Positions 1 through 64,000 of a stretch of DNA of 64,000 nucleotides are shown here, piece after piece. Within the stretch, counting starts at the first letter, position 1. The number at the start of each line of letters is the position of its first letter. A model generated the notes under the pieces. The model was not told the DNA's origin. It saw nothing but the letters and a program-made list of their open reading frames with translations, and ran no database searches. Both the position numbers and the translations under genes were made by a program. Source of the stretch: Promethearchaeota archaeon (GTDB lineage: Archaea; Asgardarchaeota; Lokiarchaeia; Sigyniarchaeales; SOKP01); NCBI GenBank assembly GCA_030603385.1, contig JAUVXW010000010.1:34737-98736 (forward strand), given 5' to 3'.

Positions 1-237
1 TCTTTTATTATTTTTATCGGGATTTTATATCAATTAATTAGATTAGATTATACTAAGGTTGTAGTTAATTAAACTAAAATTGTAATTAATTAAACAAATT
101 TGTTTATTTTCTTAAAAAAAACGTGTAGTTGATATAGTTCTTTTTAAAATAGGTTTTAGGTTAAATATAAAAAAAAAATTAAAAAAAAAATTTTAAAAAA
201 AAAAATTAAAAATTAAGAGAAAAGGAAGTAATATAAA

Positions 238-588
238 ATGAGTAATCAGAAAAATGTATTAGAGATATTGAAAGAGAATAAGGATGGTTTAACTATTCCC
301 GATTTAGATACTTTATATGAATCAAAATACGGAAGAAGGCTTGGACACAGCCTTTATAGTTATCTTCACCGATTAATGCATATAGAAGTAGTAGAGCAAT
401 TTATACCAAAAATAAGAACGGGGAAGCTTATTGGATATAAAGCCACCGAAAAAGCGTGGGAAGAGGAACGTAGAGAGGAAGCATTGGAGTTATTAGAAAT
501 ATTTAAAAATATGACAAACAGAGGAGCTATTAAGTATTATAAAGGTAAAATAACTCAAGATGAAATAGATAAATTAGAGGGATTTTAA
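238..588 (+). CDS. Putative winged helix-turn-helix DNA-binding protein
   Basis: N-terminal VLEILKENKDGLTIPDL...SLYSYLHRL...VVEQ...GYKATEK pattern resembles a wHTH plus wing. Confidence 0.5.
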   Translation: MSNQKNVLEILKENKDGLTIPDLDTLYESKYGRRLGHSLYSYLHRLMHIEVVEQFIPKIRTGKLIGYKATEKAWEEERREEALELLEIFKNMTNRGAIKYYKGKITQDEIDKLEGF

Positions 589-969
589 TTGAAACTGCAA
601 TTTGTAGAAGATGAACAAAATGAAGCCTCAGAGCCTCTAATACCAAAAGAAAAAAGCACCGATTTTAAGACTATTTCAGAGCCTAAAGAAATCTTATCAG
701 CTCACGATATTAAAGAATCACCAATCATTTCAAAACCGAATTTTGTCGGGCAAAATAATACAAAAACAAATCCAACTATTCCTAAAACTAATAATATATG
801 TCCTAAGTGTAATAAAAGAATTAAAATAACTCAAGATAAAAGTATGAACAAGGATGAAATAATTCAATGGTTTACTACATTCATCAATAGAAATAAAGAT
901 AATTTCACATTAGATTGGCTTAGAGGGCAAAAGCTAACATTTGAGAGCATTTATGAAATGAGAAAATAA
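589..969 (+). CDS. Hypothetical protein with a single CPKC motif
   Basis: 126-aa ORF with TTG start abutting the upstream stop; low-complexity N-terminus, ICPKCNK motif. Confidence 0.5.
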   Translation: MKLQFVEDEQNEASEPLIPKEKSTDFKTISEPKEILSAHDIKESPIISKPNFVGQNNTKTNPTIPKTNNICPKCNKRIKITQDKSMNKDEIIQWFTTFINRNKDNFTLDWLRGQKLTFESIYEMRK

Positions 970-1176
970 TAGTATAATTTTTTTTTACCAATCTAAGCCT
1001 AATCAGCAATAATGTGGATTCATAATAACTTTAAATGTGAGAGTTGTGAATTGTAATTTTTCTTTTAGCTCAATTGATAAATTTAAACTTTTAATGACAA
1101 ATAAGTATAAATATTAGTCTTAAATAATAGATTATCGACAAATAATAAAATTTAATAAATTTTTGATGAAACTAAA

Positions 1177-3075
1177 ATGAAATCAAGTGCAAATTCAAAA
1201 ATCATTATTTTAATCACTTTAGGAATCCTTTTCGCTTTCTCACCTATAATTACCACTAATCTTAGTTTAATAATGGGCAGTAGTACCAAAAGTTCGGACT
1301 ATAATAAAAATCTACAAATCTCAGCAGTATCGGGAAAAATTCATATCATGAATAATTCAGGATGGGCTGCTTTTAGAAGTGATGGAAATTGTACGGGCAA
1401 TGGTACTTATTCCGAACCTTATGTCATAGAAGATTTGGTAATAGATGGCGAAGGCTCGGGAAATTGTATCGAGATTGAAAATTCCGATGTGTTCTTTAAG
1501 ATTGAAAATTGCACCGTCTACAATTCAGGAGATTCACCTAATGCGGGAATTCGATTATCATATGTTAACAATTCCCAATTAATTAATAACAATTGTTCAT
1601 CTAATTATTATGGGATACGGTTATCTTCTAGTAAGTATAACAACATTTCGGGAAACACTGCAAGGAACAACACTTTTTGTGGAATACTGTTATCTTCTAG
1701 TAATTATAACAACATATCGGGAAATAACGCAAGTTTCAACACTTATCATGGGATATGGTTACATTATAGTCAATATAACGACATTTCGGGAAACACCGCA
1801 AATAACAACTATAGGAATGGGATATGGTTATTTGATAGTGATAATAACATCATTTCGGGAAATAACGCAAGCTACAACACCAATAATGGGATATGGTTAT
1901 CTTCTAGTAATTATAACAACATTTCGGGAAATAATGCAAGCTACAACACTTATCTTGGGATAGAGTTAACTTTTAGTAATTATAACGACATTTCGGGAAA
2001 TAACGCAAGTTACAACACTTATTTTGGGATATATTTAAGATCTAGTGATAATAATATCATCGTAATAAACACAATTAATAATAATTCGGTTGGTATTAAG
2101 CTATATCATTCTATGCACAATGAAGTCTTAAATAACAGTTTTAGCGGTAATGGAGAGGATATTCAAGAAGTTTCCAGTAATAGTAATGGAGATCAATTTC
2201 CTCTTGAAATTGCAATAATAATAGTAGTGATTCTCATTGTCATTACAATGTCCATAGCGGGGATGCTTATTACAAGAAGAAGATTGTCTAGGGATAAAGT
2301 TATTTCAGATGAAGAATCAGGAGCAATTGAGATCACCGATGAGGGAATAATAAGCCTTTTCTATAATTCTGTTACTTTGCTAATTATTGGATGTATATTA
2401 TCTCTGGTCTCATTTCTTCATCTTCGTGATCTAGTATATCCTATCTCCTATGTAGGAGTTATAATTGGTATCATTGGATTAGTAGGGATTATTGCATATA
2501 AACTCGACCCAGAAAAAATGAAAAAATATTATTATCTATCTCGTGCAATGCTTTGGATTGGATGGACATTATTCATTGTTTTCTATTTTGGTATTTATAT
2601 TTTTTTTTGGATTTTATATTTTATTCCAATCGTGATTGGCGTCATTGGATTATGTGGTCTATTACTGCTCATATTTAAACCAAAAAAGTATATCGAACTA
2701 AGGAAGAAACGGAAAAGGAAAGAAAAAATGGGAAGAAGAAATCTAAGCATTGGTTTTAGTTTGATTGGTGGATTATTGGGTATAATTATAGGAATCTTTT
2801 TAGGATTGTGGGGGTGGGGGCATCCTATGTTCTATTATATGGCAGTAATCAGTATGGTCGCCATAATTGGAGCGATTATTGAATCGATAAATCGAATTGT
2901 TGGAAGTATTATTTGCTTAATTTCAGGAATTACAATTTTAATTACTTTAAATATTTATATATTCCTTATTATAATAGCCCCTTTACCTCCCCTTTTAATC
3001 ATAGTTGGTGGCGTACTCGGTATTTTGGAAGGCATACTCGGTATTTTGGAAGCAAGAAAAGCAAAAAAAAGTTGA
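1177..3075 (+). CDS. Cell-surface right-handed parallel beta-helix (NosD/CASH-like) protein with multi-pass membrane C-terminus
   Basis: N-terminal hydrophobic segment, GNGTYSEPYVIEDLVIDG motif, 22-aa repeats GIxLxxSxxNxISGNNAxxN, then several TM helices. Confidence 0.85.
   Translation: MKSSANSKIIILITLGILFAFSPIITTNLSLIMGSSTKSSDYNKNLQISAVSGKIHIMNNSGWAAFRSDGNCTGNGTYSEPYVIEDLVIDGEGSGNCIEIENSDVFFKIENCTVYNSGDSPNAGIRLSYVNNSQLINNNCSSNYYGIRLSSSKYNNISGNTARNNTFCGILLSSSNYNNISGNNASFNTYHGIWLHYSQYNDISGNTANNNYRNGIWLFDSDNNIISGNNASYNTNNGIWLSSSNYNNISGNNASYNTYLGIELTFSNYNDISGNNASYNTYFGIYLRSSDNNIIVINTINNNSVGIKLYHSMHNEVLNNSFSGNGEDIQEVSSNSNGDQFPLEIAIIIVVILIVITMSIAGMLITRRRLSRDKVISDEESGAIEITDEGIISLFYNSVTLLIIGCILSLVSFLHLRDLVYPISYVGVIIGIIGLVGIIAYKLDPEKMKKYYYLSRAMLWIGWTLFIVFYFGIYIFFWILYFIPIVIGVIGLCGLLLLIFKPKKYIELRKKRKRKEKMGRRNLSIGFSLIGGLLGIIIGIFLGLWGWGHPMFYYMAVISMVAIIGAIIESINRIVGSIICLISGITILITLNIYIFLIIIAPLPPLLIIVGGVLGILEGILGILEARKAKKS
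1606..2045 (+). repeat. About 66-bp tandem coding repeats (PbH1 repeats), 6-7 copies
   Basis: Recurring (a/g)acatttcgggaaa(t/c)aa(c/t)gcaag at 66-nt spacing. Confidence 0.85.
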
Positions 3076-3312
3076 AAATAATTAAGAATTAAATCTATTT
3101 TTTCACCCGTCTCAACCTAATCAATAAAAATGTTAAATATTTATCATAACCATTATTTACATATTAGATTTTACCATTTTAGGGAAAATAATTATATCCA
3201 TTATTGCAATCATTATAAGTAAAAAGCTGAGGAAATCTTAATTACTGCTTAATTTACTTTTTTATTTCATTTTTTTAGAATATTTAGTTCTTAACCCTCT
3301 TTATTACTATTT

Positions 3313-3516
3313 TTAAGTATCCAAATCTAAAAGAAGTTCCTCTGCGAACTCTTCTAACCATTCTAATTGTCCTTTTCCTTTTTTACTTAGATTATATTCA
3401 AAGGGGTGTTTATAGGGACTATATTTCCGTCTTATTAATCCATTTTTGCGATAGTGTCGAATAGAACTATTTACAATTTTAATGTCTATATTGCTTCTAC
3501 AAAGGATTGTTACTAA
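3313..3516 (-). pseudogene. Start-less remnant of a winged-helix regulator
   Basis: Minus frame reads ...IKIVNSSIRHYRKNGLIRRKYSPYKHPFEYNLSKKGKGQLEWLEEFAEELLLDLDT* (recognition helix plus wing); no ATG/GTG/TTG near its 5' end, in-frame TGA and TAA just upstream. Confidence 0.45.
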
Positions 3517-3648
3517 TCAATAAGGTATATGGTTTTATAAAATTAACTAAGAAAACTCTAAATATATACTACAATTGAGTATAATGAATTATAATATTAA
3601 AAGCATAAAAAATTAATAATATTTTTAATTATATTACAGAGTGATTTA

Positions 3649-3963
3649 ATGATGAGTGAAGATGAAAGTAAAACAATTACTATAAATGTCAAGGATTTAA
3701 GTTTTAAAAGCGATCAACACGTAGAGGATTTGGTAAGATTTTTAGCAGAAGCACTTCCAAAAATCAACCTCAACCGTGATGGGAATGAGATTACAATCTC
3801 AATGCCAGTAAAATTGTCTAAAAGAGCTTTAAAGCTTAGAATTAAAAAATTCTTATATAAAAAGGGATTAAATAATGATTTCAGACCAATTTCATTAAAA
3901 TTAAGTGATAAAGAAGGATATACAGTAAAGGAAAAGAAAATTATTGAGTTAAGCTATTACTAA
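3649..3963 (+). CDS. rpl22e: Ribosomal protein L22e (eL22)
   Basis: ITISMPVKLSKRALKLRIKKFLYKKGLNNDFRPIS matches the eL22 pattern [34 protein letters not shown]. Confidence 0.85.
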   Translation: MMSEDESKTITINVKDLSFKSDQHVEDLVRFLAEALPKINLNRDGNEITISMPVKLSKRALKLRIKKFLYKKGLNNDFRPISLKLSDKEGYTVKEKKIIELSYY

Positions 3964-4013
3964 TTCTTCTTCTTACTAAATATTATTATATAAAATAATA
4001 ATTATATTTAGTT

Positions 4014-4988
4014 GTGTCTGTGAAAAAGACCAACCTCATATTATCCCTCGAATCAATAGATGACTTGATGAGATGTATTAATTTAGCAAGTTTGTTGGAG
4101 GTAGCGGGTTGGCCTAAACCAGGGAATGTACATCGAACCAAAGACTTTGATAATACGAGATTTGAACATTTCTTAGGGGGAATAGCTGCTATTCAACCAA
4201 CTTTTAGAAAATTTTGCGAAAAAATATTTCAATTATCATTTAACGATGATAAAAACTATAGATTTATAGAATTAGGGTTTTTCTTTAATGACGCTGCAGA
4301 ACAGATGATAAAATGGCAAAGTGGAGGAAATGTTTTGCTTGGACACATTTTAATATTAGCGCCTCTTACTGCTGCGGCTATAATATGTCTAAAAACTAAT
4401 AAAAATAATTTTTCCGATTTTAAATATTATTTAAATAAAATTATTGATGAAACCACGGTAGATGATACAATTCATCTCTACAAAGCTATAAGAATATCTA
4501 ATCCTGGAAGTTTAGGAAAGATCAAGAAGTATGATATCAATGATGAAAATTCACTTAGAGATATTAGTGTAGACAAAATAAACTTAAAAAAAATTTTTGA
4601 CCTATCCAAAGAATATGATTTAATTAGCTCTGAATATTCAACAGGATTCAGTATTATATTAAACGAGGGATTACCTTACTTACTTAAAACTTTTAATCGA
4701 TTTGGTGATCCAAATATAGCAACTGTAAATACTTTCTTAAAAATTCTTTCAGAGCATCCAGATACACTCATAATAAGAAAATCAGGAATAGAATATGCAC
4801 TTTATGTATCAAACTCTGCATCTAAAATATTACAAAATGGAGGAATTTCATCTGAAGAGGGTTTAGAACTAACTATTAAATTAGATAGAGAGCTACAAGA
4901 GAAAAAAGGGAAATCAAATCCAGGTACTACTGCAGATCTTATTGCGGGAGTTATTTTTTGTGCATTGATCTTTGGACTAAGGTTATAG
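4014..4988 (+). CDS. citG: Triphosphoribosyl-dephospho-CoA synthase (CitG family, archaeal type)
   Basis: LLEVAGWPKPGNVHR, DTLIIRKSG and NPGTTADL motifs. Confidence 0.85.
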   Translation: MSVKKTNLILSLESIDDLMRCINLASLLEVAGWPKPGNVHRTKDFDNTRFEHFLGGIAAIQPTFRKFCEKIFQLSFNDDKNYRFIELGFFFNDAAEQMIKWQSGGNVLLGHILILAPLTAAAIICLKTNKNNFSDFKYYLNKIIDETTVDDTIHLYKAIRISNPGSLGKIKKYDINDENSLRDISVDKINLKKIFDLSKEYDLISSEYSTGFSIILNEGLPYLLKTFNRFGDPNIATVNTFLKILSEHPDTLIIRKSGIEYALYVSNSASKILQNGGISSEEGLELTIKLDRELQEKKGKSNPGTTADLIAGVIFCALIFGLRL

Positions 4989-5062
4989 ATTCAAAAAAAT
5001 TATTTGGTAGAATTAATTTATTTTATCTAGTTCTAAATCATATCTAGAAGGATCAAGACTTA

Positions 5063-5410
5063 ATGGAATTCTGTGAATGTGGAGGCATGATGCTCCCATC
5101 TACTGTAAACGGAAAAAAAGTATTTAAGTGTAAATGCGGAGCAATAAAAGATTTTTCTGAAGAAAAGTCGGGAGCATATAAATTAACTAAGAAAATTGAA
5201 CACCCTGTCAGAAATGAGGTTATTAGCTTAACTGAAATTATGAATTGGAAAGAAGAATATTTAAGAAGTACTATTAAGGATTTTAAATGTCCTAGTTGCG
5301 GATATACAAAAGCACATCTGGAAACAAGGCAGACACGGAGTGCTGATGAAGGAATGACTCATTTTATAGTCTGTCTAAAATGTGGTCGCCATATAAAAAT
5401 AGGGAGTTAG
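5063..5410 (+). CDS. tfs: Transcription factor S (TFS; RPB9/TFIIS family)
   Basis: Two Zn ribbons; C-terminal CPSCG...QTRSADEGMTHFIVCLKCG with the catalytic DE. Confidence 0.9.
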   Translation: MEFCECGGMMLPSTVNGKKVFKCKCGAIKDFSEEKSGAYKLTKKIEHPVRNEVISLTEIMNWKEEYLRSTIKDFKCPSCGYTKAHLETRQTRSADEGMTHFIVCLKCGRHIKIGS

Positions 5411-5422
5411 TATTAAAGACTC

Positions 5423-5719
5423 TCAATCAAATAACTTGTTAATTAGTAATTGCTTTTTCTGTTTTTCTAGAAAATTTAATTTTACAGTCTTATTTGTACT
5501 TTTCAATCCTGATACTATCTTAATTTGATTTAACGTGATTTCTAGCTTAGTCTTTAGTAAATTTATTAGTTCTTTATTTGCTTTATTTTTAATTGCCTTA
5601 GATCTAATATAAACCGTAAGATATTTATCATTTTCAATTAAATCTTGCCTTTTCGAATTTGGTTTAACATTGATGCGGAGAATGAAAGTATGATCATCCA
5701 TTTTTTCGAGGAATCTCAT
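5423..5719 (-). CDS. DUF167/YggU family protein
   Basis: INVKPNSK...NKANKELINLL...IVSGLKSTNKTV. Confidence 0.85.
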   Translation of the reverse strand: MRFLEKMDDHTFILRINVKPNSKRQDLIENDKYLTVYIRSKAIKNKANKELINLLKTKLEITLNQIKIVSGLKSTNKTVKLNFLEKQKKQLLINKLFD

Positions 5720-5753
5720 TATTTATTAAACAGAATAAATTTTTATATAAATA

Positions 5754-7133
5754 TTAAATAAACTCATCAATTCTAGTTTTTAGTCGATTATAAGAAGGTT
5801 TTGATAACCTAATACCCCCAGCAAGCTTATGTCCCCCGCCTACACCTCCTAATTCATTTTTTATTCTAGAAATGATTTTGTTTACCCCATTTTCATTATT
5901 ATTTTCAAGATATTTTCTTGAACATCGAATACTTAATTTAATTGTCCCAGATTTCATTTCTAAACCACCTAGAAATAAAATTTTATTAGGATTAACAAGT
6001 TCATTAACTGCACTGAAACTAGCTGTATCTGACCAGTTGCTAGGAGGTATTTTTCCTTTTACTTCTATAAAAATTGCTTTTTCTGTTTCAGAAGTAGGTA
6101 ATTCGTTAGAAACAGTTTTCAAATTATTTACCAGATTATTTATATAATTCATATATAAATTCTTGGCGTAACGAGTAATTGTTTTTAATTGTGTAATTGA
6201 TATAGCTGCGCTAATATTTTTAAAACATAAGATATTCAATAACAGTGCGTGTTCAAATGCAAATTTTAGCAATCCTGCTTTGTGTGGTAACAATGCATAA
6301 TGACCATAGCTACCTATATTCACTTTTTGTTGAATTGCGTAAATTTCATCCTTATTTAGATCAACAACTTTAGTCGTTGGATCTATTTGTATTGAGTTTA
6401 GAACAGATTTAATTTTGTTGTCAGATTCACCCCCAATTCCATTAATATAAGGTAAAATACTGTATTTTAAACTGTTTTTGATGGATTCATGCATATTTCC
6501 AAATAATGTAAGCCCTTCTTTATCCTCAACAAGTTCTTCGCTTATTAGTTCTTCGTATACTTCTCGATTAAATGATTGAAGTTTATCCATTGACTTTAAA
6601 GAATCTCCAGCAATTCCTATTATTGTGAGCCATCCCTGCTTTATTATCGAGGGTTTTATTTGTTTAGCGAACATATAAGCAAGAGTTGCTCCAGAGATAT
6701 GTTCAAGACCATCATAACCATGAATTGTAGGATTTACAAAAAACAAGTTTTCAGGTATATCACTAATTCTGATGTCATCTTCCACTTCATGATGATCAAG
6801 AATATAAAAATGTTCTTTTCTATTTCTTATAATAGGAATTAATTCTGCTAAATTAGAACCTAGATCAGTAAAAATAAATGCAGTTTTTTCACTTTGCCTT
6901 TTAGATAAAATTCCTTTTAAATAATTTTCCCAAGAAACAGATCTATTATATATAAAGTAATCATAATCTATTTTTAGTTGATGTAATAAATTCTGGATAA
7001 TATGTAAGCTACTAATACCATCAGCATCATTATGAGAAATGGCTATAATTTTTGGATATGAATGATCAACAAAATGATCTACGGCATTATTAAAATCTTC
7101 CAAAAATTTTGCTTTATCTGGTTTCTTGGTCAT
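5754..7133 (-). CDS. DHH-family phosphoesterase, RecJ/Cdc45(GAN)-like
   Basis: SHNDADG, FTDLG, LDHH and C-terminal GGGHKLAGG (DHHA1) motifs. Confidence 0.85.
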   Translation of the reverse strand: MTKKPDKAKFLEDFNNAVDHFVDHSYPKIIAISHNDADGISSLHIIQNLLHQLKIDYDYFIYNRSVSWENYLKGILSKRQSEKTAFIFTDLGSNLAELIPIIRNRKEHFYILDHHEVEDDIRISDIPENLFFVNPTIHGYDGLEHISGATLAYMFAKQIKPSIIKQGWLTIIGIAGDSLKSMDKLQSFNREVYEELISEELVEDKEGLTLFGNMHESIKNSLKYSILPYINGIGGESDNKIKSVLNSIQIDPTTKVVDLNKDEIYAIQQKVNIGSYGHYALLPHKAGLLKFAFEHALLLNILCFKNISAAISITQLKTITRYAKNLYMNYINNLVNNLKTVSNELPTSETEKAIFIEVKGKIPPSNWSDTASFSAVNELVNPNKILFLGGLEMKSGTIKLSIRCSRKYLENNNENGVNKIISRIKNELGGVGGGHKLAGGIRLSKPSYNRLKTRIDEFI

Positions 7134-7431
7134 TTATATCAATTAATTATTAAAATACAAGAAGTTTTAAAATATTTACTTATCATTAAGTAAATTATTA
7201 GATAATCATAAATCAAAAAATCCTAAATTATGAATGTTCTATTAGATAAATCTTCTATATTTTTATTTTGAGCAAATTCTGATAAATTTCAAATAAATTC
7301 TACAATTATAAATATTCCGATTTGATTTTTGCTTTTTACTAGAAATCAAGGTAAAAATTAAAATCTAAGGAAAAATTTTTTAATTCATTTTAAATTTCTG
7401 TCTTTAAGGTTTCACAAATAAAAGCACAATC

Positions 7432-9129
7432 ATGTCTAATAAAACTCGGAATAATACCATATTCTCTAAAAAGACTTTTCTTCTTATTTTGATGATTATG
7501 GCAATCTTTATTCCTGTAGTATTTACAAATTTTAAAATTTTTCCCAACTTCAGTTTAAATAAGAATTATCTTCAAGAAAATGACCTTAATATGAATGAAT
7601 TTACGAAAGACAATTACACTGAAATACTAACAACAGCTAAACATGGATTAGGTAATATAACAATAGATGACATTAGTTTTAACTTTATTTTTCCAGGTTT
7701 TGTTAATGAAAATATTTATCATCCACTCGTTACCGAAGATCATATCAAGGGAGCTATAAGTATAGATGTAACACACATGGAGTTTATTGAAACTACAAGT
7801 CCAGCCTTAATAGACAATTTAAATAGTGAAACTGGTGATAGCGTTCTTGCCACTTACAAATTAAATGAAACTATACAAGTAAATTATAATAAATCAGAAG
7901 CAAGATATTTAATCTATCATTCTCGTTTTACAGACACAAAGTTATTAGAATTTTATGTCAATAATGGCACTATAATAACTGAGTTAACAGAAGGAGTTGA
8001 CTATACCTTAGATGATCAAAATTTTCTGGTATTTTATTATGAGGATTACTTCCAAGAAGGTCGCACTTTTAATTTTACTATGTACCTCATATGGGAACAT
8101 CTATTAGTTTTTGGAGATTGGGAGATTGAACAAATGGAAGATCAGGTTTTAGAGATTAGTGAAGTAGAGCAAGAACTTACACCAGAATTCAATTATAATT
8201 TCTTTCTAATCGCGAGGGCATATGATCAGGATTTAGATGAGGTATTACCGATTTCTTTTTGGGATGTTGCTTTAACGGTTAACCCATTAGATAAGGAGGA
8301 ATTCAATAACCATAAATTAATGTTAAATGGAATTGAGGTGAATATTGGTGAACATTTAAATCCTGATAAGTCATTAAAAATAAAACTTTCTGATCATTTT
8401 ACTCCAGATACAAACACTTTTTCACTAAATTTTACTAGTTCCTATTTGATAAGATTTGAAGAACCCGTTGGAAATTTATGGGCTATCGACAGGCTTGTAT
8501 CTCAGCGAGAAATAAGAGAAAGAATTTATTTTTGTAATTTAATATCAGGACCAAGGCATATCTACTTAGAAAATGTATTATTTTATGAACCGGGTATTTA
8601 TTTTGAAGAAGTGATAAATACATACTCATTGTTCAATAGAGATGTGTTATTTGTTGATGCTAATAATTCCATTTCTAATCAACTGGGCCTGAACGTAACT
8701 ATACCTTATTTATTTGTAGGAGAAACTTGTCCTTTTTCAATTGAATATTTCACATTTCAGAAGTTGAAAATTGTTATTACTGATAATATTAAAATGCCTT
8801 TAGTAGGAGTAAAAATCGAAGTCTTTTATTTTGGAGCGATCTATGGGACATATATTTCGAATAAAACTATTCAACCAATTATTCCACTTAAATCGGATGA
8901 AAATGGGCAAATTGTATTATATAATGTTCCTCGAGGAAATTATACAATAAGAGTATATTGGGAAGGAAGATTTGTAAAAAAGGCTTCCATTTCGACATTC
9001 AACGAGATTAACTATGTGAATACTAGTATTGTTCACTCTCCCCTCTGGATAATAATCTTTGGAGGAATAAACGGGATTATTCTAATTTTAGGTGCTATAA
9101 TTTATCTAAAATATAAAAAATTACGATAA
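7432..9129 (+). CDS. Membrane-anchored extracellular protein with C-terminal carboxypeptidase-regulatory-like beta domain
   Basis: N-terminal and C-terminal TM helices, many NxS/T sequons, SDENGQIVLYNVPRGNYTIRV motif. Confidence 0.65.
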   Translation: MSNKTRNNTIFSKKTFLLILMIMAIFIPVVFTNFKIFPNFSLNKNYLQENDLNMNEFTKDNYTEILTTAKHGLGNITIDDISFNFIFPGFVNENIYHPLVTEDHIKGAISIDVTHMEFIETTSPALIDNLNSETGDSVLATYKLNETIQVNYNKSEARYLIYHSRFTDTKLLEFYVNNGTIITELTEGVDYTLDDQNFLVFYYEDYFQEGRTFNFTMYLIWEHLLVFGDWEIEQMEDQVLEISEVEQELTPEFNYNFFLIARAYDQDLDEVLPISFWDVALTVNPLDKEEFNNHKLMLNGIEVNIGEHLNPDKSLKIKLSDHFTPDTNTFSLNFTSSYLIRFEEPVGNLWAIDRLVSQREIRERIYFCNLISGPRHIYLENVLFYEPGIYFEEVINTYSLFNRDVLFVDANNSISNQLGLNVTIPYLFVGETCPFSIEYFTFQKLKIVITDNIKMPLVGVKIEVFYFGAIYGTYISNKTIQPIIPLKSDENGQIVLYNVPRGNYTIRVYWEGRFVKKASISTFNEINYVNTSIVHSPLWIIIFGGINGIILILGAIIYLKYKKLR

Positions 9130-9135
9130 TTAATT

Positions 9136-9462
9136 TTGATCGTTATTTTCTGTGATAATATTGACGATTTTATTGGTTTTTTGGAAAAACGTGTAATGGG
9201 TGAAATATTTTACGAATTTAAAGAAATTACTAGTAATAGCTTATCCAGTAAAGTAGATATAGAAATTGTACTCCACTTTTTAGCTAAAATCGAAGGTACT
9301 ATGGCCCTGTATGAAACAAAGCAAAATATTACAAAATCAAGCAATTCTGATATCGATAAAGAGGTTGTAAAAACTTTAGAGAAAATATTTAGTAGTGTTG
9401 ATCAATCATTAAGTCTAATCAAGGGAAAAATACGCGAAATTTTTCTTTCCTATTCATCATAG
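9136..9462 (+). CDS. Hypothetical protein
   Basis: 108-aa ORF, TTG start 6 nt after the upstream stop. Confidence 0.6.
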   Translation: MIVIFCDNIDDFIGFLEKRVMGEIFYEFKEITSNSLSSKVDIEIVLHFLAKIEGTMALYETKQNITKSSNSDIDKEVVKTLEKIFSSVDQSLSLIKGKIREIFLSYSS

Positions 9463-9498
9463 ACTAGTTCTATATGGATTTTGTATGGTTAAACTCAT

Positions 9499-11079
9499 TT
9501 AATTATGGTTTATTTCTTCTCCATATCCTATTAAGCGATAACGTCTATTAATTATACGAGAAATGGCATAAATGAAATTTTTGGGGGGGCATATTGGTGG
9601 GGAAAGTTTTATTATAGTAGAGTTTTTTAATATTTTTGTTACAGTTCCTCCAGTCTTTTCTGTACCAACAACTAATAACAATTTCTCACCATGTTTGAGT
9701 GGTTGAACCTTCATTTGAACTTCAGAACCAATCACTCGGTCTAAAAGATGGACGTCTAACTCGACTTCTGTTAATATTTCTGGAAGAGTTCCAGGTCCTC
9801 CAACTAGATGTCCAATTAGATGATCACCTTTGGTTAAAGCAGGATCTAATTTTGTCCCTAAACCAATTAATCCACCAGGTTTAGCAGTTTTTAAAAGATT
9901 ACTTCCTTGACTAATACTTACTACCATCGATTTTATTGGCATGTATTTATCCTTAATACGAATACCAGGTTTAATTTCGATTTGATCTCCAACCTCAATT
10001 TTTCCTTTTAATACGGAACCCCCTATTACACCGCCTTTTAAATCGATAATCTCTTTCCCAGGTCGATTGATATCAAATGATCTTGCTACTAAAAATTGAA
10101 ATGATTTTTCTTCTTTAAACTCTGGAGTCGGGATTATTTCTTCAAAAGCTTTCACAACAAGATCCAAATTCGCCTCAAAAACTGCCGATACAGGTATAAT
10201 TGGGGCATTCTCAGCAACAGTACCTTTAACAAATTCTTTAATCTGTTGGTAATTCTCTAAAACTTGTTCTCGAGAAACAGCATCAATTTTATTTTGTAAT
10301 ATTATAATATTTTTAATCCCTGCTATGTTTAAAGCAGCTAAATGTTCCCGAGTTTGAGGTTGAGGACATTTCTCGTCAGCAGCAATTAAAAAACATGCCC
10401 CATCCATTAATGAGGCACCACTTAACATGGTTGCCATCAAAATCTCGTGGCCTGGGGCATCTACAAAAGAAATATTGCGCTTAAATTCTAAATTTCCATT
10501 GCATTTTGAACATGCAAATCGAGGTTGTCCTTTCGCTCTGTTTTTTTCTGCAAGGTGGGCTGTTGTATATTCATCGCATTTAGGACAATAAAGAATTGTA
10601 GCATTGGAATATCCTAATTTTATCGAAATGCCTCTTTCTTGCTCTTCAGAATGTCGATCAGTCCAATCTCCTGTTAAAGATTTAACCAGCGTGGTTTTAC
10701 CGTGGTCTACATGACCAACAAGGCCAATATTGCATTCTGCTTGTTGTTTAATTAATTCCTTTTTTATGGATCCTTTTACCTTAGAAACTTGTTTTGGTTT
10801 TGGTTTTGGTTTAGATTTAGATTTTGATGCTGTCTTTTCACCAGTTTTTTCTTTTATTGTTGCTGAAGATTTTATTTTTCCACCTATTTCTTCAAAAACC
10901 TTTTTAGCATTTGTAATAATTTTTTCTGCAGTTACTTTTCCCACGCCTTTTATTTTTAATTTTACTAAATCATCAGGTTCTACAGCAACCAGTTTTTCAA
11001 TTGAATCTATTCCTGCCGCTTTCATTTTTTCTGCGGTTGATTTGCCAATTCCCGAGATATCTTCTAATTCATAGGACAT
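9499..11079 (-). CDS. eif2g: Translation initiation factor aIF-2/eIF2 gamma with N-terminal helix-hairpin-helix extension
   Basis: QAECNIGLVGHVDHGKTT, RGISIKLGY, Zn knuckle, DAPGHE, NKID, RSFDINRPG, RYRLIGYG; N-terminus LEDISGIGKSTAEKM...IKGVGKVTAEKI. Confidence 0.95.
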   Translation of the reverse strand: MSYELEDISGIGKSTAEKMKAAGIDSIEKLVAVEPDDLVKLKIKGVGKVTAEKIITNAKKVFEEIGGKIKSSATIKEKTGEKTASKSKSKPKPKPKQVSKVKGSIKKELIKQQAECNIGLVGHVDHGKTTLVKSLTGDWTDRHSEEQERGISIKLGYSNATILYCPKCDEYTTAHLAEKNRAKGQPRFACSKCNGNLEFKRNISFVDAPGHEILMATMLSGASLMDGACFLIAADEKCPQPQTREHLAALNIAGIKNIIILQNKIDAVSREQVLENYQQIKEFVKGTVAENAPIIPVSAVFEANLDLVVKAFEEIIPTPEFKEEKSFQFLVARSFDINRPGKEIIDLKGGVIGGSVLKGKIEVGDQIEIKPGIRIKDKYMPIKSMVVSISQGSNLLKTAKPGGLIGLGTKLDPALTKGDHLIGHLVGGPGTLPEILTEVELDVHLLDRVIGSEVQMKVQPLKHGEKLLLVVGTEKTGGTVTKILKNSTIIKLSPPICPPKNFIYAISRIINRRYRLIGYGEEINHN

Positions 11080-11205
11080 GTTAGTATAAAATTTAGGTAT
11101 TATAACTGCTGTATAAATATTTCCCTATGAAACATTAAGCAAAGATTTTTTATTAAATTAATCAATAAACCTATTTCTTTTAAAAAAAATTGCTTAAAAA
11201 ATCTT

Positions 11206-11424
11206 TTATTTGGTCTGAATTGTTGTTATACCACCAGGTTTTTTTTCGAGCTCTTTGTAAGATATTCTCAATAGGCTATCTACATAGAAAGTAGATAATT
11301 TGGTACAAGATTTACAGATGATATAAACTGGAGAAGGATAATGGCTAGAATCAATATCATCTATTTCAATTTTAAATATAATTTTCGAATTACAATGTGG
11401 ACATGTGTTAAACCGAAGAGGCAT
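11206..11424 (-). CDS. Small zinc-ribbon protein
   Basis: CPHC...CKSC. Confidence 0.6.
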   Translation of the reverse strand: MPLRFNTCPHCNSKIIFKIEIDDIDSSHYPSPVYIICKSCTKLSTFYVDSLLRISYKELEKKPGGITTIQTK

Positions 11425-11527
11425 AATAGTAATAATCCAACAATTTATTTTTATAATAAATAGATTCTTATTTCTATTTTATTATTTCTAAAATTAAATA
11501 AATAATAACAATTTTTATTGATACTAT

Positions 11528-13657
11528 ATGGTAGAGTTTTCGTCAAAGAGGTTAGGGTCATTTTCATTTATTTTAATAATAATTACCCTAGTATTGGGTG
11601 TTTTCTTTATCAATCCTTACGCACATTTAAAAAAATTGAATTACTCAGAAATTACTCTGTCTACTAATGGGTATTCTGAAGTTGATTTATCATTTATACC
11701 CGAAATTGATTATGACTCATTAAATGACTCTTGGTATAACCCAAAAGTTAACATGTTAATTATCACTAAAAATGATTCTAATTTTGTCAATGCCCTAAAA
11801 CCTTTGATGGATTGGAAAAATGAGAAGGGTGTTAAAACGATTATATTAAGCAATTTTTCTGCTTATGGAGGGATAGACGATGCAGAGCGTATCCGAAACA
11901 TGATAAAAGCTTATTATGAAAATGAAAATATACAGTGGGTACTGTTGGCGGGAGATGCTCAAGATGATTTAATCCCCATTAGAAATGTATATAATCCTGA
12001 TGTATATCGTGTGACCGAGGGAATTAGATCTGAAACTGTCGGTGGAGAATTTTATAAGCCAACAGACTTTTATTATGCAGATCTTACTGGTATTTGGGAT
12101 AGTGATGGGGATGGAAATTGGGGAGAAGCTCCTCAAGACAATTCTTTTGGATTTGACGAAATCTCATGGATACCAGAAGTATATGTCGGAAGACTTCCCG
12201 CAAATGATGCATATGAGTTGGGAATTATGGTAAATAAAACATTAAAATATGAAAAAGACCCAGAAATTGGCGATTGGATGAACAGAATGTTATTAGCAGG
12301 GGGAATATCCGATTTCCCCGTTGGTAGTGACACTGATGGGGAATATGAAAGTGTTTTAACAGACTATATAATTCAAAATTATGCAAAATCAATTGTAAAT
12401 TATACCCATTTAATCAGAGAAGAGGGAAATCTTACTCAACCAATTCTCAATTATTATTTTAATAGTGGATATTCAACAGTTATTATGGCGGGTCATGGAG
12501 ATCCCACAACATATTATATAAGCGGGTCTACTCCGGGATATACTTCTAATGATGCTAAATCATGTTCAAATACTCACATGCCTTCTTTAGTTTATCTTGA
12601 CACTTGTTCGACGTCTAGTTATGATTATAATGATAACAGCATAGGAGAAATCCTAATAAACAGGAAGGATGCAGGTGCTATAGGAGTAATTGGGGGATTA
12701 AGAGTTACCTGGTATTATACAAATGATGAAAATCTTGAGAAATTAAATCGTGGAAATGCAAAATTATTTTGGGAAGAGTTTTTCGAACAAAAGAAATTTC
12801 AACAAGGACGGGCATTATACGATTCTAAAGTTGCGTATATAAACAGTGATTATTATACTAAAGGTTCTGGTTCAACAATTTATGATTTTGAACGCAAAAA
12901 TATTCTAACATATAACCTTTTAGGGGATCCAGAAGTTGATATTTACACAAATAACCCGAAAAACGCTATAAATCCATTTAACGAAATTTATTATGAGGGA
13001 GAATTCATATCTGTCATAATCAAAGATCTTAATAACTCAATAGTTCCATATGCGAGAGTTCATTTTAAAACTTCTGATGGTAAATATTATACTACATATG
13101 CGGATATTAATGGGATTGCTAAATTCCGATTACCTAAACAGGTCAGCGAAGTGTATAATGTAACAATAACAGGTCATAACTTAATCCCTTCATACTTCAA
13201 TTTTACCACTTCTATAGATAGTGTTAAACCAGGGTTTCATGAAATTTCTTATCTACCAAAAAATCCGTCAACTGCAAATGTAATATCTTTTAATGTAGAG
13301 GTTTTTGATAATCGCTCGGGAATAGAAAGTGTATATTTATTCATTTCTAATAACAATTTCAAAGATTATACCTATTTTACATCATCAAATGGTTTTTTAG
13401 ATAATGAAAGTGTTTTCACATTTAATGTAGATAGATTACATCCAGGTGAATATTCTTATTTTATTTTCGTCAGAGATTATGCAAACAATACAGACGTTTT
13501 TAATTACGAAATATTCAGATTTACTATTCCGAAACCTATCATTGATTATATACTTCCTGTTTCTTTAATTGTGATTATTGGAATTGCTGGAGTTTCTGCT
13601 TTTACAATTTACAAAGGAATAAAAAAGTATTCACGAGTAATTGAGAAATTAGAATAA
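11528..13657 (+). CDS. Peptidase C25 (gingipain-like) membrane-anchored cysteine protease
   Basis: WVLLAGD, TDFYYADL, VGRLP, catalytic GHG and TCS, YNLLGDP; N- and C-terminal TM helices. Confidence 0.9.
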   Translation: MVEFSSKRLGSFSFILIIITLVLGVFFINPYAHLKKLNYSEITLSTNGYSEVDLSFIPEIDYDSLNDSWYNPKVNMLIITKNDSNFVNALKPLMDWKNEKGVKTIILSNFSAYGGIDDAERIRNMIKAYYENENIQWVLLAGDAQDDLIPIRNVYNPDVYRVTEGIRSETVGGEFYKPTDFYYADLTGIWDSDGDGNWGEAPQDNSFGFDEISWIPEVYVGRLPANDAYELGIMVNKTLKYEKDPEIGDWMNRMLLAGGISDFPVGSDTDGEYESVLTDYIIQNYAKSIVNYTHLIREEGNLTQPILNYYFNSGYSTVIMAGHGDPTTYYISGSTPGYTSNDAKSCSNTHMPSLVYLDTCSTSSYDYNDNSIGEILINRKDAGAIGVIGGLRVTWYYTNDENLEKLNRGNAKLFWEEFFEQKKFQQGRALYDSKVAYINSDYYTKGSGSTIYDFERKNILTYNLLGDPEVDIYTNNPKNAINPFNEIYYEGEFISVIIKDLNNSIVPYARVHFKTSDGKYYTTYADINGIAKFRLPKQVSEVYNVTITGHNLIPSYFNFTTSIDSVKPGFHEISYLPKNPSTANVISFNVEVFDNRSGIESVYLFISNNNFKDYTYFTSSNGFLDNESVFTFNVDRLHPGEYSYFIFVRDYANNTDVFNYEIFRFTIPKPIIDYILPVSLIVIIGIAGVSAFTIYKGIKKYSRVIEKLE

Positions 13658-13668
13658 AATATTTTGTA

Positions 13669-14232
13669 TTAATCTAAATCATTATCTTCCAGAGGTTCAC
13701 TTTTTTTCAAATTAAGAAGATAAGAAATTGAGCTAATTGCCCCAAAGATTCCTTGTATGATTAAGGCTAAACAAATCAAAAATACAGCCAATAAATCATT
13801 GTATATAAACAAGAAAATAATTATAAAAATCCCTGCTAATGAAAATTTTATGATATATGAAATTTCGCTGAATAGGATTTTCCATACAGTAGATTTCTTT
13901 ACTCGAGACTCTAATTCTTTATGATATTTTGCTTCTCCAGCTTCTTTTATATACCAACTACCTTCTATATTATTGGCAAAAAGGAATACACTCCACCATA
14001 AAATAAAGAAGCTGAGATAGAAGTCTAATGCCCCTAAAACTACTAGGGGTATCTGCATTAAAACCATTCCTTTCCATCCAATACGTTTAGCCAATTTATT
14101 TGTCTCTAATTTTAATTCTTTCGACACATACCGCGTACTAAGTAAATCAAGTAATCGCCCTATAATTGTAATTAAAATATTTATTAAATACTGGTACCAC
14201 TGAACTTCTTGGAGGATTAATTGAAATATCAT
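13669..14232 (-). CDS. Integral membrane protein
   Basis: Four to five hydrophobic helices; LDLLST...LETN motif. Confidence 0.65.
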   Translation of the reverse strand: MIFQLILQEVQWYQYLINILITIIGRLLDLLSTRYVSKELKLETNKLAKRIGWKGMVLMQIPLVVLGALDFYLSFFILWWSVFLFANNIEGSWYIKEAGEAKYHKELESRVKKSTVWKILFSEISYIIKFSLAGIFIIIFLFIYNDLLAVFLICLALIIQGIFGAISSISYLLNLKKSEPLEDNDLD

Positions 14233-14430
14233 ATTCTAGAGCTTATCTTAGTTTACTCCTTTTAAATTTTGCCTTTTTCTATGAAAAAGTTTAATTACTA
14301 GTCTTTATTATTTCTCCTTACTCATTACCTAATAAGAAGGTATTTACGTTGTAAATAACCGTACTTATTAAATGGTAAACCCGTGGTTTTAAAACCACAT
14401 AAATGTACAACATTCAGTAAAGCGCCGGAA

Positions 14431-14582
14431 GTTAAACTATTAAGCGTTGCAGGATAGTACTGCAGTAAATAGTCTGTGGGAAACCTCAAACTGTAAGTTC
14501 GCTTACGGTCATGGTTTATAAGGATAATACCCGGTCCCATCTGAAAATCCAGCTTGAATCAAGGTGGATCGGGAACCCGGAA
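14431..14582 (+). rRNA. rrf: 5S rRNA, circularly permuted and intron-containing (exons in mature order: 14502-14545, 14576-14582, 14431-14497)
   Basis: 3'-half hallmarks (GUUAA...AGCGUU...AGUACUG...UGGGAAACC) lie upstream of 5'-half hallmarks (ACGGUCAU...ACCCGGUCCCAUC...GAACCCGGAA). Helix I ACUGUAAG/CUUACGGU is closed by UUCG; helix IV CUGCAG/CUGUGG and loop E AGUA/GAA are intact. Confidence 0.88.
14546..14575 (+). other. 30-nt BHB/BHL-type intron in loop C of the 5S rRNA
   Basis: Central helix UCUG/CGGG, 3-nt bulges AAA and AAC, intron hairpin AUCCA-G-CUUG/CAAG-G-UGGAU; excision restores UCCCAUCUGAAC. Confidence 0.75.
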
Positions 14583-14704
14583 ACGCTTATTTATGTGGTT
14601 AAACCTAATTTACTTCCCTTAAAGATATTAGATTTTGTTTAAAAATAATTTTTTTATGTGATCAATTATAAGTATATCATAATTAACAGTGGTAAATTGG
14701 AAAA

Positions 14705-15247
14705 ATGCCAAAAAAATATATAGTTGTTTTTAAAAGTATTGGACGAAGATGGTTCTTAATCCTTGTAATAATAATTATTATTATAGCAATTTTTAATCCA
14801 ATTGCAGCAATTTGGATGGCTGGAATAACATTAGTGATGTTTTTACTATCATATATTCCAAGACTCTTTTTCAAAAATAAACTCCACAGATTTATGAAAA
14901 AATTTTACAAGATCGAAGATGAATTGATTGCTAGAAAGCTTAAAAAACCTATTAAGAAAATCAGAGATGAGATGTTTGAATTATCTCAAAATCAAGAGAA
15001 AAAAAAAATGTTGATAGTATTTTTAAACAAACAGTACGTCTGTTACCATCAAGATACCATTAAAGCATTCAAGGAAGTTTACAATGAAGGTTATAGTGAA
15101 AAGGAAATGCTTGATAATTTGAAAAATTATAAAATTAATACTAGGCTAGAAATTAAAGCAATTCAAGACACTTTAATCAAACTTGATAGACTTAGTGAAC
15201 GGGAAATTTCCGTAAAAGAGCATAAAGAAAAACAAAGATTTGCATAA
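14705..15247 (+). CDS. Hypothetical membrane protein
   Basis: Two N-terminal TM helices, basic cytoplasmic domain. Confidence 0.65.
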   Translation: MPKKYIVVFKSIGRRWFLILVIIIIIIAIFNPIAAIWMAGITLVMFLLSYIPRLFFKNKLHRFMKKFYKIEDELIARKLKKPIKKIRDEMFELSQNQEKKKMLIVFLNKQYVCYHQDTIKAFKEVYNEGYSEKEMLDNLKNYKINTRLEIKAIQDTLIKLDRLSEREISVKEHKEKQRFA

Positions 15248-15264
15248 AGTATTGAGATAGAAAC

Positions 15265-15738
15265 TTACCTTCTCCTTCTTCCTCTTTTTATTGCTGAAAA
15301 TTCAAGAATAATTCCTAATAGGGCTTCAGTGTCCATATATACATATTTTAATCCCACTATTTTACCACTTTGTGAAACATCAATGCCCTCTTCCTTAAAT
15401 TTGTCAATAATTGCTTGGAGATCACTAACGTCATAGCGAACATGATGTAAACCTTCCTTTCCCTGATCTAAAAACTCTTTGTGAATACATTCTCCACTTT
15501 CATATTGTATTAATTCAACCTCAACGTTTTCAAAAAGCCGGCTAAATGCTCCATACGCAGTCCATTTTGTCTCCTTCCCGTGATAATTTATTTCCATTTC
15601 AAGAGGACCAAGTATATTGAATTTGGAGATTCCAAAGAAAGTTTCCATTATTTTTGCTTGTTTTTTAATATCCTTATACACATAACCCAATTGGTCTACT
15701 TTAAAATTACTCAAATCAATAGGTATATTATTTTCCAT
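15265..15738 (-). CDS. VOC/glyoxalase family protein (methylmalonyl-CoA epimerase-like)
   Basis: VDQLGYVYKD, VELIQ, GKEGLHHV, YMDT...GIILEF. Confidence 0.85.
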   Translation of the reverse strand: MENNIPIDLSNFKVDQLGYVYKDIKKQAKIMETFFGISKFNILGPLEMEINYHGKETKWTAYGAFSRLFENVEVELIQYESGECIHKEFLDQGKEGLHHVRYDVSDLQAIIDKFKEEGIDVSQSGKIVGLKYVYMDTEALLGIILEFSAIKRGRRRR

Positions 15739-15849
15739 ATTAAATCAAAATAAAATTTAGTTTGTTATACATATTGATATTAATGCTATTTATAGATTTA
15801 CTATCTCCTATTCATGAAAGAAGATAATCTAAAAAAAAAAGATTTGAAT

Positions 15850-16143
15850 TTAGTCTATATCTCCAAATTTCAAATCAAAATTAAAATATTTCCTAACTGG
15901 TTTTTTCACATTCCAAACGCATTTTAATCCTTTTTCAAATTGAACTAGATCGCCCTTAGAAAATTGAATCTTCTCATTTGTTTCTGGATCAGTTACTTCT
16001 ACTTCACCTTCAAGTATATAACACGTTTCTGTATCCCCATAAGACCAATCAAATTCACTCACTTCCTTGCTCCAAGTACCCCATGATTCTACTTCTAATC
16101 TTTTCAAATCAGCTTCTGTAGGTATTTTCTTTTTCATTTTCAT
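15850..16143 (-). CDS. Cupin (DUF861/EutQ-like)
   Basis: WGTWSKEVSEFDWSY...ETCYILEGEVEV...GDLVQF..GLKCVWNV. Confidence 0.85.
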   Translation of the reverse strand: MKMKKKIPTEADLKRLEVESWGTWSKEVSEFDWSYGDTETCYILEGEVEVTDPETNEKIQFSKGDLVQFEKGLKCVWNVKKPVRKYFNFDLKFGDID

Positions 16144-16424
16144 TTTTAAATCACATTTTTAAAAGAGACTGGTAGAAAATATTATTCCTATATTAATAAA
16201 ATTTATTTTGAAATTGTTTATTATTGAATTATATTTAGAAAAAAGGATAAAAATCAAAAATAAAAGAATATTTTTAAAATTAATTTTTAAATTTTCGATT
16301 AACTAAAGAATATTAATTCGTAAAGAGATTATAATTATAATAAAAAAAGTTTAATCTATTCAAGAACCTCTAAAAGATTAACTTTTTAAAAATTTCGTCC
16401 AACAAATAAAGAGAGATTGTAAGA

Positions 16425-16946
16425 ATGCCACAGAAGTTCATACTAAAAATCTTAACAGCCGGGGAAGGGGGAGTTGGAAAAACAACGCTCCTACATAGGT
16501 ATGTGGAGGGGAAATTCTCAGCAGATACTCGAATGACGATAGGTGTCGAATTTTTTTTGAAAGAGACGGAGATCAATGGGAATCAATGCACCCTGCAGCT
16601 CTGGGATTTTGGAAGTCAAGAAAGGTTTAGATTTTTGCTTGAAAGCTATGTTCTAGGTGCAAAAGGTGCAATGCTTATGTTCGACCTCACACGTATGTCA
16701 TCACTTGGAAACCTTGAACAGTGGCTTAACATCGTTCGCAAGGGAGATCCAAATCTTCCAATTCTTTTCCTTGGTACTAAATTAGATTTGGAGGATGAAA
16801 TTCAAGTAGATGATGATTATGCCCAGTCATTTCTTAATGAATACAATTTAATTGACTTTCTTAAAATCTCATCAAAAACGGGTGAAAATGTAAGTCAAGC
16901 ATTTGAATTATTAACACAAAAAATCTTAGAGCGACAGACTTATTGA
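16425..16946 (+). CDS. Rab-like small GTPase
   Basis: G1 GEGGVGKT, G2 TIGVEF, G3 WDFGSQ, G4 TKLD, G5 ISSK. Confidence 0.92.
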   Translation: MPQKFILKILTAGEGGVGKTTLLHRYVEGKFSADTRMTIGVEFFLKETEINGNQCTLQLWDFGSQERFRFLLESYVLGAKGAMLMFDLTRMSSLGNLEQWLNIVRKGDPNLPILFLGTKLDLEDEIQVDDDYAQSFLNEYNLIDFLKISSKTGENVSQAFELLTQKILERQTY

Positions 16947-17386
16947 AGTCTAATATTAACCTAATAGTAATTGATTCAAATTTCATTTTACTTCCTTTTC
17001 AGTTTAAAATTGATTATTTAAATGAGATAAGGAATAATTTAGAAGGAAACCTTAAGTTTGTAATTTTTCAACAAATTCTTAATGAACTTGAAGCAAAAAA
17101 GAAAAGGGAACCGAAATCAACAAAATTCATAAGGTTACTTAATTCTGGGTTATTGTATTTAGAAAAAAATAAAGGAAAGTATGAGATTGATATTGTTGAC
17201 GATATCAAACAAGAAAACGAAACAACAGATGATTATTTACTTAGAAAAATAACTGAACTAAGGGAAGAATTTCAAACAGTTTTTCTTGCCACAAACGATT
17301 CTGAATTACGTAGGAAAGCAAGACTTTCAAGTATAAATACTATTTTTCTTCGACAAAAAAAATACTTATCAATAGAAAGAGTTTAA
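16943..17386 (+). CDS. PIN-domain protein (Fcf1/Utp24-like)
   Basis: IVIDSNF, ILNEL, TDDYL, LATNDSELRRKA; 4-nt overlap with the GTPase gene. Confidence 0.85.
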   Translation: MKSNINLIVIDSNFILLPFQFKIDYLNEIRNNLEGNLKFVIFQQILNELEAKKKREPKSTKFIRLLNSGLLYLEKNKGKYEIDIVDDIKQENETTDDYLLRKITELREEFQTVFLATNDSELRRKARLSSINTIFLRQKKYLSIERV

Positions 17387-17540
17387 TAAAGTATTTAAGA
17401 AAAAATACTACACAAAAATTTTAATCTAAATTCTTTATATATTAATAAAACAATTTATAATATTTTAATCCCAGAATAATCCATTTATTAAATTTTAAAT
17501 ATTAAATAATTGCATTAAATCGTTAATATGGTGGTATAGG

Positions 17541-18050
17541 ATGTCCAAACTTCTTAAAATAATAACAGCCGGAGATGGAGGTGTAGGAAAAACAACACTC
17601 CTTTATCGATATGTGGAGAATAGATTCCTAGCAAACACCGCTATGACTCTAGGTGTAGAATTTTTCATCAAGGAAACTTATATTAAAGGAGAAACAATTA
17701 ATTTACAAGTTTGGGATTTTGGTGGACAAGATCATTTCAGACCTTTATTAAAAGATTATTCTGTCGGTGCTAAAGGTGCTCTTTTACTTTTTGACCTTAC
17801 GAGACCATCAAGCTTAGAAAATATTGAACAATGGGTTAATATTTGTAGAGGTGAAAATCCAGGAATCCCGATAATTTTCTTAGGTACTAAATGGGATTTG
17901 ACTGAATCAATTACTGTCGATGATAAATATGCGCGGAGTTTTCCAAAGGAGTATGGCTTTTTTAAATATTTAAAAATTTCTTCGAAAACTGGCGCAAACG
18001 TGAATTTGGCGTTTAGATTATTAGCAAAAGAAATTATTAAAAATCTTTAG
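17541..18050 (+). CDS. Rab-like small GTPase
   Basis: GDGGVGKT, TLGVEF, WDFGGQ, TKWD, ISSK; paralog of 16425. Confidence 0.92.
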   Translation: MSKLLKIITAGDGGVGKTTLLYRYVENRFLANTAMTLGVEFFIKETYIKGETINLQVWDFGGQDHFRPLLKDYSVGAKGALLLFDLTRPSSLENIEQWVNICRGENPGIPIIFLGTKWDLTESITVDDKYARSFPKEYGFFKYLKISSKTGANVNLAFRLLAKEIIKNL

Positions 18051-18066
18051 GAATTTATTTTTATAT

Positions 18067-19263
18067 TTAAAGCCGATTTATCAAAATTGTTTTTATATCC
18101 TTTTTGTTTAAATTAACAGGGTTATTTTTTAATCCCGCTTTTTCTACGATTTTTTCTATATCTTTAATATTTATACCATATTTACCTAGTCGTTCCAGTT
18201 TTAAGTCTTGAGTCCATCCATCAAGAGTATAGCCTAAAATTGAACAATATTCATCAATTTTTCCTTGTTCTACAAATTTATTACCTAATAATAATACTCC
18301 AATATCTGCATATTTTCTTAGCCCTTCTTTTCCACTAGAGCCCAGCTCTTGTAGTTTTTCTATATTTATTTTTGTAGCTTCTGCTAAAAGGGTACCACAT
18401 ATAACACCATGAGGAATATCGAATAATCCCCCAATAGGTCCAGCCAATCCATGGACAATTCCTAATCCCGCATTTGCTAGAGTAATTCCAGACATAAGTG
18501 ATGCATACGCCATTGCAGTTCGAACTTCGATATTAGATGCTCCACTTGAACATGCCGATAATAAATTTTTATTTATATATTTCATACCACTAAAAGCTAA
18601 AGTATCTGTCATTGGGCTCCCTTTAGGTGATACATAGGCTTCGAGTAATTGAGTAAAAGCGTCCATTCCACATGCTGCTGAAATTGATGAAGGACACGGA
18701 ATCATAAGCTCCGGATCTATTAGTGCAACATTGGGAATTAAATTATCATGTCGTAAGGATTTTTTGAAGCCTTTAGGTCCAATCTCGCTAATGACTGCAT
18801 TCTTGGTAGCCTCGCTTCCAGTACCAGAAGTTGTTGGAATTGCAATATAAGGAATTTTTTTCCCATCATGAGTTTTACTACCAACGCCTTCTAAATAGTT
18901 TTTAATCGAATCTTCTTTTGGAATCATTGCTGAGATTGCTTTACCTGCATCAGTGACACTGCCACCACCTATACCAACCACCAATTCAATATTTTTCTTC
19001 CGAAACTTCGTTGCAACTTCATCAATAATCGTTGGGGCTGGTTCATTAGAAATGGATATTAGTGAATAATTGAAAGATTTACTCTCTAAATTGGATGTAA
19101 TTTCTTCCCATTTGCCAGATTTTTTTAGTGAATTCTCACCAATTACAAAAAGGATATTTTTTCCGAATTTTGGAATAATACCATATAGTTCATTTAACTT
19201 TCCAGCGCCAAAAATTATATTGGGAATTCTTGCAAAACTAAAAGAGGGGATCATTTCTTTCAC
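18067..19263 (-). CDS. Iron-containing alcohol dehydrogenase
   Basis: GGGSVTDAGK, PTTSGTGSE, DAFTQLLE, GIVHGLA, HG. Confidence 0.92.
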   Translation of the reverse strand: MKEMIPSFSFARIPNIIFGAGKLNELYGIIPKFGKNILFVIGENSLKKSGKWEEITSNLESKSFNYSLISISNEPAPTIIDEVATKFRKKNIELVVGIGGGSVTDAGKAISAMIPKEDSIKNYLEGVGSKTHDGKKIPYIAIPTTSGTGSEATKNAVISEIGPKGFKKSLRHDNLIPNVALIDPELMIPCPSSISAACGMDAFTQLLEAYVSPKGSPMTDTLAFSGMKYINKNLLSACSSGASNIEVRTAMAYASLMSGITLANAGLGIVHGLAGPIGGLFDIPHGVICGTLLAEATKINIEKLQELGSSGKEGLRKYADIGVLLLGNKFVEQGKIDEYCSILGYTLDGWTQDLKLERLGKYGINIKDIEKIVEKAGLKNNPVNLNKKDIKTILINRL

Positions 19264-19391
19264 CTTTTCTATTTTTCCAAAGTCGCGAAATTTATTATAA
19301 TAAACTATGAATCTCTTTATAATAGGTAAGATTTATAATTTACTCTAGATAATTTTTTTTATGACACTATTTACTCCATTGGTGATTTACA

Positions 19392-19727
19392 ATTAAAAAA
19401 GTTCATGAAACAGATTTTGAATATAGAGGTGGAGAATCTGGAGTAAAATATCTTATGCGGGGGCCCTCGATAGACTGGGGGATTATATTACTCAAACCCG
19501 GGGAATTGATGGGTGATAAAGCACATGGACATAAGATAATAGATGAAACATTTTACTTCGTTGAAGGGGATGGAATAATGATTATTGATGATAAGGAGTA
19601 TCCCGCACCACAAGGGAGTGTGTTTTTATGCGAAGTTGAGGAAATGCATAATATTAGAAATGATTCGGATAAACCTATAAAAATAATTTTTATTAAGGGA
19701 GAATATAAACCTGAAGATAAAATTTGA
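19392..19727 (+). CDS. Cupin-domain protein (likely ATT start at 19392; first ATG at 19455)
   Basis: HGH...ETFYFVEG...EMHNIRN; open frame IKKVHETDFEYRGGESGVKYL upstream of the ATG, preceded by a GGTGA SD-like site. Confidence 0.8.
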   Translation: MKKVHETDFEYRGGESGVKYLMRGPSIDWGIILLKPGELMGDKAHGHKIIDETFYFVEGDGIMIIDDKEYPAPQGSVFLCEVEEMHNIRNDSDKPIKIIFIKGEYKPEDKI

Positions 19728-19769
19728 ATTTAAATTTCCAAATTAAAAATAATATATTAAAGAATAATT

Positions 19770-20165
19770 ATGGCAAAAAAAAAAGGGAAACCAGCAAAAA
19801 GAGGAAAAGGAGGAAGAGGAGGAAAAGGATATGGAGCACCCGTTATAACAAGAGTTAAATTCCCGAGTAAAAGACTAGGTGAAATGTTCGCAATCGTTGT
19901 AGAAATCCTCGGTGGGGAGAGAATGCGAGTGTTTTGTGAAGACGGAAAGCATAGGATAGGTAGAATTCGTGGTAAAATAAAAAAGCGAGTATGGGTTAGG
20001 CGTGGAGACTTAGTAATTGCAAATCCGTGGGAATGGGAGACTGAAGTTCAAGGTAAATTAGGTAAGTGCGAAATTTCATGGAGATATACAAGAGCAGAAA
20101 TCTCTTGGCTTGAGCGTAATAGAAAGATTCCTCAGATATTAGATATTGATAATATTTCATTTTAG
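19770..20165 (+). CDS. eif1a: Translation initiation factor aIF-1A/eIF1A
   Basis: EILGGERMRVFCEDGKHRIGRIRGKIKKRVWVRRGDLVI; basic N-terminal tail. Confidence 0.93.
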   Translation: MAKKKGKPAKRGKGGRGGKGYGAPVITRVKFPSKRLGEMFAIVVEILGGERMRVFCEDGKHRIGRIRGKIKKRVWVRRGDLVIANPWEWETEVQGKLGKCEISWRYTRAEISWLERNRKIPQILDIDNISF

Positions 20166-20348
20166 TTGACACTAATGTCTTTATAGAACAATTAGTTTAA
20201 AATTCTGCTTGCACAAGGTTCAAATGTCTAATAATGAGAAACTCGTTGAAAGCAAAATTTTATAATTTAGTAATCCCATATTAGCATATACTAATTTTTC
20301 TTTATAATTTATTAAAAACCTAAATTCAAATGAGATTCGTGAAAAGAA

Positions 20349-21107
20349 TTGCCAGACCAAAGTGAAGAATTAAAAGAAAATGGTAATAAGGAACTTAAGA
20401 TAGATGAAAGTTACTCAATGGAATCATTTGAAGATAAAGAAGAACTCACTACGTTATTCGCAGTCCGAACCACGATCAATCAAGAAAGCAATATTTTAAA
20501 GCAGATTTTTTATCGATTTAAGATCTTAGATGTAATACCTGATATCAGAGCTATGCTTGTTTCTCCTTTATTACCAGGGTATATATTCTTTGAGGCACCT
20601 CAGAAGCGTGATGTACAGATAGGTATTCAAGGTATTCCTCATATAAAAGGAAGAATCGTACAGAATATTAAATTAATCGAACTTAAACATGTATTATTAC
20701 CAAGGAGTGTAACAGAATATTTAGAAGGGGGAGATACTGTTGAAATAATAAGTGGAGTATTTGAAGGTGCAAGAGCACTTGTAATGCGTATGCCTCACGA
20801 CTCGAGTGCAAGTGAAGAAGTCGTTGTCCGACTATTACAAGAAGAAACCCCTATAACTATCAAAATTCATGGAGATTACCTAAAATTAGTGGAAAAGAAG
20901 AAACGTGTAGAAGCACCAGTACCTGAAATAAAAGTTTCAGCGGAAATTATAACCGATATAGGAACATCGATTACTTTCGAGGAAGAATTTGATGAATTTG
21001 AGGAAGAATTTTCTGAAAGCTACAAAAGCGACGAAGTTGAAGAATATACCGATGATGAAGATGAGGCTGAAGAGGAAGATGAATGGGCTAAATTTGATGG
21101 ATTTTAA
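20349..21107 (+). CDS. spt5: Transcription elongation factor Spt5 (NGN+KOW) with acidic extensions
   Basis: FAVRTTINQE, LPGYIFFEA, KOW GDTVEIISGVFEG; long acidic C-terminal tail. Confidence 0.88.
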   Translation: MPDQSEELKENGNKELKIDESYSMESFEDKEELTTLFAVRTTINQESNILKQIFYRFKILDVIPDIRAMLVSPLLPGYIFFEAPQKRDVQIGIQGIPHIKGRIVQNIKLIELKHVLLPRSVTEYLEGGDTVEIISGVFEGARALVMRMPHDSSASEEVVVRLLQEETPITIKIHGDYLKLVEKKKRVEAPVPEIKVSAEIITDIGTSITFEEEFDEFEEEFSESYKSDEVEEYTDDEDEAEEEDEWAKFDGF

Positions 21108-21340
21108 TAAAGAAATATTTTAAGCTTGGCAATATCCGATGAAGAAAATCACAAATATAGTTTAAAATTCAATTAAAAAATCTTTCTCGATTATTTTTAT
21201 AGGACTTAATTAACCTTTTTACAAATGTGTGTTGCGTTTACCTTAAGAAACTGATTAATAAGAGGATTTTTATATCTAAACTTTTATTACAAAAATATTA
21301 AGGCTATTTAAATTATTTATCGTCGAATCTATTGAGTTAA

Positions 21341-22093
21341 ATGATCAAAAATATCTTCATAATGAAAGGGAACACAGGCGAATTAATCTTTTATAAGGCT
21401 TACGAAGATGTTTTCAACGTAAAATTAACGAGCAGTTTTCTAAGTGCGATTTTTTCATTTGTAAAACAAACTCTAAAAACTGAAGAATTATCTGAAATAG
21501 AAGTAGGTCTTTTTCGATTTATTTTCGAAATTGAAAAAATAAAGCAGGATGAACTACTTTTTGCTTTATTTAGCGATAGAACAGATAATTTAGTTGAACT
21601 TAGAAATCAATTAAGAGAAATTAAAAATCAATTCCTTAATAAATTTGATTTAAATTTATTGACTGATAACTACGATGGCGAAATTTCTAAATTCTTAGAT
21701 TTCGAAAAGAATATTGATAGCATAATGGAAAAGGGAAATCAACTGGTTTCAGATGATATTAAAAATGATTTATTAAATATCTTTAATGAGTTGCATACAT
21801 TTTCTTCTTTTGTTGTATCTTCTGCATTATTAACTCAAACTGGAAGAGTAATTGTATCTAATTTAGAGCAAGATATACTTCAAGAAATAGTTAGACTCTT
21901 AGAGGGAAGATTTCTTTCTGGAAACTATAGAGTAAATGAACTTATCTCTCTAGAGAAATTTGGGGTGCTCTCATTAATGGGAATTGATAAACATTTTATC
22001 TCGGTTATTTTATTTAAAAGTAATTGCCCATTTGAAACTGGCCTTGTAATCTCAAAACGGTTTTCAAATAGATTACAGAAGTTAATTTGTTGA
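21341..22093 (+). CDS. Longin domain-roadblock/LC7 fusion protein
   Basis: N-terminal IKNIFIM..TGELIFYK...LTSSFLSAIFSF (longin); C-terminal VVSSALLTQTGRVIVS...ISVILF...GLV (roadblock). Confidence 0.7.
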   Translation: MIKNIFIMKGNTGELIFYKAYEDVFNVKLTSSFLSAIFSFVKQTLKTEELSEIEVGLFRFIFEIEKIKQDELLFALFSDRTDNLVELRNQLREIKNQFLNKFDLNLLTDNYDGEISKFLDFEKNIDSIMEKGNQLVSDDIKNDLLNIFNELHTFSSFVVSSALLTQTGRVIVSNLEQDILQEIVRLLEGRFLSGNYRVNELISLEKFGVLSLMGIDKHFISVILFKSNCPFETGLVISKRFSNRLQKLIC

Positions 22094-22289
22094 ATATTTT
22101 GAGTTTTTATGTTCGAAAAACGTATATTATTAACGATTTCATAAATACTTTTTTAACGAATCTCATATCTTTTTGCAAAAATTAAAAAGTAATTTTACTT
22201 TTTTCACTATTGAAGTAATTATTTCATTAATAAAATTATTATTTATAAAAATTGATATTTCTTAATTTAATTAATTAGTGGTTTAATTT

Positions 22290-23573
22290 ATGTCTAGATA
22301 TATGAACCAAGTTATAAATGACGAAATTCTTGAAAAACTTAACCTGAAGAATCGATATAATTTCTTAAATAACAATTTAATGGCTATTCTAACACCAGGA
22401 CAGTTCTCATATCTTAAAAAAGTTCAAAAATTTTGTATGAGGTTCGAAAAGAAGAATAATATTACTCACGGGCCAGAAGAAGATGTATATGATTGGATTC
22501 CGGCATTCGGGGCTGAAGGATATGTAACGAGAGCCCATAACTTCGAGATAGTTGATGTAAACTATGATTACTATGGTGCGGTGGCTGATTTTCTCAGATA
22601 TTTAGCAATTGATATGTTTGATACTCAATTCGCAATGGGAAGCGGTGCAACAGCTTTAGCTATAAATCCAATAGTTGATCACCATGAAAATATTCCAGAG
22701 AGACTTGAAGCTTTAAAAGATTTGGTGACAGGAGAGGCCTGTGGATGCATATGTATAACAGAACCAGAAAGAGGCTCAGATGCTGTCCATCAATTGACAT
22801 TATGTGATGAACAGGAAGATGGAAGTTTTATTCTCAATGGTGAGAAGGTTTTTAACACCAATGCACCCAAATCTAAATGGGCTGTAGCATATGCCACTGC
22901 TGAAAAAAATAATGGAAATCTCATGGCACAATTTTTAATTAATACAAATTGGGAAGGCTGGAACTGTGAAAGAGTAAACATCCCATGGACACCTAAACTA
23001 TATTTAGGACACGAGCATTTTGTGAACTTAAGAGTACCAAAAGAATATGTACTAGGTGGAATAGGTAAAGGTAGAGAACATTTATTCGAAGGTTTAGTCC
23101 TTGAAAGAATAGGGATTGCGTGTGGAGCTATATCCCAATGTTGGGGTGCTGTGACCCATGCTGCTATTTATGCTAATATGAGAAAGCAGTTTGATCAAGA
23201 GATTCTCAAATTCCAAGGTGTAGGATTCCTACTAACTGATCTTTGGGCACGAACAACTAACGTGACTCTAGGTATATTAAAATTCTGCGAAGAATATGAT
23301 AACAAGATGGAGAAATTTGGTGGTGAGATCCCCTCAAATATTAGCAGAGCAATGGTTGCAAGCGCTTCTCAATTTAAATATCATTGTACAAAACTTTCAA
23401 AAGAAGTATGTTATGAAGCCGCCAATCTAATGGGTGGCGCTGGGCTAAGTGACAATACAATGATGCATGATTATATAAACATCTCAAGAATACAAGAGAT
23501 TCTTGGAGGCAGTAGGCAAATACAGCAATATATTATGAGTCTAGCCTTAAGACAATTGTTTAAGATGCTTTAA
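22290..23573 (+). CDS. Acyl-CoA dehydrogenase
   Basis: ITEPERGSD, LNGEKVFNTN, RKQF, GG.G, EILGGS. Confidence 0.9.
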   Translation: MSRYMNQVINDEILEKLNLKNRYNFLNNNLMAILTPGQFSYLKKVQKFCMRFEKKNNITHGPEEDVYDWIPAFGAEGYVTRAHNFEIVDVNYDYYGAVADFLRYLAIDMFDTQFAMGSGATALAINPIVDHHENIPERLEALKDLVTGEACGCICITEPERGSDAVHQLTLCDEQEDGSFILNGEKVFNTNAPKSKWAVAYATAEKNNGNLMAQFLINTNWEGWNCERVNIPWTPKLYLGHEHFVNLRVPKEYVLGGIGKGREHLFEGLVLERIGIACGAISQCWGAVTHAAIYANMRKQFDQEILKFQGVGFLLTDLWARTTNVTLGILKFCEEYDNKMEKFGGEIPSNISRAMVASASQFKYHCTKLSKEVCYEAANLMGGAGLSDNTMMHDYINISRIQEILGGSRQIQQYIMSLALRQLFKML

Positions 23574-23698
23574 AATCCATTTTTTCATATTTTTTTCTTT
23601 TTTAAGTTGTTACTTTGAAATGAAATTATAACTCCTTTTAATTCATTTAATATTAATATAGAATAATTTAGTTTTATCATTATACAATAATAGATGAA

Positions 23699-25948
23699 TT
23701 GAGAATGGAAGAATTACTTAACATTGCAAAAAAAGCGTTTCCACCCGTATCTGGTTCAGAAAAAGTAGAGGGAATTCAAGACGAGGTTGAAATTTTATGG
23801 GATAAATGGGGTATCCCACATATCTATGCAAATTCAGTTGATGATGCGTACTTTGCTCAAGGATATATTCATGCAAGTCATAGATTATGGCAATTAGAGT
23901 TTTTTAAGAGAGTTACATCAGGAAGTATATCTGAAATCGTTGGAGAAACTACAATTGATATGGATAAGCATTATAGAATAATTGGTTTGCATCGAATCGC
24001 AAAAAAAAGTGTGGAAAATCTGAGGAAAGACCCAAATAATGAAACGTTGCAAGGTTTAAATTCATATGTGGAAGGAATAAATGCTGGTATTGAAAAAGCA
24101 ACTCAAAATCCACCTATCGAATTCACCATTCTAAATATTAAACTTCAAGAATGGAGCTTAGAAGATTCTCTTCGAATTATGAGTTTTATAGAGTGGGGAT
24201 TAGGTGGTTGGAGTTATACTCTAGAACTATTACGTGAACAATTGATTATGGATTTAGGTCTTGAGATGGCAGATAAGCTTATTCCACTTTATTCTGGAGC
24301 AAAAGTAGAAAAACCATTGGGTAGTAACGGTTGGGCTGTTAGCCCCCATAAATCAGAATCAGGAGCTGTTTTATTAGCGAATGACCCTCACTTACCACTT
24401 ACACTTCCTGCGATTTGGATCCTTATGCATTTAAGTTGTCCGGGTTTGAATACTATTGGCTCATCTTTCCCGGGAGTACCTAGTGTCGTGTTGGGACACA
24501 ATGAAAACATTGCATGGGGAGCAACAACTGTAACATCGGATAATGTTGATCTCTTTAAATTAAAAATAAATCCTGAGAATGAAAACCAATACAAATACAA
24601 TGGGAAATGGATTGATTTTGAGGTTATTGATGAACCGATAAGAATTCAAGATAATGTTGAACCGATTGATTTTAAAGTGAAACTTTCTAAATTCGGACCA
24701 GTTGTAGAATATATTGAACTTCAGACAAACGTGCATAAAATTAATCTTCCTGAGAAATACGCTTTACACTGGACTAGTTATGATGTGAATTTAGAAGATA
24801 CGATTGAAGGGTTTAGAACGATAAATTCTGCCTCTAATTGGCGTGAATTTCGTGAAGCTTTGAGTAAAATGACGATCACACCCCAAAATTTTATATATGG
24901 AGATATAGAGGGCAATATTGGTCATCAACATGGAGGAAAGCTTCCTTTACGAAAATATGGGGATGGAGCAACAGTGACTCCTGGTACAGATGAGAAATTT
25001 AATTGGAGTGGATTAGTACCTTTTGAAAAAATGTTTTCAATATATAATCCCGAGCATGGATTCGTTTATACAGCTAACTATAATGAAGATAAAGCCCCCA
25101 ATGACGTTTTAATAGCTCAAGATCGAGCTAAACCTTATCGCCAAAAAAGAATTAAAAACTTACTCCAATCAAAAGAAATTTTCTCAATTCAAGATTTTAA
25201 AAATTACCAACTCGATTATTTTACAGAAGAAGCACCAGAATTTCTACCTACGATGCTGAAATATATAAAGGCCAAAGCACATACAGAGGTTCATAAGGAA
25301 CTTATTTCACTATTAGAAAATTGGGATTATTTTTTAACGAAAAATAGTGTTGCTGGTACGATTTACAAAATTTGGTGTCAAGAAACCCTAAAAGCTATCT
25401 TAGTTCCTCTAATAGGAAAAGAACTTTTTGAAATTCATTTAACGTCCAACCCATTTGAGCTTGATAGACTCTTTAAATTATATGATGAAAAAGTTGATGA
25501 GCTTGAACAAACTTTGTTTACAGCATTCGAAAAAACAATAGATTTCTTAACAGAAAAATTTTCTTCAGATTTTACTAAATGGAAATGGGGAAATTTACAC
25601 AAAGTGGTTCTTACTCATCCGTTCTCTCAAGCTAATGAGGAAGCTAAAATGTTAAATATAGGCCCTTTTAAAATTGGTGGGGATGGAAACACGTTGAATA
25701 GTGGTTATTATGATCCAATCAATAACTATGAAGTTATTGCAGGGCCATCATATCGCCAAATACATGATCTCTCGGATTGGGATAAGTCAATAGGAGTTAT
25801 CCCTGGGGGTCAATTGGGATTACCTTTCCATAAGCATTACAACGATTTAATGAAATTATGGGTAAAAGGAAAATATGTCCCTTTATTATTTACTAGAGAA
25901 GAAATTTCTAAAAACCTCGAGGGAACATTTAAATTAATACCGAATTGA
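23699..25948 (+). CDS. Penicillin acylase family (Ntn-hydrolase, peptidase S45)
   Basis: DKWGIPHIYA, FAQGY, GSNGW nucleophile, LANDPHL, WKWGNLH. Confidence 0.93.
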   Translation: MRMEELLNIAKKAFPPVSGSEKVEGIQDEVEILWDKWGIPHIYANSVDDAYFAQGYIHASHRLWQLEFFKRVTSGSISEIVGETTIDMDKHYRIIGLHRIAKKSVENLRKDPNNETLQGLNSYVEGINAGIEKATQNPPIEFTILNIKLQEWSLEDSLRIMSFIEWGLGGWSYTLELLREQLIMDLGLEMADKLIPLYSGAKVEKPLGSNGWAVSPHKSESGAVLLANDPHLPLTLPAIWILMHLSCPGLNTIGSSFPGVPSVVLGHNENIAWGATTVTSDNVDLFKLKINPENENQYKYNGKWIDFEVIDEPIRIQDNVEPIDFKVKLSKFGPVVEYIELQTNVHKINLPEKYALHWTSYDVNLEDTIEGFRTINSASNWREFREALSKMTITPQNFIYGDIEGNIGHQHGGKLPLRKYGDGATVTPGTDEKFNWSGLVPFEKMFSIYNPEHGFVYTANYNEDKAPNDVLIAQDRAKPYRQKRIKNLLQSKEIFSIQDFKNYQLDYFTEEAPEFLPTMLKYIKAKAHTEVHKELISLLENWDYFLTKNSVAGTIYKIWCQETLKAILVPLIGKELFEIHLTSNPFELDRLFKLYDEKVDELEQTLFTAFEKTIDFLTEKFSSDFTKWKWGNLHKVVLTHPFSQANEEAKMLNIGPFKIGGDGNTLNSGYYDPINNYEVIAGPSYRQIHDLSDWDKSIGVIPGGQLGLPFHKHYNDLMKLWVKGKYVPLLFTREEISKNLEGTFKLIPN

Positions 25949-25997
25949 AAAAAATAATATTTCTATCTAACATTTTAATAATTAAAAAATTGAAAAT

Positions 25998-27299
25998 ATG
26001 ATTGAAATGAGTGAAAAAAAGCGATATAAAACTCAAGTAATAAATGATGAAATTTTAGAGAAACTTAGTCTTGAAAATAGATATAAATTCGTAAGAGATA
26101 ATCTAAGAGTAATTTTATCTGACCAACAATATAATTTTCTTGAGCAAGCTCAAAAATTCTGTTTAAATTATGAAACTAAAAATAAGATCACACATGGACC
26201 CGATGAGGATATTTACGATTGGGTTCCTGATTTTGGGAAAGAAGGATATATAACCCGTCAAACTCCATATGAATGTATCGATTTAAATTATGAAGATTTT
26301 GGAATTGCTATAGAATTTATGAGGATACTTGCTCTGGATAATTTCGATCCTCAATTTGCGATGAGTACTGGAGCAACAGTTATTTGTATCAATCCCATTT
26401 ATGCGCATCATGAAAATGTTCCTGATAGACTAGAAGCATTAAAGGAACTCGTCACTGGTCAAGAAGTAGGATGTTTATTAATCACAGAACCGGAAAGAGG
26501 TTCGGATGCAGTACATCAATTAACCACTTGTGAAAAACAAGATGATGGGGGTTTTCTATTAAATGGGGAAAAAATTTTTAATACAAATGCTCCCAAGTCG
26601 AAATGGGCTGTTGCTTACGCCACTGCTGAAGCAAATAATGGAAATCTCATGGCACAGTTTTTAATTAATACAAATTGGGAAAACTGGGAATGTGAACGGG
26701 TGAATATTCCATGGACGCCTAAGCTATTTATAGGAAAGGAATATCTTAAGAATCTAAGAGTTCCAAAAGAATATGTGTTGGGAGAAATTGGAAAAGGAAG
26801 AGAGCATCTATTTGAGGGTTTGATTCCTGAAAGAATAGCAATCGCAGTGAGATGTATAAGTGCTTGCTGGGGGGCATTAGCGCATGCAGTTATTTACGCT
26901 AACATGAGAAGACAATTTGAAAAGGAAATATTACTTTTTCAAGGAGTTGGTTTTTCATTGGCAGATTTATGGGCTAAGACAGCTGGTTTAACTCATGGTG
27001 TTCTAAAGTTCGCAGAAACTTATGATGAAAAACGTGAAAAATATGGAGGAAATCTGCCAGATCCAATAGCTCAATCAATGGTTTCTTCAGCAAGTCAGTA
27101 TAAATATAATTGTGCTAACTTAGCCAAGATAGTATGCTTTGAAACGGCTAATTTGATGGGTGGAGCGGGTGTATGCGATAACACTTTAATGCATGATTAT
27201 ATTGGTGTATCAAGGATATTGGAGGTTGTCGGGGGCACGAAACAAATACAGCAGTTTATTATGTCGAGAAGTTTAAGGAGAATGTTCAAAAACTTATAG
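25998..27299 (+). CDS. Acyl-CoA dehydrogenase (paralog of 22290)
   Basis: ITEPERGSD, LNGEKIFNTN; long identical blocks shared with 22290. Confidence 0.9.
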   Translation: MIEMSEKKRYKTQVINDEILEKLSLENRYKFVRDNLRVILSDQQYNFLEQAQKFCLNYETKNKITHGPDEDIYDWVPDFGKEGYITRQTPYECIDLNYEDFGIAIEFMRILALDNFDPQFAMSTGATVICINPIYAHHENVPDRLEALKELVTGQEVGCLLITEPERGSDAVHQLTTCEKQDDGGFLLNGEKIFNTNAPKSKWAVAYATAEANNGNLMAQFLINTNWENWECERVNIPWTPKLFIGKEYLKNLRVPKEYVLGEIGKGREHLFEGLIPERIAIAVRCISACWGALAHAVIYANMRRQFEKEILLFQGVGFSLADLWAKTAGLTHGVLKFAETYDEKREKYGGNLPDPIAQSMVSSASQYKYNCANLAKIVCFETANLMGGAGVCDNTLMHDYIGVSRILEVVGGTKQIQQFIMSRSLRRMFKNL

Positions 27300-27378
27300 T
27301 CTATCTAATTTTTTCATACTAAAGATATTAAATAAGAAAAGAAAATATAATTTTTATTAATTTTTTAATTTTAACTAC

Positions 27379-27612
27379 TTAATCTTCATCTTCATCTTCA
27401 TCATCTTCTCCCAATAGCGCCTCGATTTTACCTTCTACTTCTTCCACCTTTGCAGAAAGTGATTCAATTTCTGTATAGTTTTCACATTTTTTACATCCAT
27501 CATCCTGAAGGCATATATCTAATGTATCACATTTTTCTTCAAGAGCTTCTATTTTGTCTAATAATTCTTCTTTTTGCACCTCAAGTTGTTCAATACTCAT
27601 TTTTAACACCAA
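27379..27612 (-). CDS. Small acidic coiled-coil protein with four Cys
   Basis: Heptad pattern flanking CDTLDIC...CKKC; acidic tail. Confidence 0.6.
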   Translation of the reverse strand: MVLKMSIEQLEVQKEELLDKIEALEEKCDTLDICLQDDGCKKCENYTEIESLSAKVEEVEGKIEALLGEDDEDEDED

Positions 27613-27763
27613 ATAATATTAAATAAAATAGGATATGTTAATAAATTTTTATTCTTTAAAAGTTAGAATTTACAGAATACATAAATATACAATAATAAAT
27701 AGAACTTTCGCATAAACTAATATCAATGGGTAAATAAAAAAAACCATTGTGAAATTGTGAAAT

Positions 27764-28429
27764 TTAGGGTGTGTCCATAGATGTCTCTTCTTTTTTTCGA
27801 ATCTTCTTAATTATTTTCTTATAATTTTTAACTGAATTTTTAACTAAATAGTGTGTTTCTTTAGGGATATCCTCATCTTCAATTTCAAGGTCTTGAATTA
27901 TAAAATCTAACCCTAAGGTTAATTTATAGGATTCTTCAAGTTCATTCTTGACAAATGAATCTATTAATGAGGATTTTCCAACGGCAGCAGCACCTACAAG
28001 TAATATTTTGAACCTAAAGTGATTTGAATCAATAACTTCCCCTAACCTTGGTTTGAAATCTAATAATGCAGTTAGAGCTAATCGATAAAACAATTTATTA
28101 ACATTTTTGCTTTTTAATGCCGATGTTTCAATATATTCAAAAAGACTATATTGATTTACCATTTGTATTATTTTTTCACGAGGAAACGTTTCTCCAATGT
28201 CTTTTTTCAAATCATTTTTATTACCCACTAAAATAATTGGGATATTTCCAGACCGTTCGCGTATGTCATCAAAATATTCTTCGATTGAATCAAAAGTATC
28301 AGGGCGAGATAAATCGAAAACTAAACCTACCGCTGCAACTCCACTAAAAAAACCTGTTTTAAAGAACTCAAATCGTTCTTGACCGGCTATATCCCACAGA
28401 CTGAGAGTTAATTTCAAAAGAGATCTCAA
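27764..28429 (-). CDS. Circularly permuted Rab-like small GTPase (G3-G4-G5-G1-G2)
   Basis: Starts with WDIAGQERF, then NKND and ETSAL, then GAAAVGKSS and TLGLDF near the C-terminus. Confidence 0.85.
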   Translation of the reverse strand: MRSLLKLTLSLWDIAGQERFEFFKTGFFSGVAAVGLVFDLSRPDTFDSIEEYFDDIRERSGNIPIILVGNKNDLKKDIGETFPREKIIQMVNQYSLFEYIETSALKSKNVNKLFYRLALTALLDFKPRLGEVIDSNHFRFKILLVGAAAVGKSSLIDSFVKNELEESYKLTLGLDFIIQDLEIEDEDIPKETHYLVKNSVKNYKKIIKKIRKKEETSMDTP

Positions 28430-28470
28430 ATACTTTTGTTAATAATATAAATTAATTTATGTATTTTATA

Positions 28471-29217
28471 TTATTTATTTGAAGTTTTTTCTAAATAAAG
28501 GGGAACTGATGATTCCCAAACTCCGATATATTCGTCTAATAAACAAAAACTTAGATTAAACCCCATAGTTTTGTAAAATTCTTTAAGAGTCTTAAAATTA
28601 AAACTCCACTTATCTCTTTTATGATAGGGATTAATCCCATCATTATCCAGAAAGAGAAAATCAATGATTTTTATGATAGATATTGGTAAAAATTTTCCAA
28701 AATAAATGATAATTTTAAATACTCTATCTCGAGCATTGATTTCTTTTGGCTTTACAGCGTACGGTTCGCATATAATTATTTTACGTGCGGACTCCTTAGC
28801 CATGTTAATTAATTCAACGTGTTTTGGGTAAACATGGTGCAAAACATCAGATATTACAATCACATCGAATTTTTCCCTTAAATAATCTTGAAAATCGAAA
28901 ATGTCTTTTTGTTTTAATACTATTTTTTTTAGTTTTATGTTCCGTTTTTTTAACTCTTTATTCTTAATTCGTTTTAAAAATCGATGATTTAGATCAACAC
29001 CTTCATATTCAATCAAAGGATGCAAGAAACGCATCAAATATCCTGTACCACACGGCAAATCTAAAACTCTTTTTGGGCCTTTACCGATTAGTTTAGCAAT
29101 TGTTAAAAACTTTTTATCTTGGTCATAAAGTCTTCTTGTTATAGCATTATAAAGCCAGCCACTACGATATATTAGGCTTTTAAAACCATTCAAAACTGTT
29201 TTATCTCCTTTAATCAT
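28471..29217 (-). CDS. Class I SAM-dependent methyltransferase
   Basis: VLDLPCGTG, GVD, FDVIV..DVLHH. Confidence 0.85.
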   Translation of the reverse strand: MIKGDKTVLNGFKSLIYRSGWLYNAITRRLYDQDKKFLTIAKLIGKGPKRVLDLPCGTGYLMRFLHPLIEYEGVDLNHRFLKRIKNKELKKRNIKLKKIVLKQKDIFDFQDYLREKFDVIVISDVLHHVYPKHVELINMAKESARKIIICEPYAVKPKEINARDRVFKIIIYFGKFLPISIIKIIDFLFLDNDGINPYHKRDKWSFNFKTLKEFYKTMGFNLSFCLLDEYIGVWESSVPLYLEKTSNK

Positions 29218-29345
29218 TGAAATATGTGAAAATTCGTCTTGTTAAATCTGAAAAATTAAGAGATTACTATTAAAACATATAAAAGCAATATGTTTTTTAA
29301 AATTTTTAATATTGATTTAAAAATATAAAATTAGATCCGAATGGT

Positions 29346-29852
29346 CTATAGCTTATTTTCTAAGATTTCAAGTATATCATCTTCGAGTGTAGATTCCCAT
29401 TTTGGGTTTTCTACAATAATACCGATAAGGTCATCATTACCATTGAAGAAGTAAAATGTAGGAATTTTCTTTAAATCAAATTTAGGATCAAGAGCTTCTG
29501 GTGGAGAACGCTTTTTATGCCATATAGTTTCCCCTGGTTTATGAAGGGCGTTTACCATTATTCCATATAAAATTCTTAGATCAATATTATTTGATTTTAT
29601 AGTCTTAATATTTTTAATCATCCTTGGTACATTTCTGTTACAATCTGGACACCAATCAGCACCTAATGCTACAATCTTTAATTTCTCGTTCTTTTTCTCT
29701 AATAAATCTTTAATTCTCTCCAATACATCTACTTTTGGTTCATAAGTTTTATAGTTGGATTCGATTTTGTCTCCAAACTCTTTTAAATAATCATCCGGGT
29801 TCATTGAAGGAGAGATAAGATCATTCCATTTTAATTTTGATTTATTGCTCAT
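29346..29852 (-). CDS. Thioredoxin family protein
   Basis: WCPDC and cis-Pro motif IPTF. Confidence 0.85.
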   Translation of the reverse strand: MSNKSKLKWNDLISPSMNPDDYLKEFGDKIESNYKTYEPKVDVLERIKDLLEKKNEKLKIVALGADWCPDCNRNVPRMIKNIKTIKSNNIDLRILYGIMVNALHKPGETIWHKKRSPPEALDPKFDLKKIPTFYFFNGNDDLIGIIVENPKWESTLEDDILEILENKL

Positions 29853-29992
29853 ATTTACTAGGAAGTTCTTTTTTTTTAAAAGAATTGCTTTAATGAATCA
29901 TAATTTTTTATGGTTTGATTTAAATTAATATGGTAAATTGGGATCATTAAATATTAAATAAAGAATTAGAGAAGAATTTACATTTATTATGA

Positions 29993-30535
29993 TTATGAAA
30001 TTCTATCCTTTAAGATTAATTTCGTTAACAATTCAAATATCTTATGGACATTCTCTCCTGTTTTTGAGCAGCACTCTATAAAACCATCTGCATTTTTTGA
30101 CTTTGCTACTTCCATTGCTTTTCTTGTTGAAATTTCCTTAAGATGTATTAAATCAGTTTTTCCACCAACAAAGATCATGGGTAAATCATATTCAACTTCT
30201 TTTTCAACAATTTCGAACCAATCATCTACATGAGCCAGTGAGCCATAATTAGTAATATCATACATAAAAATTGCTCCATTAGCTCCCCTGATATAAGAAG
30301 GAAAAAGAAATCTGAACCTTTCTTCGCCAGCAAAATCCCAAATCTGGAGTTTTACATTTTCGCCATTCATTTCAATTGATTTAAGTAAAAAATCTACACC
30401 TAAAGTCATTTGAATATCTTCCTTAAAAAGATTCGTTAAGAATCTATGAGTTAAGGTTGTTTTTCCTGTTTGAGAATCTCCAAATATAACAATCTTAAAA
30501 GTGAAATCAGTTGACAACCCAAATACCTGATTCAA
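29993..30535 (-). CDS. Rab-like small GTPase
   Basis: GDSQTGKT, TLGVDF, WDFAGEERF, GKTD, CSK. Confidence 0.92.
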   Translation of the reverse strand: MNQVFGLSTDFTFKIVIFGDSQTGKTTLTHRFLTNLFKEDIQMTLGVDFLLKSIEMNGENVKLQIWDFAGEERFRFLFPSYIRGANGAIFMYDITNYGSLAHVDDWFEIVEKEVEYDLPMIFVGGKTDLIHLKEISTRKAMEVAKSKNADGFIECCSKTGENVHKIFELLTKLILKDRIS

Positions 30536-30714
30536 TACGATTTTGAATTTTAATTAGCCACTTACCTAATAGAATAGGTTAATGCTAATATTAAGTATAA
30601 TATTGTTTTTACTCCTTAAAAATTTAACATTAAATTCAAATTTTAATTTCTGCTAAAAATTATCATGAAAATAAATAGATCTTGATGAATACTGGTGAAA
30701 CCTTTTAATTGTTC

Positions 30715-33039
30715 TCAAATTCCATCAATAAGCTTATCTAATAGAAACAAGGCACCAGCTTTGTCTAAAGGGTCATTTGAATTTCCGCATTTTGGTGACA
30801 TTATACAGGCAGGGCATCCATTCTTAGTACTACAATTACAAGAATTAATTAATTTAAATGCCGTTTTCATTAATTCATTAAGATTAAAATATAACATCTC
30901 TGATATACCAATACCCCCTCTATAAGCATCATAGATGTAAATTATTGGTTGTTGCTTGACAGGATCGAAATCTATTGAAACGCCTCCCAAATCCCATCGA
31001 GAAATCTGAGCTAAAGCTGGTGACATCGCAATCATAGCATGTTCTATAGCATGGATAGTACCTCCAAGGTCATAGTCTGCCAGTTCCAATTCTTTCTGAT
31101 ATTCAAAAGGTATAGTAAACCATAAAGCCATTGACTCAAATGTGATGATCGGGATATCCTCCAATGGATGTCTCGAGCGTATATCTTGAGTAAATGTATC
31201 AATTACTTTATAGGAATAATATTCATGTTCTACTTTTACATTTCCAAAATAAGATTCTATTTTATTATTTAATCCGCCTTTATTTTGGTATAATATATCG
31301 AGAGGGGTAATATCTGTATGTTTTAAAGATTGAGTATAAAAATCCACGTTTGATTTAGAAAGATATACCATTTTCTCCTCTAAATCAAGCTCATCTACAA
31401 TATATGATTCAGCTTCGTAAAGATATACCGCACCTGGATGTAAATCTCGAAATACAAAACTTTCATCCTCGACAGTTAAGAGTTCTTTATTTGAGCCTGA
31501 TCTTAATATAACCTTATAACTTCTCGCTGAAAGATTATTTAACCCATATTTTTCATTTGGAAAGAAGTCGCTATTCCAATAATAACGATCTCCTCTTTTC
31601 ATGAGTAAAGATTCTGAAACCAAATCTTCCAAACATTCTATAAATAATTCTTTATCAAAAACGCCAAATTTCTCATACTCATCAATCTTAATAGGGATTT
31701 CTTTTGAAGCACAGCATAAATGGTTTTTTATAATATATTTATTATTTAAAGTAATGAGAATTTCTTCTTGGATAGGACCAAATAACTGATCAGGATTATG
31801 GACATAAAATAAATCTAATGGATCAGGCATTGGAATAAGAGTGGAAATAGAGAGATCAGTTCCTCTACCAGAGCGCCCTATCTGTTGTTTGAAACTTGAG
31901 ATCGTTCCTGGAAATCCAGAACTTATCGTAGCATCTAAAGAGCCTATATCAATTCCTAATTCAAGAGCATTAGTAGAACTTATGCCTAAAATCTTTTTAT
32001 TTTTAAAATCTCGCTCTATTTCTCTCCTTTTAGATTTACTAATTCCAGCCCGATAACTAAAAATTTTATCTTTTAAAACTGGAATAGCAGCTCTTGTCCA
32101 TATTGTTTGTAATTCAGCCATTTTTCTTGATAATGTAAAGGTTAATGTTTGTATTCCATCCTTGAATTTCAAATGACTGAGAAAAAGATTTTTAGTTTCT
32201 TGGTGCGGTGAACGATATTTTTTTGAAATTTCGTCATATGGCAAATCCCATAAGATTACTTTTTTAGTTCCTGATGGAGAATCATCTCTATCTACCACTT
32301 CAAACGTTTCTCCTATCAAACTCTCGCAAAATTTTTTAGGATTATGAATTGTAGCACTAGATAAGATCCATTGAGGTTTTAAATTGTAAGTCTCCAACAT
32401 TCTTTTTAATCTTCTAAGTAAAAAGGCGAAGTTTGAGCCAAAAATTCCTCTATAAGTATGGATTTCATCTAAAACAATATATTTAAGATTTTGACAAATT
32501 CTCCTCCATTTTTGTTTAAACCAAGGTAAATAGAAATGAAGTCCATAAGGATTTGTTATTATAATATTAGCATTATTTAATATGAATCTTTTTTCATTAG
32601 GTTCCACATCTCCATCATAAACTCCAATTCTGTTCTGCTTTATATTTGTTCCAGAAAAAAGTTGAGATAAGACCGTAAATTGATCTCTCGCTAAGGCTTT
32701 AGTTGGGAAGATATAAATTGCAGTTGTTTTTGGCTCTTCTAGGATTGATTGTAATACGGGAAGATTATAACAAAGAGATTTTCCAGAAGCGGTAGAAGTT
32801 GCAATAACTACATTCTTGCCATTTTGGATCAAGTTTATTGCTTCTGTTTGGTGTTGCCATAGTTTTATATTGGAATTATCTAACCAGCGTTGAAGACGTT
32901 TTCTTAGTGGTTTTTCTAAGTCACCAAATTGAGCTTTGCATCCTGGGATATGTTCGATGTGGTATATTTGGTCACGATAATAATCTTGAGACTTAAGAAA
33001 ACGTAAAAACTCTTTAAAATCAACCATAAATAGCTTCAA
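30715..33039 (-). CDS. DEAH-box helicase of the Hrq1/MrfA type (DUF1998)
   Basis: TASGKS, DEIH, SAT, ALELGIDIG, GRSGR; C-terminal HAIEH...GG.G...C.C...GCPAC...KC. Confidence 0.92.
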   Translation of the reverse strand: MKLFMVDFKEFLRFLKSQDYYRDQIYHIEHIPGCKAQFGDLEKPLRKRLQRWLDNSNIKLWQHQTEAINLIQNGKNVVIATSTASGKSLCYNLPVLQSILEEPKTTAIYIFPTKALARDQFTVLSQLFSGTNIKQNRIGVYDGDVEPNEKRFILNNANIIITNPYGLHFYLPWFKQKWRRICQNLKYIVLDEIHTYRGIFGSNFAFLLRRLKRMLETYNLKPQWILSSATIHNPKKFCESLIGETFEVVDRDDSPSGTKKVILWDLPYDEISKKYRSPHQETKNLFLSHLKFKDGIQTLTFTLSRKMAELQTIWTRAAIPVLKDKIFSYRAGISKSKRREIERDFKNKKILGISSTNALELGIDIGSLDATISSGFPGTISSFKQQIGRSGRGTDLSISTLIPMPDPLDLFYVHNPDQLFGPIQEEILITLNNKYIIKNHLCCASKEIPIKIDEYEKFGVFDKELFIECLEDLVSESLLMKRGDRYYWNSDFFPNEKYGLNNLSARSYKVILRSGSNKELLTVEDESFVFRDLHPGAVYLYEAESYIVDELDLEEKMVYLSKSNVDFYTQSLKHTDITPLDILYQNKGGLNNKIESYFGNVKVEHEYYSYKVIDTFTQDIRSRHPLEDIPIITFESMALWFTIPFEYQKELELADYDLGGTIHAIEHAMIAMSPALAQISRWDLGGVSIDFDPVKQQPIIYIYDAYRGGIGISEMLYFNLNELMKTAFKLINSCNCSTKNGCPACIMSPKCGNSNDPLDKAGALFLLDKLIDGI

Positions 33040-33125
33040 TATTTATAATGAACAATCTCAATTAAAAATATCAAAGGGAATTGATTTAATTATTTATCTA
33101 ATTTTTTAATTAATTCCGAGACAGA

Positions 33126-34604
33126 TTATTTTAACTTATTTAAGGCTTTAAGTTTCCTTCCATATTCATAAAGGGCCATAAAGGATTTAGCGGCTCTTCG
33201 AACGGAGGGATAAACAATAAAATTATCTTTAAGGAGTTTATTCCTATATCTTTCATTAGATTTGCTTGGATATTGAGGGAGAATTAACATAAAAATTTTA
33301 CATAGTGATTCTGTATAATCCCTAATTCTCAAGAGGTTGTTATAATATTCGCTACGATGATCATCTTCGAACTCATCCCCCCACGAATCAGTTTCGATAA
33401 TGACTAAATCAATATTTGCTGAAATAGCGATCTTGGCAACTTCAAAATATTTTTGACTAGATGAGATCCATGGCATATCTAAGGGATTTTTTAAGCTTCC
33501 TATTTTAATCGGATAAATTTGTCTCAATTTGTTTAATGTTTCACCTTCAAAATAAGGCACATTCAATCCTAATTCTGTTAAAATATTTGTATGAATAATA
33601 CCAAAACCTCCTGACCACAGGATTAACAGAGAGTTTTTCCCAGTTGGATATTGAATATTTTTTAATGGTGTTCCTAATTTCTTAAACCTATCAATATATC
33701 TGTTAAAAAGGTAAAGGTAATCAATCATATCATCCATTGAAGTCGGTATGTCAACGATTGGAGTTTGTTTAACTATTGCATTCCAAATCTTTTTATTTGA
33801 GCCAATTGATCCCGTATGTGTTAAAATTGCTGTTTGCGATCTTTTAGTTTTCCCCCCGTTCATAAATAACACCGGTTTTTTCATGTTTTTTAACACTTGG
33901 AAGAACTTTCTCCCTTCATTAGGATGGTGTTTCGAAAAGCCCTCGAAATATACACCAATGATATCAGTATCGATATCATTATCATAATATTGTAGAAATT
34001 CAGATATTTGTAAATCTATACAATTTCCAACACTAGCCCCTTTTGAATAACTTAAATTATAACGACTTGCCCCAATCCTAATCGTTTGAGAATGCAGATC
34101 CCCAGATTGAAAAACAAATGCAATATTTCCCGGTTCAGTAGGAAGAAATGGTTCATAAGCTAAGTGTCCATTAGGTGAATAAACACCCATGCAGTTTGGA
34201 CCTATTGCTCGAATATGGTTATTATCATCATTTAAGATTTCTACAATTTCTTTTTCAATTTGCTTGCCAACATTGTCAGATTCTCCCAATCCTGCTGTAA
34301 ATATATGAATTGTGTTAATTTTTATTTGCTTAATCACCATTTTTAAACTCTCAAGAATCTTATCTCTTCCTACTGCTAAAATAAGAAGGTCAATTTCTTC
34401 TTCAGGGATTTCTTTAAGAGATTTAAAGCATTTTAGACCATTTACCTCTTCTTTTTCAGGATTAATCAAATATAATTTATCTGTATTAAACTTTTGTTCC
34501 TTAAAACCCATGAAAAAATAATCTAATTTTTCACTCGCTTTATATACAGCTACGGTGCGAGGATTAAATAAAAAATCCAAATAGTTAGTAGTATCTGTAG
34601 TCAT
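33126..34604 (-). CDS. Acyl-CoA synthetase (NDP-forming) alpha-subunit-like CoA-binding protein
   Basis: LFNPRTVAV, IGPNCMG, QSG, SVGN, THTGS (phospho-His), NPLD. Confidence 0.85.
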   Translation of the reverse strand: MTTDTTNYLDFLFNPRTVAVYKASEKLDYFFMGFKEQKFNTDKLYLINPEKEEVNGLKCFKSLKEIPEEEIDLLILAVGRDKILESLKMVIKQIKINTIHIFTAGLGESDNVGKQIEKEIVEILNDDNNHIRAIGPNCMGVYSPNGHLAYEPFLPTEPGNIAFVFQSGDLHSQTIRIGASRYNLSYSKGASVGNCIDLQISEFLQYYDNDIDTDIIGVYFEGFSKHHPNEGRKFFQVLKNMKKPVLFMNGGKTKRSQTAILTHTGSIGSNKKIWNAIVKQTPIVDIPTSMDDMIDYLYLFNRYIDRFKKLGTPLKNIQYPTGKNSLLILWSGGFGIIHTNILTELGLNVPYFEGETLNKLRQIYPIKIGSLKNPLDMPWISSSQKYFEVAKIAISANIDLVIIETDSWGDEFEDDHRSEYYNNLLRIRDYTESLCKIFMLILPQYPSKSNERYRNKLLKDNFIVYPSVRRAAKSFMALYEYGRKLKALNKLK

Positions 34605-34859
34605 TTGAAATTTCCTAAGTTTTTCCTTTAAAAGAAAGTCATAGTAATTATTTCTATAACTTTGAAAACTGGTAATATAGAATTGTAAAATTAATGATTA
34701 TCTTTAGCTTTTATGTTTATTTTAAAAAGCAAAGTAAGTCTATGACAATAATCTACTTAATAGTGAATTATTCACAAAACATATCACATTCTTCATATAA
34801 CAATTTTTTTTATTGTTTAACATCAAATTTAAATAAACAAAATAACTTTAGAAGTACAT

Positions 34860-35867
34860 ATGTCTGATTCTGATTGGAGTAAAATTGATTTCCAACAATT
34901 TATCAATGAATATGGTAATGAGATTTTAGTCTATAAGGCTCCTATAATCCTCTATCCAAAGAAGGATAAAGAACATGAAGCTTATAACTCTTTAATAGCT
35001 TTCTTCTTCATAGCAGGGGGTGCACTTATATACATAGCCGTATCTTACTTTTTAGCTCCTATTTACTTTAACCTTCTATTTTTCATAATTATAATTGTAA
35101 TCGCAACTATTATTGATGTTCTCTTAATTATTAATTACCTTAAAACAAATGTATATATCAAACCATTAGAATGTTGGCTTGAAATATATAGGGGAAAGTC
35201 AGAAAATAATTATGTATTTTATTGTTTTACATATTATCCAATATTTTCTGGCAAGTGTCATCCAAATGCAGCAAAAAATGTAATATATAAACTGTACCAA
35301 GAACAAGTGTTAAAAAGTAAAATTGATATCTCTCAAATTGAAGTCTACATGAAATTAAATCCACAGATAAAAAAGATTCAAGAGGATGTTGGTTTCTTTT
35401 TTCAATATGGTGAGGGAAATTCATTTAAAGACGAAAATATAGATCGAGCATCATGGAAATTTTTCCCATTTCAGAAGTCAGAAAATGATAACTTTTTTGC
35501 AGTGGCAAACTGGGAACATCAATTTGAATGGCGCGATGATCTTGAATATGATTTTGATAAATTGCATGAATATGCCCCTTGGATAATTCAAAGATGGAAT
35601 AAATTTAATTTAAAACCGTTAACAGACGATTTCAAGAATAACCTAAGCTGGGATTTAAGAAATATTGTTTCAATACCAAAGTTAAAACCATGGGATGGAG
35701 ATTTAGAGCACCAAACATATCAAAATCCTAAAGCTTATAGAGAGGAATCACTGATCAATGAAGCAATTGGGAACGTTATTGGTCATGAAAATGACTTAAA
35801 AAGAATTAAAGACATCAAAGATAAACTTTTATCAATCAAATCTTATTTTAGGGATTTAAGTTCTTAA
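34860..35867 (+). CDS. Hypothetical membrane protein
   Basis: 335-aa ORF with two TM helices near the N-terminus. Confidence 0.65.
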   Translation: MSDSDWSKIDFQQFINEYGNEILVYKAPIILYPKKDKEHEAYNSLIAFFFIAGGALIYIAVSYFLAPIYFNLLFFIIIIVIATIIDVLLIINYLKTNVYIKPLECWLEIYRGKSENNYVFYCFTYYPIFSGKCHPNAAKNVIYKLYQEQVLKSKIDISQIEVYMKLNPQIKKIQEDVGFFFQYGEGNSFKDENIDRASWKFFPFQKSENDNFFAVANWEHQFEWRDDLEYDFDKLHEYAPWIIQRWNKFNLKPLTDDFKNNLSWDLRNIVSIPKLKPWDGDLEHQTYQNPKAYREESLINEAIGNVIGHENDLKRIKDIKDKLLSIKSYFRDLSS

Positions 35868-36028
35868 TTCCTTAATGATTTTAGTATAAATCGACTACTA
35901 GCTAATATAAATAGACAGATAATTATATTATTAATAATTTCAATATAAAAACTTAATAAGCGTAGATTGTTAGATATAAGAAACTTAATATAAATTTCAC
36001 GAAAGTAAGAAAAGAGGTAAGTTAGAAA

Positions 36029-37417
36029 TTGGAATTAGTAAAAAGCGTTTCGAGTATTGAAATTCCAACCAATAAGGTTTCATACAATAAGAAAACTAAT
36101 GTATTATCAATAGAAGTATTAGATTTCATGTTTGTAGGCATTTATAAGAAATCTGTGAGGATAAGCAAAATTCTTGATGACCTTTATGCTTCTTTGGGAG
36201 AAATACATATAGATCGGAGTAGCATTTATTTTGTAGACTTTGTTACGGGTAGCATAATTTCTGAATCTGAAAAATTAAGCCGCTTAAAAATATCGAAGAG
36301 AGAGAAAATCGAGAAAAAAAAAGAGAAAGCTTCAGATGAGCGTAAATCCATGAGAAGAGATAAAGATGAAGTATTTGAAATTGAAGAAGAACTCTTGGAT
36401 TTTGAAGAAGAACTCCCTGATGAAGATTTCGCCAGAGTCTCTTCAGTTACAGAAGAGGCTGAATACGGTGAGGTAAAGTTCAAGGAAGAAAAAGCCATGA
36501 AATTTGATGATTTAAGTGAAAAAGAAATGGCAAGAGAAAAAGAAGCTCCAAAGGCTAAAAAAAGATCCAGAACAATGCCTCCACCTCCTGGTGCAGCACC
36601 ACCACCTGCGCCAAAATCAGCAGCAGCACCACCTCCTTCTGATGTACTTGGGGGTCCTAGAGCACCTTCACCAGAAAGAGCAGAACCAACCCTAATTGCC
36701 CCTGAAGAACCTCAACCAACTGTTTATGAGATTAATATGGGACTTCAATATTATTCCGTCATGATGGAACAAAGGAGCTATTTATTTTACGTATATTTCT
36801 CGCATCAAGAATTGAAAATTGTCGATGAAGAAGGGAAGACTGTTTATAAAACTACAGTTACAATCGTTACTACTAAAAAAGAACCTCCAGTCTTAGATCT
36901 TAAAATTAAGGGAGAGGGTTTTGAAGTTCATCCTATATTTGGGAAAATTGAAGTGAAAAAAGATGCTGTTAATCCCCCAGTTATGATTTTTTCTATCATG
37001 CCCATAAAATCGAAAAAAGAGAAAAAGAAAAAGAAAGAAAGTGAGAGAAGATTTTTAAATGTATATATAGAATTTGAAGAGAAAATAATTAGTCATACAA
37101 TCTTATCAATAATAGTACAACCAAAATATTTCCGTCTTGAACTAGGTCCAATTCATTTGAATCTTAGTAAAAAAACTGCTGCTATAATCTCTTTTATATC
37201 CATTTTAATCGCTGGAATTTCATTAGTCTACATGTTTCTTTCTGTTGGTTCTTCATCTTCTTTTATGGATTATTTAAGCAGATTCGCCCCCGGTTTAGGT
37301 TCAATCGTATTTTTCACGATTTTCCTATATACGCTGTTTAAAGAAGGAATATATCCTCTTAAAGAAAAGATAAGTGCATTCTTAAATTTCGATCAAACAG
37401 GTATTCTGATAAAATAA
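36029..37417 (+). CDS. Hypothetical membrane protein with proline-rich linker
   Basis: Charged region, PPPPGAAPPPAP...PPP tract, beta-rich domain, two C-terminal TM helices. Confidence 0.7.
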   Translation: MELVKSVSSIEIPTNKVSYNKKTNVLSIEVLDFMFVGIYKKSVRISKILDDLYASLGEIHIDRSSIYFVDFVTGSIISESEKLSRLKISKREKIEKKKEKASDERKSMRRDKDEVFEIEEELLDFEEELPDEDFARVSSVTEEAEYGEVKFKEEKAMKFDDLSEKEMAREKEAPKAKKRSRTMPPPPGAAPPPAPKSAAAPPPSDVLGGPRAPSPERAEPTLIAPEEPQPTVYEINMGLQYYSVMMEQRSYLFYVYFSHQELKIVDEEGKTVYKTTVTIVTTKKEPPVLDLKIKGEGFEVHPIFGKIEVKKDAVNPPVMIFSIMPIKSKKEKKKKKESERRFLNVYIEFEEKIISHTILSIIVQPKYFRLELGPIHLNLSKKTAAIISFISILIAGISLVYMFLSVGSSSSFMDYLSRFAPGLGSIVFFTIFLYTLFKEGIYPLKEKISAFLNFDQTGILIK

Positions 37418-37459
37418 GAGTTCTTTAATTTTTCTTTTAATTTTTTCTATTATTTAAAC

Positions 37460-38350
37460 TTAAGATTTGAGTTCATCCCAAAATTTCTTTTGTAATTTGC
37501 CCAATTCCTTTTTTTTTAATTTAACAAAATAAAGAGGTCTTTTAGCTATGAGGGGATAATTTTTTATTTTCAAGGATTTTATTAATCCGGCTGATTCTGC
37601 TTTATCCGCCATTATTTCACTCATTATACTGATATAATTAGATTCACTTACTGTTGAAATTATTGAGTCATTATCATTTATTTCAAGTTCGATGGTTAAT
37701 TTTTTATATTTAGGGAATTGTTTTTCGAATGTATTTCTCGTTCCAGAACCTTTTTCTCTCCATACAAAAGGATATTTGATAAGTTCATTAAAATCAACTA
37801 AATTTCCTTCTTTTATTAAGTCATGATTAGGAGAACATATGAATTTAAATTCATCTTCCCCAATTTTAATATAATCAAAATCGCCCTCATTATAACTCAT
37901 AAAACTTCCAATCCCCGCAAAATTTGCCATCCCATTCTTTAAATTTTCAAGAGATTTCTTAGAATTATTAATAAATATTTTAAAATTTGCATTTAGGTTC
38001 TTGCTTCGGAAATCTGCTATATATTTAGGTAAAATATGAGACCCTGGTATTGTGGAAGCGGAAATAACAATATCTTCTATCATTTGATCCTGAAATTTTG
38101 AAATTTCTAATTTGCAATTATCATACAAATCTATTATCTGTTCAGCGTTTTTTCGTAGAAGTATTCCTGCTCTAGTCAATTCGAATTTTTTTGTGGTTCT
38201 ATCAATTAAAACCACTCCGCCAAAATCTTTTTCTAACTGTGAGACTTGATGTGATAATGTACTTTGAGAAATAGGGAGTTCTTTTGCTAACTTGGAGAAA
38301 CTCTTATACTGAGTTAATTTAATAAAGTTTCTTAGATATTCAATATTCAA
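37460..38350 (-). CDS. LysR-family transcriptional regulator (CysL-like)
   Basis: SFSKLAKEL..SQSTLSHQV..LE, ASTIPG, REKGSGTR. Confidence 0.92.
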   Translation of the reverse strand: MNIEYLRNFIKLTQYKSFSKLAKELPISQSTLSHQVSQLEKDFGGVVLIDRTTKKFELTRAGILLRKNAEQIIDLYDNCKLEISKFQDQMIEDIVISASTIPGSHILPKYIADFRSKNLNANFKIFINNSKKSLENLKNGMANFAGIGSFMSYNEGDFDYIKIGEDEFKFICSPNHDLIKEGNLVDFNELIKYPFVWREKGSGTRNTFEKQFPKYKKLTIELEINDNDSIISTVSESNYISIMSEIMADKAESAGLIKSLKIKNYPLIAKRPLYFVKLKKKELGKLQKKFWDELKS

Positions 38351-38507
38351 ACTCTTAATCGTCTTTAAAATATCTAATTTTGTATAATATTAGATTTTTA
38401 ATCTATTTCTATTTATCGATTTTTTTAATAAACCATTACGAAAAAATTAATAAATCTTTGACTTTTTTCTTAGTTACAGTTCAAAGTAGAAAAGAGGAAA
38501 GGTTAAA

Positions 38508-38867
38508 GTGACAGAAAAAGTGAAAACATTTACAATTATAATAGGTGACGGTCCTTACACTGCTGAGCGTCCCTATACGATGTTAAGATTTGCCTACACC
38601 GCTTTATTGGAAGATTGTAAGATTAACATCTTCTTAGTTGAAGACGGTATTCTCGTGGGTAAAAAGAACCAAGATCCCACTACTTATGATAATCTTGGAA
38701 AGTGGATGAAAGATATTATTTCTGAAGGAGCAAATGTTAAAGCATGTGGTGTTTGTATGAAAGCACGAGGTCTTTCTGAAGATGAATTAATAGACGGAAT
38801 AAAAAAAACAACTATGAATGGTTTTGTTGAAATGTGTGTAGAAGCTGATAATGTAATGTTTAGTTAA
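38508..38867 (+). CDS. DsrE/TusD-family sulfur relay protein
   Basis: GPY..ER, IFLVEDG, CGVCMKARG. Confidence 0.88.
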   Translation: MTEKVKTFTIIIGDGPYTAERPYTMLRFAYTALLEDCKINIFLVEDGILVGKKNQDPTTYDNLGKWMKDIISEGANVKACGVCMKARGLSEDELIDGIKKTTMNGFVEMCVEADNVMFS

Positions 38868-39110
38868 ATGGAGATGATGAATATAATGGCAAATTCACAG
38901 TTAGATTGTTCTGGACTCGTATGTCCGATGCCTGTAGCAAAAACCAAAAGACAACTATTAGAAATGAAAAGTGGAGAGATTCTTGAAGTTACTGGTGATT
39001 ATGCAGAAGCTGGACAGAATATTAAAAGATACATAGAAAAACATAATGATAAATTATTAGATTTCAAGGTTGATGGAGAAAACTATTATTTAAAGATCGA
39101 GAAAGCATAA
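38868..39110 (+). CDS. tusA: TusA/SirA-family sulfurtransferase (start may be ATG 38886)
   Basis: LDCSGLVCPMPV motif. Confidence 0.88.
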   Translation: MEMMNIMANSQLDCSGLVCPMPVAKTKRQLLEMKSGEILEVTGDYAEAGQNIKRYIEKHNDKLLDFKVDGENYYLKIEKA

Positions 39111-39267
39111 TTTATATTTAACAAGGTTGTTACTTTCTTTTTCTATATTGTTTATAATTCTATATCATTTTTTAATAAAATTTTTATGAAAATTGGTTTT
39201 TATAAGTATATTGCTTAATTTTAATGACTTGATTCTTAAATATTATACAATAGAGTGGATAGGGAAT

Positions 39268-39909
39268 TTGAAAGATAGTGAAATTATTGAAAAGATAAAA
39301 AATGCAATTATTAAAGGCATTTCAGAAGAAGCAATAGCTGCTGTTAATACAGCCTTAAAAAGGAATATTGAAACTAACCAGATATTAAATGAAGGTCTAA
39401 TTCGCGGTGCTGAAGAAGTTGGTATGAAATACGAAGAGGGGGAATACTTTCTTGGTGATATGCTTTTAGCTGCGGACGCTATTAATGATTGCATGGATGT
39501 TATAAAACCGAAATTGGTAGAGGAAAAACATAAATCACCTGGAAAGGTGTTAATAGGTACTCCTGAGGGAGACCTTCACGATATAGGTAAAAGTCTTGTT
39601 ATCGCCCTATTGCAAGGTCAAGGATTTGATGTAATAGATTTAGGTGTGGATGTTCCCCCTGAAAAATTTGTCGAAGTAGCGATAAATGAGAATCCAGATA
39701 TTATTGGAATAAGTGGATTGTTAACTATGACGATTTCTAAAATGATAGAAACCGTTACTATGCTAAAAAGAAAGGGAATTAGGGCCAAAATAGTGGTGGG
39801 TGGGGGTATACTCTCTGAACAATCTTGTAAATATATCGGGGCTGATGCTTGGACCAAAGATGGATGGAAAGGTGTAAAACTAATTAAAGATCTAATGGAG
39901 GCTAATTAA
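39268..39909 (+). CDS. Corrinoid (B12-binding) protein, MtaC/MttC-like (TTG 39268 preferred over 39193)
   Basis: Cap domain GL..VGMKYEEGEYFL; GDLHDIGK, DLGVDVP, SGLLT, VGGG. Confidence 0.9.
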   Translation: MKDSEIIEKIKNAIIKGISEEAIAAVNTALKRNIETNQILNEGLIRGAEEVGMKYEEGEYFLGDMLLAADAINDCMDVIKPKLVEEKHKSPGKVLIGTPEGDLHDIGKSLVIALLQGQGFDVIDLGVDVPPEKFVEVAINENPDIIGISGLLTMTISKMIETVTMLKRKGIRAKIVVGGGILSEQSCKYIGADAWTKDGWKGVKLIKDLMEAN

Positions 39910-39910
39910 A

Positions 39911-40990
39911 TTGCCACATGATTGGGAAGCATCTAGAAGAAGAATAGGGGCAACTATTGCGGGATCACGTGGAATTGATCGCGTACCATATTTTCCTATT
40001 GCATGTGAAGAAATAATCTGCCGTGTATCAGGAAAAACTTTTCGAGAACTTTTATCTTCACCTAAGATTTATGGAAATGCCGCTATTATGACTTATGAGT
40101 TTTTAAAAGCTGATTCTCTTGCCATACCTACTGCTTACGCAGGTCCTGCTGAAGCTTTAGCTTTCGCAGAAGCCAATAATAAAGAAGACATAATAAAATG
40201 GTCTGATTATAAGGTGTTTATGGCTAAACAGGGTGCTATCTGTAAAACTGAGGAAGATATTGAAAAATTAGAAATCCCGGATCATTGTAAGATATCACTA
40301 TGGGATACTTGCATTTCTGCTGTAGATTTTATAAGAGAAAAAACAAGATATCCACAGAGCTGTGCACTTGGTATTTGGTCTGTTGTTCAGGAATTGAGGG
40401 GTGTACAGGCTTATAGAGATATGAGAAAGAATCCAGATCTATTGCTACAATTATGCGAAAAGGTATATCAATCTCAGATGGATTTATACAATTTCTATAA
40501 TGAAAGAGTAGGTCCTAGTCCAACAATATTCTTTACGGGGTATGCTTTTAACAAACATATGATGAGTTTCGAGGATGCGATGAAGTATGAGGGACAGTTT
40601 ATTAAAAGATTGCAGAATGAGACTAAAGCTAAAATAATGCTTCATAACTGTGGAACGTCACCTTATTTTGATGAAATGTGTGATAATCTTGATATATTCG
40701 CTATTAATGGCTCACACCCGCTAGATATTGAATATTGGGTGGGATTTAAAGAAAGACATCCGGGTGTAACAATAGTTGGAGCAAATATTGATGTGAGTCG
40801 GGAACTATTTAGTGGTACTCCTTTAGATGTTGAGGAAAAAGTAAAAGAAAACATTACACATTTAGCCTCTGGAGGTAAATATGCTGTTGGTCCAATCTGT
40901 TGTTTACCATGGGGTGTACCATTAAATAATATTATGGCAATCCCAAAAGCGATAAAAAAATGGGGGACTTACCCTATTAAATTTAATTAA
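39911..40990 (+). CDS. Uroporphyrinogen decarboxylase/MtaA-CmuA family methyltransferase
   Basis: DRVP, LHNCG Zn motif, C-terminal Cys (ICC); coupled to the corrinoid gene. Confidence 0.8.
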   Translation: MPHDWEASRRRIGATIAGSRGIDRVPYFPIACEEIICRVSGKTFRELLSSPKIYGNAAIMTYEFLKADSLAIPTAYAGPAEALAFAEANNKEDIIKWSDYKVFMAKQGAICKTEEDIEKLEIPDHCKISLWDTCISAVDFIREKTRYPQSCALGIWSVVQELRGVQAYRDMRKNPDLLLQLCEKVYQSQMDLYNFYNERVGPSPTIFFTGYAFNKHMMSFEDAMKYEGQFIKRLQNETKAKIMLHNCGTSPYFDEMCDNLDIFAINGSHPLDIEYWVGFKERHPGVTIVGANIDVSRELFSGTPLDVEEKVKENITHLASGGKYAVGPICCLPWGVPLNNIMAIPKAIKKWGTYPIKFN

Positions 40991-41039
40991 TGAAATAAAT
41001 CGTTTTATTCTTTCATATATTCCATTTAAAAACACAATT

Positions 41040-41354
41040 ATGAATATTATAAGCAGATATTCTGATTTTAAAAGTAATTTAGGAAAAGAAGTCAAGATCA
41101 TTGGAAAGATTGCTGAAGAAATATGGCAACATCTCACTACGTTTATTGAGTCTCACCCGTATATGAACTATTTCGATTTGGATGATGGACACCAAATTGT
41201 CATTTATACCAAAGACGAGATTTCTTGTAAAGAAAAATTAGAAACAACAGGTAAATTAATCAAAGTGGAAAGCAAACATAAAAATCCAAGATCTAAAATT
41301 ACCGATAAATACTTTGAATATCAGCTGCTAGTTGATTCATGGAAATGTATTTAA
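41040..41354 (+). CDS. Hypothetical protein, possible OB fold
   Basis: GKEVKIIGKI...TGKL...EYQLLVDSW. Confidence 0.55.
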   Translation: MNIISRYSDFKSNLGKEVKIIGKIAEEIWQHLTTFIESHPYMNYFDLDDGHQIVIYTKDEISCKEKLETTGKLIKVESKHKNPRSKITDKYFEYQLLVDSWKCI

Positions 41355-41523
41355 AATATTTAAAAGTAGTTCCCAATTAGTTTGAGGTCGTTATTTAGAA
41401 AAATTTTAATATGAACCAGATTTCTAAATCCAAATTTAATTATAGATTGAAAGTAGAAATTAAATATTATAAAAAAGAATATACAAAAATAAATTTTTCA
41501 AAAAGCTGAGGTTATATTAACTT

Positions 41524-42420
41524 ATGTCCTTAACAAAAATGACTACTAAAAAAATTATTGAGAAAAAGCAAAAGGGAGAGAAAATAGTTACGATAACAGC
41601 ATATGATTATTCGATGGCTAAAATTGTTGATGAGTGTGGATTTGATTTAATTCTAGTAGGGGATTCACTTTCACAGGTAATTCTTGGTCATGAAAACACA
41701 TTAGGAGTCACAATGGACGAAATGATCCATCATACTAAAGCTGTTTCGAGGGGAGTATCAAACGCGTTATTGGTTGGTGATATGCCATTTCTTTCTTATA
41801 AAATAGATGTTAGGGATGCTGTATATAATGCAGGAAGATTTATTCAAGAGGGAGGTGCTGAAGCTGTCAAAGTCGAAGGAGGTACAGAAATTTTACCTAC
41901 TATAAAAGCTATAATTGATGCAGACATAGAAGTGATGGGACATATTGGCCTAACTCCACAAAAAGTTTATAGATTTGGAGGACATTTAGTCCAAGGTAGA
42001 ACTTTAGATGCTGCAAAGAAATTAATAATGGATGCAATAAATCTACAAGAGGCTGGAGTGTTTTCCATTGTTTTAGAAGGTATTCCATGGCAGATTGCAA
42101 AATTAGTAACAAGTACAATTGACATCCCAACTATTGGTATTGGAGCTGGACAATATTGTGATGGCCAAATTATAATCATTTATGATATGCTGGGAATTTT
42201 CACGGAATTTAAGCCAAAATTTGTAAAACACTTTGGTAAGGTTGGAGAGAATATTAGAAATGCTTTAAACGCTTATAAGGATGAGATAGTAAGTAGTAAA
42301 TATCCTGATTTAGACCATTCCTATACATATCCAACTGAGGATTTAAGCGAAATAAATGAATGGTTTGAAAGTGCTGATGTGAAAGAAGAAGCATTAAAAC
42401 TAAAAGAAAAGTTAACTTAA
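41524..42420 (+). CDS. panB: 3-methyl-2-oxobutanoate hydroxymethyltransferase
   Basis: [34 protein letters not shown]. Confidence 0.96.
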
Positions 42421-42572
42421 TTTGTATAATTCCCTCTATGTTTTTTCCCTCATTTTTAACCCTTATAATTTTCTTCAATTAGTCTTTTTACGAATTCAAT
42501 TTTTAAATAGTTTTATCTAATTACAATAAAGAAAAAATTACAAAATAAATAAAAAAATAAAAAAGTAGAATT

Positions 42573-43766
42573 TTAACGTTTCAAATTGGCATTAACCCAA
42601 TCTGTATAACCTTTTGCTTCTAATTCTTTTGGTACAGCCTCAAAGAATTGAGCTGTTATTTCTTTTACGTGTTTAGCGGCAACGGGGTGAAACATCATTG
42701 CTAAATCTAAACCTACAAGGCTTAAAGATAGAGCGTTTATAATTTCCCACATAGGACCTCTATATTGCCGTAGTCCCCATTGAGGGGCTTGCTTTTCTGA
42801 CATCCATGCTTCACGTGCGCCCCATGCATTTGTTGTTCCACCACTTATGGGGTATGCTAAATCGGTTTCCCCTAGAAGCCCAGCAATGCGCATCCTTTGA
42901 TAAATACTGAATGAATATTCCATCCCGTAACCGAGAGTGGCACATGTGGGGTCCATCACTATTCTGTTAGGAGCTAATCCTAATTCGAGAGCATCCTTAT
43001 TCATTTTAATTTGGTTGTTTAGATCTAAACTTGTCCATAATAGACAGTTGTGATCGTATTTAACTGCAAGAGGGATTACTTCTTCCCATGTGGCTTTGTC
43101 TGCAGCTGAGAGCATCAAAACTTCACTTTCTGTTGCTGCTGCGGTTACTTCAAAGAGTTCTACATCTTTTTTCTTATTTCCAGAGCATCCAATAATAACA
43201 GGAACGTCAACAGCTTGTAATATATCTTCAAGATATTTTCTAGACTGCGAAACTGGAACGTCTCCCATTGCCGGGTCTATTGATAGCGAATGGAAAGTTA
43301 TGCATTCAGCTCCAAACTTATCTACTGCAAATTTAGCCCATTCTGCCGGATCTGCTAATACCTCACCGTATTCTTGCTTGATTGGTTTAGGAAGCATCAT
43401 CTTTGCACCCATATCAAACACGTCATAAGTTATTAATGGTGGGTTAGGATTCCGTTTATCTAACCCCAGAAAATTATAAAAAGGAGGAGCAACTTCTCCA
43501 CCGATTACAGCTCTTTTCCCATTAGAACGTACGAATTCTATAGTCTCAATTTTACCAGGGAAGTCTAAATCGAGAGCAAATTTAGCAGGAGTCCATTCAG
43601 CTTTTCCAGGTACTCCAGGTAATAAAGCTTGAGCCGCAGTTTGTACTATGCTTGGTAGCATCTGGAATTCGAGATATTCTGCGAATAAATCCACATCTTG
43701 AAGTTCAACTTCTTCAGTTTCTTTCATAAATTCAGCTAATTTTTTACTTAACTCGTCAAATGAAAT
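42573..43766 (-). CDS. cdhD: Acetyl-CoA decarbonylase/synthase delta subunit (corrinoid Fe-S protein small subunit); possible ATT start at 43766, first ATG at 43727
   Basis: IGGE..PPFYNF, DPAEWAK, GYGMEYSFS..QRMR.AGL.G, NAWGAREAW, MFHP. Confidence 0.92.
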   Translation of the reverse strand: MSFDELSKKLAEFMKETEEVELQDVDLFAEYLEFQMLPSIVQTAAQALLPGVPGKAEWTPAKFALDLDFPGKIETIEFVRSNGKRAVIGGEVAPPFYNFLGLDKRNPNPPLITYDVFDMGAKMMLPKPIKQEYGEVLADPAEWAKFAVDKFGAECITFHSLSIDPAMGDVPVSQSRKYLEDILQAVDVPVIIGCSGNKKKDVELFEVTAAATESEVLMLSAADKATWEEVIPLAVKYDHNCLLWTSLDLNNQIKMNKDALELGLAPNRIVMDPTCATLGYGMEYSFSIYQRMRIAGLLGETDLAYPISGGTTNAWGAREAWMSEKQAPQWGLRQYRGPMWEIINALSLSLVGLDLAMMFHPVAAKHVKEITAQFFEAVPKELEAKGYTDWVNANLKR

Positions 43767-43972
43767 TTTACATCACTTTTTTTATTTTTTTTTGAAATCA
43801 ATAAATAGACAATTGTAGAATTGAATTTAAGTTTATTTAAAAGGGGGGTGCGACGAATTCAGTCATTTCATGTAGGATTATGATAATCTTCAAATCCATA
43901 TGATTGGGGGATATGGATGCTTTACATATGTCAAGATCAAAAGAAATTCTAATTCTATGTTTAAAGGATGGT

Positions 43973-45646
43973 TTATTCCCCAACATGTTTCCTTGCAGTT
44001 TTTAATTTTATTTTCTCTTGTTCTTCTAAAATCTTAAAATCAATTTTACCAACTAGGGTTTTTGGAAGTTGTTTACTAAATTCAATTTCCCGAGGACAGC
44101 TCCATTTCAACAAGTTTTGTTGACAGAAATTGATAAGTTCTTTTTCCATTTCAACTCCTTCCTTCTTTTGATCCTTTAAGACAACAAAAGCTTTTACTTT
44201 TTGTATCAGTTTTTCGTCGGGAACACCAATTACGCATGCTTCAAGAACGTCCGGATGTTTATAAAGAACATCTTCTATTTGAGAGGGATATACATTATAA
44301 CCGGAAGATTTTATCATCCTTTTCAGTCTTATTTTGAAGTAGAAAAAACCATCTTTATCCATGGTAGCAATATCTCCTGTGTGTAACCAAATTTTTCCAT
44401 CCTCATGCCTTTTCAATGTTTTAGCTGTTTCTTCTGGATTATCTAAATAGCCCAACATAACAGCAGGTCCATTAATACATATTTCACCTTCTTGACCAAT
44501 TGGAGCTTCATTTATTGTATCTAATTCTACGATTTTCATCATCATATCGGGAAATGGTATCCCAATACTCCCTTCACGATATTCTCCTAAGGGCATGGCA
44601 CAGATTCCTGTTACTGCTTCCGTTAACCCATATCCTTCCCTTAATTGAACGTCTGACCCATTTTTCCTGCAAATTTCTTCAAACTTCTCTTTTGTTCTTC
44701 GCGGTAGTGTATCAGCACCACAAAAAGCTGCTTTTAAGAAACTCAAATCTGTTTGTTGAAATTTTGGATTTTGATTTAGGGCTTCATATAATGTAGGAAC
44801 TCCAAATATTAAAGTTGGCTTTTTATTTTTAATTAACTCTGCTACCTGATCAGGTGTAAATGATGGGACTAAAATACTTTTTCCACCTCCCATAAATATC
44901 GCATTTACACATACTCCTAATCCAAAGCCATGAAAAATAGGTAATATCGCTAATGCTGAATCTTTATCCGATAAATCCATCCATCTTGCAACTTGAGTTC
45001 CCTCTGCTATAAAATTATAATTAGAAAGCATGATACCCTTTGGAATACCAGTAGTCCCTCCAGAATACAAGATTGCGGCTATATCATCAGGATCCGTTCT
45101 ATCTTCAGAAATTTCTGAATAAGATTTATTCATAATGTCTTTCCACCAGAAAATTCTTGGATTGGAAGGGATCTCTTTTACTGCTGTGCTCATCTGCGTT
45201 AGGATTAATGCTTTTAGACTAGTTTTGTCCAATACTTGTTCAAAATTTGAATAAACTCCATCGATTGTGAGAGCAAAAGTACTTTTACTCAAATTTAAAA
45301 AGAATTCAACTTGTTTTGGTGGACTAAGAGGATGAATCATACTAGCAATAGCTCCAATTTTATTAATAGCGTAGAAACAGATAATCCCTTGAGAAGTGGT
45401 GGGCATGGATATTGTCATTCTATCTCCTTTTTTAAGCCCTAAACTAATTAAAGCTTTTGCACATTGGTCAATTTGTCCAATAAGCTGTTGATATGTTGAT
45501 TCATTTCCCATAAAATCATAGGCAATAGAATCAGGGTATATATTTGCTGTTTTGACTAAAGCATTGTACATGGTAGTTCTATGGTACTCAATGCTTTCAG
45601 GTACACGTTTATCATAAAATTTTAACCAAGGTTTTTTTTCATACAT
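43973..45646 (-). CDS. Long-chain fatty acid-CoA ligase (AMP-forming)
   Basis: YSGGTTGIPKG, EGYGLTE, HTGD, PKTLVGK. Confidence 0.93.
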   Translation of the reverse strand: MYEKKPWLKFYDKRVPESIEYHRTTMYNALVKTANIYPDSIAYDFMGNESTYQQLIGQIDQCAKALISLGLKKGDRMTISMPTTSQGIICFYAINKIGAIASMIHPLSPPKQVEFFLNLSKSTFALTIDGVYSNFEQVLDKTSLKALILTQMSTAVKEIPSNPRIFWWKDIMNKSYSEISEDRTDPDDIAAILYSGGTTGIPKGIMLSNYNFIAEGTQVARWMDLSDKDSALAILPIFHGFGLGVCVNAIFMGGGKSILVPSFTPDQVAELIKNKKPTLIFGVPTLYEALNQNPKFQQTDLSFLKAAFCGADTLPRRTKEKFEEICRKNGSDVQLREGYGLTEAVTGICAMPLGEYREGSIGIPFPDMMMKIVELDTINEAPIGQEGEICINGPAVMLGYLDNPEETAKTLKRHEDGKIWLHTGDIATMDKDGFFYFKIRLKRMIKSSGYNVYPSQIEDVLYKHPDVLEACVIGVPDEKLIQKVKAFVVLKDQKKEGVEMEKELINFCQQNLLKWSCPREIEFSKQLPKTLVGKIDFKILEEQEKIKLKTARKHVGE

Positions 45647-45762
45647 TCAATTTACCCTTTATCTTATTGAATTTCAGCTTTTTTAGTAATAGAAAAGAAA
45701 TGGTCATTGATTCAATTATTTAGTTAAAAGAAGATATTTTAAAATATATAAAAAGTTTTATT

Positions 45763-46287
45763 TTATCTGGAAAGCCTTTTCTTAAAAAGAAGGATAGCTA
45801 TACCTAAAGCAGAAATAATTGAAATTAAAATGAAATCGAGTCGATATCCAGGAATTATTGGGAGATAATATCTTGTGACAGTATATCCCTCTGGTAAGAT
45901 AATCAGATTATAGGTATCTGGCCCCCCGTCAACTAAAATTATTTCTATATAATAGATTTTAGTTTCTGGAGAAGTGTAGTTTATATAGGGGCTGTCATCC
46001 AGGCTAAAATCAACGAGTGAAGGATTGCTGAATATATCATTATCAAGAGATTTATCATCTTTCACGTACGATTGTCCAGGTCGTTTGTTAAAGAGGAAAA
46101 GAGTGAAATTTCCGCTATCCTCATGATTTAAACTAATTTGAGTATTGTTGCCCACTTGTAAATCAAACAAAAAGAAGGCATAATTCCCATTTTTAATATA
46201 ATCTGTATATATAAAGGCTTTAACAGTCGTGATTGGAATTAATAGAAAAAATAGCGAACAAATTAAAATGATCTTTTTATAATTCAT
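45763..46287 (-). CDS. Secreted protein with IPGY-type (Loki-CTERM-like) C-terminal anchor
   Basis: Signal peptide; C-terminal IPGY + TM + KKR. Confidence 0.7.
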   Translation of the reverse strand: MNYKKIILICSLFFLLIPITTVKAFIYTDYIKNGNYAFFLFDLQVGNNTQISLNHEDSGNFTLFLFNKRPGQSYVKDDKSLDNDIFSNPSLVDFSLDDSPYINYTSPETKIYYIEIILVDGGPDTYNLIILPEGYTVTRYYLPIIPGYRLDFILISIISALGIAILLFKKRLSR

Positions 46288-46435
46288 TATTAGATAACTT
46301 CGAATTCTTTTAAAATAGATATTTTATAACTCATTTTAAAATTTTTCATTTTATCTTTATTTGTAATTTCAGAAATTTTTTTCAGAGATCATTACATTTT
46401 AAAATTATTGAGTAGAAGAATTAATTGATTTATTT

Positions 46436-47314
46436 ATGGGCATTTTACTTATAGAACGTTTGGAATTTGAGAAATATCATGGATTAGGAAATGATTATGT
46501 CTTAATTAATGATTTAGAAATGAATATCCCTGAGGAAAAAAAATCAAAATTGGCAATTAAATTATGTGAATTTCATTTCTCAATTGGAGCAGATGGTTTA
46601 ATTTTTGTATGTAAATCTGATAAAGCAGATATTAAAATGCGAATATTTAATAATGATGGAATGGAGGCGGAGATGTGTGGAAATGGAATAAGATGTTTTT
46701 CTAAATATGTTTATGAGAACAATATCGTAAGAAAAGAAGAAATTAAAATTGAAACACTGAAGGGGATTATGGTTGCAAGAAATATTATTACTGAAGAAAA
46801 AGTTATAAGTGTTCAAATTGATATGGGGCCTCCCATTTTAAATTATGAAGAAATACCAGTTATATCAGAGAGTCTTTCAAACAAATGTATAAACGAGCCA
46901 ATTGCTATTTTAGATAAAATTTTTAATTTTTCGGCAGTATCAATGGGAAATCCACACGCAGTGATATTTATTAAAACGCAATTGAATGATGATGAATTAA
47001 ACATGTATGGAGCTACAATAGAGTCTCATGAGCGATTTCCAAACAAAGTAAATGTAGAATTCGTAAAAGTTATTTCAAATGAAGAAGCTATTGTTAGGGT
47101 ATTTGAAAGAGGTGTGGGTATTACTAATTCTTGTGGTACCGGTGCTTGTGCTTCGGTTGTCGCTGGTTCTCTTCTCGGGATATTCAAAAAAAATGCACCG
47201 ATAACCATACATAATGACGGAGGGGATCTAAGAATCACATATAGCAAAACAGTTCTTATGGAAGGGCCTGTAAATAAGGTTTTTACTGGTGTTCTTGAAA
47301 AAATGGAAATTTAA
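46436..47314 (+). CDS. dapF: Diaminopimelate epimerase
   Basis: KYHGLGNDY, EMCGNG, MGNPH, ERGVG.T.SCGTG. Confidence 0.96.
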   Translation: MGILLIERLEFEKYHGLGNDYVLINDLEMNIPEEKKSKLAIKLCEFHFSIGADGLIFVCKSDKADIKMRIFNNDGMEAEMCGNGIRCFSKYVYENNIVRKEEIKIETLKGIMVARNIITEEKVISVQIDMGPPILNYEEIPVISESLSNKCINEPIAILDKIFNFSAVSMGNPHAVIFIKTQLNDDELNMYGATIESHERFPNKVNVEFVKVISNEEAIVRVFERGVGITNSCGTGACASVVAGSLLGIFKKNAPITIHNDGGDLRITYSKTVLMEGPVNKVFTGVLEKMEI

Positions 47315-47336
47315 TTAAGGTTTTTGGTTTATTTTC

Positions 47337-48650
47337 ATGAAATATGTTGATTGGTTAAAAGAAAAAGGTCTAGAATATAGAGATGGAGTTCTACACTTTG
47401 CGGATATGAATACTATAGAAATTGCTGAAAAATTTGGAACTCCAATTTATATAATCAGTGAAGAGATGATAAGGAGCCAATATAAAAAATTAAAAAGAAT
47501 TTTGGATTCTGAATATAAGAATAATTCTATACACTACGCCATGAAAGCAAATTCTAACTTATCCATTTTAAAAATTCTAGACTCTGAAGGGGCATGTTTT
47601 GATTGCACATCCACAGGAGAGATTCATACATGTTTAAAGGCTGGTATTTCTCCAAGTAAAATCATCTATACTGGAAATATGTTTACCAATGACGATTTTA
47701 AATTTGCTGTTAAAAATGATATTCTAGTTAATTTAGATAGTATTAGTCAATTGAAAAGATTAGTAAAAATTTATGATGATTTAGGAAAAGAAAAAGAAAT
47801 AGTTTCTTTCAGAATTAACCCAGAATTCGGAGCGGGCCATCATTCTCATACGATAACAGCTGGAAAGACAATTAAATTTGGGATTTTAGATGATCAAGTC
47901 ATCGAAGCATATTCAAAAGCGAAGGAATTCGGTTTTAAAAAGTTTGGAACTCATATCCATATTGGCTCTGGAATAATAAATGCATACGATTTTGAAAAAG
48001 CAATAGATAAATATTTAACAATTATCATGAAGTTAGCTGATACTCTTGATATTACATTTGAGTTTCTCGATTTTGGTGGAGGCTTGGGAATACCATATCG
48101 ACCAGAAGAAGATCCATTAGATTTAGAACTATATAAAACTATAGCCCTTAAAAAGTTTAAAGAACTGGTTGAGAAAGGGAATTTTGGAGAACCTGAGTTT
48201 ATAATAGAACCAGGGCGTTATTTATCGGCAGAAGCGTGTATAATTTTAACCCAAATTAATACAATTAAAGATAATGGGTTTAAAATGTTTGCTGGCACAA
48301 ATACTGGATTTAATACTTTATTACGTCCTGCCATGTATGGTTCATATCACCATATTATAACCTGTAATAAAAAGAATAAAGAAAAAATATTAACTTATGA
48401 TATTGTTGGACCTATTTGTGAATCAGGTGATATAATTGGCAAAGAAAGGAAATTGCCGAAGTTAGAGGAGGGAGATTATCTTGCTATACTTGATACTGGA
48501 GCTTATGGGTTTGCTATGAGTAGTTCATATAATTCTAGACCTAGACCCGCAGAAATTCTAATAGATAAAGGTCAAGTATTCAAAATCCGTGAAGCAGAGA
48601 CTTTTGAAGATTTAATTAGAAATCAAGATATTCCTGAACATTTAAAATAA
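47337..48650 (+). CDS. lysA: Diaminopimelate decarboxylase
   Basis: YAMKAN, HIHIGS, GGG, EPGR, GPICESGD, GAYG. Confidence 0.96.
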   Translation: MKYVDWLKEKGLEYRDGVLHFADMNTIEIAEKFGTPIYIISEEMIRSQYKKLKRILDSEYKNNSIHYAMKANSNLSILKILDSEGACFDCTSTGEIHTCLKAGISPSKIIYTGNMFTNDDFKFAVKNDILVNLDSISQLKRLVKIYDDLGKEKEIVSFRINPEFGAGHHSHTITAGKTIKFGILDDQVIEAYSKAKEFGFKKFGTHIHIGSGIINAYDFEKAIDKYLTIIMKLADTLDITFEFLDFGGGLGIPYRPEEDPLDLELYKTIALKKFKELVEKGNFGEPEFIIEPGRYLSAEACIILTQINTIKDNGFKMFAGTNTGFNTLLRPAMYGSYHHIITCNKKNKEKILTYDIVGPICESGDIIGKERKLPKLEEGDYLAILDTGAYGFAMSSSYNSRPRPAEILIDKGQVFKIREAETFEDLIRNQDIPEHLK

Positions 48651-48726
48651 GCATTGAAATAGTTTATAAAATTTATAAATATTAAAATTTTAATTAAACA
48701 TTATTATATTGAGATAAGATTATAAA

Positions 48727-48847
48727 CAGTGGGATTATTTGGGCTGGATACCCCTTAATAGTCTCGATGAAGTGTTGGCATAATGAAATCTATACTTAGT
48801 ATTAACACTAAGATGGTTAATGATGACACTGATCTGCACTGATAGCC
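48727..48847 (+). ncRNA. Candidate structured small RNA with a C/D-box kink-turn
   Basis: Three consecutive hairpins; the last is GGUUA-AUGAUGA...CUGA-UAGCC; more GC-rich than its flanks, between convergent genes. Confidence 0.5.
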
Positions 48848-48866
48848 TTTATAATTTTATCTCACT

Positions 48867-49688
48867 CTAAAGCCCTAACACTTCGTCGGTTGAATAAATT
48901 TTATCTTCTTTAGCATCAGCTATAAATTTTATTGCTTTAATTGAACCATTGGTAAAACATTCTCGACTGTGAGCTTGATGTTTTAATTCAATTCTTTCAC
49001 CTGGTCCAGCATATAAAATTATATGATCTCCTACAATGTCACCACCACGAATAGAATGAATTCCAATCTCCTCCTTTGCACCTACTCTACGTTTATTGGG
49101 GCCTCGTTGTCTTCCAAATTTCGCGATCGTTTCAAAATCAGATCCTAATGTTTCACTTATAATTTGTCCTATTTTTAATGCTGTTCCACTTGGAGCATCA
49201 ATTTTTCTATGGTGGTGTGCTTCAATTACTTCAATATCCCAATCTGCTAAATAACTTGTCAATATGGATGCTACTTTAAACAGAACATTCACACCAGTTG
49301 CCATATTTGGTGAAAATACTGCAGGTGAGTGATTTTTCTTAATTAATTCCTCGAATTTATCAAAAAATTCTTGAGATAACGCTGTGGTTCCAATTACACA
49401 TCTAATTCCATTTTCTGCACAGATCAAGCAATTTTTTTCAGTAGCTGGGGCAATTGTGAAATCTATAGCTACATTAGGTTTTGCTTGAGAAATAACTTCT
49501 GTGAGATATTTCACATCACTTATTTTTATGTTATTAGGATCTTTCACACCCGCGATATAAGCTAATTCTTCACCTATATTGGTTACATCACAGGCAGCAA
49601 CAACATCAATTTCTTTATCCTCTAATGCTAATTTAGTAATTAATTTACCCATTGAGCCCGTTGGCCCAAAAATTAATAATTTAATCAT
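48867..49688 (-). CDS. dapB: 4-hydroxy-tetrahydrodipicolinate reductase
   Basis: GPTGSMG, IDFT, IGTT, EAHHHRKIDAPSGTA. Confidence 0.96.
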   Translation of the reverse strand: MIKLLIFGPTGSMGKLITKLALEDKEIDVVAACDVTNIGEELAYIAGVKDPNNIKISDVKYLTEVISQAKPNVAIDFTIAPATEKNCLICAENGIRCVIGTTALSQEFFDKFEELIKKNHSPAVFSPNMATGVNVLFKVASILTSYLADWDIEVIEAHHHRKIDAPSGTALKIGQIISETLGSDFETIAKFGRQRGPNKRRVGAKEEIGIHSIRGGDIVGDHIILYAGPGERIELKHQAHSRECFTNGSIKAIKFIADAKEDKIYSTDEVLGL

Positions 49689-49711
49689 TAATAAACCCTC
49701 CAGATATTTTG

Positions 49712-50611
49712 TTAAATTAAATCTAAACCTTTAAGAACAATTTTTATTTTTTTCTGGTTCTCTTCCAAAGGAGGCGTTAAAGGCATTCTCATTCTGATAT
49801 TCATTAAGTCCATTACATCTGCTGCGTATTTAACTGGTCCGGGATTTGTTTCAATAAATAATACTTTGAACAAATCATATAACTCAAGTTGCATATCTCT
49901 TGCTATTCTCCATTCATTGTTTAACATGCTTTTAGTAAATTCAACCATTTTTGAAGGGATAATATTTGAGGCAACGCTAATAACTCCTTTTCCCCCCAAA
50001 GCCATTATATGATATGTCATGCTATCATCTCCGCTTAGAACTATAAAATCATCAGGTGTAGTTTTAATGATTTTAGTTATTTGGTCGATATTTCCACTGG
50101 CACATTTTATTCCTATAATATTATCTTTAGAATGTGCTAATGTTGAAACAGTTTCAGGTTCTAAATTTCTCCCAGTTCTACTAGGGACATTATATAGTAT
50201 TATTGGTAAAGAAACAGAATCAGCAATTAAGGAAAAATGATCTATCAAAGAATGTTGAACGGGTTTATTATAATAAGGCACAACTATTAATAGACCATCT
50301 GCTCCAGCCTTCTCAGCGTATTGAGCTAGAGAAATTGCTTCTTTAGTAGAATTACTACCCGCTCCTGCTAGAACAAATGGATCCTTTCCGCTTTTCTTTG
50401 CTTCATCAACCGCAATATTCATAGCTTGATGATGTTCTTCATGAGATAAAGTCGCACTTTCACCAGTCGTACCCATAGTTAATAGTTGACAACCGTTTTC
50501 AATTTGAAATTTAATAAATTCCCTATATTTCTCCTCATCTATAGAAAAATCTTCATTAAAGGGGGTTATCATAGCGGTAATTACATTTTTTAATTTGTCT
50601 ATCTTAGTCAT
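49712..50611 (-). CDS. dapA: 4-hydroxy-tetrahydrodipicolinate synthase
   Basis: GTTGE, PYYNKP, YNVPSRTG, GIK, SGDD, ETNPGPVK. Confidence 0.96.
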   Translation of the reverse strand: MTKIDKLKNVITAMITPFNEDFSIDEEKYREFIKFQIENGCQLLTMGTTGESATLSHEEHHQAMNIAVDEAKKSGKDPFVLAGAGSNSTKEAISLAQYAEKAGADGLLIVVPYYNKPVQHSLIDHFSLIADSVSLPIILYNVPSRTGRNLEPETVSTLAHSKDNIIGIKCASGNIDQITKIIKTTPDDFIVLSGDDSMTYHIMALGGKGVISVASNIIPSKMVEFTKSMLNNEWRIARDMQLELYDLFKVLFIETNPGPVKYAADVMDLMNIRMRMPLTPPLEENQKKIKIVLKGLDLI

Positions 50612-50828
50612 ATGAATCTCCTTTATTCGAATTTAATCGTAAATTAAAAGATTAATTAGTAAAGTTCCTATATAAGATTTTTTAATAACCTTATAGATCT
50701 TTTTTATTACAACTTACGCAATATTCTTTTCATCCATATTTAAAGAAAAAATTCGAGAAACTTTTTACAAAAAGTTAAAAGATCTCAAACTGACTATTTT
50801 ATATTCTTAAGCTCAATATTAATTTACA

Positions 50829-51830
50829 ATGTCGATAGATCTTTTAGATAAATTTCAAGGGACATTAATTGGTGTTGCCATAGGTGATACTTTAGGCCAT
50901 CCATTTGAAGGGAAGCTTCGAGTCAAAATTTATTCCTATTTTAAAGATTTCAATGAGTTTATTCAAGAATATAGAGATATCTTTAAGACTTATACTGATG
51001 ATACCCAACTCACAATACATACAGCAAAAGCAATAATTCGAGGAAACGGATTCAACACATATAATTTTATTCAAGAATATGTTAGATGGTTGGATGATCC
51101 TCCAATTGGGCCTGGATATGGGTGTATATCCTCAATTAGAAGGTTAAAATATGGCGTGCCATGGAAAGAAGCAGCCTCAAATTCGGGTGGGAATGGGACT
51201 GTAATGAGAATAGCTCCGATAGGTTTATTTTATTGTCAAGACATAAAGGGATTAAAAACAACTGCAATTAAATCGAGTATAATTACTCATTCACATCCTG
51301 CGGCTTCAGCTGGTGCTGTTGTAATTGCTAGAGCGATTGCGTATTTAATTGAAAAAAGTCCAGAAACTGGTTTTTCTAAAGATAAGCTTTTTGAAGTTAT
51401 GATTTCTTCAATTTCTGGTTCCCAAGAAGATATTTGGGAAGAATTTATTAAAATTTTATATAAATTAAAAGATAATTTAGATATGCCAATTGAAGCTGGT
51501 TTGATTAAATTCTCTCAAGCGGGTGTTAAATCTCCTTATTTTATTGAAGAATATTTAGGTCAAGCTTTTGTGCATCCATATGCAATAAGCACCGTAATAT
51601 GTTCACTCTTTATCTTTTTAAATAGATTATCATCATTTGAAGATTGTATTTTTGAGCTTGCGACTGCGGGGGGGGATAGTGATACAGTTGGGGCAATAGG
51701 AGGGAGTTTAGCAGGAGCTTATTTTGGTATGAAAAATATTCCAAATGATCTGATAAAGCTGGTTAAGAATCATAAGAAAATCCTAAGATTAAGTGAAGAA
51801 CTTTACCGTAAATTTGAAAAACGGTTTTAA
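50829..51830 (+). CDS. ADP-ribosylglycohydrolase family protein
   Basis: GDTLG, TDDT, GNG.VMR, TH, GGDSDT. Confidence 0.92.
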   Translation: MSIDLLDKFQGTLIGVAIGDTLGHPFEGKLRVKIYSYFKDFNEFIQEYRDIFKTYTDDTQLTIHTAKAIIRGNGFNTYNFIQEYVRWLDDPPIGPGYGCISSIRRLKYGVPWKEAASNSGGNGTVMRIAPIGLFYCQDIKGLKTTAIKSSIITHSHPAASAGAVVIARAIAYLIEKSPETGFSKDKLFEVMISSISGSQEDIWEEFIKILYKLKDNLDMPIEAGLIKFSQAGVKSPYFIEEYLGQAFVHPYAISTVICSLFIFLNRLSSFEDCIFELATAGGDSDTVGAIGGSLAGAYFGMKNIPNDLIKLVKNHKKILRLSEELYRKFEKRF

Positions 51831-51844
51831 ATGAAAAAGTCAAT

Positions 51845-52414
51845 TTATTGTATACTAGTTTTCAATTGTTTTAAACAAGATGCACAAAATTTTACTGGCT
51901 TCTTGTCTGTATCTGTCAAGCTATTTGAAAATCGCATTACACAAACATTACGACAATGTTTTAAGCGAAATGTGTGCCCTAGTTCGTGGATAGCTTCTTT
52001 TAATATTCTTTCTTCAATTTCTCCCTTAGTTTCCCGTTTCCTATACATCATTCCGTGATCTCTGTAAAAATTTTCTGTAAGTCGTGCTGATGAAATTAAG
52101 GCAGCATAAGATCCTCTTTTAGCTATTCCAAAAACAAAGTTATAATTCTTAGAATAAATATCTTTTTCTAAAATTCCTAAGATTCTAAAGAACTTATTAT
52201 TTTTGGCTTTTCTAATTAACCTTTTTAATATTTTAGGAGCTTTATATTGTTCTCTCTTCGAATCATATTCAGAATATCTTAGTTTTATTCCTTCTTGAAG
52301 GATCTCAACATATAAATTAAATTCGTTAAACTCAACCTCTAAATTCTTCTTTAGACTACTTAATATTGATTGGGTTGACTCACCAACCTTTAATAAATAG
52401 ATAATTCTTTTCAT
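51845..52414 (-). CDS. Archaemetzincin-family zinc metalloprotease
   Basis: HELGHTFRLKHC...CVMRFS...FC..C. Confidence 0.9.
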   Translation of the reverse strand: MKRIIYLLKVGESTQSILSSLKKNLEVEFNEFNLYVEILQEGIKLRYSEYDSKREQYKAPKILKRLIRKAKNNKFFRILGILEKDIYSKNYNFVFGIAKRGSYAALISSARLTENFYRDHGMMYRKRETKGEIEERILKEAIHELGHTFRLKHCRNVCVMRFSNSLTDTDKKPVKFCASCLKQLKTSIQ

Positions 52415-52483
52415 TTTGAATTTAAACGCAAATTCATAGATACTAACTATTAAATAAATTAGTAACTTCTAAATTATTCTAAC

Positions 52484-52665
52484 TTAACTGAAGATAAAAA
52501 AAAGAAAATATTTAAACAATTTGGAAAAATTGAAAGATGTGGTCAAGGATGGGATATAGGAATTGAAAAATCGTAAAAATGCACGGAGGAGAAATTTGGG
52601 CTGAATTTGAAGGAAAAAATAAGGGCTTAAAATTTTGCTTTTCGCTTCCGATTTCTAAAGAATAA
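52484..52665 (+). pseudogene. Remnant of a histidine-kinase ATPase (HATPase_c) C-terminus
   Basis: LTEDKKKKIFKQFGKIERCGQGWDIGIE then a frameshift to KIVKMHGGEIWAEFEGKNKGLKFCFSLP*; the G2 box GxGLGL is missing. Confidence 0.7.
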
Positions 52666-52845
52666 TCTAATATTTTTAAAGGAAAAGTAAAAACCCTAAT
52701 TATTAACGGCAAAACTTTTTTAGAATATTAATTTTTCTTATCTATACCAATATTTAAATAAGATTACCTATTTAATTTTCAATTTATCTCTCTAATAAGA
52801 GAGGAATTGAATTAGAACGCTAATAAGAAAAGCCAGTTTCTCAAC

Positions 52846-52946
52846 GGGAGAGTGGTCTAGCTTGGTATGATACTGTAGGGTATTCTCTACAGCATGAATC
52901 TTGGTTTGGGACCAAGGGGCCGAGGGTTCGAATCCCTCCTCTCCCA
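52846..52946 (+). tRNA. trnP: tRNA-Pro(TGG) with 27-nt BHB intron at position 25/26 (52872-52898)
   Basis: Acceptor GGGAGAG/CTCTCCC+A, anticodon arm CTTGG-TT TGG GA-CCAAG, T arm GAGGG-TTCGAAT-CCCTC; BHB TATG/CATG with bulges ATA/AAT; CCA not encoded. Confidence 0.95.
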
Positions 52947-53003
52947 TTTTTAAATAAAAGGCTAGTTCAATTAGAGTTAATAAACAAAATGATAGAAATA
53001 ATT

Positions 53004-53297
53004 CTAAGTATTAACTAATTCCTCTAATTCTGATGAATCCTCCGAGTTAAAATAAATATCAGGTATTAAATCTTGTATTGTAGAAAATAATGACAGTATT
53101 ATCCCAGGATTTTCTGAAGAAACTATATAATATCTCATAATTCTACTTATTCTTGAAATTTTAATTTTATCTTTGAAGAATCTAAATAATTGTTGGACAT
53201 TATCATCAAAATCCTTATTTTTTTGAATCCAAGCAACCAACCTTTTCCTTTTATTCTTTTTAACCTTTAATTTCAATTTCATTTTGGGCCCCATCAA
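53004..53297 (-). CDS. Hypothetical protein
   Basis: 97-aa ORF, basic N-terminus. Confidence 0.55.
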   Translation of the reverse strand: MMGPKMKLKLKVKKNKRKRLVAWIQKNKDFDDNVQQLFRFFKDKIKISRISRIMRYYIVSSENPGIILSLFSTIQDLIPDIYFNSEDSSELEELVNT

Positions 53298-53447
53298 TTT
53301 TAACTTTGATATGAATTTATTAGATTTAATTTAATTATAATCAAATCTATTTAAACAAGGAGATTTTTAGGTTAAAAATAGATAGGATAAGAAAATACCT
53401 AAAAAAATGCTTTTAATAACTATTTTGACCATTTATAATCAGAAATT

Positions 53448-54527
53448 TTATTTGTTCTGATTTAAAATTTTGTTTAATTCTCTTCTGATTTTTTCAGTTT
53501 TTTCATCTTTAATCCAGTACCGGATTTTTGAAGACTTAAGGAGTGTTTGTACTTTTTCATTAAGTTCAATTAATTTTTTTCGGTCTTCCTTAGATAATTG
53601 AGGGACTTCTTCTGCAATCTTTTCCTTTATTCTTTTAACTTCCTCTTCAATAATCGGAATTGAAATTTGCTCTTTTCCAGTAATTAATCTTTTGCGAAAT
53701 ATTTCTTTAATATTTTTTATCCAACCTTCGATCCATGGATAATTGCCTACTTTTTCCGGATCGTTAATTAATATTTCTTTCCGTTCAACTATTATCAGGT
53801 CATCAGGACAAGAATTTTCACAAGCGCCACAATAGAAGCATTCATCTTCGTTGCACGCAATTTTCCCATATTTTTTTACATCCACTGCTTTTTCCGGGAT
53901 AAAAAAAGATTCTGTGGGGCATATATTAACACAAGCTTTGCAGCCTTGAGGATCACACTTATGTAGCATATTTTTTTTTATTATAACTTCTCCTTTTAAT
54001 GGAGAATCTATTGAGAAACAATGAGTTGGACATTCTTTTTCGATTTTAAAATAATTCTGTATCTGATTTCTGTCTCTTACTTTTAAACATAAAAGACATA
54101 CATCATTTTTTTTGTCCTCGATGCATTTATTCATATCAATTTTAAAAAATTTACCAATTGATGGATACTGTTCTAAATCTATTTGTCCCTCAGGCTCAAT
54201 ACTCTCATGAAACGCATCATTTGGACATATAACAGCACAAAGCATACAATAACAACATTTCTCATAATCAATTAAGATTTTTGGATTAGAATCATCTAGA
54301 ATTTCTTGAGCAATCTCAGGAATCGGTCCAAGTTCAATAGCATCTGTTGGACATATTAATTTGCATAAAGAACATCCTATACATTTCTTTATGTCATATA
54401 CAAGCTTTTTGTCTACATTTTGATATTTCCATGTAAGAATCAATTGATCTGGGACAATTTCTATATCTTTAATAATCTCTTCTTCTTTTTCTTCTTGATC
54501 TTTATCATCTGGAGAGACTTTAGAAAT
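53448..54527 (-). CDS. Polyferredoxin-like 4Fe-4S protein (FwdF-like); possible ATT start at 54527, TTG at 54443
   Basis: Multiple CxxCxxCxxxCP motifs. Confidence 0.85.
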   Translation of the reverse strand: MSKVSPDDKDQEEKEEEIIKDIEIVPDQLILTWKYQNVDKKLVYDIKKCIGCSLCKLICPTDAIELGPIPEIAQEILDDSNPKILIDYEKCCYCMLCAVICPNDAFHESIEPEGQIDLEQYPSIGKFFKIDMNKCIEDKKNDVCLLCLKVRDRNQIQNYFKIEKECPTHCFSIDSPLKGEVIIKKNMLHKCDPQGCKACVNICPTESFFIPEKAVDVKKYGKIACNEDECFYCGACENSCPDDLIIVERKEILINDPEKVGNYPWIEGWIKNIKEIFRKRLITGKEQISIPIIEEEVKRIKEKIAEEVPQLSKEDRKKLIELNEKVQTLLKSSKIRYWIKDEKTEKIRRELNKILNQNK

Positions 54528-54861
54528 TTTAAATCATCAACTCACTGAAAGTACTTTGTAGTAAAAGTTTTATTTTGAAGCTTATAAATAAGATATAATT
54601 TTAATAATAAAATAATGGTTTCTTATTTTCGTGTAGAAATCCAATTTAAAAAAATTTTCTATAATAATTTTTAAGAAATTTATGTAATAGATTATAACAT
54701 TTTTGTAATTAGATAATAATAAATATAATAATTTCTGTACTTGATTTGCATATACAGTTTTATAAAAATGGTATTTCAAATAAGTTTAGGTTGAGTGTAG
54801 AAGCAGTAAAGCCTTTCTTTAAGATACTAACAGATTTTATTTGATTCAGGAGGCGTTCTAA

Positions 54862-55242
54862 ATAATAAAAATTTTCATTGCCGAGGATGACAGAGATCTT
54901 CAAAGGTTATATGAATTACTTCTAGATATGTCAGGATTTCAAGTATTAGGAATTGCAAATAATGGAGATGAGGCAATTGAAATGTTTAAGAATTTTAATG
55001 AAAAACCTGATATTATTATTTTAGATTATAGAATGCCCATAAGGAATGGAATTGATGCTTTAAAAGCCATCTTAGAAATTGATAAAAGCTCAAGGATTAT
55101 CTTCGCAAGTGCAGATAGGACTATAAAAGAGAAAGTTTATCTTCACGGGGCAATAGGATTTTTAGATAAACCCTTTACACACAAGAAATTAGTAACTACA
55201 CTGAACGATTGTTTAGATATGTCAAAACCAATTAATATTTAA
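54862..55242 (+). CDS. Single-domain response regulator (receiver); likely ATA start at 54862
   Basis: KIFIAEDD upstream of the first ATG, ILDYRMP..NG, KPF; AGGAGG 8 nt before the ATA. Confidence 0.88.
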   Translation: MIKIFIAEDDRDLQRLYELLLDMSGFQVLGIANNGDEAIEMFKNFNEKPDIIILDYRMPIRNGIDALKAILEIDKSSRIIFASADRTIKEKVYLHGAIGFLDKPFTHKKLVTTLNDCLDMSKPINI

Positions 55243-55324
55243 AATAAATATAATAAACTTTCTTAATACAACAACTTAAATAAGGTATTGCTCTGATTAT
55301 GAACCTATATAATATTATTTAAAA

Positions 55325-55834
55325 TTATGAATAATAATCATAGCTTTCTTGATCAAAATCATAAATATATTCTATTGGTATACCATCAGGTTGAAGATCT
55401 GGAGGAGCATAAATTAACCTTAAATTAGGAAAATAAGTTCCGATCCCTTTTCTTGCAAGTAAAACAGCAGGATGATCGGCATCCTTAAATATTTCTTCAC
55501 TTATTCTCAATGTAATATCCCTACACTGTTGTTCATTTAATACACCTAAAGAATGGACATACTCATGTAAAAGAATATGATAAGTGTACGCCCAAACAAT
55601 TTCATAAGGCTGTTGATCAAAGAGTATTTTTAAAGGTGTTTTATTCATAACAATATCAGTTCCTGGGGAAAAATGCATGCCACCTATAAACCCGCCTCTA
55701 TACATCCCCATTTCGACTAATCCTAAAGTAAGACCCGCTCTTTGGCGCCCAGTTACTCTTCGAACATCTTTCTTTACTCGTTCGAAAATTTTTGGCATTT
55801 GTCTCTTTAGATCTTCAAGATTTATTTTAATCAC
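55325..55834 (-). CDS. Zincin-like metallopeptidase
   Basis: HILLHEYVHSLG HExxH motif. Confidence 0.75.
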   Translation of the reverse strand: MIKINLEDLKRQMPKIFERVKKDVRRVTGRQRAGLTLGLVEMGMYRGGFIGGMHFSPGTDIVMNKTPLKILFDQQPYEIVWAYTYHILLHEYVHSLGVLNEQQCRDITLRISEEIFKDADHPAVLLARKGIGTYFPNLRLIYAPPDLQPDGIPIEYIYDFDQESYDYYS

Positions 55835-55857
55835 GCCGCTAAACTTGTATTTTATTT

Positions 55858-56643
55858 CTATATATCAAAAAACCAATCATTCTCATCTTCCCTTAGAAAA
55901 TCCATCATGCTGGTTAAATCCCTAAGCAAATGTCGAATAGTTACTTTTGTCATATCTCTGCGAATAGGTCCCATCTCTGAGAAGAACATATCATCTAATA
56001 ATTTATCGATATTTATTTTTTTAAAATATCTAGCAGGATTGTAAAAAAGCGTGTAAAAAATTTCTTTTTCTAGATTGGGTTGTTCTTTAGTTTTAAGATT
56101 CTCATCATACTGTTCTGACATTAAGTTTTTTAGCTCAATAATAAAGCATTCTTTATTATGCAATAAAGCATTCCTTTCTTTCTCTAAAATGTTTGTTTTT
56201 TGCTCTATTTCTTTTATTTTCTCCCCGATAAATCTGAATTTTAAATTGGAAGTTTTGATCTTTTGATAATCAACATGACATCCTGTATTTCTGAGCTCTA
56301 AATTTTCTCTATTATTATCAACTTTGGATACATTATAATTTATACTGTAGTAATCTGGTGTGATATTTATTCTTAAAGATAGATTGCTCTTAATTCGATA
56401 TTTAATATTCCTTGGATCCTCACCATGGCTTTCTAATATACCATATCCTGAGAGCATTTTAAGTTGAGAGTGAATTGCCTGCCTTGATATCTTTTTTCCG
56501 AATGAAGCTGCTAACTCGGAAGCTCCAAGAGGAACTTTCGCCAACTTCGATAAAATAATCCTTCGTGTTGGATTACCTAATATTTCAAGTAAATTATCCA
56601 AACTAAGAAATAAATCCATTCCTTTTTGTTCTTCCACTTCCAT
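55858..56643 (-). CDS. ArsR-type wHTH regulator with coiled coil (putative heat-shock regulator, Phr/HSR1-like)
   Basis: LEILGNPTRRIILSKL...ISRQAIHSQLKML..YGIL; downstream of hsp20-cdc48. Confidence 0.8.
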   Translation of the reverse strand: MEVEEQKGMDLFLSLDNLLEILGNPTRRIILSKLAKVPLGASELAASFGKKISRQAIHSQLKMLSGYGILESHGEDPRNIKYRIKSNLSLRINITPDYYSINYNVSKVDNNRENLELRNTGCHVDYQKIKTSNLKFRFIGEKIKEIEQKTNILEKERNALLHNKECFIIELKNLMSEQYDENLKTKEQPNLEKEIFYTLFYNPARYFKKINIDKLLDDMFFSEMGPIRRDMTKVTIRHLLRDLTSMMDFLREDENDWFFDI

Positions 56644-56693
56644 TAAGTTTACCCCTTTTTTTTATCTTTAGTTTCTCGATTATTAATATTTTT

Positions 56694-58919
56694 TTATCTA
56701 TACAATCCTTCTGAGGGTTCTTTTGAATATATTTCATGAGATTTTTTCGCTTTATCAGCAGATTTTAATATTTTTGCCAGAGCATCATCGAATTCAGCAC
56801 GAGAGATTTTTACATTTCTCACGGAGTCAGCATCTTGAGTATTGATCTTGGAATCTAATACAGCCTTACGAATTGTTAGAAGTGTTGCTTCTTCACATAT
56901 TGCCTGGATGTCAGCACCAGTATAATTTTCTATATCTTGTGCCATTTTATTTATATCCACATCAGAAGCCAGTGGTTTATTTCTAAGATGAATTTTAAAT
57001 ATCTCCACTCGTGCATCTTTATCTGGCATCGGTATATCTATATGTCTTCCAAACCTTCCTGAACGTAATAGAGCAGGATCAAGCATATCAGGTCTGTTGG
57101 TTGCTGCGAGTAAAATAACATCTTTTAATCCTTCTAAACCATCCATCTCTGTTAACAATTGCGATACAACTTGCTCAGTTACTTGAGAGCCAGCAAATCT
57201 TCCGCGAATTCCGGCGATAGCATCGATTTCATCAAAAAATATGATACAAGGAGCTGTTGTTCTCGCCTTTCGAAATGTTTCTCTAACAGCTTTTTCGCTT
57301 TCACCAACCCATTTTGATAAAAACTCAGGACCTTTAACAGAAATGAAATTTATCTCACTTTCATGAGCTAAAGCTTTTGCCAATAATGTCTTTCCTGTTC
57401 CAGGAGGTCCTAATAATAGGATCCCATTTGGAGGTTTTGAATTTAAATGAGTATACAATTCAGGGTACTTAAACGGCCATTCAATTACCTCTTTTAGCTG
57501 CTGTATAGCTTCTTCCAAACCACCAATATCTTCCCATGTCTCAGTAGGTTGACTTATTAATACTTCTCTTAAAGCTGAAGGCTCGATACTATTTAATGCA
57601 GTTTGAAAATCTTTCATATAAATTTGAAGATCCATTAGTATTTCAGGTGGAATTGGTTTATCTAAATCAATTTTTGGCAATATTTCTCTTATTGCTAACA
57701 TTGCAGCTTCTTTTGCTAATGATTCAACATCTGCACCAACAAAACCATGCGTTTTTTCAGCCATAAGACGTAGATCAACATCGTTATGTAAGGGCATACC
57801 ACGAGTATGAATTAATAAGACTTCATACCTACCATTTGTATCTGGAACTCCAATTTCAATTTCTCTATCAAATCTACCGGGACGTCGAAGTGCCGGATCA
57901 ATATCATTTACTCGGTTTGTTGCACCAATAACAATAATTTCTCCTCTTCCTTCTAAGCCATCTAATAATGAAAGTAACTGAGCAACGACTCTTCTTTCTA
58001 CTTCACCGGTGACTTCTCCTCTCTTAGGCGCGATTGAATCAAGTTCATCGATAAAGATTATTGAAGGTGCCATATCTTTCGCTTCTTCAAACAATTTTCT
58101 TAAATTTTCTTCACTTTGACCGTAAAATTTACTCATAATTTCGGGTCCACTTATTGTTATAAAATGAGCTTCAGTTTCATATGCAACTGCTCTCGCAAGT
58201 AAAGTTTTTCCTGTACCAGGTGGACCATGAAGTAAAACGCCTTTTGGTGGATCAATTCCTATACGTTTAAATAATTCAGGATGTCTTATAGGTAATTCAA
58301 TCATTTCACGTATTTTTTGAATTTCTTCTTCTAAACCACCAATATCTTCATAGGTTACTCTTCTACTTTCTAATTCTTCTAATTCTTTGTGAGTTTTCTC
58401 AGAAATCGTTATTTTAGTTTCTAAATGAATTCTAACTGCTGCAGCTTTAGGAGCGAAATCAACTACTATAAAATCAATCCTTCTACCCATCGTATTAAAA
58501 CTTAATATATCACCCTTAGTAATAACACGATTTTCTAGCATTCGAACTAATTGTTCAGATCTCCTTAAGATGACAGACTCTTCTACCCCAGCAAACGTTA
58601 TTCTATCAGCTAAACTAGCATCAATTTTCTTTATTTCTACAATATCATCTAAAGATGCACCTAAATTCCTTCTTAATGAAGAATCTATTCGGATTGAATT
58701 AGAGCCTCTATCTTCATCTTTCCCGGGGTATAATAGCGCGGCAGTTTTTTTTCCCGCTATAGACTGAGCAATTTCAATAACGTCTCCGGTTTTGAGATTC
58801 ATTTCCACAATTAAATCAGGATCAATTCTTATCCTACCTCTCCCTGCATCACCCTTATACGCATCTTTAATTCTTACTTTTCTTCCATTTCCCCTATATT
58901 CGCGAGTTATTTCGCTCAT
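56694..58919 (-). CDS. cdc48: CDC48/VCP-family AAA+ ATPase
   Basis: N domain [10 protein letters not shown]; two AAA modules [22 protein letters not shown]. Confidence 0.96.
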
Positions 58920-58981
58920 ACTTTTATCAACACTTTATTTTTTGATTTTATCTCTATTTCAAATATAATAATAATATAAAA

Positions 58982-59605
58982 TTATTTAACTGCTTCGCTT
59001 ACCTTTATTATTGCTATGCCATTATTAACTTCTGTTTCACATTCTGTTTCTGAAGACTTAAAAGGTAAATTTATAGATTTCATAAACTTACGCTTTTTAT
59101 TTTCTGCTATAAATATTAATTTTCTTCCCTTATCTTCAAATCTAATATTGACATTAGATTTATCCATTCCTGGAATTTCAATCAAAATTTCGGAAAAACC
59201 TTCATTATCACAGATTTCAGCATATGGTTCCAAAATATAAGTTCCAACATCTGCTTCCTTCTTCAGAGAAGTTTCCAATGAAAGCTTACTAGCATCAATT
59301 TCTTTCTTGGATGGTGAATTATATAAATCTTTTAATTTAGGAACCTTGGACAAATCAACATTGCTTAGATATTCACGTATATTTTTATTATCAAGATTAC
59401 CTTCAACTTTTATCTTTGGTTTGTCCATTCCTGGCTCATAATGGTATGATATCTTAAAACCCTTAATCCTCTCATAATTGGGTTTCTTTTCTAAATATCT
59501 ATCTGACTCTGGAACAAATAAAAAATCCACGTCAAACATATCAGAATCTAATTTAAAGTATCTCTTTATCCTATCAATAAAATCATCAAAATCATCCCTC
59601 ATCAT
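58982..59605 (-). CDS. hsp20: Small heat-shock protein (Hsp20/alpha-crystallin)
   Basis: EPYAEI...IEIPGMDK...INLP...NNGIAIIKV. Confidence 0.8.
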   Translation of the reverse strand: MMRDDFDDFIDRIKRYFKLDSDMFDVDFLFVPESDRYLEKKPNYERIKGFKISYHYEPGMDKPKIKVEGNLDNKNIREYLSNVDLSKVPKLKDLYNSPSKKEIDASKLSLETSLKKEADVGTYILEPYAEICDNEGFSEILIEIPGMDKSNVNIRFEDKGRKLIFIAENKKRKFMKSINLPFKSSETECETEVNNGIAIIKVSEAVK

Positions 59606-59628
59606 TTACCACCTTAATTTTTTGAAAC

Positions 59629-59680
59629 GTCAATTTTGTCTTGACAAGCTCATATTACAAATGCCATTTGATCTATAAAA
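59629..59680 (-). promoter_or_regulatory. Putative promoter (TTTTATA) and GTCAA-N7-TTGAC operator of the hsp20-cdc48 operon
   Basis: TATA-like element on the minus strand at 59674-59680; inverted repeat at 59629-59645 near the expected transcription start. Confidence 0.45.
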
Positions 59681-59730
59681 ACCTATCGATTCTGAAAAAT
59701 AAGGAAGGAAGGCACCAGATATTAGTTTCA

Positions 59731-61740
59731 TCAATGAGTATAATATTCAATTAATAAATTGTCTATTTCATTTTCATCTAAGTTAAATAGCCAAAAAAAT
59801 AGGGTATCTATTATTATTTTTATATTATTTTTATCATTTTTTTCAAAGGCGTTAATAACTTCTTCTTTAAATTGATAATTTATTATAGGGGATAAATAAC
59901 CGTAAGAGAGGATTTTGTCTAATAATTCTTCTATTCTTTTAGTTTGATTATTTTTAGTGTTATTAATGATCCGAACAGTTAGATCTTTTATAAGATCTAC
60001 AAGGGCGCTCCTTTCTTCAGTTCGAAAATTGTTAGGATGTGGTAGGGGTAAACCATATTCAAGTTTAGTTTTGCTTCTTTTGATGGTAATGTTTTTAGCT
60101 TTATATAGAAAAGATACGAGCTTAGAGTTTAAATAGGCAATCACAAATAAGTAATCAATTTCTTTATTTGCTAATGGCCAAAGAAAATATGTATCTGATG
60201 TAGCATAGTAGGGATCAGTTGAATAGCCGAAGATATTTTTGCTTGAAATATATTTTAAAAAGATCTTTGGGCTACATTCATAGAAAGGTTCGAGATCAAC
60301 CAATTTTTCTTTTCCCTTTTCCTCTAATCTTCGTATAAAGGAACCTCTTCTTGGATAAAATAAATCTTCTGGATTTTCTTTAGCATTAATTAAGATCTCT
60401 CGCAAATTCATCTCATATTGTCTTAGGTATTTTGCGAGAGTAGGGTATTTCTGCTCAAGTGATTTATTTCGCTTACTAGGGGATTGATTTTTAAATTCAT
60501 TTTTATTGAAATAGAGAATGTAACCTTCGTTATCTTCACAATTATACCCATATTGTGTAATTGATTTGCTTTTATACACTTTCTTAAGTCGTGATTGTTC
60601 GGTTTCACTGAGTTTCGTAAAATTTCCGTTAACTTTTAGAAAAAACTCGTTTTTCTCAATTTTTAATTCTTTTCCTATTTTTAAGATAAAAATATTGTCA
60701 TTTATTAGAATAAGACCATTACGTATGATGAAAAAATCTTTTATTCTGGTAATTTTTTCATTATACTTACAGTAGTTTTCAATTTTATCTACAACAATTT
60801 TTACTTCTTTTAGATATATTATATTCCAATTTTCATCTTGGTTTAAATCATTATTAGTTAATGCGGAATTATACTTTCTGATAGACGGTGAAGTATTATT
60901 TTGTATTAGATCTTCAAAAATTCTTTTGTTAACTAACTCACCTGACTTGTTGGATTTGTTGTCTCCAACAACTTGGATTATTTCAATATCTTTGTTTTTC
61001 TTGTTCAGTTTTTCTTGCTCAGTTTTTTTCTGTAAAATAAAAATACAATTATGTTGTCCCTTTGCTCCTTCGAATACATTTAAACATGATAGATCTATAT
61101 ATTGAAGTAAGTAACATTCATTCAGTATATGGGGTTTCAAGAGTTTTATCCCCGTTTTTTGAGATTTTGTAATCCAATAATTTGTGGTAATATAAGAGAT
61201 AATACCCCCAGGAATCAGTTTTTCTATACCCAAATGAATGAAATAATAAAATAAATCCATATTTCCTACGAAATATTTAGCACAAGTCGGATACTTTGTT
61301 ACATAATCTTGAAAAATATCAGCGTTATAGTTTTGACCTAAGTAAGGAGGATTTCCAATTATTAGATCAAATTTCTCATGTTTTTCTGACCCAAAAAAAT
61401 TATCAAATCTAAAGTTTACTGTTGGAAAGGAATTTAAAAGAAAGTCTTTTAGGGATAAATCCATTTCGTAAGCAAAAATATTTGAAAACTTATTTTGTAG
61501 AAGATATTTTAGAAAAATACCTTCTCCAACAGCGGGCTCTAAAATTTTTAAATCTTGGGAGTTTTTCTTATTATCCTTAATAATATTAATAACATTTTTT
61601 ACCATAAATTCCGCGACATAATCTGGGGTAAAAATTTGACTTATGGTGTTATTTCCATGGATCCTATTATTTTTTGCAACCATCTGATCATAATATTGAT
61701 TTAAGACTCTATAAAATTGATGGTTACCAATAATTTTCAA
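59731..61740 (-). CDS. Amino (N6-adenine) DNA methyltransferase, TaqI/Eco57I-like gamma class
   Basis: FTP..VA, LEPAVGEG.F, IGNPPY, DLFYYF, YLNSKL. Confidence 0.88.
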   Translation of the reverse strand: MKIIGNHQFYRVLNQYYDQMVAKNNRIHGNNTISQIFTPDYVAEFMVKNVINIIKDNKKNSQDLKILEPAVGEGIFLKYLLQNKFSNIFAYEMDLSLKDFLLNSFPTVNFRFDNFFGSEKHEKFDLIIGNPPYLGQNYNADIFQDYVTKYPTCAKYFVGNMDLFYYFIHLGIEKLIPGGIISYITTNYWITKSQKTGIKLLKPHILNECYLLQYIDLSCLNVFEGAKGQHNCIFILQKKTEQEKLNKKNKDIEIIQVVGDNKSNKSGELVNKRIFEDLIQNNTSPSIRKYNSALTNNDLNQDENWNIIYLKEVKIVVDKIENYCKYNEKITRIKDFFIIRNGLILINDNIFILKIGKELKIEKNEFFLKVNGNFTKLSETEQSRLKKVYKSKSITQYGYNCEDNEGYILYFNKNEFKNQSPSKRNKSLEQKYPTLAKYLRQYEMNLREILINAKENPEDLFYPRRGSFIRRLEEKGKEKLVDLEPFYECSPKIFLKYISSKNIFGYSTDPYYATSDTYFLWPLANKEIDYLFVIAYLNSKLVSFLYKAKNITIKRSKTKLEYGLPLPHPNNFRTEERSALVDLIKDLTVRIINNTKNNQTKRIEELLDKILSYGYLSPIINYQFKEEVINAFEKNDKNNIKIIIDTLFFWLFNLDENEIDNLLIEYYTH

Positions 61741-61880
61741 ATATTAAATAGAAGGAGTATAAAGATTTAGATGAGATTGCTTTAGGAATATCATTAATCA
61801 CTATTTAGGATTGAGATTTAGCAAAACTATAAAAAGAAGGTAATAAAATATATAGAAAATATAGTCCCTATTTACATATT

Positions 61881-63404
61881 TTAGTTATGAAGATGTTCAT
61901 GGTGTTCCATTTTAATATTAATTGGTTTTAAATTACCAATTGCCCACCCAGTAACTTCATTCAGAGAAGGATGAATAACCATTGAATTATATATTGGCAT
62001 AAAGGAGCCTGCTTCTGGACAAGATCTTTCTAATTTAGGAATGTTGCCTTTACCGTCAGATTCTGGTAATGAACATGTAAATCCGGAATTCATTAAATAT
62101 ACAAAAGGTTGTATTAAAATAGCGGCATGAGGGCCAACAACATGAGCACCCAATATTTTATAGGATTTATCAACGATTAATTTAAAAAATCCGTTATCCT
62201 CATCATCGTTCTCAAAGCCCATTGCAAAACCCTTTGCAACAGTGGAATAATTTTTCATCGCAATATAAATCTCGTGTCCTTTTTTAATGGCTTCTGCTTG
62301 AGTCATTCCAACATGTCCTACTTGAGGATATGTGAAGATTGCCCATGGCACTGCAGAATAGTCTACTGATCTTTTTTGCTCCTCGGATCCAAATATATTA
62401 TTAACACAGATTTCTGCTTCATAATTTGCTTTATGTCGAAATTGATAAAGTCCATTGGCATCTCCTATACACCAGATGTTCTTTTTGTTTGTTTCTAAGT
62501 ATAGATTAGTTTTTATCCATCCTTTTTCATCAATTTCAACACCAGTTTTTTCAACCTTCAGTAAATCTGCATTCGAACGACGCCCTGTAGCAATTAAAAT
62601 CTCTTCTGCCGAAACTTCAATTTCTTTACCAGTATCCATATTTTGAGCAATGATCGTTTTCATTTTCTTCTTTCCCTTTGCTTTAATCGCCTTATAATTT
62701 ACATACACAGTCATATGTTTCTTAAAATTTTGCTCTAAAAATTGACTAATTTCTGGTTCTTCGGTTGTTATTAAACGAGGAAGCATCTCCAGAATTGTTA
62801 CATCTGTTCCCATCGCTGAGAAAATATGAGCAAACTCGGCGGCTATTACTCCACCTCCAATGATTATTAAACTTTTCCAAGGTTGTTTTGGATATTTATC
62901 TCCAAAAAAACTTCTATTAGTTATATAACCGACTTCTTCTAAACCTTCAATTGGAGGTATAAAAGAACGAGCTCCTGATGCGATAACAAATTTTTCCCCT
63001 TTAAATCTTCCAATCGTTTCCTTTTCATCAATAGATTTAACTTCCATTTCATATTCTCCAGCAAATTCACCAATACCTTTGTATAAAGTAAGATTTGGTA
63101 CATGGGATAACCCTTCCTCAATTTCTTTGCTTTCATCTATTTGCGACCACATTCTTTTTGAAATTAATTCCCAATCAATCTTTTCAATATTAAATTGGAT
63201 CCCAACTCTATTTGCATGTTGAGCTTCTCGAATTAAATCGGCAGGATGAACTAACACTTTTGAAGGAATACAACCTCGGGTTAAACATGTAGCTCCCAAT
63301 TTTGTATCTTCAATAAGTGCACATTTCATTCCTACTTGAAGCCCTACATTTAAGACATTTAATCCGGCACCACTTCCTATAACTACTAAGTCATATATTT
63401 CCAT
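61881..63404 (-). CDS. Pyridine nucleotide-disulfide oxidoreductase (dihydrolipoamide dehydrogenase/mycothione reductase-like)
   Basis: GSGAG, TCLTRGCIPSK, GGG.IA.E, IGD, HPSLNE. Confidence 0.9.
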   Translation of the reverse strand: MEIYDLVVIGSGAGLNVLNVGLQVGMKCALIEDTKLGATCLTRGCIPSKVLVHPADLIREAQHANRVGIQFNIEKIDWELISKRMWSQIDESKEIEEGLSHVPNLTLYKGIGEFAGEYEMEVKSIDEKETIGRFKGEKFVIASGARSFIPPIEGLEEVGYITNRSFFGDKYPKQPWKSLIIIGGGVIAAEFAHIFSAMGTDVTILEMLPRLITTEEPEISQFLEQNFKKHMTVYVNYKAIKAKGKKKMKTIIAQNMDTGKEIEVSAEEILIATGRRSNADLLKVEKTGVEIDEKGWIKTNLYLETNKKNIWCIGDANGLYQFRHKANYEAEICVNNIFGSEEQKRSVDYSAVPWAIFTYPQVGHVGMTQAEAIKKGHEIYIAMKNYSTVAKGFAMGFENDDEDNGFFKLIVDKSYKILGAHVVGPHAAILIQPFVYLMNSGFTCSLPESDGKGNIPKLERSCPEAGSFMPIYNSMVIHPSLNEVTGWAIGNLKPINIKMEHHEHLHN

Positions 63405-63538
63405 AATTTCAATTTCATCTATATCATTTTTAAAGTTTATATTAATAATTTAAATGAAAATAGAAGCAGTGGTTTAGAGATAAATGATTGTAATGATCTA
63501 ATTAAAATCAAAATTTTAACAAAGAGACATCGAAAATT

Positions 63539-64000
63539 TTACTTAGCTTCTTGGAGTAATATTATAAAATTACTACCTTGTTTATAATCTCCTTTAACTC
63601 TATCTTCAACCCAAATGGCGCCATCGTAACTTTCGGTTATTTTTTTAACTAGAGATAAACCAAGACCCATTCCCTTGCTTTTCGAGTTCTTACGCTTTCC
63701 TTTCTCAAATATACTTTTTTTACGATAGTCAGAGATGCCTATGGCGTTATCCTTAAAATCCAGTTTAATATAATTCATATTCTTTGAGTAATACTTACTG
63801 ACATCCACATTAATCTGTATTTTGGATTTATTGTTATGTCTAACTGCATTTATCAATATATTTTCAAATACATCTAATAAGAAATTATTTGCAATTACAT
63901 AGAGTTTTTTTTCTGAACGGTTAACACAAATATTGATATCTCTTGCTTGAAAACTATTTTTAAGGTACGTTGTTGCTTTTTCTAACAATTGAAAGATTTC
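63539..64000 (-). CDS. Sensor histidine kinase, C-terminal HATPase domain (5' end outside the window)
   Basis: VFENILINAVRH, DNAIGI, GMGLGL, G.IWVE..GSNF; frame open to the window edge. Confidence 0.9.
   Translation of the reverse strand, partial: EIFQLLEKATTYLKNSFQARDINICVNRSEKKLYVIANNFLLDVFENILINAVRHNNKSKIQINVDVSKYYSKNMNYIKLDFKDNAIGISDYRKKSIFEKGKRKNSKSKGMGLGLSLVKKITESYDGAIWVEDRVKGDYKQGSNFIILLQEAK

What the first reader, a model, noticed from the sequence alone, without database searches (positions are those of the whole stretch)
14393..14600. Circularly permuted 5S rRNA gene built to be circularised by the archaeal BHB splicing machinery
Seen in sequence: the 3' half of a 5S rRNA (14431-14497: GUUAAAC...AGCGUUGCAGGAU-AGUA-CUGCAG...CUGUGG-GAA-ACCUCAAACUGUAAG) lies upstream of the 5' half (14502 onward: CUUACGGUCAU...ACCCGGUCCCAUC...GAACCCGGAA). 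The normal 5' and 3' ends are joined as an 8-bp helix I (ACUGUAAG/CUUACGGU) capped by UUCG. The new gene ends fall in helix III, where CCGGAA occurs at both ends (14425-14430 and 14577-14582). These ends pair as AAGCG/CGCUU + CCGG/CCGG with bulges AA(G) and AAA, stacked on a perfect 12-bp outer stem (14393-14404/14589-14600). Established: archaeal splicing endonuclease cuts after the second nt of each bulge and RtcB ligates; permuted tRNA genes (Cyanidioschyzon, Thermofilum) mature through such a circular intermediate. Inference: cutting at 14430/14431 and 14582/14583 and ligating gives GAACCCGGAA|GUUAA, the canonical 5S sequence, and a circle of 122 nt after intron removal. The circle may stay closed or be reopened at the UUCG. 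I know of permuted 5S genes from some organelle genomes but not of a BHB-permuted 5S in archaea. Linear rRNA models would miss or fragment it.
Basis: partly seen in the sequence, partly recalled or inferred. Interest (0 to 1): 0.97.

Follow-up and report, generated by a model that had tools for sequence, protein, structure and literature searches.

The report
Back-to-front 5S rRNA gene, spliced
This Lokiarchaeial (Asgard) genome encodes its only 5S ribosomal RNA with the back half before the front half and a 30-base insert, all between tRNA-splicing-type cut signals, so a normal 5S can form only by cutting and re-joining the transcript, and RNA from close relatives contains exactly that re-joined 122-base form.

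Summary
Window 14431-14497 is the 5S 3' half, 14498-14501 is a UUCG cap on helix I, and 14502-14545 plus 14576-14582 is the 5' half. A 12-bp outer stem and a bulge-helix-bulge (BHB) flank it.

- **Only 5S candidate:** no other 5S exists in the 94%-complete genome.
- **5S identity:** reordered and spliced, the RNA aligns end to end with the linear 5S of the sister family.
- **Conservation:** the design holds in 118 of 131 genomes of the family, in two further families of the order, and in seven other Asgard families. Compensatory changes occur in the outer stem, H1, the central helix and the intron hairpin.
- **RNA:** metatranscriptome contigs from two studies form closed 122-nt cycles that cross both the UUCG cap and the predicted ligation junction.
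- **Enzymes:** the genome has two EndA paralogues and RtcB.

New here:
- There are three different break points. Two of them coexist within single genera.
- Optional BHB introns occur at two or more sites.

Not shown:
- that single molecules are rings;
- that the ring is the form in the ribosome;
- that this genome's own intron is spliced.

I found no publication describing this. The scan itself has noted permuted Asgard 5S genes before on other DNA (115 notes in at least 91 genomes).

The parts
14365..14372 (+). Candidate TATA box (TTATTAAA) within a conserved upstream motif (AACCGnACTTATWAAATGG)
   Evidence: Read from the sequence and conserved at the same distance in class A and B loci. It would place the transcription start at about 14393-14397, the start of the outer stem. 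This is inference and was not tested.
14393..14404 (+). Outer processing stem, 5' strand (leader)
   Evidence: Exact 12-bp complement of 14589-14600. Five of nine pairs in the main helix block show compensatory changes. It appears in both the MFE and centroid folds.
14405..14419 (+). Leader spacer; forms a small hairpin in most relatives but only a weak one here
   Evidence: In class B the hairpin GUAGC-AAUUC-GCUAC is 100% paired, with one compensatory pair. In G000 only 2-3 pairs are possible.
14420..14424 (+). BHB outer helix H1, 5' strand (AAGCG)
   Evidence: Pairs with 14584-14588. Three of five pairs show compensatory changes. H1 is 3-8 bp in all 48 unique precursors.
14425..14428 (+). 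BHB central 4-bp helix, leader strand Ca (CCGG)
   Evidence: Pairs with 14577-14580. Fully paired in 47 of 48 precursors. Ca reads CUGG where the mature strand changes to CCAG or UCAG, which keeps four pairs.
14429..14431 (+). 5' bulge AAG; predicted cut at 14430|14431
   Evidence: The cut-after-second-nucleotide rule gives the canonical junction. RNA contigs read ...CCGGAA-GUUAAAC.
14431..14497 (+). 5S rRNA 3' half: helix III 3' end, helix II 3' strand, helices V/IV, helix I 3' strand
   Evidence: Aligns to linear-5S profile positions 53-115. Helices II, IV, V and I were recovered with 16 of 26 covarying pairs. Covered by RNA contigs.
14498..14501 (+). UUCG tetraloop joining the native 3' and 5' ends of 5S
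   Evidence: In f1 relatives the loop is mostly four nucleotides (UUCG, UUUG, UUAG, UCCG, UACG and others). RNA contigs of four studies read across it.
14502..14545 (+). 5S rRNA 5' part: helix I 5' strand, loop A, helix II 5' strand, loop B, helix III 5' strand, first part of loop C
   Evidence: Aligns to the linear 5S. Covered by RNA contigs.
14546..14575 (+). 30-nt BHB intron in loop C
   Evidence: Central helix UCUG (14540-43): CGGG (14570-73); bulges AAA (14544-46) and AAC (14574-76); hairpin 14547-55 / 14561-69. It is absent from L014, which is 98% identical over the 104-nt core. Removing it raises the 5S score from 25 to 37 bits. Six of nine hairpin pairs covary.
14576..14582 (+). Last exon piece CCCGGAA (helix III 3' strand and A-bulge); contains Cb (CCGG, 14577-14580)
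14581..14583 (+). 3' bulge AAA; predicted cut at 14582|14583
   Evidence: a 3-nt bulge in the centroid fold.
14584..14588 (+). BHB outer helix H1, 3' strand (CGCUU)
14589..14600 (+). Outer processing stem, 3' strand (trailer)

Best explanation
Window 14393-14600 is the single, functional 5S rRNA gene of this Lokiarchaeial genome, encoded in circularly permuted order. The transcript probably starts near 14393 (inferred). Its leader and trailer pair into a 12-bp stem plus a 5-bp helix. That holds a 4-bp helix (leader CCGG with CCGG of the 5S helix III strand) between two 3-nt bulges, which is a relaxed bulge-helix-bulge motif.

The archaeal splicing endonuclease (two EndA paralogues are present) is inferred to cut after the second nucleotide of each bulge, at 14430|14431 and 14582|14583. 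RtcB is inferred to join the new ends. This recreates the universal ...CCCGGAA-GUUAAAC... sequence of helix III.

A second, canonical BHB inside loop C removes the 30-nt insert 14546-14575. The product is a 122-nt closed RNA: 118 nt of 5S plus the UUCG cap on helix I.

What is shown and what is inferred:
- Shown: the anatomy, its conservation and covariation, the absence of any other 5S gene, the presence of the enzymes, and the re-joined junction together with the UUCG joint in environmental RNA of close relatives.
- Inferred: which enzymes act, the order of the two splicing events, splicing of this genome's own insert, and that the closed ring rather than a re-opened form sits in the ribosome.
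For: **Identity**
- Reordered RNAs give one end-to-end match (profile positions 3-114) to a profile of nine linear 5S genes of sister family f2, at 25-49 bits before the loop-C insert is removed. After its removal the three insert-bearing RNAs score 37 bits (G000), 45 and 55.
- Native order gives two partial hits, and shuffles score at most 2.5 bits.
- Helices I, II, IV and V are recovered on the genomic order, with 16 of 26 covarying pairs.

**Only copy**
- RF00001 finds nothing in the genome at E<=10, while the controls ring.
- The linear-5S profile's best genome hit is this locus, and the other hits lie in coding sequence.
- The mature junction string is absent from the DNA.

**Conservation**
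- Covariance model R1 of the permuted core matches full-length in 118 of 131 genomes of family f1 (12 genera, 74-109 bits), in f3, and in genus g4 of f4.
- It also matches in seven further families of the phylum. All inspected loci are permuted with BHB flanks.
- Two closed chromosomes of the genus (CP070831, CP070805) carry a single such locus.

**BHB rule**
- In 47 of 48 unique precursors the 4-bp helix is fully paired with 3-nt bulges placed so that cutting gives the canonical 5S.
- Class A: 93.2% paired against 27-40% slid; 20 of 42 pairs compensatory; 0 of 500 shuffles.
- Class B: 97.5% against 31-43%.
- Leader Ca tracks the mature Cb: CCGG:CCGG, CUGG:CCAG and CUGG:UCAG.
- Two other break points, class B (GGUC|CCAU) and f3 (CGGAA|ACACC), obey the same rule and give the same mature RNA.

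**RNA**
- In metatranscriptomes of two studies (X1, X11), 152-nt contigs have identical first and last 30 letters. That is a 122-nt cycle. They pass through the UUCG joint and through ...CCCAU-UCGAAC-CCGGAA-GUUAAAC.
- Loose ends in X3 and X5 also read across the junction.

**Enzymes and substrates**
- Two EndA paralogues (198 and 200 aa) and one RtcB are present.
- A tRNA-Pro in the window carries an intron at a non-canonical position.

**Fold**
- The centroid of the precursor shows the motif.

**Precedent**
- The permuted SRP RNA of Thermoproteus is cut by EndA at a BHB and circularised (PMC4731332).
Against: - The RNA evidence is from assembled contigs of close relatives. X1 matches the intron-less L014/G019-type sequence, not this genome.
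- Contigs show that both joints exist in the RNA pool. They do not show that one molecule carries both, and they say nothing about ribosome incorporation.
- The helix on the inner side of the 5' bulge (H2) does not form, so the motif is relaxed and needs a broad-specificity endonuclease. The enzyme type is inferred only from there being two paralogues.
- The MFE fold prefers an alternative pairing of the leader CCGG with the helix III 5' strand. A palindrome just upstream (14384-14398) could compete with the outer stem.
- Rfam RF00001 could not be run on the joined sequence.
- Splicing of this genome's own 30-nt insert rests on comparison only.
- Related sequences share ancestry, so the shuffle statistics overstate independence.
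Confidence: 0.85

Rival explanations
1. The gene is cut and circularised as described, but the ring is only an intermediate. It is re-opened, at or near the UUCG loop, to give an ordinary linear 5S with its ends in helix I. Permuted tRNAs and circular pre-16S/23S rRNAs are re-opened in this way.
For: Known circular pre-16S and pre-23S rRNAs are usually re-linearised (PMC12918454). Permuted tRNA genes mature through a circular intermediate (established knowledge, cited in PMC4267664). Contigs cannot tell a ring from a mixture of precursor and re-opened forms.
Against: - The linker in family f1 is almost always a bare 4-nt tetraloop (UUCG, UUUG, UUAG and similar) on a covarying 8-bp helix. There is no spacer that an end-processing enzyme could recognise.
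- RNA contigs of four studies read through the loop at depths of about 4 to 125.
- The permuted SRP RNA stays circular (PMC4731332).
Confidence: 0.3
2. The RNA is released at the two bulges but never ligated. The ribosome would carry a permuted linear 5S with its ends in helix III and a capped helix I, like the permuted organellar 5S rRNAs.
For: Permuted 5S rRNAs with a closing hairpin exist in organelles without any known ligation step (PMC4267664).
Against: RNA contigs from two studies, and loose ends from two more, read straight across the junction. In neither break-point class is that sequence colinear with the DNA. The cut would leave helix III and the conserved A-bulge broken. RtcB is present.
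Confidence: 0.05
3. The locus is a decayed or mis-assembled 5S, for example a collapsed tandem array of 122-nt units, and the true 5S gene lies in the unassembled part of the genome.
For: The genome is a 58-contig assembly, 94% complete with 7% contamination. A tandem DNA array would also give a cyclic contig.
Against: - The same single-unit locus, with unique flanks, occurs in over 100 genomes, including closed chromosomes.
- None of the 24 congeners searched has a 5S above the Rfam cut-off.
- The flanks covary as RNA helices, including G-U pairs.
- Three different break points each hold exactly one unit.
Confidence: 0.02

Closest known systems
Permuted, circularised SRP RNA gene of Thermoproteus tenax / T. 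uzoniensis (Plagens et al. 2015, eLife, PMC4731332)
   Same: A universal structured RNA whose gene seemed to be missing. The gene is circularly permuted. Leader and trailer form a BHB, which EndA was shown to cut in vitro. The ends are ligated (RtcB proposed) into a circle that restores a functional element. The host has a two-subunit, relaxed-specificity endonuclease and many unusual tRNA introns.
   Different: Here the RNA is the 5S rRNA, a core ribosome component. The trait spans whole families and several Asgard lineages rather than two species. The break point differs between relatives (three sites). The permuted gene also carries optional BHB introns. Cleavage and circularity have not been tested biochemically here.
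Circularly permuted tRNA genes (Cyanidioschyzon merolae; some Thermoproteales), Soma et al. 2007 as cited in PMC4267664
   Same: The 3' half is encoded upstream of the 5' half. There is a BHB at the junction of leader and trailer. Maturation goes through a circular intermediate made by the splicing machinery. Break points coincide with typical intron sites.
   Different: In tRNAs the linker between the native ends is removed by RNase P and tRNase Z, so the final product is linear. Here the linker is a 4-nt tetraloop with no evident processing signal.
Circular pre-16S and pre-23S rRNA intermediates, and circular or permuted mature 23S, of archaea (PMC12918454; PMC7758197; bioRxiv 10.64898/2026.03.23.713588)
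   Same: A BHB in a leader-trailer processing stem, EndA cleavage, and ligation to a circle. In some lineages the circular or permuted form is kept in the ribosome.
   Different: Those genes are colinear with the canonical rRNA, so circularisation is not needed to create the right sequence order. The 2026 Genome Biology paper states that this processing applies to 16S and 23S 'but not 5S rRNAs'. The low-level 5S circles reported from Sulfolobus and Pyrococcus come from linear genes without a BHB.
Permuted organellar 5S rRNAs (Valach et al. 2014, PMC4267664)
   Same: The 5S has its native ends joined by a hairpin and new ends elsewhere. Standard covariance models miss it.
   Different: These are organelle genomes. 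No BHB flanks and no ligation step are known, so the RNA stays linear and permuted.
Archaeal BHB introns in rRNA and mRNA (16S/23S introns of Crenarchaeota; cbf5 pre-mRNA intron, PMC2738675 as named in an earlier scan note, not read here)
   Same: The 30-nt insert 14546-14575 has the canonical 4-bp helix, two 3-nt bulges and an intron hairpin. It is present or absent among close relatives.
   Different: It sits in loop C of a 5S rRNA, and inside a gene that is itself permuted. My searches found no report of a 5S intron.

Membership tests
5S rRNA (Rfam RF00001) | Score at or above the Rfam gathering threshold (38 bits) on the gene as encoded | tested here: not met
   No hit in the window or the genome even at E<=10. 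Congeners score 18-32 bits at the homologous loci. This is expected for a permuted gene.
5S rRNA (Rfam RF00001) | Full-length similarity of the mature (reordered, spliced) RNA to bona fide 5S | tested here: met
   nhmmer with a profile of nine linear 5S genes of the sister family gives 37.1 bits for G000 (profile positions 4-114 of 118) and 33-55 bits for relatives. Shuffles score at most 2.5 bits. RF00001 itself could not be run on a joined sequence.
5S rRNA (Rfam RF00001) | Three-way junction with helices I, II/III and IV/V supported by covariation, and conserved loop motifs (CCGAAC, GUUAAGC-like, AGUAC, GGGAA) | tested here: met
   RNAalifold on 29 permuted cores recovers helices I, II, IV and V, with 16 of 26 pairs compensatory. 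Helix III (CCGG/CCGG with the AA bulge) forms in the circle. The motifs are visible in the alignment.
5S rRNA (Rfam RF00001) | Incorporation into the large ribosomal subunit | not testable with these tools
   Needs ribosome purification or cryo-EM.
BHB-permuted non-coding RNA genes (permuted tRNA, permuted SRP RNA) | 3' part encoded upstream of the 5' part, with the native ends joined by a short linker | tested here: met
   profile positions 53-115 lie upstream of positions 3-50, and helix I is closed by UUCG.
BHB-permuted non-coding RNA genes (permuted tRNA, permuted SRP RNA) | Leader and trailer form a 4-bp helix flanked by 3-nt bulges, with cuts that yield the canonical sequence | tested here: met
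   47 of 48 unique precursors. Covariation. Centroid fold. The inner helix H2 is missing, so the motif is a relaxed form.
BHB-permuted non-coding RNA genes (permuted tRNA, permuted SRP RNA) | Ligated junction present in cellular RNA | tested here: met
   Contigs of X1 and X11 go back from 14540 to 14425 with TCGAAC between, and each forms a 122-nt cycle. Loose ends in X3 and X5 also cross the junction. The caveat is that these are contigs from close relatives, not raw reads of this organism.
BHB-permuted non-coding RNA genes (permuted tRNA, permuted SRP RNA) | Cleavage by the splicing endonuclease and ligation by RtcB | not testable with these tools
   The genes are present: two EndA paralogues and one RtcB. 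Activity on this substrate was not tested.
Archaeal BHB intron (for 14546-14575) | 4-bp central helix, two 3-nt bulges on opposite strands, flanking helix; removal restores the conserved sequence | tested here: met
   UCUG:CGGG, bulges AAA and AAC, and a 9-bp hairpin with one mismatch. The spliced loop C has the same length as in the intron-less L014. The central helix and six of nine hairpin pairs are supported by covariation.
Archaeal BHB intron (for 14546-14575) | Spliced exon junction observed in RNA of the intron-bearing organism | tested here: inconclusive
   The RNA contigs that were laid come from intron-less or unassignable relatives.
Circular pre-rRNA processing intermediates (16S/23S type) | Gene colinear with the mature rRNA; the circle is re-opened to the encoded ends | tested here: not met
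   The gene order is permuted. The linear 5S genes of sister family f2 have no BHB flanks at all.
Permuted organellar 5S rRNA | Permuted linear RNA without ligation, in an organelle genome | tested here: not met
   This is an archaeal chromosome. The ligated junction is present in RNA.

The most novel reading that the evidence does not exclude
In most Lokiarchaeia and several other Asgard lineages the ribosome carries a covalently closed circular 5S rRNA. The cell's only 5S therefore depends on the tRNA-splicing machinery. The gene is also repeatedly re-permuted (three break points, two of them coexisting within single genera) and gains or loses BHB introns. That pattern suggests the RNA circle itself, through reverse transcription or recombination, feeds back into the gene.
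Probability: 0.45. Interest if true: 0.95.

Novelty: new variant of a known kind. Interest (0 to 1): 0.88.

Why it matters
- **Annotation:** it explains why standard pipelines find no 5S gene in this genome and its relatives, and gives a working model (R1) to find these genes.
- **Reach of splicing:** it makes an essential ribosomal RNA dependent on EndA and RtcB, extending the known reach of archaeal splicing from tRNA, SRP RNA and pre-16S/23S to the 5S.
- **Ribosome biology:** if the ring is the mature form, it would be a natural ribosome with a circular 5S.
- **Evolution:** alternative break points and optional introns within one genus offer a rare, datable series for studying how permuted genes arise and move.
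- **Why it was missed:** the lineage is among the closest archaeal relatives of eukaryotes.

Tried and rejected
- **Rfam on the native locus:** it gave only spurious sub-threshold hits (LOOT 16.8 bits, freshwater-2, Ysr251). These were rejected.
- **ARAGORN:** it finds no tRNA in the window, so it cannot be relied on for intron-bearing genes here.
- **RF00001 on the joined sequence:** I used nhmmer with a linear-5S profile and my own covariance model instead.
- **Weak linear-5S hits on C10 and C36:** these lie inside protein-coding sequence and were rejected.
- **Pattern scan:** thirteen hits are bacterial (Parabacteroides, Clostridia and others), with different spacing and coding context, so they are chance matches.
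- **RNA coverage gaps:** RNA contigs give no cover on the leader (14385-14424), on 14546-14576 or on the trailer. It shows neither that precursors are rare nor that the insert is spliced.
- **aIF2-gamma insert:** earlier notes on relatives report a BHB insert in this gene. I looked for it here and it is absent. The P-loop GHVDHGKTT is intact.
- **No R1 match in families f7, f9 and f14:** this is not evidence of a linear 5S there. The model was trained on Lokiarchaeial sequences, and earlier scan notes report permuted 5S genes in Heimdall-group genomes.
- **Tandem-array or mis-assembly reading:** rejected on the closed chromosomes and the unique covarying flanks.
- **ORF 14325-14540 (minus strand, 71 aa):** it overlaps the gene and has no support.

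Full report
**Observation.**
- 14431-14497 reads as the 3' half of a 5S rRNA.
- 14498-14501 is UUCG.
- 14502-14545 and 14576-14582 read as the 5' half.
- ACUGUAAG (14490-97) pairs with CUUACGGU (14502-09).
- CCGGAA occurs at 14425-30 and at 14577-82.
- AAGCG (14420-24) pairs with CGCUU (14584-88).
- 14393-14404 is the exact complement of 14589-14600.

The joined RNA is 118 nt. The body without the insert is 122 nt. Rfam finds no 5S in the window, at its gathering threshold or at E<=10.

**Is it a 5S, and the only one?**
- RF00001 finds nothing in the whole 3.9-Mb assembly (94% complete), although it rings in all 14 control genomes.
- None of 24 genomes of the same genus has a hit above the cut-off. 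Their weak 18-32-bit hits lie on homologues of this locus wherever both sets of coordinates are listed. Nine of the 11 genomes of sister family f2 have normal 5S genes at 53-69 bits.
- I built a profile from nine of those linear genes. Reordering the RNAs of this genus turns two partial hits into one end-to-end hit at 25-49 bits. Removing the 30-nt insert raises G000 from 25.1 to 37.1 bits. Shuffles score at most 2.5 bits.
- The same profile searched against the whole genome finds this locus first. The only other hits are chance matches inside coding sequence. The mature junction string is absent from the DNA.

**Comparative anatomy.** I extracted homologous loci from relatives and from a pattern scan of 185,579 species genomes. 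The scan returned 48 Asgard MAGs filed under Promethearchaeota or Promethearchaeia, including closed chromosomes CP070831 and CP070805, plus 13 chance bacterial hits. All complete archaeal loci share one plan:
- an outer stem and, in most, a small leader hairpin;
- helix H1;
- a 4-nt leader strand (Ca);
- a 3-nt bulge;
- a body of 120-122 nt, or 150-152 nt with one insert and about 180 nt with two;
- a 3-nt bulge;
- H1 again, then the outer stem.

**Break points.** There are two break points inside the one genus.
- Class A (this genome) breaks at GGAA|GUUAAAC.
- Class B breaks 16 nt earlier, at CCGGUC|CCAUCC.
- The flanks are homologous in both classes. The same leader Ca can pair with either strand of helix III, because both strands read CCGG.
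- Genus g1 holds 13 class A and 24 class B genomes among those parsed. Genus g14 also holds both classes.
- Family f3 uses a third site, at the helix II/loop B boundary (Ca CCGA: Cb UCGG, both bulges AAA).

In every case, cutting after the second bulge nucleotide and joining gives the same canonical 5S.

**Statistics on the motif.**
- In 47 of 48 unique precursors the central helix is fully paired, and H1 is 3-8 bp in all.
- On the class A alignment, 93.2% of cells pair, against 27-40% when partners are slid. Twenty of 42 pairs carry compensatory changes and 0 of 500 shuffles reach that.
- Class B pairs at 97.5%, against 31-43% slid, but varies little.
- In other genera the mature helix III strand changes to CCAG or UCAG. 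The leader Ca then reads CUGG, which keeps four pairs. Some H1 helices are entirely different in sequence but still complementary.
- These sequences are related, so the shuffle counts overstate independence. The slid-partner control and the G-U-containing changes still argue for RNA pairing.
- The precursor folds well below shuffled controls (z = -3.9), and the centroid structure shows the motif without being told.

**The inserts.** The 30 nt at 14546-14575 form a canonical BHB.
- The central helix is UCUG:CGGG, the bulges are AAA and AAC, and the hairpin is 9 bp with one mismatch.
- The cuts fall at 14545|14546 and 14575|14576.
- The insert is absent from L014, which is 98% identical over the 104-nt core. 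Its hairpin covaries at six of nine pairs.
- In other genera it has a different sequence at the same site.

A second optional insert of about 30 nt sits in the helix IV loop of other species. It also obeys the rule and restores the loop UUGCGAU. Two loci carry both inserts. I saw no class B gene with the loop-C insert.

**Distribution.** I built covariance model R1 from the part every permuted form shares.
- It matches full-length in 118 of 131 genomes of family f1 (12 genera), in f3, and in genus g4 of f4.
- Family f2 gives only 29-35 bits on what are probably its linear genes.
- Those linear genes are plain promoter-to-terminator units without a BHB.
- In a sample of the phylum, seven more families match.
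- All eleven loci I fetched are permuted with BHB flanks. One is a closed 1.42-Mb genome with a perfect 10-bp H1 and a perfect central helix.

**RNA.** Fourteen metatranscriptome runs from eight studies hold part of the stretch. I laid contigs of four runs from four studies.
- Runs X1 and X11 each contain a 152-nt contig whose first 30 letters equal its last 30. Assuming the contigs were assembled with 31-letter words, that is a closed 122-nt cycle.
- Each contig passes through the UUCG joint and then goes back from 14540 to 14425, with TCGAAC between. That reads ...ACCCGGUCCCAU-UCGAAC-CCGGAA-GUUAAAC....
- This sequence spans both the class A and the class B break points. It is therefore not colinear with the DNA of either class.
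- The X1 contig carries the two substitutions typical of the L014-type species.
- Loose ends in X3 and X5 also read across the junction.
- This shows that ligation happens in relatives. It does not show that single molecules are rings, and it does not involve this genome's own RNA.

**Enzymes and context.**
- The genome has two EndA paralogues of 198 and 200 aa, each with both domains, and one RtcB.
- Two subunits suggest the relaxed-specificity heteromeric enzyme that cuts the permuted SRP RNA of Thermoproteus (PMC4731332). That fits a motif that lacks the inner helix.
- A tRNA-Pro gene in the window carries an intron at a non-canonical position.

**Literature and earlier notes.**
- My searches found no report of a BHB-permuted or circular archaeal 5S.
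- A 2026 paper states that circularisation applies to 16S and 23S but not 5S.
- A 2026 preprint mentions low-level 5S circles arising from linear genes without a BHB.
- The scan itself holds 115 earlier notes on permuted Asgard 5S genes in at least 91 genomes. One notes the loop-C insert on this same stretch.
- I found none on alternative break points.

**Verdict.** This is a real and conserved feature, and the only 5S gene of the genome. It is matured by cut-and-join at BHB motifs (confidence 0.85). Whether the ring is the final ribosomal form is open, at about even odds.

Noticed in passing
window 52847-52946 (+): tRNA-Pro(UGG) gene (GGGAGAG...CUCUCCCA) with an insert of about 25 nt between the D arm and the anticodon arm. 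This is a non-canonical intron position. Rfam aligns only the 3' part (33.9 bits) and ARAGORN misses the gene.
   Followed up: partly
window 9499-11079 (-): aIF2-gamma is 526 aa, with an N-terminal HHH_5 domain and a lysine-rich linker fused in front of the GTPase. The P-loop GHVDHGKTT is uninterrupted, so the BHB insert that earlier notes report in relatives is absent in this genome.
   Followed up: yes
L010 (G026, family f3), about 1415-1508 (-) plus flanks: Third break point of the permuted 5S, at the helix II/loop B boundary (...CAUCGGAA|ACACCC...). Helix I is shortened and closed by a 7-nt loop.
   Followed up: partly
L076:2290-2506 (+): The loop-C insert here is of a different kind. It contains a second copy of the 5S segment GGAUAAUACCCGGUCCC, so it looks like a partial internal duplication rather than the usual hairpin intron.
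   Followed up: no
L044:2108-2353 (-) and L045:576-822 (+): Permuted 5S genes that carry both the loop-C and the helix IV-loop inserts. That makes three BHB motifs in one gene of about 180 nt. L085 and L090 carry further variants of the second insert.
   Followed up: partly
L104 (G031:C2:11659-11779, family f4): A linear-order 5S-like sequence (28.6 bits) with a normal 5' half but a very divergent 3' half. It sits in a family where other members are permuted. The genome is 78% complete, so contamination is possible.
   Followed up: no
window 14384-14398 (+): Palindrome GTGGTT-TTAA-AACCAC overlaps the start of the outer stem and is conserved in class A relatives. It could form an alternative hairpin that competes with the outer stem, or it could be part of the promoter region.
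   Followed up: no
G014:C211:1-89, G045:C51:21538-21607, G115:C109:5310-5372: Some family members give a second, weaker or truncated match to the permuted-core model. These could be second copies or fragments.
   Followed up: no
window 11528-13657 (+) and 13669-14232 (-), 14705-15247 (+): The 5S gene lies between a C25 (gingipain-like) peptidase gene and two small ORFs with no Pfam match. The start of the downstream ORF (ATGCCAAAAAAA...) is conserved next to the 5S gene across the genus.
   Followed up: partly

What the first reader, a model, noticed from the sequence alone, without database searches (positions are those of the whole stretch)
14535..14582. 30-nt BHB-type intron inside loop C of the 5S rRNA, giving a eukaryote-like 12-nt loop C
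Seen: between UCCCAUCUGAA and CCCGGAA is an insert folding as AUCCA-G-CUUG-aau-CAAG-G-UGGAU, with a 4-bp central helix UCUG (14540-43)/CGGG (14570-73) and 3-nt bulges AAA and AAC. The outer side is an internal loop, so this is a relaxed BHL form. The standard cut rule removes 14546-14575 and leaves loop C = UCCCAUCUGAAC (12 nt). That is the eukaryotic length and close to plant UCCCAUCAGAAC, against 13 nt in typical prokaryotic 5S. It leaves a 7-nt micro-exon (14576-14582) whose CCGG is used by both splice motifs, so the two reactions probably need alternative pairings and a defined order (inference). Archaeal rRNA introns are known in 16S/23S; I am not aware of one in 5S.
Basis: partly seen in the sequence, partly recalled or inferred. 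Interest (0 to 1): 0.88.

Follow-up and report, generated by a model that had tools for sequence, protein, structure and literature searches.

The report
Mini-intron in a permuted 5S gene
The only 5S ribosomal RNA gene of this Asgard (Promethearchaeota) archaeon is written back half first and also carries a 30-base hairpin insert in loop C that has every comparative hallmark of a tRNA-type (bulge-helix-bulge) intron, which would be the first intron I can find reported for any 5S rRNA, although RNA proof is still missing.

Summary
Positions 14546-14575 are a 30-nt hairpin in loop C of a 5S rRNA gene. A 4-bp helix (14540-43/14570-73) is flanked by two 3-nt bulges.

The gene is circularly permuted: 3' half, UUCG cap on helix I, then 5' half. 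Rfam finds no 5S in this genome. After re-ordering and removing the insert, the sequence matches sister-family 5S end to end (E 8e-13).

The permuted gene occurs in 106 of 135 genomes of the family. An insert of 30 nt (31 in one gene) at this same site is in 27 loci of four genera. It is absent, with precise boundaries, from two of the three closest relatives. The inner stem co-varies (7 of 9 pairs) and the central helix always pairs. RNAalifold predicts the motif unaided.

Other ~30-nt inserts of the same build sit elsewhere in relatives' 5S genes. One with a TAA interrupts this genome's uvrB. Two EndA paralogues and RtcB are present.

Best reading (0.8): a relaxed BHB micro-intron that is spliced out. 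No RNA data could be obtained.

The '12-nt eukaryote-like loop' is simply the family norm. The two splice motifs need not compete for pairing.

This scan had already noted the permuted 5S and mRNA micro-introns on other DNA.

The parts
14364..14373 (+). Conserved A/T-rich box (CTTATTAAAT), putative archaeal TATA element about 25 nt upstream of the leader stem
   Evidence: Conserved as CUUAUUAAAUGG / CUUAUAAAAUGG upstream of the locus in relatives. Its function is inferred.
14393..14404 (+). Leader strand of the 12-bp outer processing stem (AACCACAUAAAU); it pairs with 14589-14600
   Evidence: Read (present in MFE and centroid structures). The CCACAUAAAU/AUUUAUGUGG pair is conserved across the genus.
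14420..14424 (+). Leader AAGCG, pairing with trailer CGCUU 14584-88 (helix outside the permutation splice motif)
14425..14431 (+). Leader half of the permutation BHB: CCGG (14425-28, pairs with 14577-80) and bulge AAG; predicted cut 14430|14431
   Evidence: The join CCCGGAA|GUUAAAC reproduces the canonical 5S sequence. The same motif is present in all type A relatives.
14431..14545 (+). Main exon. In order: helix III/II 3' strands, loop E, helices IV/V, helix I 3' strand (14490-97), UUCG cap (14498-501), helix I 5' strand (14502-09), loop A, helix II, helix III 5' strand, and loop C up to GAA
   Evidence: Re-ordered and spliced, it aligns to nine normal 5S rRNAs of the sister family: nhmmer 37.1 bits, E 8e-13, profile positions 4-114 of 118.
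14540..14546 (+). Exon strand of the intron's central helix, UCUG (14540-43), and 5' bulge AAA (14544-46); predicted cut 14545|14546
   Evidence: The helix pairs in 18 of 18 distinct sequences.
14546..14575 (+). 30-nt BHB-type micro-intron. It comprises the inner stem AUCCA/UGGAU (14547-51/14565-69), the apical stem CUUG/CAAG (14553-56/14560-63), the central-helix strand CGGG (14570-73) and the first two bulge bases AA (14574-75)
   Evidence: Present or absent at the same site among relatives. Covariation and RNAalifold support the fold. The profile score rises from 25.1 to 37.1 bits when it is removed.
14576..14582 (+). 7-nt micro-exon CCCGGAA (last loop C base plus helix III 3' strand); CCGG 14577-80 also pairs with the leader CCGG
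14581..14588 (+). Trailer bulge AAA (14581-83; predicted cut 14582|14583) and CGCUU (14584-88)
14589..14600 (+). Trailer strand of the outer processing stem (AUUUAUGUGGUU)
14649..14655 (+). Run of seven T, a possible archaeal terminator of the pre-5S transcript
   Evidence: Read. Similar AAAUAAUUUUUUU runs lie downstream in close relatives. Its function is inferred.

Best explanation
Positions 14546-14575 are a 30-nt bulge-helix-bulge (relaxed HBh'/BHL) micro-intron in loop C of the organism's single, circularly permuted 5S rRNA gene.

Proposed mechanism:
1. The precursor is transcribed from about 14393 to the T-run near 14650.
2. Leader and trailer pair. This forms one splice motif: CCGG/CCGG with bulges AAG and AAA.
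3. Loop C bases UCUG pair with CGGG at the 3' end of the insert. This forms a second motif with bulges AAA and AAC, closed by the insert's own hairpin.
4. The splicing endonuclease (two EndA paralogues, probably an alpha-beta heterotetramer) cuts after the second base of each bulge: 14430|31, 14545|46, 14575|76 and 14582|83.
5. RtcB joins 14545 to 14576 and 14582 to 14431.

The product is 122 nt. It has a normal 5S fold, a 12-nt loop C, and helix I capped by UUCG, and it is most likely a closed circle.

Shown: the sequence anatomy, homology, covariation, presence/absence pattern and presence of the enzymes. Inferred: cleavage, ligation, their order, and circularity.
For: - 5S identity. No RF00001 match exists anywhere in the 94%-complete genome. 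The locus is single-copy. The re-ordered, insert-free sequence matches a profile of nine normal sister-family 5S rRNAs at E 8e-13. That is 12 bits better than with the insert kept.
- Same-site inserts. Inserts of 30 nt (31 in one gene) occur at this site in 27 loci of genera g1, g16, g21 and g22. Loop C lengths are only 12/13 or 42/43, with nothing in between.
- Close relatives differ. G080 and G019 (95.9% exon identity) lack the insert precisely. G092 (95.1%) has it. All four form one 99%-supported clade.
- Structure is conserved while sequence is not. The central helix pairs in 18/18 sequences. The inner stem has changes on both sides in 7/9 pairs. 92.8% of cells pair against 17-58% when slid, and 0/500 shuffles reach the observed score. 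RNAalifold predicts the BHB unaided.
- Same build elsewhere in 5S. Other ~30-nt inserts lie at other 5S sites in relatives. 22 of 29 meet a strict BHB rule against 8% for random placements.
- Same build in a coding gene. In this genome, uvrB (977 bits, full length) has a 30-nt insert with a TAA, built as CCAG AA|A...CUGG AA|G. Its removal restores ...YYQPEAY.
- Shared cut context. All four predicted cuts in the 5S locus follow the same pattern: a 4-nt helix strand, then AA|N.
- Enzymes. Two EndA paralogues of 198 and 200 aa, each with N- and C-terminal domains, and one RtcB are encoded.
- No back-up gene. The insert-bearing genomes G001 and G012 also lack any other 5S match.
Against: - There is no RNA-level evidence. 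The one metagenome scan for the joined form found only normal-order 5S genes of other archaea on long DNA contigs.
- The helix directly outside the 4-bp helix is missing, so the motif is relaxed. A 2026 preprint notes that relaxed classes arise often by chance.
- The single-sequence MFE folds do not form the 4-bp helix.
- The 7-nt micro-exon would be held by only 4-5 bp if both motifs were cut at once.
- A conserved, co-varying hairpin is also what a retained structural expansion would show.
Confidence: 0.8

Rival explanations
1. Retained expansion hairpin. The 30-nt stem-loop stays in the mature 5S rRNA (about 152 nt) as a lineage-specific extension of loop C, comparable to the enlarged rRNA expansion segments of Asgard archaea.
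For: The hairpin is conserved and co-varies, which a structural element would also show. The outer helix of a strict BHB is missing. No RNA data exclude retention.
Against: - The length is fixed at 30 (31) nt, with no intermediates, across four genera with very different hairpin sequences.
- Two of the three closest relatives lack it precisely.
- The invariant part is the pairing of conserved loop C bases UCCG with the insert's 3' end, plus the two AA-N triplets. If retained, this pairing would tie up loop C.
- The same 30-nt build interrupts uvrB with a stop codon, where it cannot be retained.
- The same build also sits at other 5S sites.
Confidence: 0.12
2. Excised but not re-ligated. The hairpin is cut out like a bacterial 23S intervening sequence, leaving a fragmented 5S held together by base pairing.
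For: Fragmented rRNAs exist in other lineages (general knowledge). Nothing here demonstrates ligation.
Against: Without ligation the 7-nt piece 14576-82, which is the whole 3' strand of helix III, would be held by 4 bp only. The permuted order would then leave helix III open on both sides. RtcB is encoded. The uvrB insert needs exact ligation to restore the reading frame.
Confidence: 0.05
3. Neutral or damaging insertion in a decaying gene copy. The functional 5S would lie elsewhere, in unassembled DNA.
For: The genome is a 58-contig MAG, 94% complete with 7% contamination. rRNA genes are often missed in MAGs.
Against: - The exons are under strong conservation: 95-96% identity to the nearest relatives, and a complete 5S fold.
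- The insert's structure is maintained by compensatory changes.
- 106 of 135 family genomes have this permuted locus. In the 41-genome sample scored with RF00001, no member of the window's genus (25 genomes) reached the family's gathering score, and the matches above it were all in other families.
Confidence: 0.03

Closest known systems
BHB introns in archaeal 16S/23S rRNA genes (Thermoproteales, Desulfurococcales, Aigarchaeota; Jay and Inskeep 2015, PMC4496867)
   Same: An intron in a ribosomal RNA gene, bounded by a bulge-helix-bulge core at the intron-exon junctions. It is inserted in highly conserved rRNA sequence, patchily present among relatives, and removed by the tRNA splicing endonuclease.
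   Different: The host RNA here is 5S, for which I found no report. The lineage is Asgard, not Thermoproteota. The size is fixed at 30 nt. The motif is relaxed. The gene is also circularly permuted.
Non-canonical and multiple tRNA introns of Thermoproteales and Asgard archaea (Chan et al. 2011, PMC3218864; bioRxiv 10.64898/2026.10.13.758758)
   Same: Short introns at varied positions, recognised through hBHBh' or relaxed HBh' motifs. They occur in lineages with two EndA paralogues. Gains and losses are repeated. Several introns can sit in one small RNA, so the order of removal can matter.
   Different: The substrate is not a tRNA. The micro-exon is only 7 nt. One of the two 'introns' here is really the leader plus trailer of a permuted gene.
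Circularly permuted SRP RNA gene of Thermoproteus tenax (Plagens et al. 2015, PMC4731332) and permuted tRNA genes
   Same: The 3' part is encoded upstream of the 5' part. The termini are brought together in a BHB, cut by the splicing endonuclease and ligated. For the SRP RNA, the product is a functional circle.
   Different: Those genes are not reported to carry an additional internal intron. The RNA here is 5S rRNA. Within one family there are at least two junction positions in 5S (type A and type B), and a third in a neighbouring family.
cbf5 pre-mRNA BHB intron of Crenarchaeota (Yokobori et al. 2009, PMC2738675)
   Same: It shows that the tRNA splicing machinery removes BHB introns from RNAs other than tRNA and rRNA. 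The uvrB insert in this genome is the same kind of case.
   Different: It is a protein-coding host in a different lineage, and it is confirmed experimentally, whereas nothing here is.
Permuted mitochondrial 5S rRNA of brown algae (Valach et al. 2014, PMC4267664)
   Same: A 5S rRNA in which helix I is replaced by a closed hairpin and the ends lie elsewhere.
   Different: There the final RNA itself is permuted, with an open three-way junction. No splicing or ligation is involved and there is no intron.

Membership tests
Archaeal BHB (EndA-dependent) intron | 4-bp central helix flanked by two 3-nt bulges on opposite strands | tested here: met
   UCUG/CGGG pairs 4 of 4, including two G.U pairs. 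The bulges are AAA (14544-46) and AAC (14574-76). The helix is kept in 18/18 distinct homologues and is predicted by RNAalifold.
Archaeal BHB (EndA-dependent) intron | Inner flanking helix h' formed by intron sequence | tested here: met
   AUCCA/UGGAU plus CUUG/CAAG. 7 of 9 pairs show changes on both sides among relatives.
Archaeal BHB (EndA-dependent) intron | Outer flanking helix h formed by exon sequence directly adjoining the central helix (strict hBHBh') | tested here: not met
   Five unpaired bases, UCCCA, lie between helix III and the central helix. This is therefore the relaxed HBh'/BHL class, not the strict one.
Archaeal BHB (EndA-dependent) intron | Removal restores the conserved mature sequence found in intron-free orthologues | tested here: met
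   The product ...CAUCUGAACCCGGAA matches insert-free G019, G080, G018 and others. Removal also improves the 5S profile score by 12 bits.
Archaeal BHB (EndA-dependent) intron | Splicing endonuclease and RNA ligase encoded by the host | tested here: met
   Two EndA paralogues (198 and 200 aa, each matching PF02778 and PF01974) and one RtcB at 558 bits.
Archaeal BHB (EndA-dependent) intron | Spliced RNA and excised intron observed; cleavage by EndA demonstrated | not testable with these tools
The metagenome scan gave only DNA contigs of other organisms.
5S rRNA (Rfam RF00001) | Match to the covariance model on the genomic sequence | tested here: not met
   There is no match at the gathering threshold or at E <= 10 in the window or the genome. 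Permutation plus the insert explains this.
5S rRNA (Rfam RF00001) | Full set of 5S elements in canonical order after processing (helices I-V, loop A, loop C, loop E) | tested here: met
   The in-silico processed 118-nt sequence aligns end to end with nine sister-family 5S rRNAs at 53-62% identity. nhmmer gives E 8e-13. The MFE forms helices I and II and the helix IV hairpin; its helix III is in a shifted register.
Circularly permuted RNA gene matured through a BHB (Thermoproteus SRP RNA type) | 3' part upstream of 5' part, with leader and trailer pairing into a BHB-like motif whose cuts recreate the canonical junction | tested here: met
   The locus is conserved in 106/135 family genomes.
rRNA expansion segment (rival) | Length varies gradually among relatives and the segment is retained in mature rRNA | tested here: not met
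   Only two length classes occur: 12/13 and 42/43 nt. Retention itself could not be tested.

The most novel reading that the evidence does not exclude
In a whole family of Promethearchaeota, the 5S rRNA can only be made by the tRNA-splicing machinery. The permuted precursor is cut and ligated into a covalently closed circle. In many species one or two extra 30-nt micro-introns must also be removed from it.

These micro-introns would belong to one genome-wide, repeatedly inserting class that also interrupts protein-coding genes. The closest prokaryotic relatives of eukaryotes would then have an intron-rich, splicing-dependent gene expression system reaching into the ribosome itself.
Probability: 0.5. 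Interest if true: 0.9.

Novelty: new variant of a known kind. Interest (0 to 1): 0.78.

Why it matters
5S rRNA is regarded as the one archaeal rRNA whose maturation involves neither circularisation nor introns (PMC12918454). Only minor, unvalidated 5S circles have been reported (PMC3326292).

Here an essential ribosomal RNA would depend on up to four endonuclease cuts and two ligations. This matters in four ways.
- It explains why standard tools report no 5S gene in these Asgard genomes.
- It extends BHB introns to a new host RNA.
- Together with the uvrB case, it points to a class of uniform 30-nt micro-introns spreading through rRNA and mRNA genes in the archaeal lineage closest to eukaryotes.
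- It offers a compact natural substrate, two adjacent splice motifs and a 7-nt micro-exon, for studying the order and specificity of EndA and RtcB.

Tried and rejected
- **Rfam cmscan.** No 5S match on the window at the gathering threshold, on 14200-14900 at E <= 10, or with RF00001 on the whole genome. Weak matches to LOOT, snoRNA and SAM-II models are chance hits far below their cut-offs.
- **Metagenome scan.** I scanned metagenome contigs for the joined, spliced sequence in the hope of hitting transcript assemblies. It returned seven long DNA contigs of other archaea with ordinary 5S genes. This gives no RNA evidence.
- **Single-sequence MFE folds.** They give the insert hairpin and the leader/trailer stem but not the 4-bp central helix. 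I rely on comparative structure instead.
- **Alternative join.** Joining 14545 directly to the leader at 14425 would give an 11-nt loop. It is also unsupported by the insert-free type A relatives, in which the downstream CCCGGAA is clearly exon. Rejected.
- **Skipping the micro-exon.** Joining 14545 to 14431 would delete the 3' strand of helix III. Rejected.
- **Earlier 'group-I-like' reading.** An earlier first-stage note read the same stretch as a ~280-nt structured RNA with group-I-like topology (e1-5551485). The 5S homology explains those helices. Rejected.
- **5S gene tree.** It is poorly resolved, with 120 columns and 35 of 70 inner branches open. I use only the starred 4-row clade and treat the count of state changes as rough.
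- **BHB-rule script.** It evaluated only the 29 inserts that its alignment step detected. Seven near-motifs failed the strict rule, for example G092 with 3 of 4 central pairs.

Full report
**1. What is in the sequence**

- After UCCCAUCUGAA (ending at 14545) comes a 30-nt stretch, 14546-14575. It folds as AUCCA-G-CUUG-AAU-CAAG-G-UGGAU and is followed by CGGGAA.
- CCCGGAA (14576-82) comes next.
- UCUG (14540-43) can pair with CGGG (14570-73).
- This leaves AAA (14544-46) and AAC (14574-76) as 3-nt bulges on opposite strands.
- Because of the AA repeat, three neighbouring 30-nt deletions give the same product, UCCCAUCUGAAC followed by CCGGAA. The product does not depend on the exact cut rule.
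- No helix directly adjoins the outside of the 4-bp helix.

**2. The gene around it is a circularly permuted 5S rRNA gene**

Rfam finds no 5S in the window, in 14200-14900 at E <= 10, or anywhere in the 3.9-Mb, 94%-complete genome.

Reading the locus explains why. The gene runs in this order:
- 14431 onward is the 3' part of a 5S rRNA. It contains GUUAAAC, the helix II 3' strand, loop E AGUACUG...GGGAAA, helices IV and V, and the helix I 3' strand at 14490-97.
- A UUCG cap follows (14498-501).
- The 5' part then follows. It contains the helix I 5' strand at 14502-09, loop A, helix II, helix III CCCGG, and loop C.

Leader and trailer pair as follows:
- AACCACAUAAAU (14393-404) pairs with AUUUAUGUGGUU (14589-600).
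- AAGCG (14420-24) pairs with CGCUU (14584-88).
- CCGG (14425-28) pairs with CCGG (14577-80).
- The last helix is flanked by bulges AAG (14429-31) and AAA (14581-83).

Cutting after the second bulge base joins CCCGGAA to GUUAAAC, which is the canonical 5S sequence.

I built the re-ordered, insert-free 118-nt sequence from the window file. I then searched it with a profile of nine normal 5S rRNAs from the sister family.
- It matches profile positions 4-114 of 118 at 37.1 bits, E 8e-13, with 53-62% identity.
- With the insert kept, the score falls to 25.1 bits.
- In genomic order, only two partial matches appear, in swapped order.

The locus is single-copy in the genome. Record titles of syntenic relatives name the lineage Promethearchaeota, an Asgard group.

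**3. Comparative evidence on the insert**

*Distribution of the permuted locus.* It is found in 106 of 135 genomes of the family, in 10 of 13 genera. I collected 103 loci.

*Two permutation junctions.* Type A, as here, has 72 loci. Type B has 30 loci, with the junction inside loop C at GGUC|CCAUCCGAAC. Both give the same mature sequence.

*Loop C lengths.* Among type A genes, loop C is 12 nt in 34, 13 nt in 10, 42 nt in 25 and 43 nt in 3. There are no other lengths.

*Same-site inserts.* Twenty-seven loci in genera g1, g16, g21 and g22 carry an insert at exactly this site. It is 30 nt in all but one, where it is 31. One further gene (G101) has a 31-nt insert five bases upstream, with a perfect UCCC/GGGA helix.

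*Closest relatives.* By exon identity the three closest are G080 and G019 (95.9%, no insert) and G092 (95.1%, insert). With the window they form one clade with 99% support. The element has therefore been gained or lost precisely and recently.

*Structure.* In an alignment of 18 distinct sequences:
- The hairpin sequence differs widely, for example AUCCA/UGGAU, AACCA/UGGUU, AGUA/UACU and GGC/GUC.
- Pairing is nonetheless kept. 92.8% of cells pair, 7 of 9 inner-stem pairs have changes on both sides, and the central helix pairs in 18/18.
- 0 of 500 shuffles reach the observed pairing or covariation. Slid controls reach only 17-58% pairing.
- RNAalifold, given no hint, returns helix III, the 4-bp helix, two 3-nt gaps and the inner stem.

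**4. The insert belongs to a class**

Fifteen relatives carry other inserts of about 30 nt in the 3' part of 5S. Most are in loop D, others are in helix II or helix I, and three genes have two inserts.

I defined insert boundaries by alignment to an insert-free gene. On that basis, 22 of 29 inserts satisfy a strict rule within 4 nt: central helix 4/4 and inner helix of at least 3 bp. Only 8% of 2040 random placements do so.

Following a lead from an earlier first-stage note, I checked uvrB in this genome.
- It is a full-length match (977 bits) with one internal TAA.
- The stop lies in a 30-nt insert built as CCAG AA|A-hairpin-CUGG AA|G.
- Removing it restores ...YYDYYQPEAY....
- That insert cannot be retained if uvrB is functional.

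All four predicted cuts in the 5S locus have the same local form: a 4-nt helix strand followed by AA|N. This fits a single enzyme.

The genome encodes two EndA paralogues of 198 and 200 aa, each with both domains, and one RtcB. A 2026 preprint links two paralogues to the alpha-beta heterotetramer in Asgard genomes. [quoted passage not shown]

**5. Mechanism proposed**

1. The precursor is transcribed from a conserved A/T box near 14364 to the T-run near 14650.
2. The leader/trailer stem and the insert hairpin both form.
3. EndA cuts at 14430|31, 14545|46, 14575|76 and 14582|83.
4. RtcB joins 14545 to 14576 and 14582 to 14431.

The product is 122 nt with a normal 5S fold. Helix I is capped by a 4-nt loop that is kept at 4 nt across nearly all loci collected. 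I therefore think the product stays circular. All of this is inference.

The two motifs use different nucleotides and can coexist. The CCGG/CCGG helix lies immediately 3' of the intron's AAC bulge. Some order, or retention of the 7-nt micro-exon on the helix III 5' strand, is still plausible, because simultaneous cutting would free a 7-mer.

**6. Rivals**

- A retained expansion hairpin (0.12) fits the conserved stem. It does not fit the two-class length distribution, the precise absence in near relatives, the pairing that ties up conserved loop C bases, or the identical build of the uvrB insert.
- Excision without ligation (0.05) would leave helix III without a stable 3' strand.
- A decaying copy (0.03) is contradicted by exon conservation, compensatory changes and the absence of any other 5S.

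**7. Side claims**

The 12-nt loop C is real but is not produced by the intron.
- It is the family norm (about 89 of 102 genes).
- The sister family has 13 nt.
- The same 12-nt loop occurs in ordinary 5S genes on unrelated archaeal metagenome contigs.

'Eukaryote-like' is therefore not a meaningful inference. The resemblance to plant loop C reflects the general conservation of CCCAU..GAAC in 5S (my own knowledge, not tested here).

**8. Novelty**

Full-text searches found no archaeal 5S intron or permuted archaeal 5S gene. A 2026 paper states that archaeal 5S, unlike 16S and 23S, is not processed through circularisation. Minor, unvalidated 5S circles were seen in Sulfolobus.

Known relatives of the idea are:
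- rRNA BHB introns of Thermoproteales;
- the permuted SRP RNA of Thermoproteus;
- the cbf5 mRNA intron;
- permuted mitochondrial 5S without splicing.

This scan had already noted the permuted 5S and mRNA micro-introns on other DNA. I used those notes as leads only. None of the findings returned to me described a 5S intron, though reports overlapping mine are withheld.

**9. Limits**

There is no RNA evidence. The verdict rests on comparative genomics.

Noticed in passing
L020-L032, L035, L036 and others (same genus), e.g. L026:1430-1640: A second permutation junction (type B, 30 loci). The gene is opened inside loop C (GGUC|CCAUCCGAAC) instead of in helix III. The leader holds GCG-CUGG-AAC and the trailer CCGG-UCA-CGC. 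Both types give the same mature sequence and coexist within one genus.
   Followed up: partly
L031, L032, L033, L034, L035, L036, L057, L059, L097, L100, L101, L102, L112, L117, L128: Further inserts of about 30 nt lie at other 5S sites: mostly loop D, but also the helix II and helix I strands. Most show the same BHB build. L057, L059 and L102 carry two inserts plus the permutation.
   Followed up: partly
L055 (G101), downstream of the ACGGUCAUGG anchor: A 31-nt insert lies five bases upstream of the usual loop C site, with a UCCC/GGGA central helix. Its hairpin contains a 17-nt copy (GGAUAAUACCCGGUCCC) of the adjacent exon. This hints that such introns can arise by local duplication.
   Followed up: no
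L159:1783-1812 (G000 contig C4, uvrB): A 30-nt insert with an in-frame TAA splits the conserved YYDYYQPEAY hairpin motif of an otherwise intact uvrB. It is built as CCAG AA|A ... CUGG AA|G, the same build as the 5S insert.
   Followed up: yes
L010:1400-1620, minus strand (family f3, G026): This is also a permuted 5S gene, but with a third junction position, between the helix II 5' strand and loop B. Permuted 5S therefore extends beyond the window's family.
   Followed up: no
L164-L170 (metagenome contigs): Ordinary, non-permuted archaeal 5S genes on long contigs of 41-52% G+C have the identical 12-nt loop C UCCCAUCCGAAC and the flanks CCCGG...CCGGAAGUUAAAC.
   Followed up: no
window 14325-14540, minus strand: A 71-aa ATG ORF lies antisense to the 5S gene. 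It is most likely spurious, because the RNA gene explains the conservation of this stretch.
   Followed up: no
L003 (G032, sister family): Three tandem copies of a normal 5S gene, about 375 nt apart, lie in a closed 4.4-Mb genome of the sister family. This contrasts with the single permuted copy here.
   Followed up: no

Follow-up and report, generated by a model that had tools for sequence, protein, structure and literature searches.

A stand-alone Rab-like GTPase with a circularly permuted G domain in one Lokiarchaeial order of Asgard archaea

The YlqF/YawG (YRG), RsgA and YqeH proteins are natural circular permutants of the P-loop GTPase fold. They are universal ribosome-assembly GTPases of the TRAFAC type, in which the G motifs are arranged in the order G4-G5-G1-G2-G3 and the chain is cut after strand beta3 (Elias and Novotny, 2008, Biol Direct 3:21, PMC2430557). 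A topology beginning with G3 was once argued by Anand et al. to be unfoldable (cited in PMC2430557). The cpRAS domain of the eukaryotic CPRas proteins has the order G3-G4-G5-G1-G2 (Elias and Novotny, 2008). It belongs to the RAS family proper with a "TIE" G2 motif, resides in proteins of 840-3933 amino acids that also carry VWA/Sec23-trunk or alpha-2-macroglobulin-like (COG2373) regions, and is considered eukaryote-specific by its authors (PMC2430557).

Asgard archaea encode small GTPases that are investigated as precursors of the switches in eukaryotic membrane traffic. Tran et al. (2024, PMC10933270) reported no membrane-targeting C-terminal extension on the Asgard Rab-like proteins that they examined, and the missing anchor is a stated puzzle. 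Table S3 of "Arf family GTPases are present in Asgard archaea" lists two proteins, KKK41097.1 and KKK43026.1, as "RasL - Circularly permuted sequence" (Vargová et al., bioRxiv 10.1101/2024.02.28.582541). The permutation is noted there in a table column concerned with re-ordering the sequence in alignments; the main text does not contain the string "permut", and the distribution, anchors, fold and origin of the permuted family are not treated (Vargová et al., bioRxiv 10.1101/2024.02.28.582541). In the literature on circularly permuted small GTPases of Asgard archaea or archaea in general we found no main-text description. Since the topology was published as cpRAS in 2008 and the family was flagged in Table S3, the archaeal permuted family is uncharacterised rather than new. 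The literature searched leaves undescribed how far the family extends, that it has a single origin, what fold it is predicted to have and how consistently it is linked to membrane anchors.

Here we compare with these systems a gene located in a 64,000-nucleotide stretch of DNA from a Promethearchaeota archaeon (the window), to which all positions refer unless another contig is named. Genera and families carry our working labels (g and f).

The gene, its motif order and the predicted fold

An open reading frame at 27764-28429 on the minus strand is present in the list of open reading frames of the window. An earlier note on this DNA had read it as a protein of 221 amino acids; the reading frame is there, but the length has to be revised. 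The N-termini of all orthologs align as M-K-[LVI]-T-L-S-L-W-D, and the true start is therefore most likely the second TTG codon, at 28417, which gives a product of 217 amino acids. Of the 34 orthologous loci read, 16 have a TTG equivalent to this codon, and the database cluster P0001 is a 217-residue protein 100% identical to the GTPase of the window. No clear ribosome-binding site was seen for the TTG-initiated gene. Residue numbers below refer to the 217-residue product. The coding sequence and the codons preceding it are:

27764..28417, minus strand: coding sequence of the circularly permuted Rab-like (RasL) GTPase, 217 aa, with TTG start at 28417-28415 and TAA stop at 27766-27764
28418..28429, minus strand: four extra codons, TTG AGA TCT CTT, probably 5' untranslated; the residues are not conserved among orthologs

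Directly upstream on the same strand (28471-29217, minus) lies a gene for a class I SAM-dependent methyltransferase (Methyltransf_12/31/25). Because this gene ends at 28471 and in-frame stop codons close the frame just before the GTPase start, there is no space for an N-terminal G1 motif, as the earlier note had argued. The same holds among the relatives, where G3 follows 8-35 codons after the upstream stop in every ortholog read, with no P-loop in front of it.

The elements of the G domain are found in the following order along the chain:

28370..28414, minus strand: strand beta3 and G3/switch II motif, KLTLSLWDIAGQERF, with DIAGQ at 28379-28393 (residues 9-13)
28211..28222, minus strand: G4 motif NKND, guanine specificity (residues 66-69)
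28118..28126, minus strand: G5 motif TSA (residues 98-100)
28022..28060, minus strand: new linker, DFKPRLGEVIDSN, from helix alpha5 to strand beta1, a junction that arose with the permutation; a conserved block between predicted elements
27971..28018, minus strand: strand beta1 and G1 P-loop, FRFKILLVGAAAVGKS, with GAAAVGKS as residues 142-149
27884..27928, minus strand: switch I/G2 (YKLTLGLDF, residues 164-172, including T167) and strand beta2, with which the G domain ends

Each of DIAGQ, NKND, TSA, GAAAVGKS and YKLTLGLDF occurs once in the GTPase of the window. The Pfam Ras profile (PF00071) matched the protein with E=3e-35 and 121.6 bits (cut-off 21.6) in two stretches that together cover the whole G domain: residues 7-119 correspond to profile positions 48-158, and the part of the profile holding the P-loop comes C-terminally. 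The best solved match in a phmmer search of the PDB was a Thorarchaeota Rab, 7ezb (E=6.7e-24), and this alignment was swapped in the same manner, with residues 133-181 of the query aligned to residues 4-52 of 7ezb and residues 3-115 aligned to residues 57-167. This confirms a single complete Ras/Rab-like G domain whose motifs run G3-G4-G5-G1-G2. The earlier claims of this order, and of a stand-alone protein with each motif present once, thus hold in full. Within the genome of the window (3.9 Mb, 58 contigs) the permuted gene is single-copy; one of 57 Ras-superfamily open reading frames had the permuted order, the other 56 being normal.

The topology is of the cpRAS type, with G1-G2 placed after G3-G4-G5, every element present once and the cut between beta2 and beta3. 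The note's statement that a G3-first order was known from cpRAS domains inside larger eukaryotic proteins agrees with Elias and Novotny (2008; PMC2430557), and the site of the cut is the same. Besides the motif order and the cut, the GTPase of the window and cpRAS share membership of the Ras superfamily and intact G motifs. They differ in that the former is a whole protein of 217 amino acids with no second Pfam domain, lacking any VWA/Sec23-trunk or COG2373 region, and is Rab-like, archaeal and linked to membrane anchors. Judged against the published description of cpRAS, it does not appear to belong to the cpRAS family proper: its G2 motif is T-L-G-L-D-F, its best hits are Rabs and it nests among Asgard sequences. 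Nor does it have the YRG/RsgA order, as G3 is N-terminal; the Pfam RsgA_GTPase model matched it weakly (E=0.025). The canonical Asgard Rab-like/RasL GTPases, such as 7ezb, share all G motifs with it and are its nearest branches in the trees, but they have the normal order from G1 to G5.

We predicted the structure with AlphaFold2, a check that the earlier note had proposed. A confident fold (pLDDT 89.5, pTM 0.85) was obtained from an alignment of 58 diverse sequences, on which the model depends and which includes segments of tandem GTPases. A model built from 20 near-identical orthologs had a pLDDT of 51 and was set aside for the 58-row model. The modelled elements follow each other in the expected order of beta3, alpha2, beta4, alpha3, beta5, alpha4, beta6, alpha5, beta1, alpha1, beta2 and a long helix at residues 186-213. 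Around the linker the model has a helix at residues 106-119 before it and strands at residues 128-130 and 133-142 after it; at switch I and beta2 the strands span residues 163-167 and 170-178. From the confidence values and the secondary structure, beta1 would be inserted between beta3 and beta4; how the C-terminal helix packs is predicted on the same grounds. In Foldseek the G3-G5 half superposed on Rab11, Rab43, Rab6 and Sec4 at 1.1-2.1 A over about 105-112 columns; only this half is covered, because residues are aligned in chain order. Searches of the ESM Atlas by shape and by features returned ordinary Ras-like clusters only.

Distribution, conservation and origin of the permuted family

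The earlier note had called for a search for orthologs with the same order, and many were found. The query is at least 71% identical to more than 120 database clusters, formed at 90% identity; 19 of these were aligned, and all keep the permuted order. Among 400 Asgard genomes, 66 matched at E<=1e-40, including 49 of 53 genomes of the genus of the window (g1), all five of g2 and both of g7. With a family profile, full-length permuted hits were obtained in two families (f1, to which the window belongs, and f3) of one Lokiarchaeial order; about 250 genomes from other Asgard lineages gave no such hit. Contiguous hits in those lineages carry stop codons and represent adjacent canonical genes. The labels "Thorarchaeota" and "Hodarchaeota" on some database entries conflict with this genome-based distribution and are not to be relied on. 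A short permuted GTPase was found in a single g12 genome, on a contig of 4.9 kb (G256:C223, locus L031). As the same genome holds a second copy of an otherwise single-copy gene for an acidic coiled-coil protein (see below), this contig was probably mis-binned from a g1-like organism.

The two proteins listed in Table S3, from Lokiarchaeum GC14_75 (KKK41097.1, Lokiarch_45850, and KKK43026.1, Lokiarch_30390), were found to belong to the same family as clear orthologs of the GTPase of the window. They share with it the start K-I-T-L-S-M-W-D-I-A-G-Q-E-R-F, the blocks ERSGNIPIILVGNKNDLKK and PREKIIQMVNQY.LFEYIETSAL, a KPR[IV]GE linker, the P-loop KILLVG.AAVGKS and a Lys-rich tail. From WD onwards, 59 of the first 69 residues are identical by reading (about 86%). 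They come from a different genome, and the ends of their tails differ. Two divergent tail-anchored members of 316 and 284 amino acids, MHA1872301.1 and MHA1872302.1 (P0130 and P0143), come from one Promethearchaeota metagenome-assembled genome with consecutive accessions and are probably adjacent paralogs.

In 38 family members with identities down to 34%, residues G12, Q13, K67, D69, S99, G142, G147, K148 and T167 were invariant, as were R15, F16, G126, Y164 and D171, and D9, N66, T98 and A100 were at least 90% conserved. The linker is conserved in the family alignment as a block x-K-P-R-L-G-E, which contains the invariant G126.

For the phylogeny, which the note had also suggested, the permuted sequences were re-ordered and analysed together with 49 canonical GTPases of the genome of the window, 60 representatives from the database and both domains of a tandem GTPase fusion. 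The un-permuted family formed one clade (FastTree support 93, IQ-TREE SH-aLRT 97), which indicates a single origin of the permuted family. It consists of two subclades, one with the short and tail-anchored forms and one with the long forms, and lies among canonical Asgard GTPases annotated by NCBI as "Rab family GTPase". The placement among Asgard Rab-like GTPases was thus obtained, but not a defined sister group, for which supports were 33-72. The nearest branches were such NCBI-labelled Asgard proteins, a gene pair on contig C25 and both domains of the fused protein P0141. Vargová et al. (bioRxiv 10.1101/2024.02.28.582541) found no Asgard sequence to be the specific sister to Rabs.

The pair on contig C25 of the genome of the window (G000, about 25298-26534 of that contig, minus strand) consists of two adjacent canonical GTPase genes with open frames of 185 and 195 amino acids; among the non-permuted paralogs in this genome they are the nearest to the permuted gene. 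A permutation that proceeds through fusion and trimming could begin from a pair of this kind. In tandem and fused GTPases the match to the query runs uninterrupted across the junction of the domains, which makes an origin by tandem duplication and trimming plausible. The earlier note had considered this route probable, which overstates it; the fused GTPases and gene pairs among the nearest relatives are compatible with it.

Adjacent canonical genes and fused two-domain GTPases in this lineage, together with the TTG start codon, might also suggest that the permuted gene has no independent function, being either what is left of two decaying tandem GTPase genes or an artefact of assembly. The chance of this is negligible. 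The architecture is found in more than 60 independent genome assemblies, with identities of 50-90% across genera and no internal stops, the residues of G3, G1 and switch I are invariant with D9 and N66 at least 90% conserved, and the linker is kept. A single mis-assembled contig as the source of all orthologs is ruled out because the sequences diverge, and the unique truncated relic or artefact that the note had named as its refutation is excluded by the conserved orthologs. If the Asgard family and eukaryotic cpRAS had a common origin, whether through vertical inheritance or gene transfer, and were not permuted independently, this could account for the shared motif order and cut site between beta2 and beta3. 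It would also fit the position of the permuted domain near the N-terminus in both and the linker and additional domain that may come after it, the latter being VWA in cpRAS and unnamed in the long Asgard forms. Still, we regard a common origin as very unlikely: cpRAS is described as a typical RAS family domain with the "TIE" G2 motif, whereas the Asgard family has the Rab-like T-[LVI]-G-[LV]-D-F, the best solved matches are Rabs, and the family is nested among Asgard canonical GTPases and confined to one Lokiarchaeial order. No VWA-bearing relative was found among the longer proteins searched, where the only fused forms were eukaryotic multi-Rab fusions, e.g., from Rotaria. Of the independent or ancestral permutation proposed in the note, the ancestral version is unlikely, given full-length copies in only two families of one order, and so is an ancestral link to eukaryotes. 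With a range of one Lokiarchaeial order the family therefore has little direct bearing on eukaryote origins.

C-terminal tails and neighbouring genes

Following strand beta2, the GTPase of the window continues into a Lys-rich tail:

27779..27862, minus strand: cationic amphipathic helix, KETHYLVKNSVKNYKKIIKKIRKKEETS, a proposed membrane-binding element, modelled as helix 186-213

The helix block had pLDDT values of 93-95 over residues 181-210. The tail has a hydrophobic moment of up to 0.67, a value reached by 1% of shuffled sequences, and a net charge of +7. The protein has no transmembrane segment, and the prenylatable C-terminal Cys motif of eukaryotic Rabs is absent, there being no Cys in the protein at all. 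The anchoring elements of the permuted family are a basic helix or a transmembrane segment, and the family in this respect differs from the Asgard Rab-like proteins of Tran et al. (PMC10933270) in carrying a membrane-targeting C-terminal element. The earlier note had overlooked this link of the family to membrane anchors.

The family was found in three forms. Proteins of about 210-226 amino acids consist of the G domain and the Lys-rich helix and make up the subclade of the window. In proteins of about 270-316 amino acids these parts are followed by a linker and a C-terminal hydrophobic helix (a transmembrane tail anchor); this form was found in genera g2, g3, g7, g10 and g11 and in part of g1. 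The third form, of 428-755 amino acids, has a Pro-/acid-rich linker, a conserved domain and membrane helices and was found in f3 and g13. Pfam identified no further domain in short or long permuted forms. The long paralogs P0129, P0132, P0137, P0139 and P0145 and those at loci L021, L022 and L036-L038 share a conserved C-terminal domain of about 150 amino acids with the motifs KQMNP.T.NKLSV, FPGC..VP, PLDARKD and TPTKVVKQT and no Pfam match; membrane helices follow it.

The methyltransferase gene was found upstream in 21 of 34 orthologous loci, genera g3 and g11 included, with 41-53 nucleotides between it and the GTPase gene. On the other side, a gene for a 73-residue acidic four-Cys coiled-coil protein (window 27379-27600, minus strand) lies downstream on the same strand in 25 of the 34 loci. 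Its start is probably the ATG at 27600 and not the TTG at 27612. The protein has a net charge of -21 and two helices joined by an invariant knuckle, C-D-T-L-x2-C-x3-D-x-C-x2-C, and matches no Pfam family. Of the 134 genomes of family f1, 114 carry a single copy of the gene; it was found in none of 265 other Asgard genomes. Co-occurrence with the GTPase was rejected: the gene is present in genera without a short permuted GTPase (37 of 42 genomes of g12 and all four of g6), and in g2 and g10, where the GTPase is present, no copy of it was found. Where the GTPase is missing, the 73-residue gene still adjoins an acyl-CoA dehydrogenase gene. Because co-occurrence fails and this neighbour persists, the adjacency to the GTPase gene looks like inherited gene order.

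An ordinary small GTPase of 180 amino acids (29993-30535, minus strand; Ras family E=4e-46, G4 motif GGKTD) is encoded 1.5 kb upstream of the permuted gene and was also seen at loci L008 and L010. With about 28% identity it is not closely related to the permuted GTPase.

Proposed function of the permuted GTPase

We think it likely that the gene encodes a functional stand-alone RasL/Rab-like GTPase permuted at the beta2-beta3 hairpin, most likely acting as a GTP/GDP switch at a membrane; here, GTP binding, membrane association and switching are all predicted properties. A linker of 13 residues connects the original C-terminal end (alpha5) with the original N-terminal end (beta1), and one chain is thereby predicted to fold into one ordinary Ras-like domain with all five nucleotide-binding motifs. 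That the chain ends are close together in Ras-like folds is an argument also made for cpRAS (PMC2430557). The motifs predict GTP binding and hydrolysis. The chain would leave the domain after beta2 and enter the Lys-rich amphipathic helix, after which most relatives have a transmembrane tail anchor; in the long paralogs the helix leads to the long linker, the conserved unnamed domain and the membrane helices. The subclade of the window would then have lost the transmembrane segment, its anchor being reduced to a peripheral helix that may bind acidic lipids. The switch would operate at the cytoplasmic face of the cell membrane. A membrane-associated switch is proposed because the tails of the family consist of transmembrane anchors or membrane helices and the amphipathic basic helix. 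For the protein of the window itself, membrane binding is suggested by the physical properties of the helix and by the relatives.

Two other readings concern the same C-terminal part. Circular permutants cut in a hairpin can domain-swap, and the permutation might therefore serve oligomerisation, the G3-G5 half of one molecule being completed by the G1-G2 part of another in a dimer or polymer. The hydrophobic residues of the C-terminal helix have a 3-4 heptad-like spacing on reading the sequence, which could support dimerisation. However, the monomer was modelled with confidence (pTM 0.85), and the conserved linker of 13 residues between alpha5 and beta1 is long enough for closure within one chain, which makes swapping improbable. 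About equally improbable is that the GTPase acts together with the 73-residue coiled-coil protein through a pairing of its basic tail helix with the coiled coil. The downstream position on the same strand in 25 loci and the complementary charges (+7 in the tail, -21 in the small protein) would agree with such a partnership, but the mismatched occurrence of the two genes in g12, g6, g2 and g10 does not, nor does the fact that loci lacking the GTPase retain the small gene next to the acyl-CoA dehydrogenase gene. A complex prediction of the GTPase (with GTP and Mg) and the 73-residue protein gave a score of 0.00, which is evidence neither way.

Within the preferred reading of a membrane-associated switch, the cut in the interswitch hairpin could itself be functional. 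A membrane helix or anchor directly after beta2, and thus beside switch I, could allow the nucleotide state to control the exposure or orientation of the helix. We consider this a doubtful extension, somewhat more probable than the two readings above. If true, it would amount to an Arf-like membrane switch built by a different topology, and to a Rab-like Asgard GTPase family with its own, lipid-independent membrane anchor.

In the permuted family a Rab-like domain with a re-wired topology is apparently attached to the membrane through a transmembrane or amphipathic segment of its own. The family is in this way a counter-example in kind to the anchorless Asgard Rab-like proteins (Tran et al., 2024, PMC10933270). 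It also offers a natural, small and stand-alone test case for the G3-first permutation, far easier to express than the cpRAS proteins.

In the long forms of genus g13 (L036, L037 and L038), WDPPG[D/E] was found in place of WDxxGQ. The catalytic Gln is thereby lost, while the P-loop, NKxD and SAK are kept. These proteins may be hydrolysis-deficient or use another mechanism, and not every member of the family therefore need hydrolyse GTP by the Ras/Rab mechanism.
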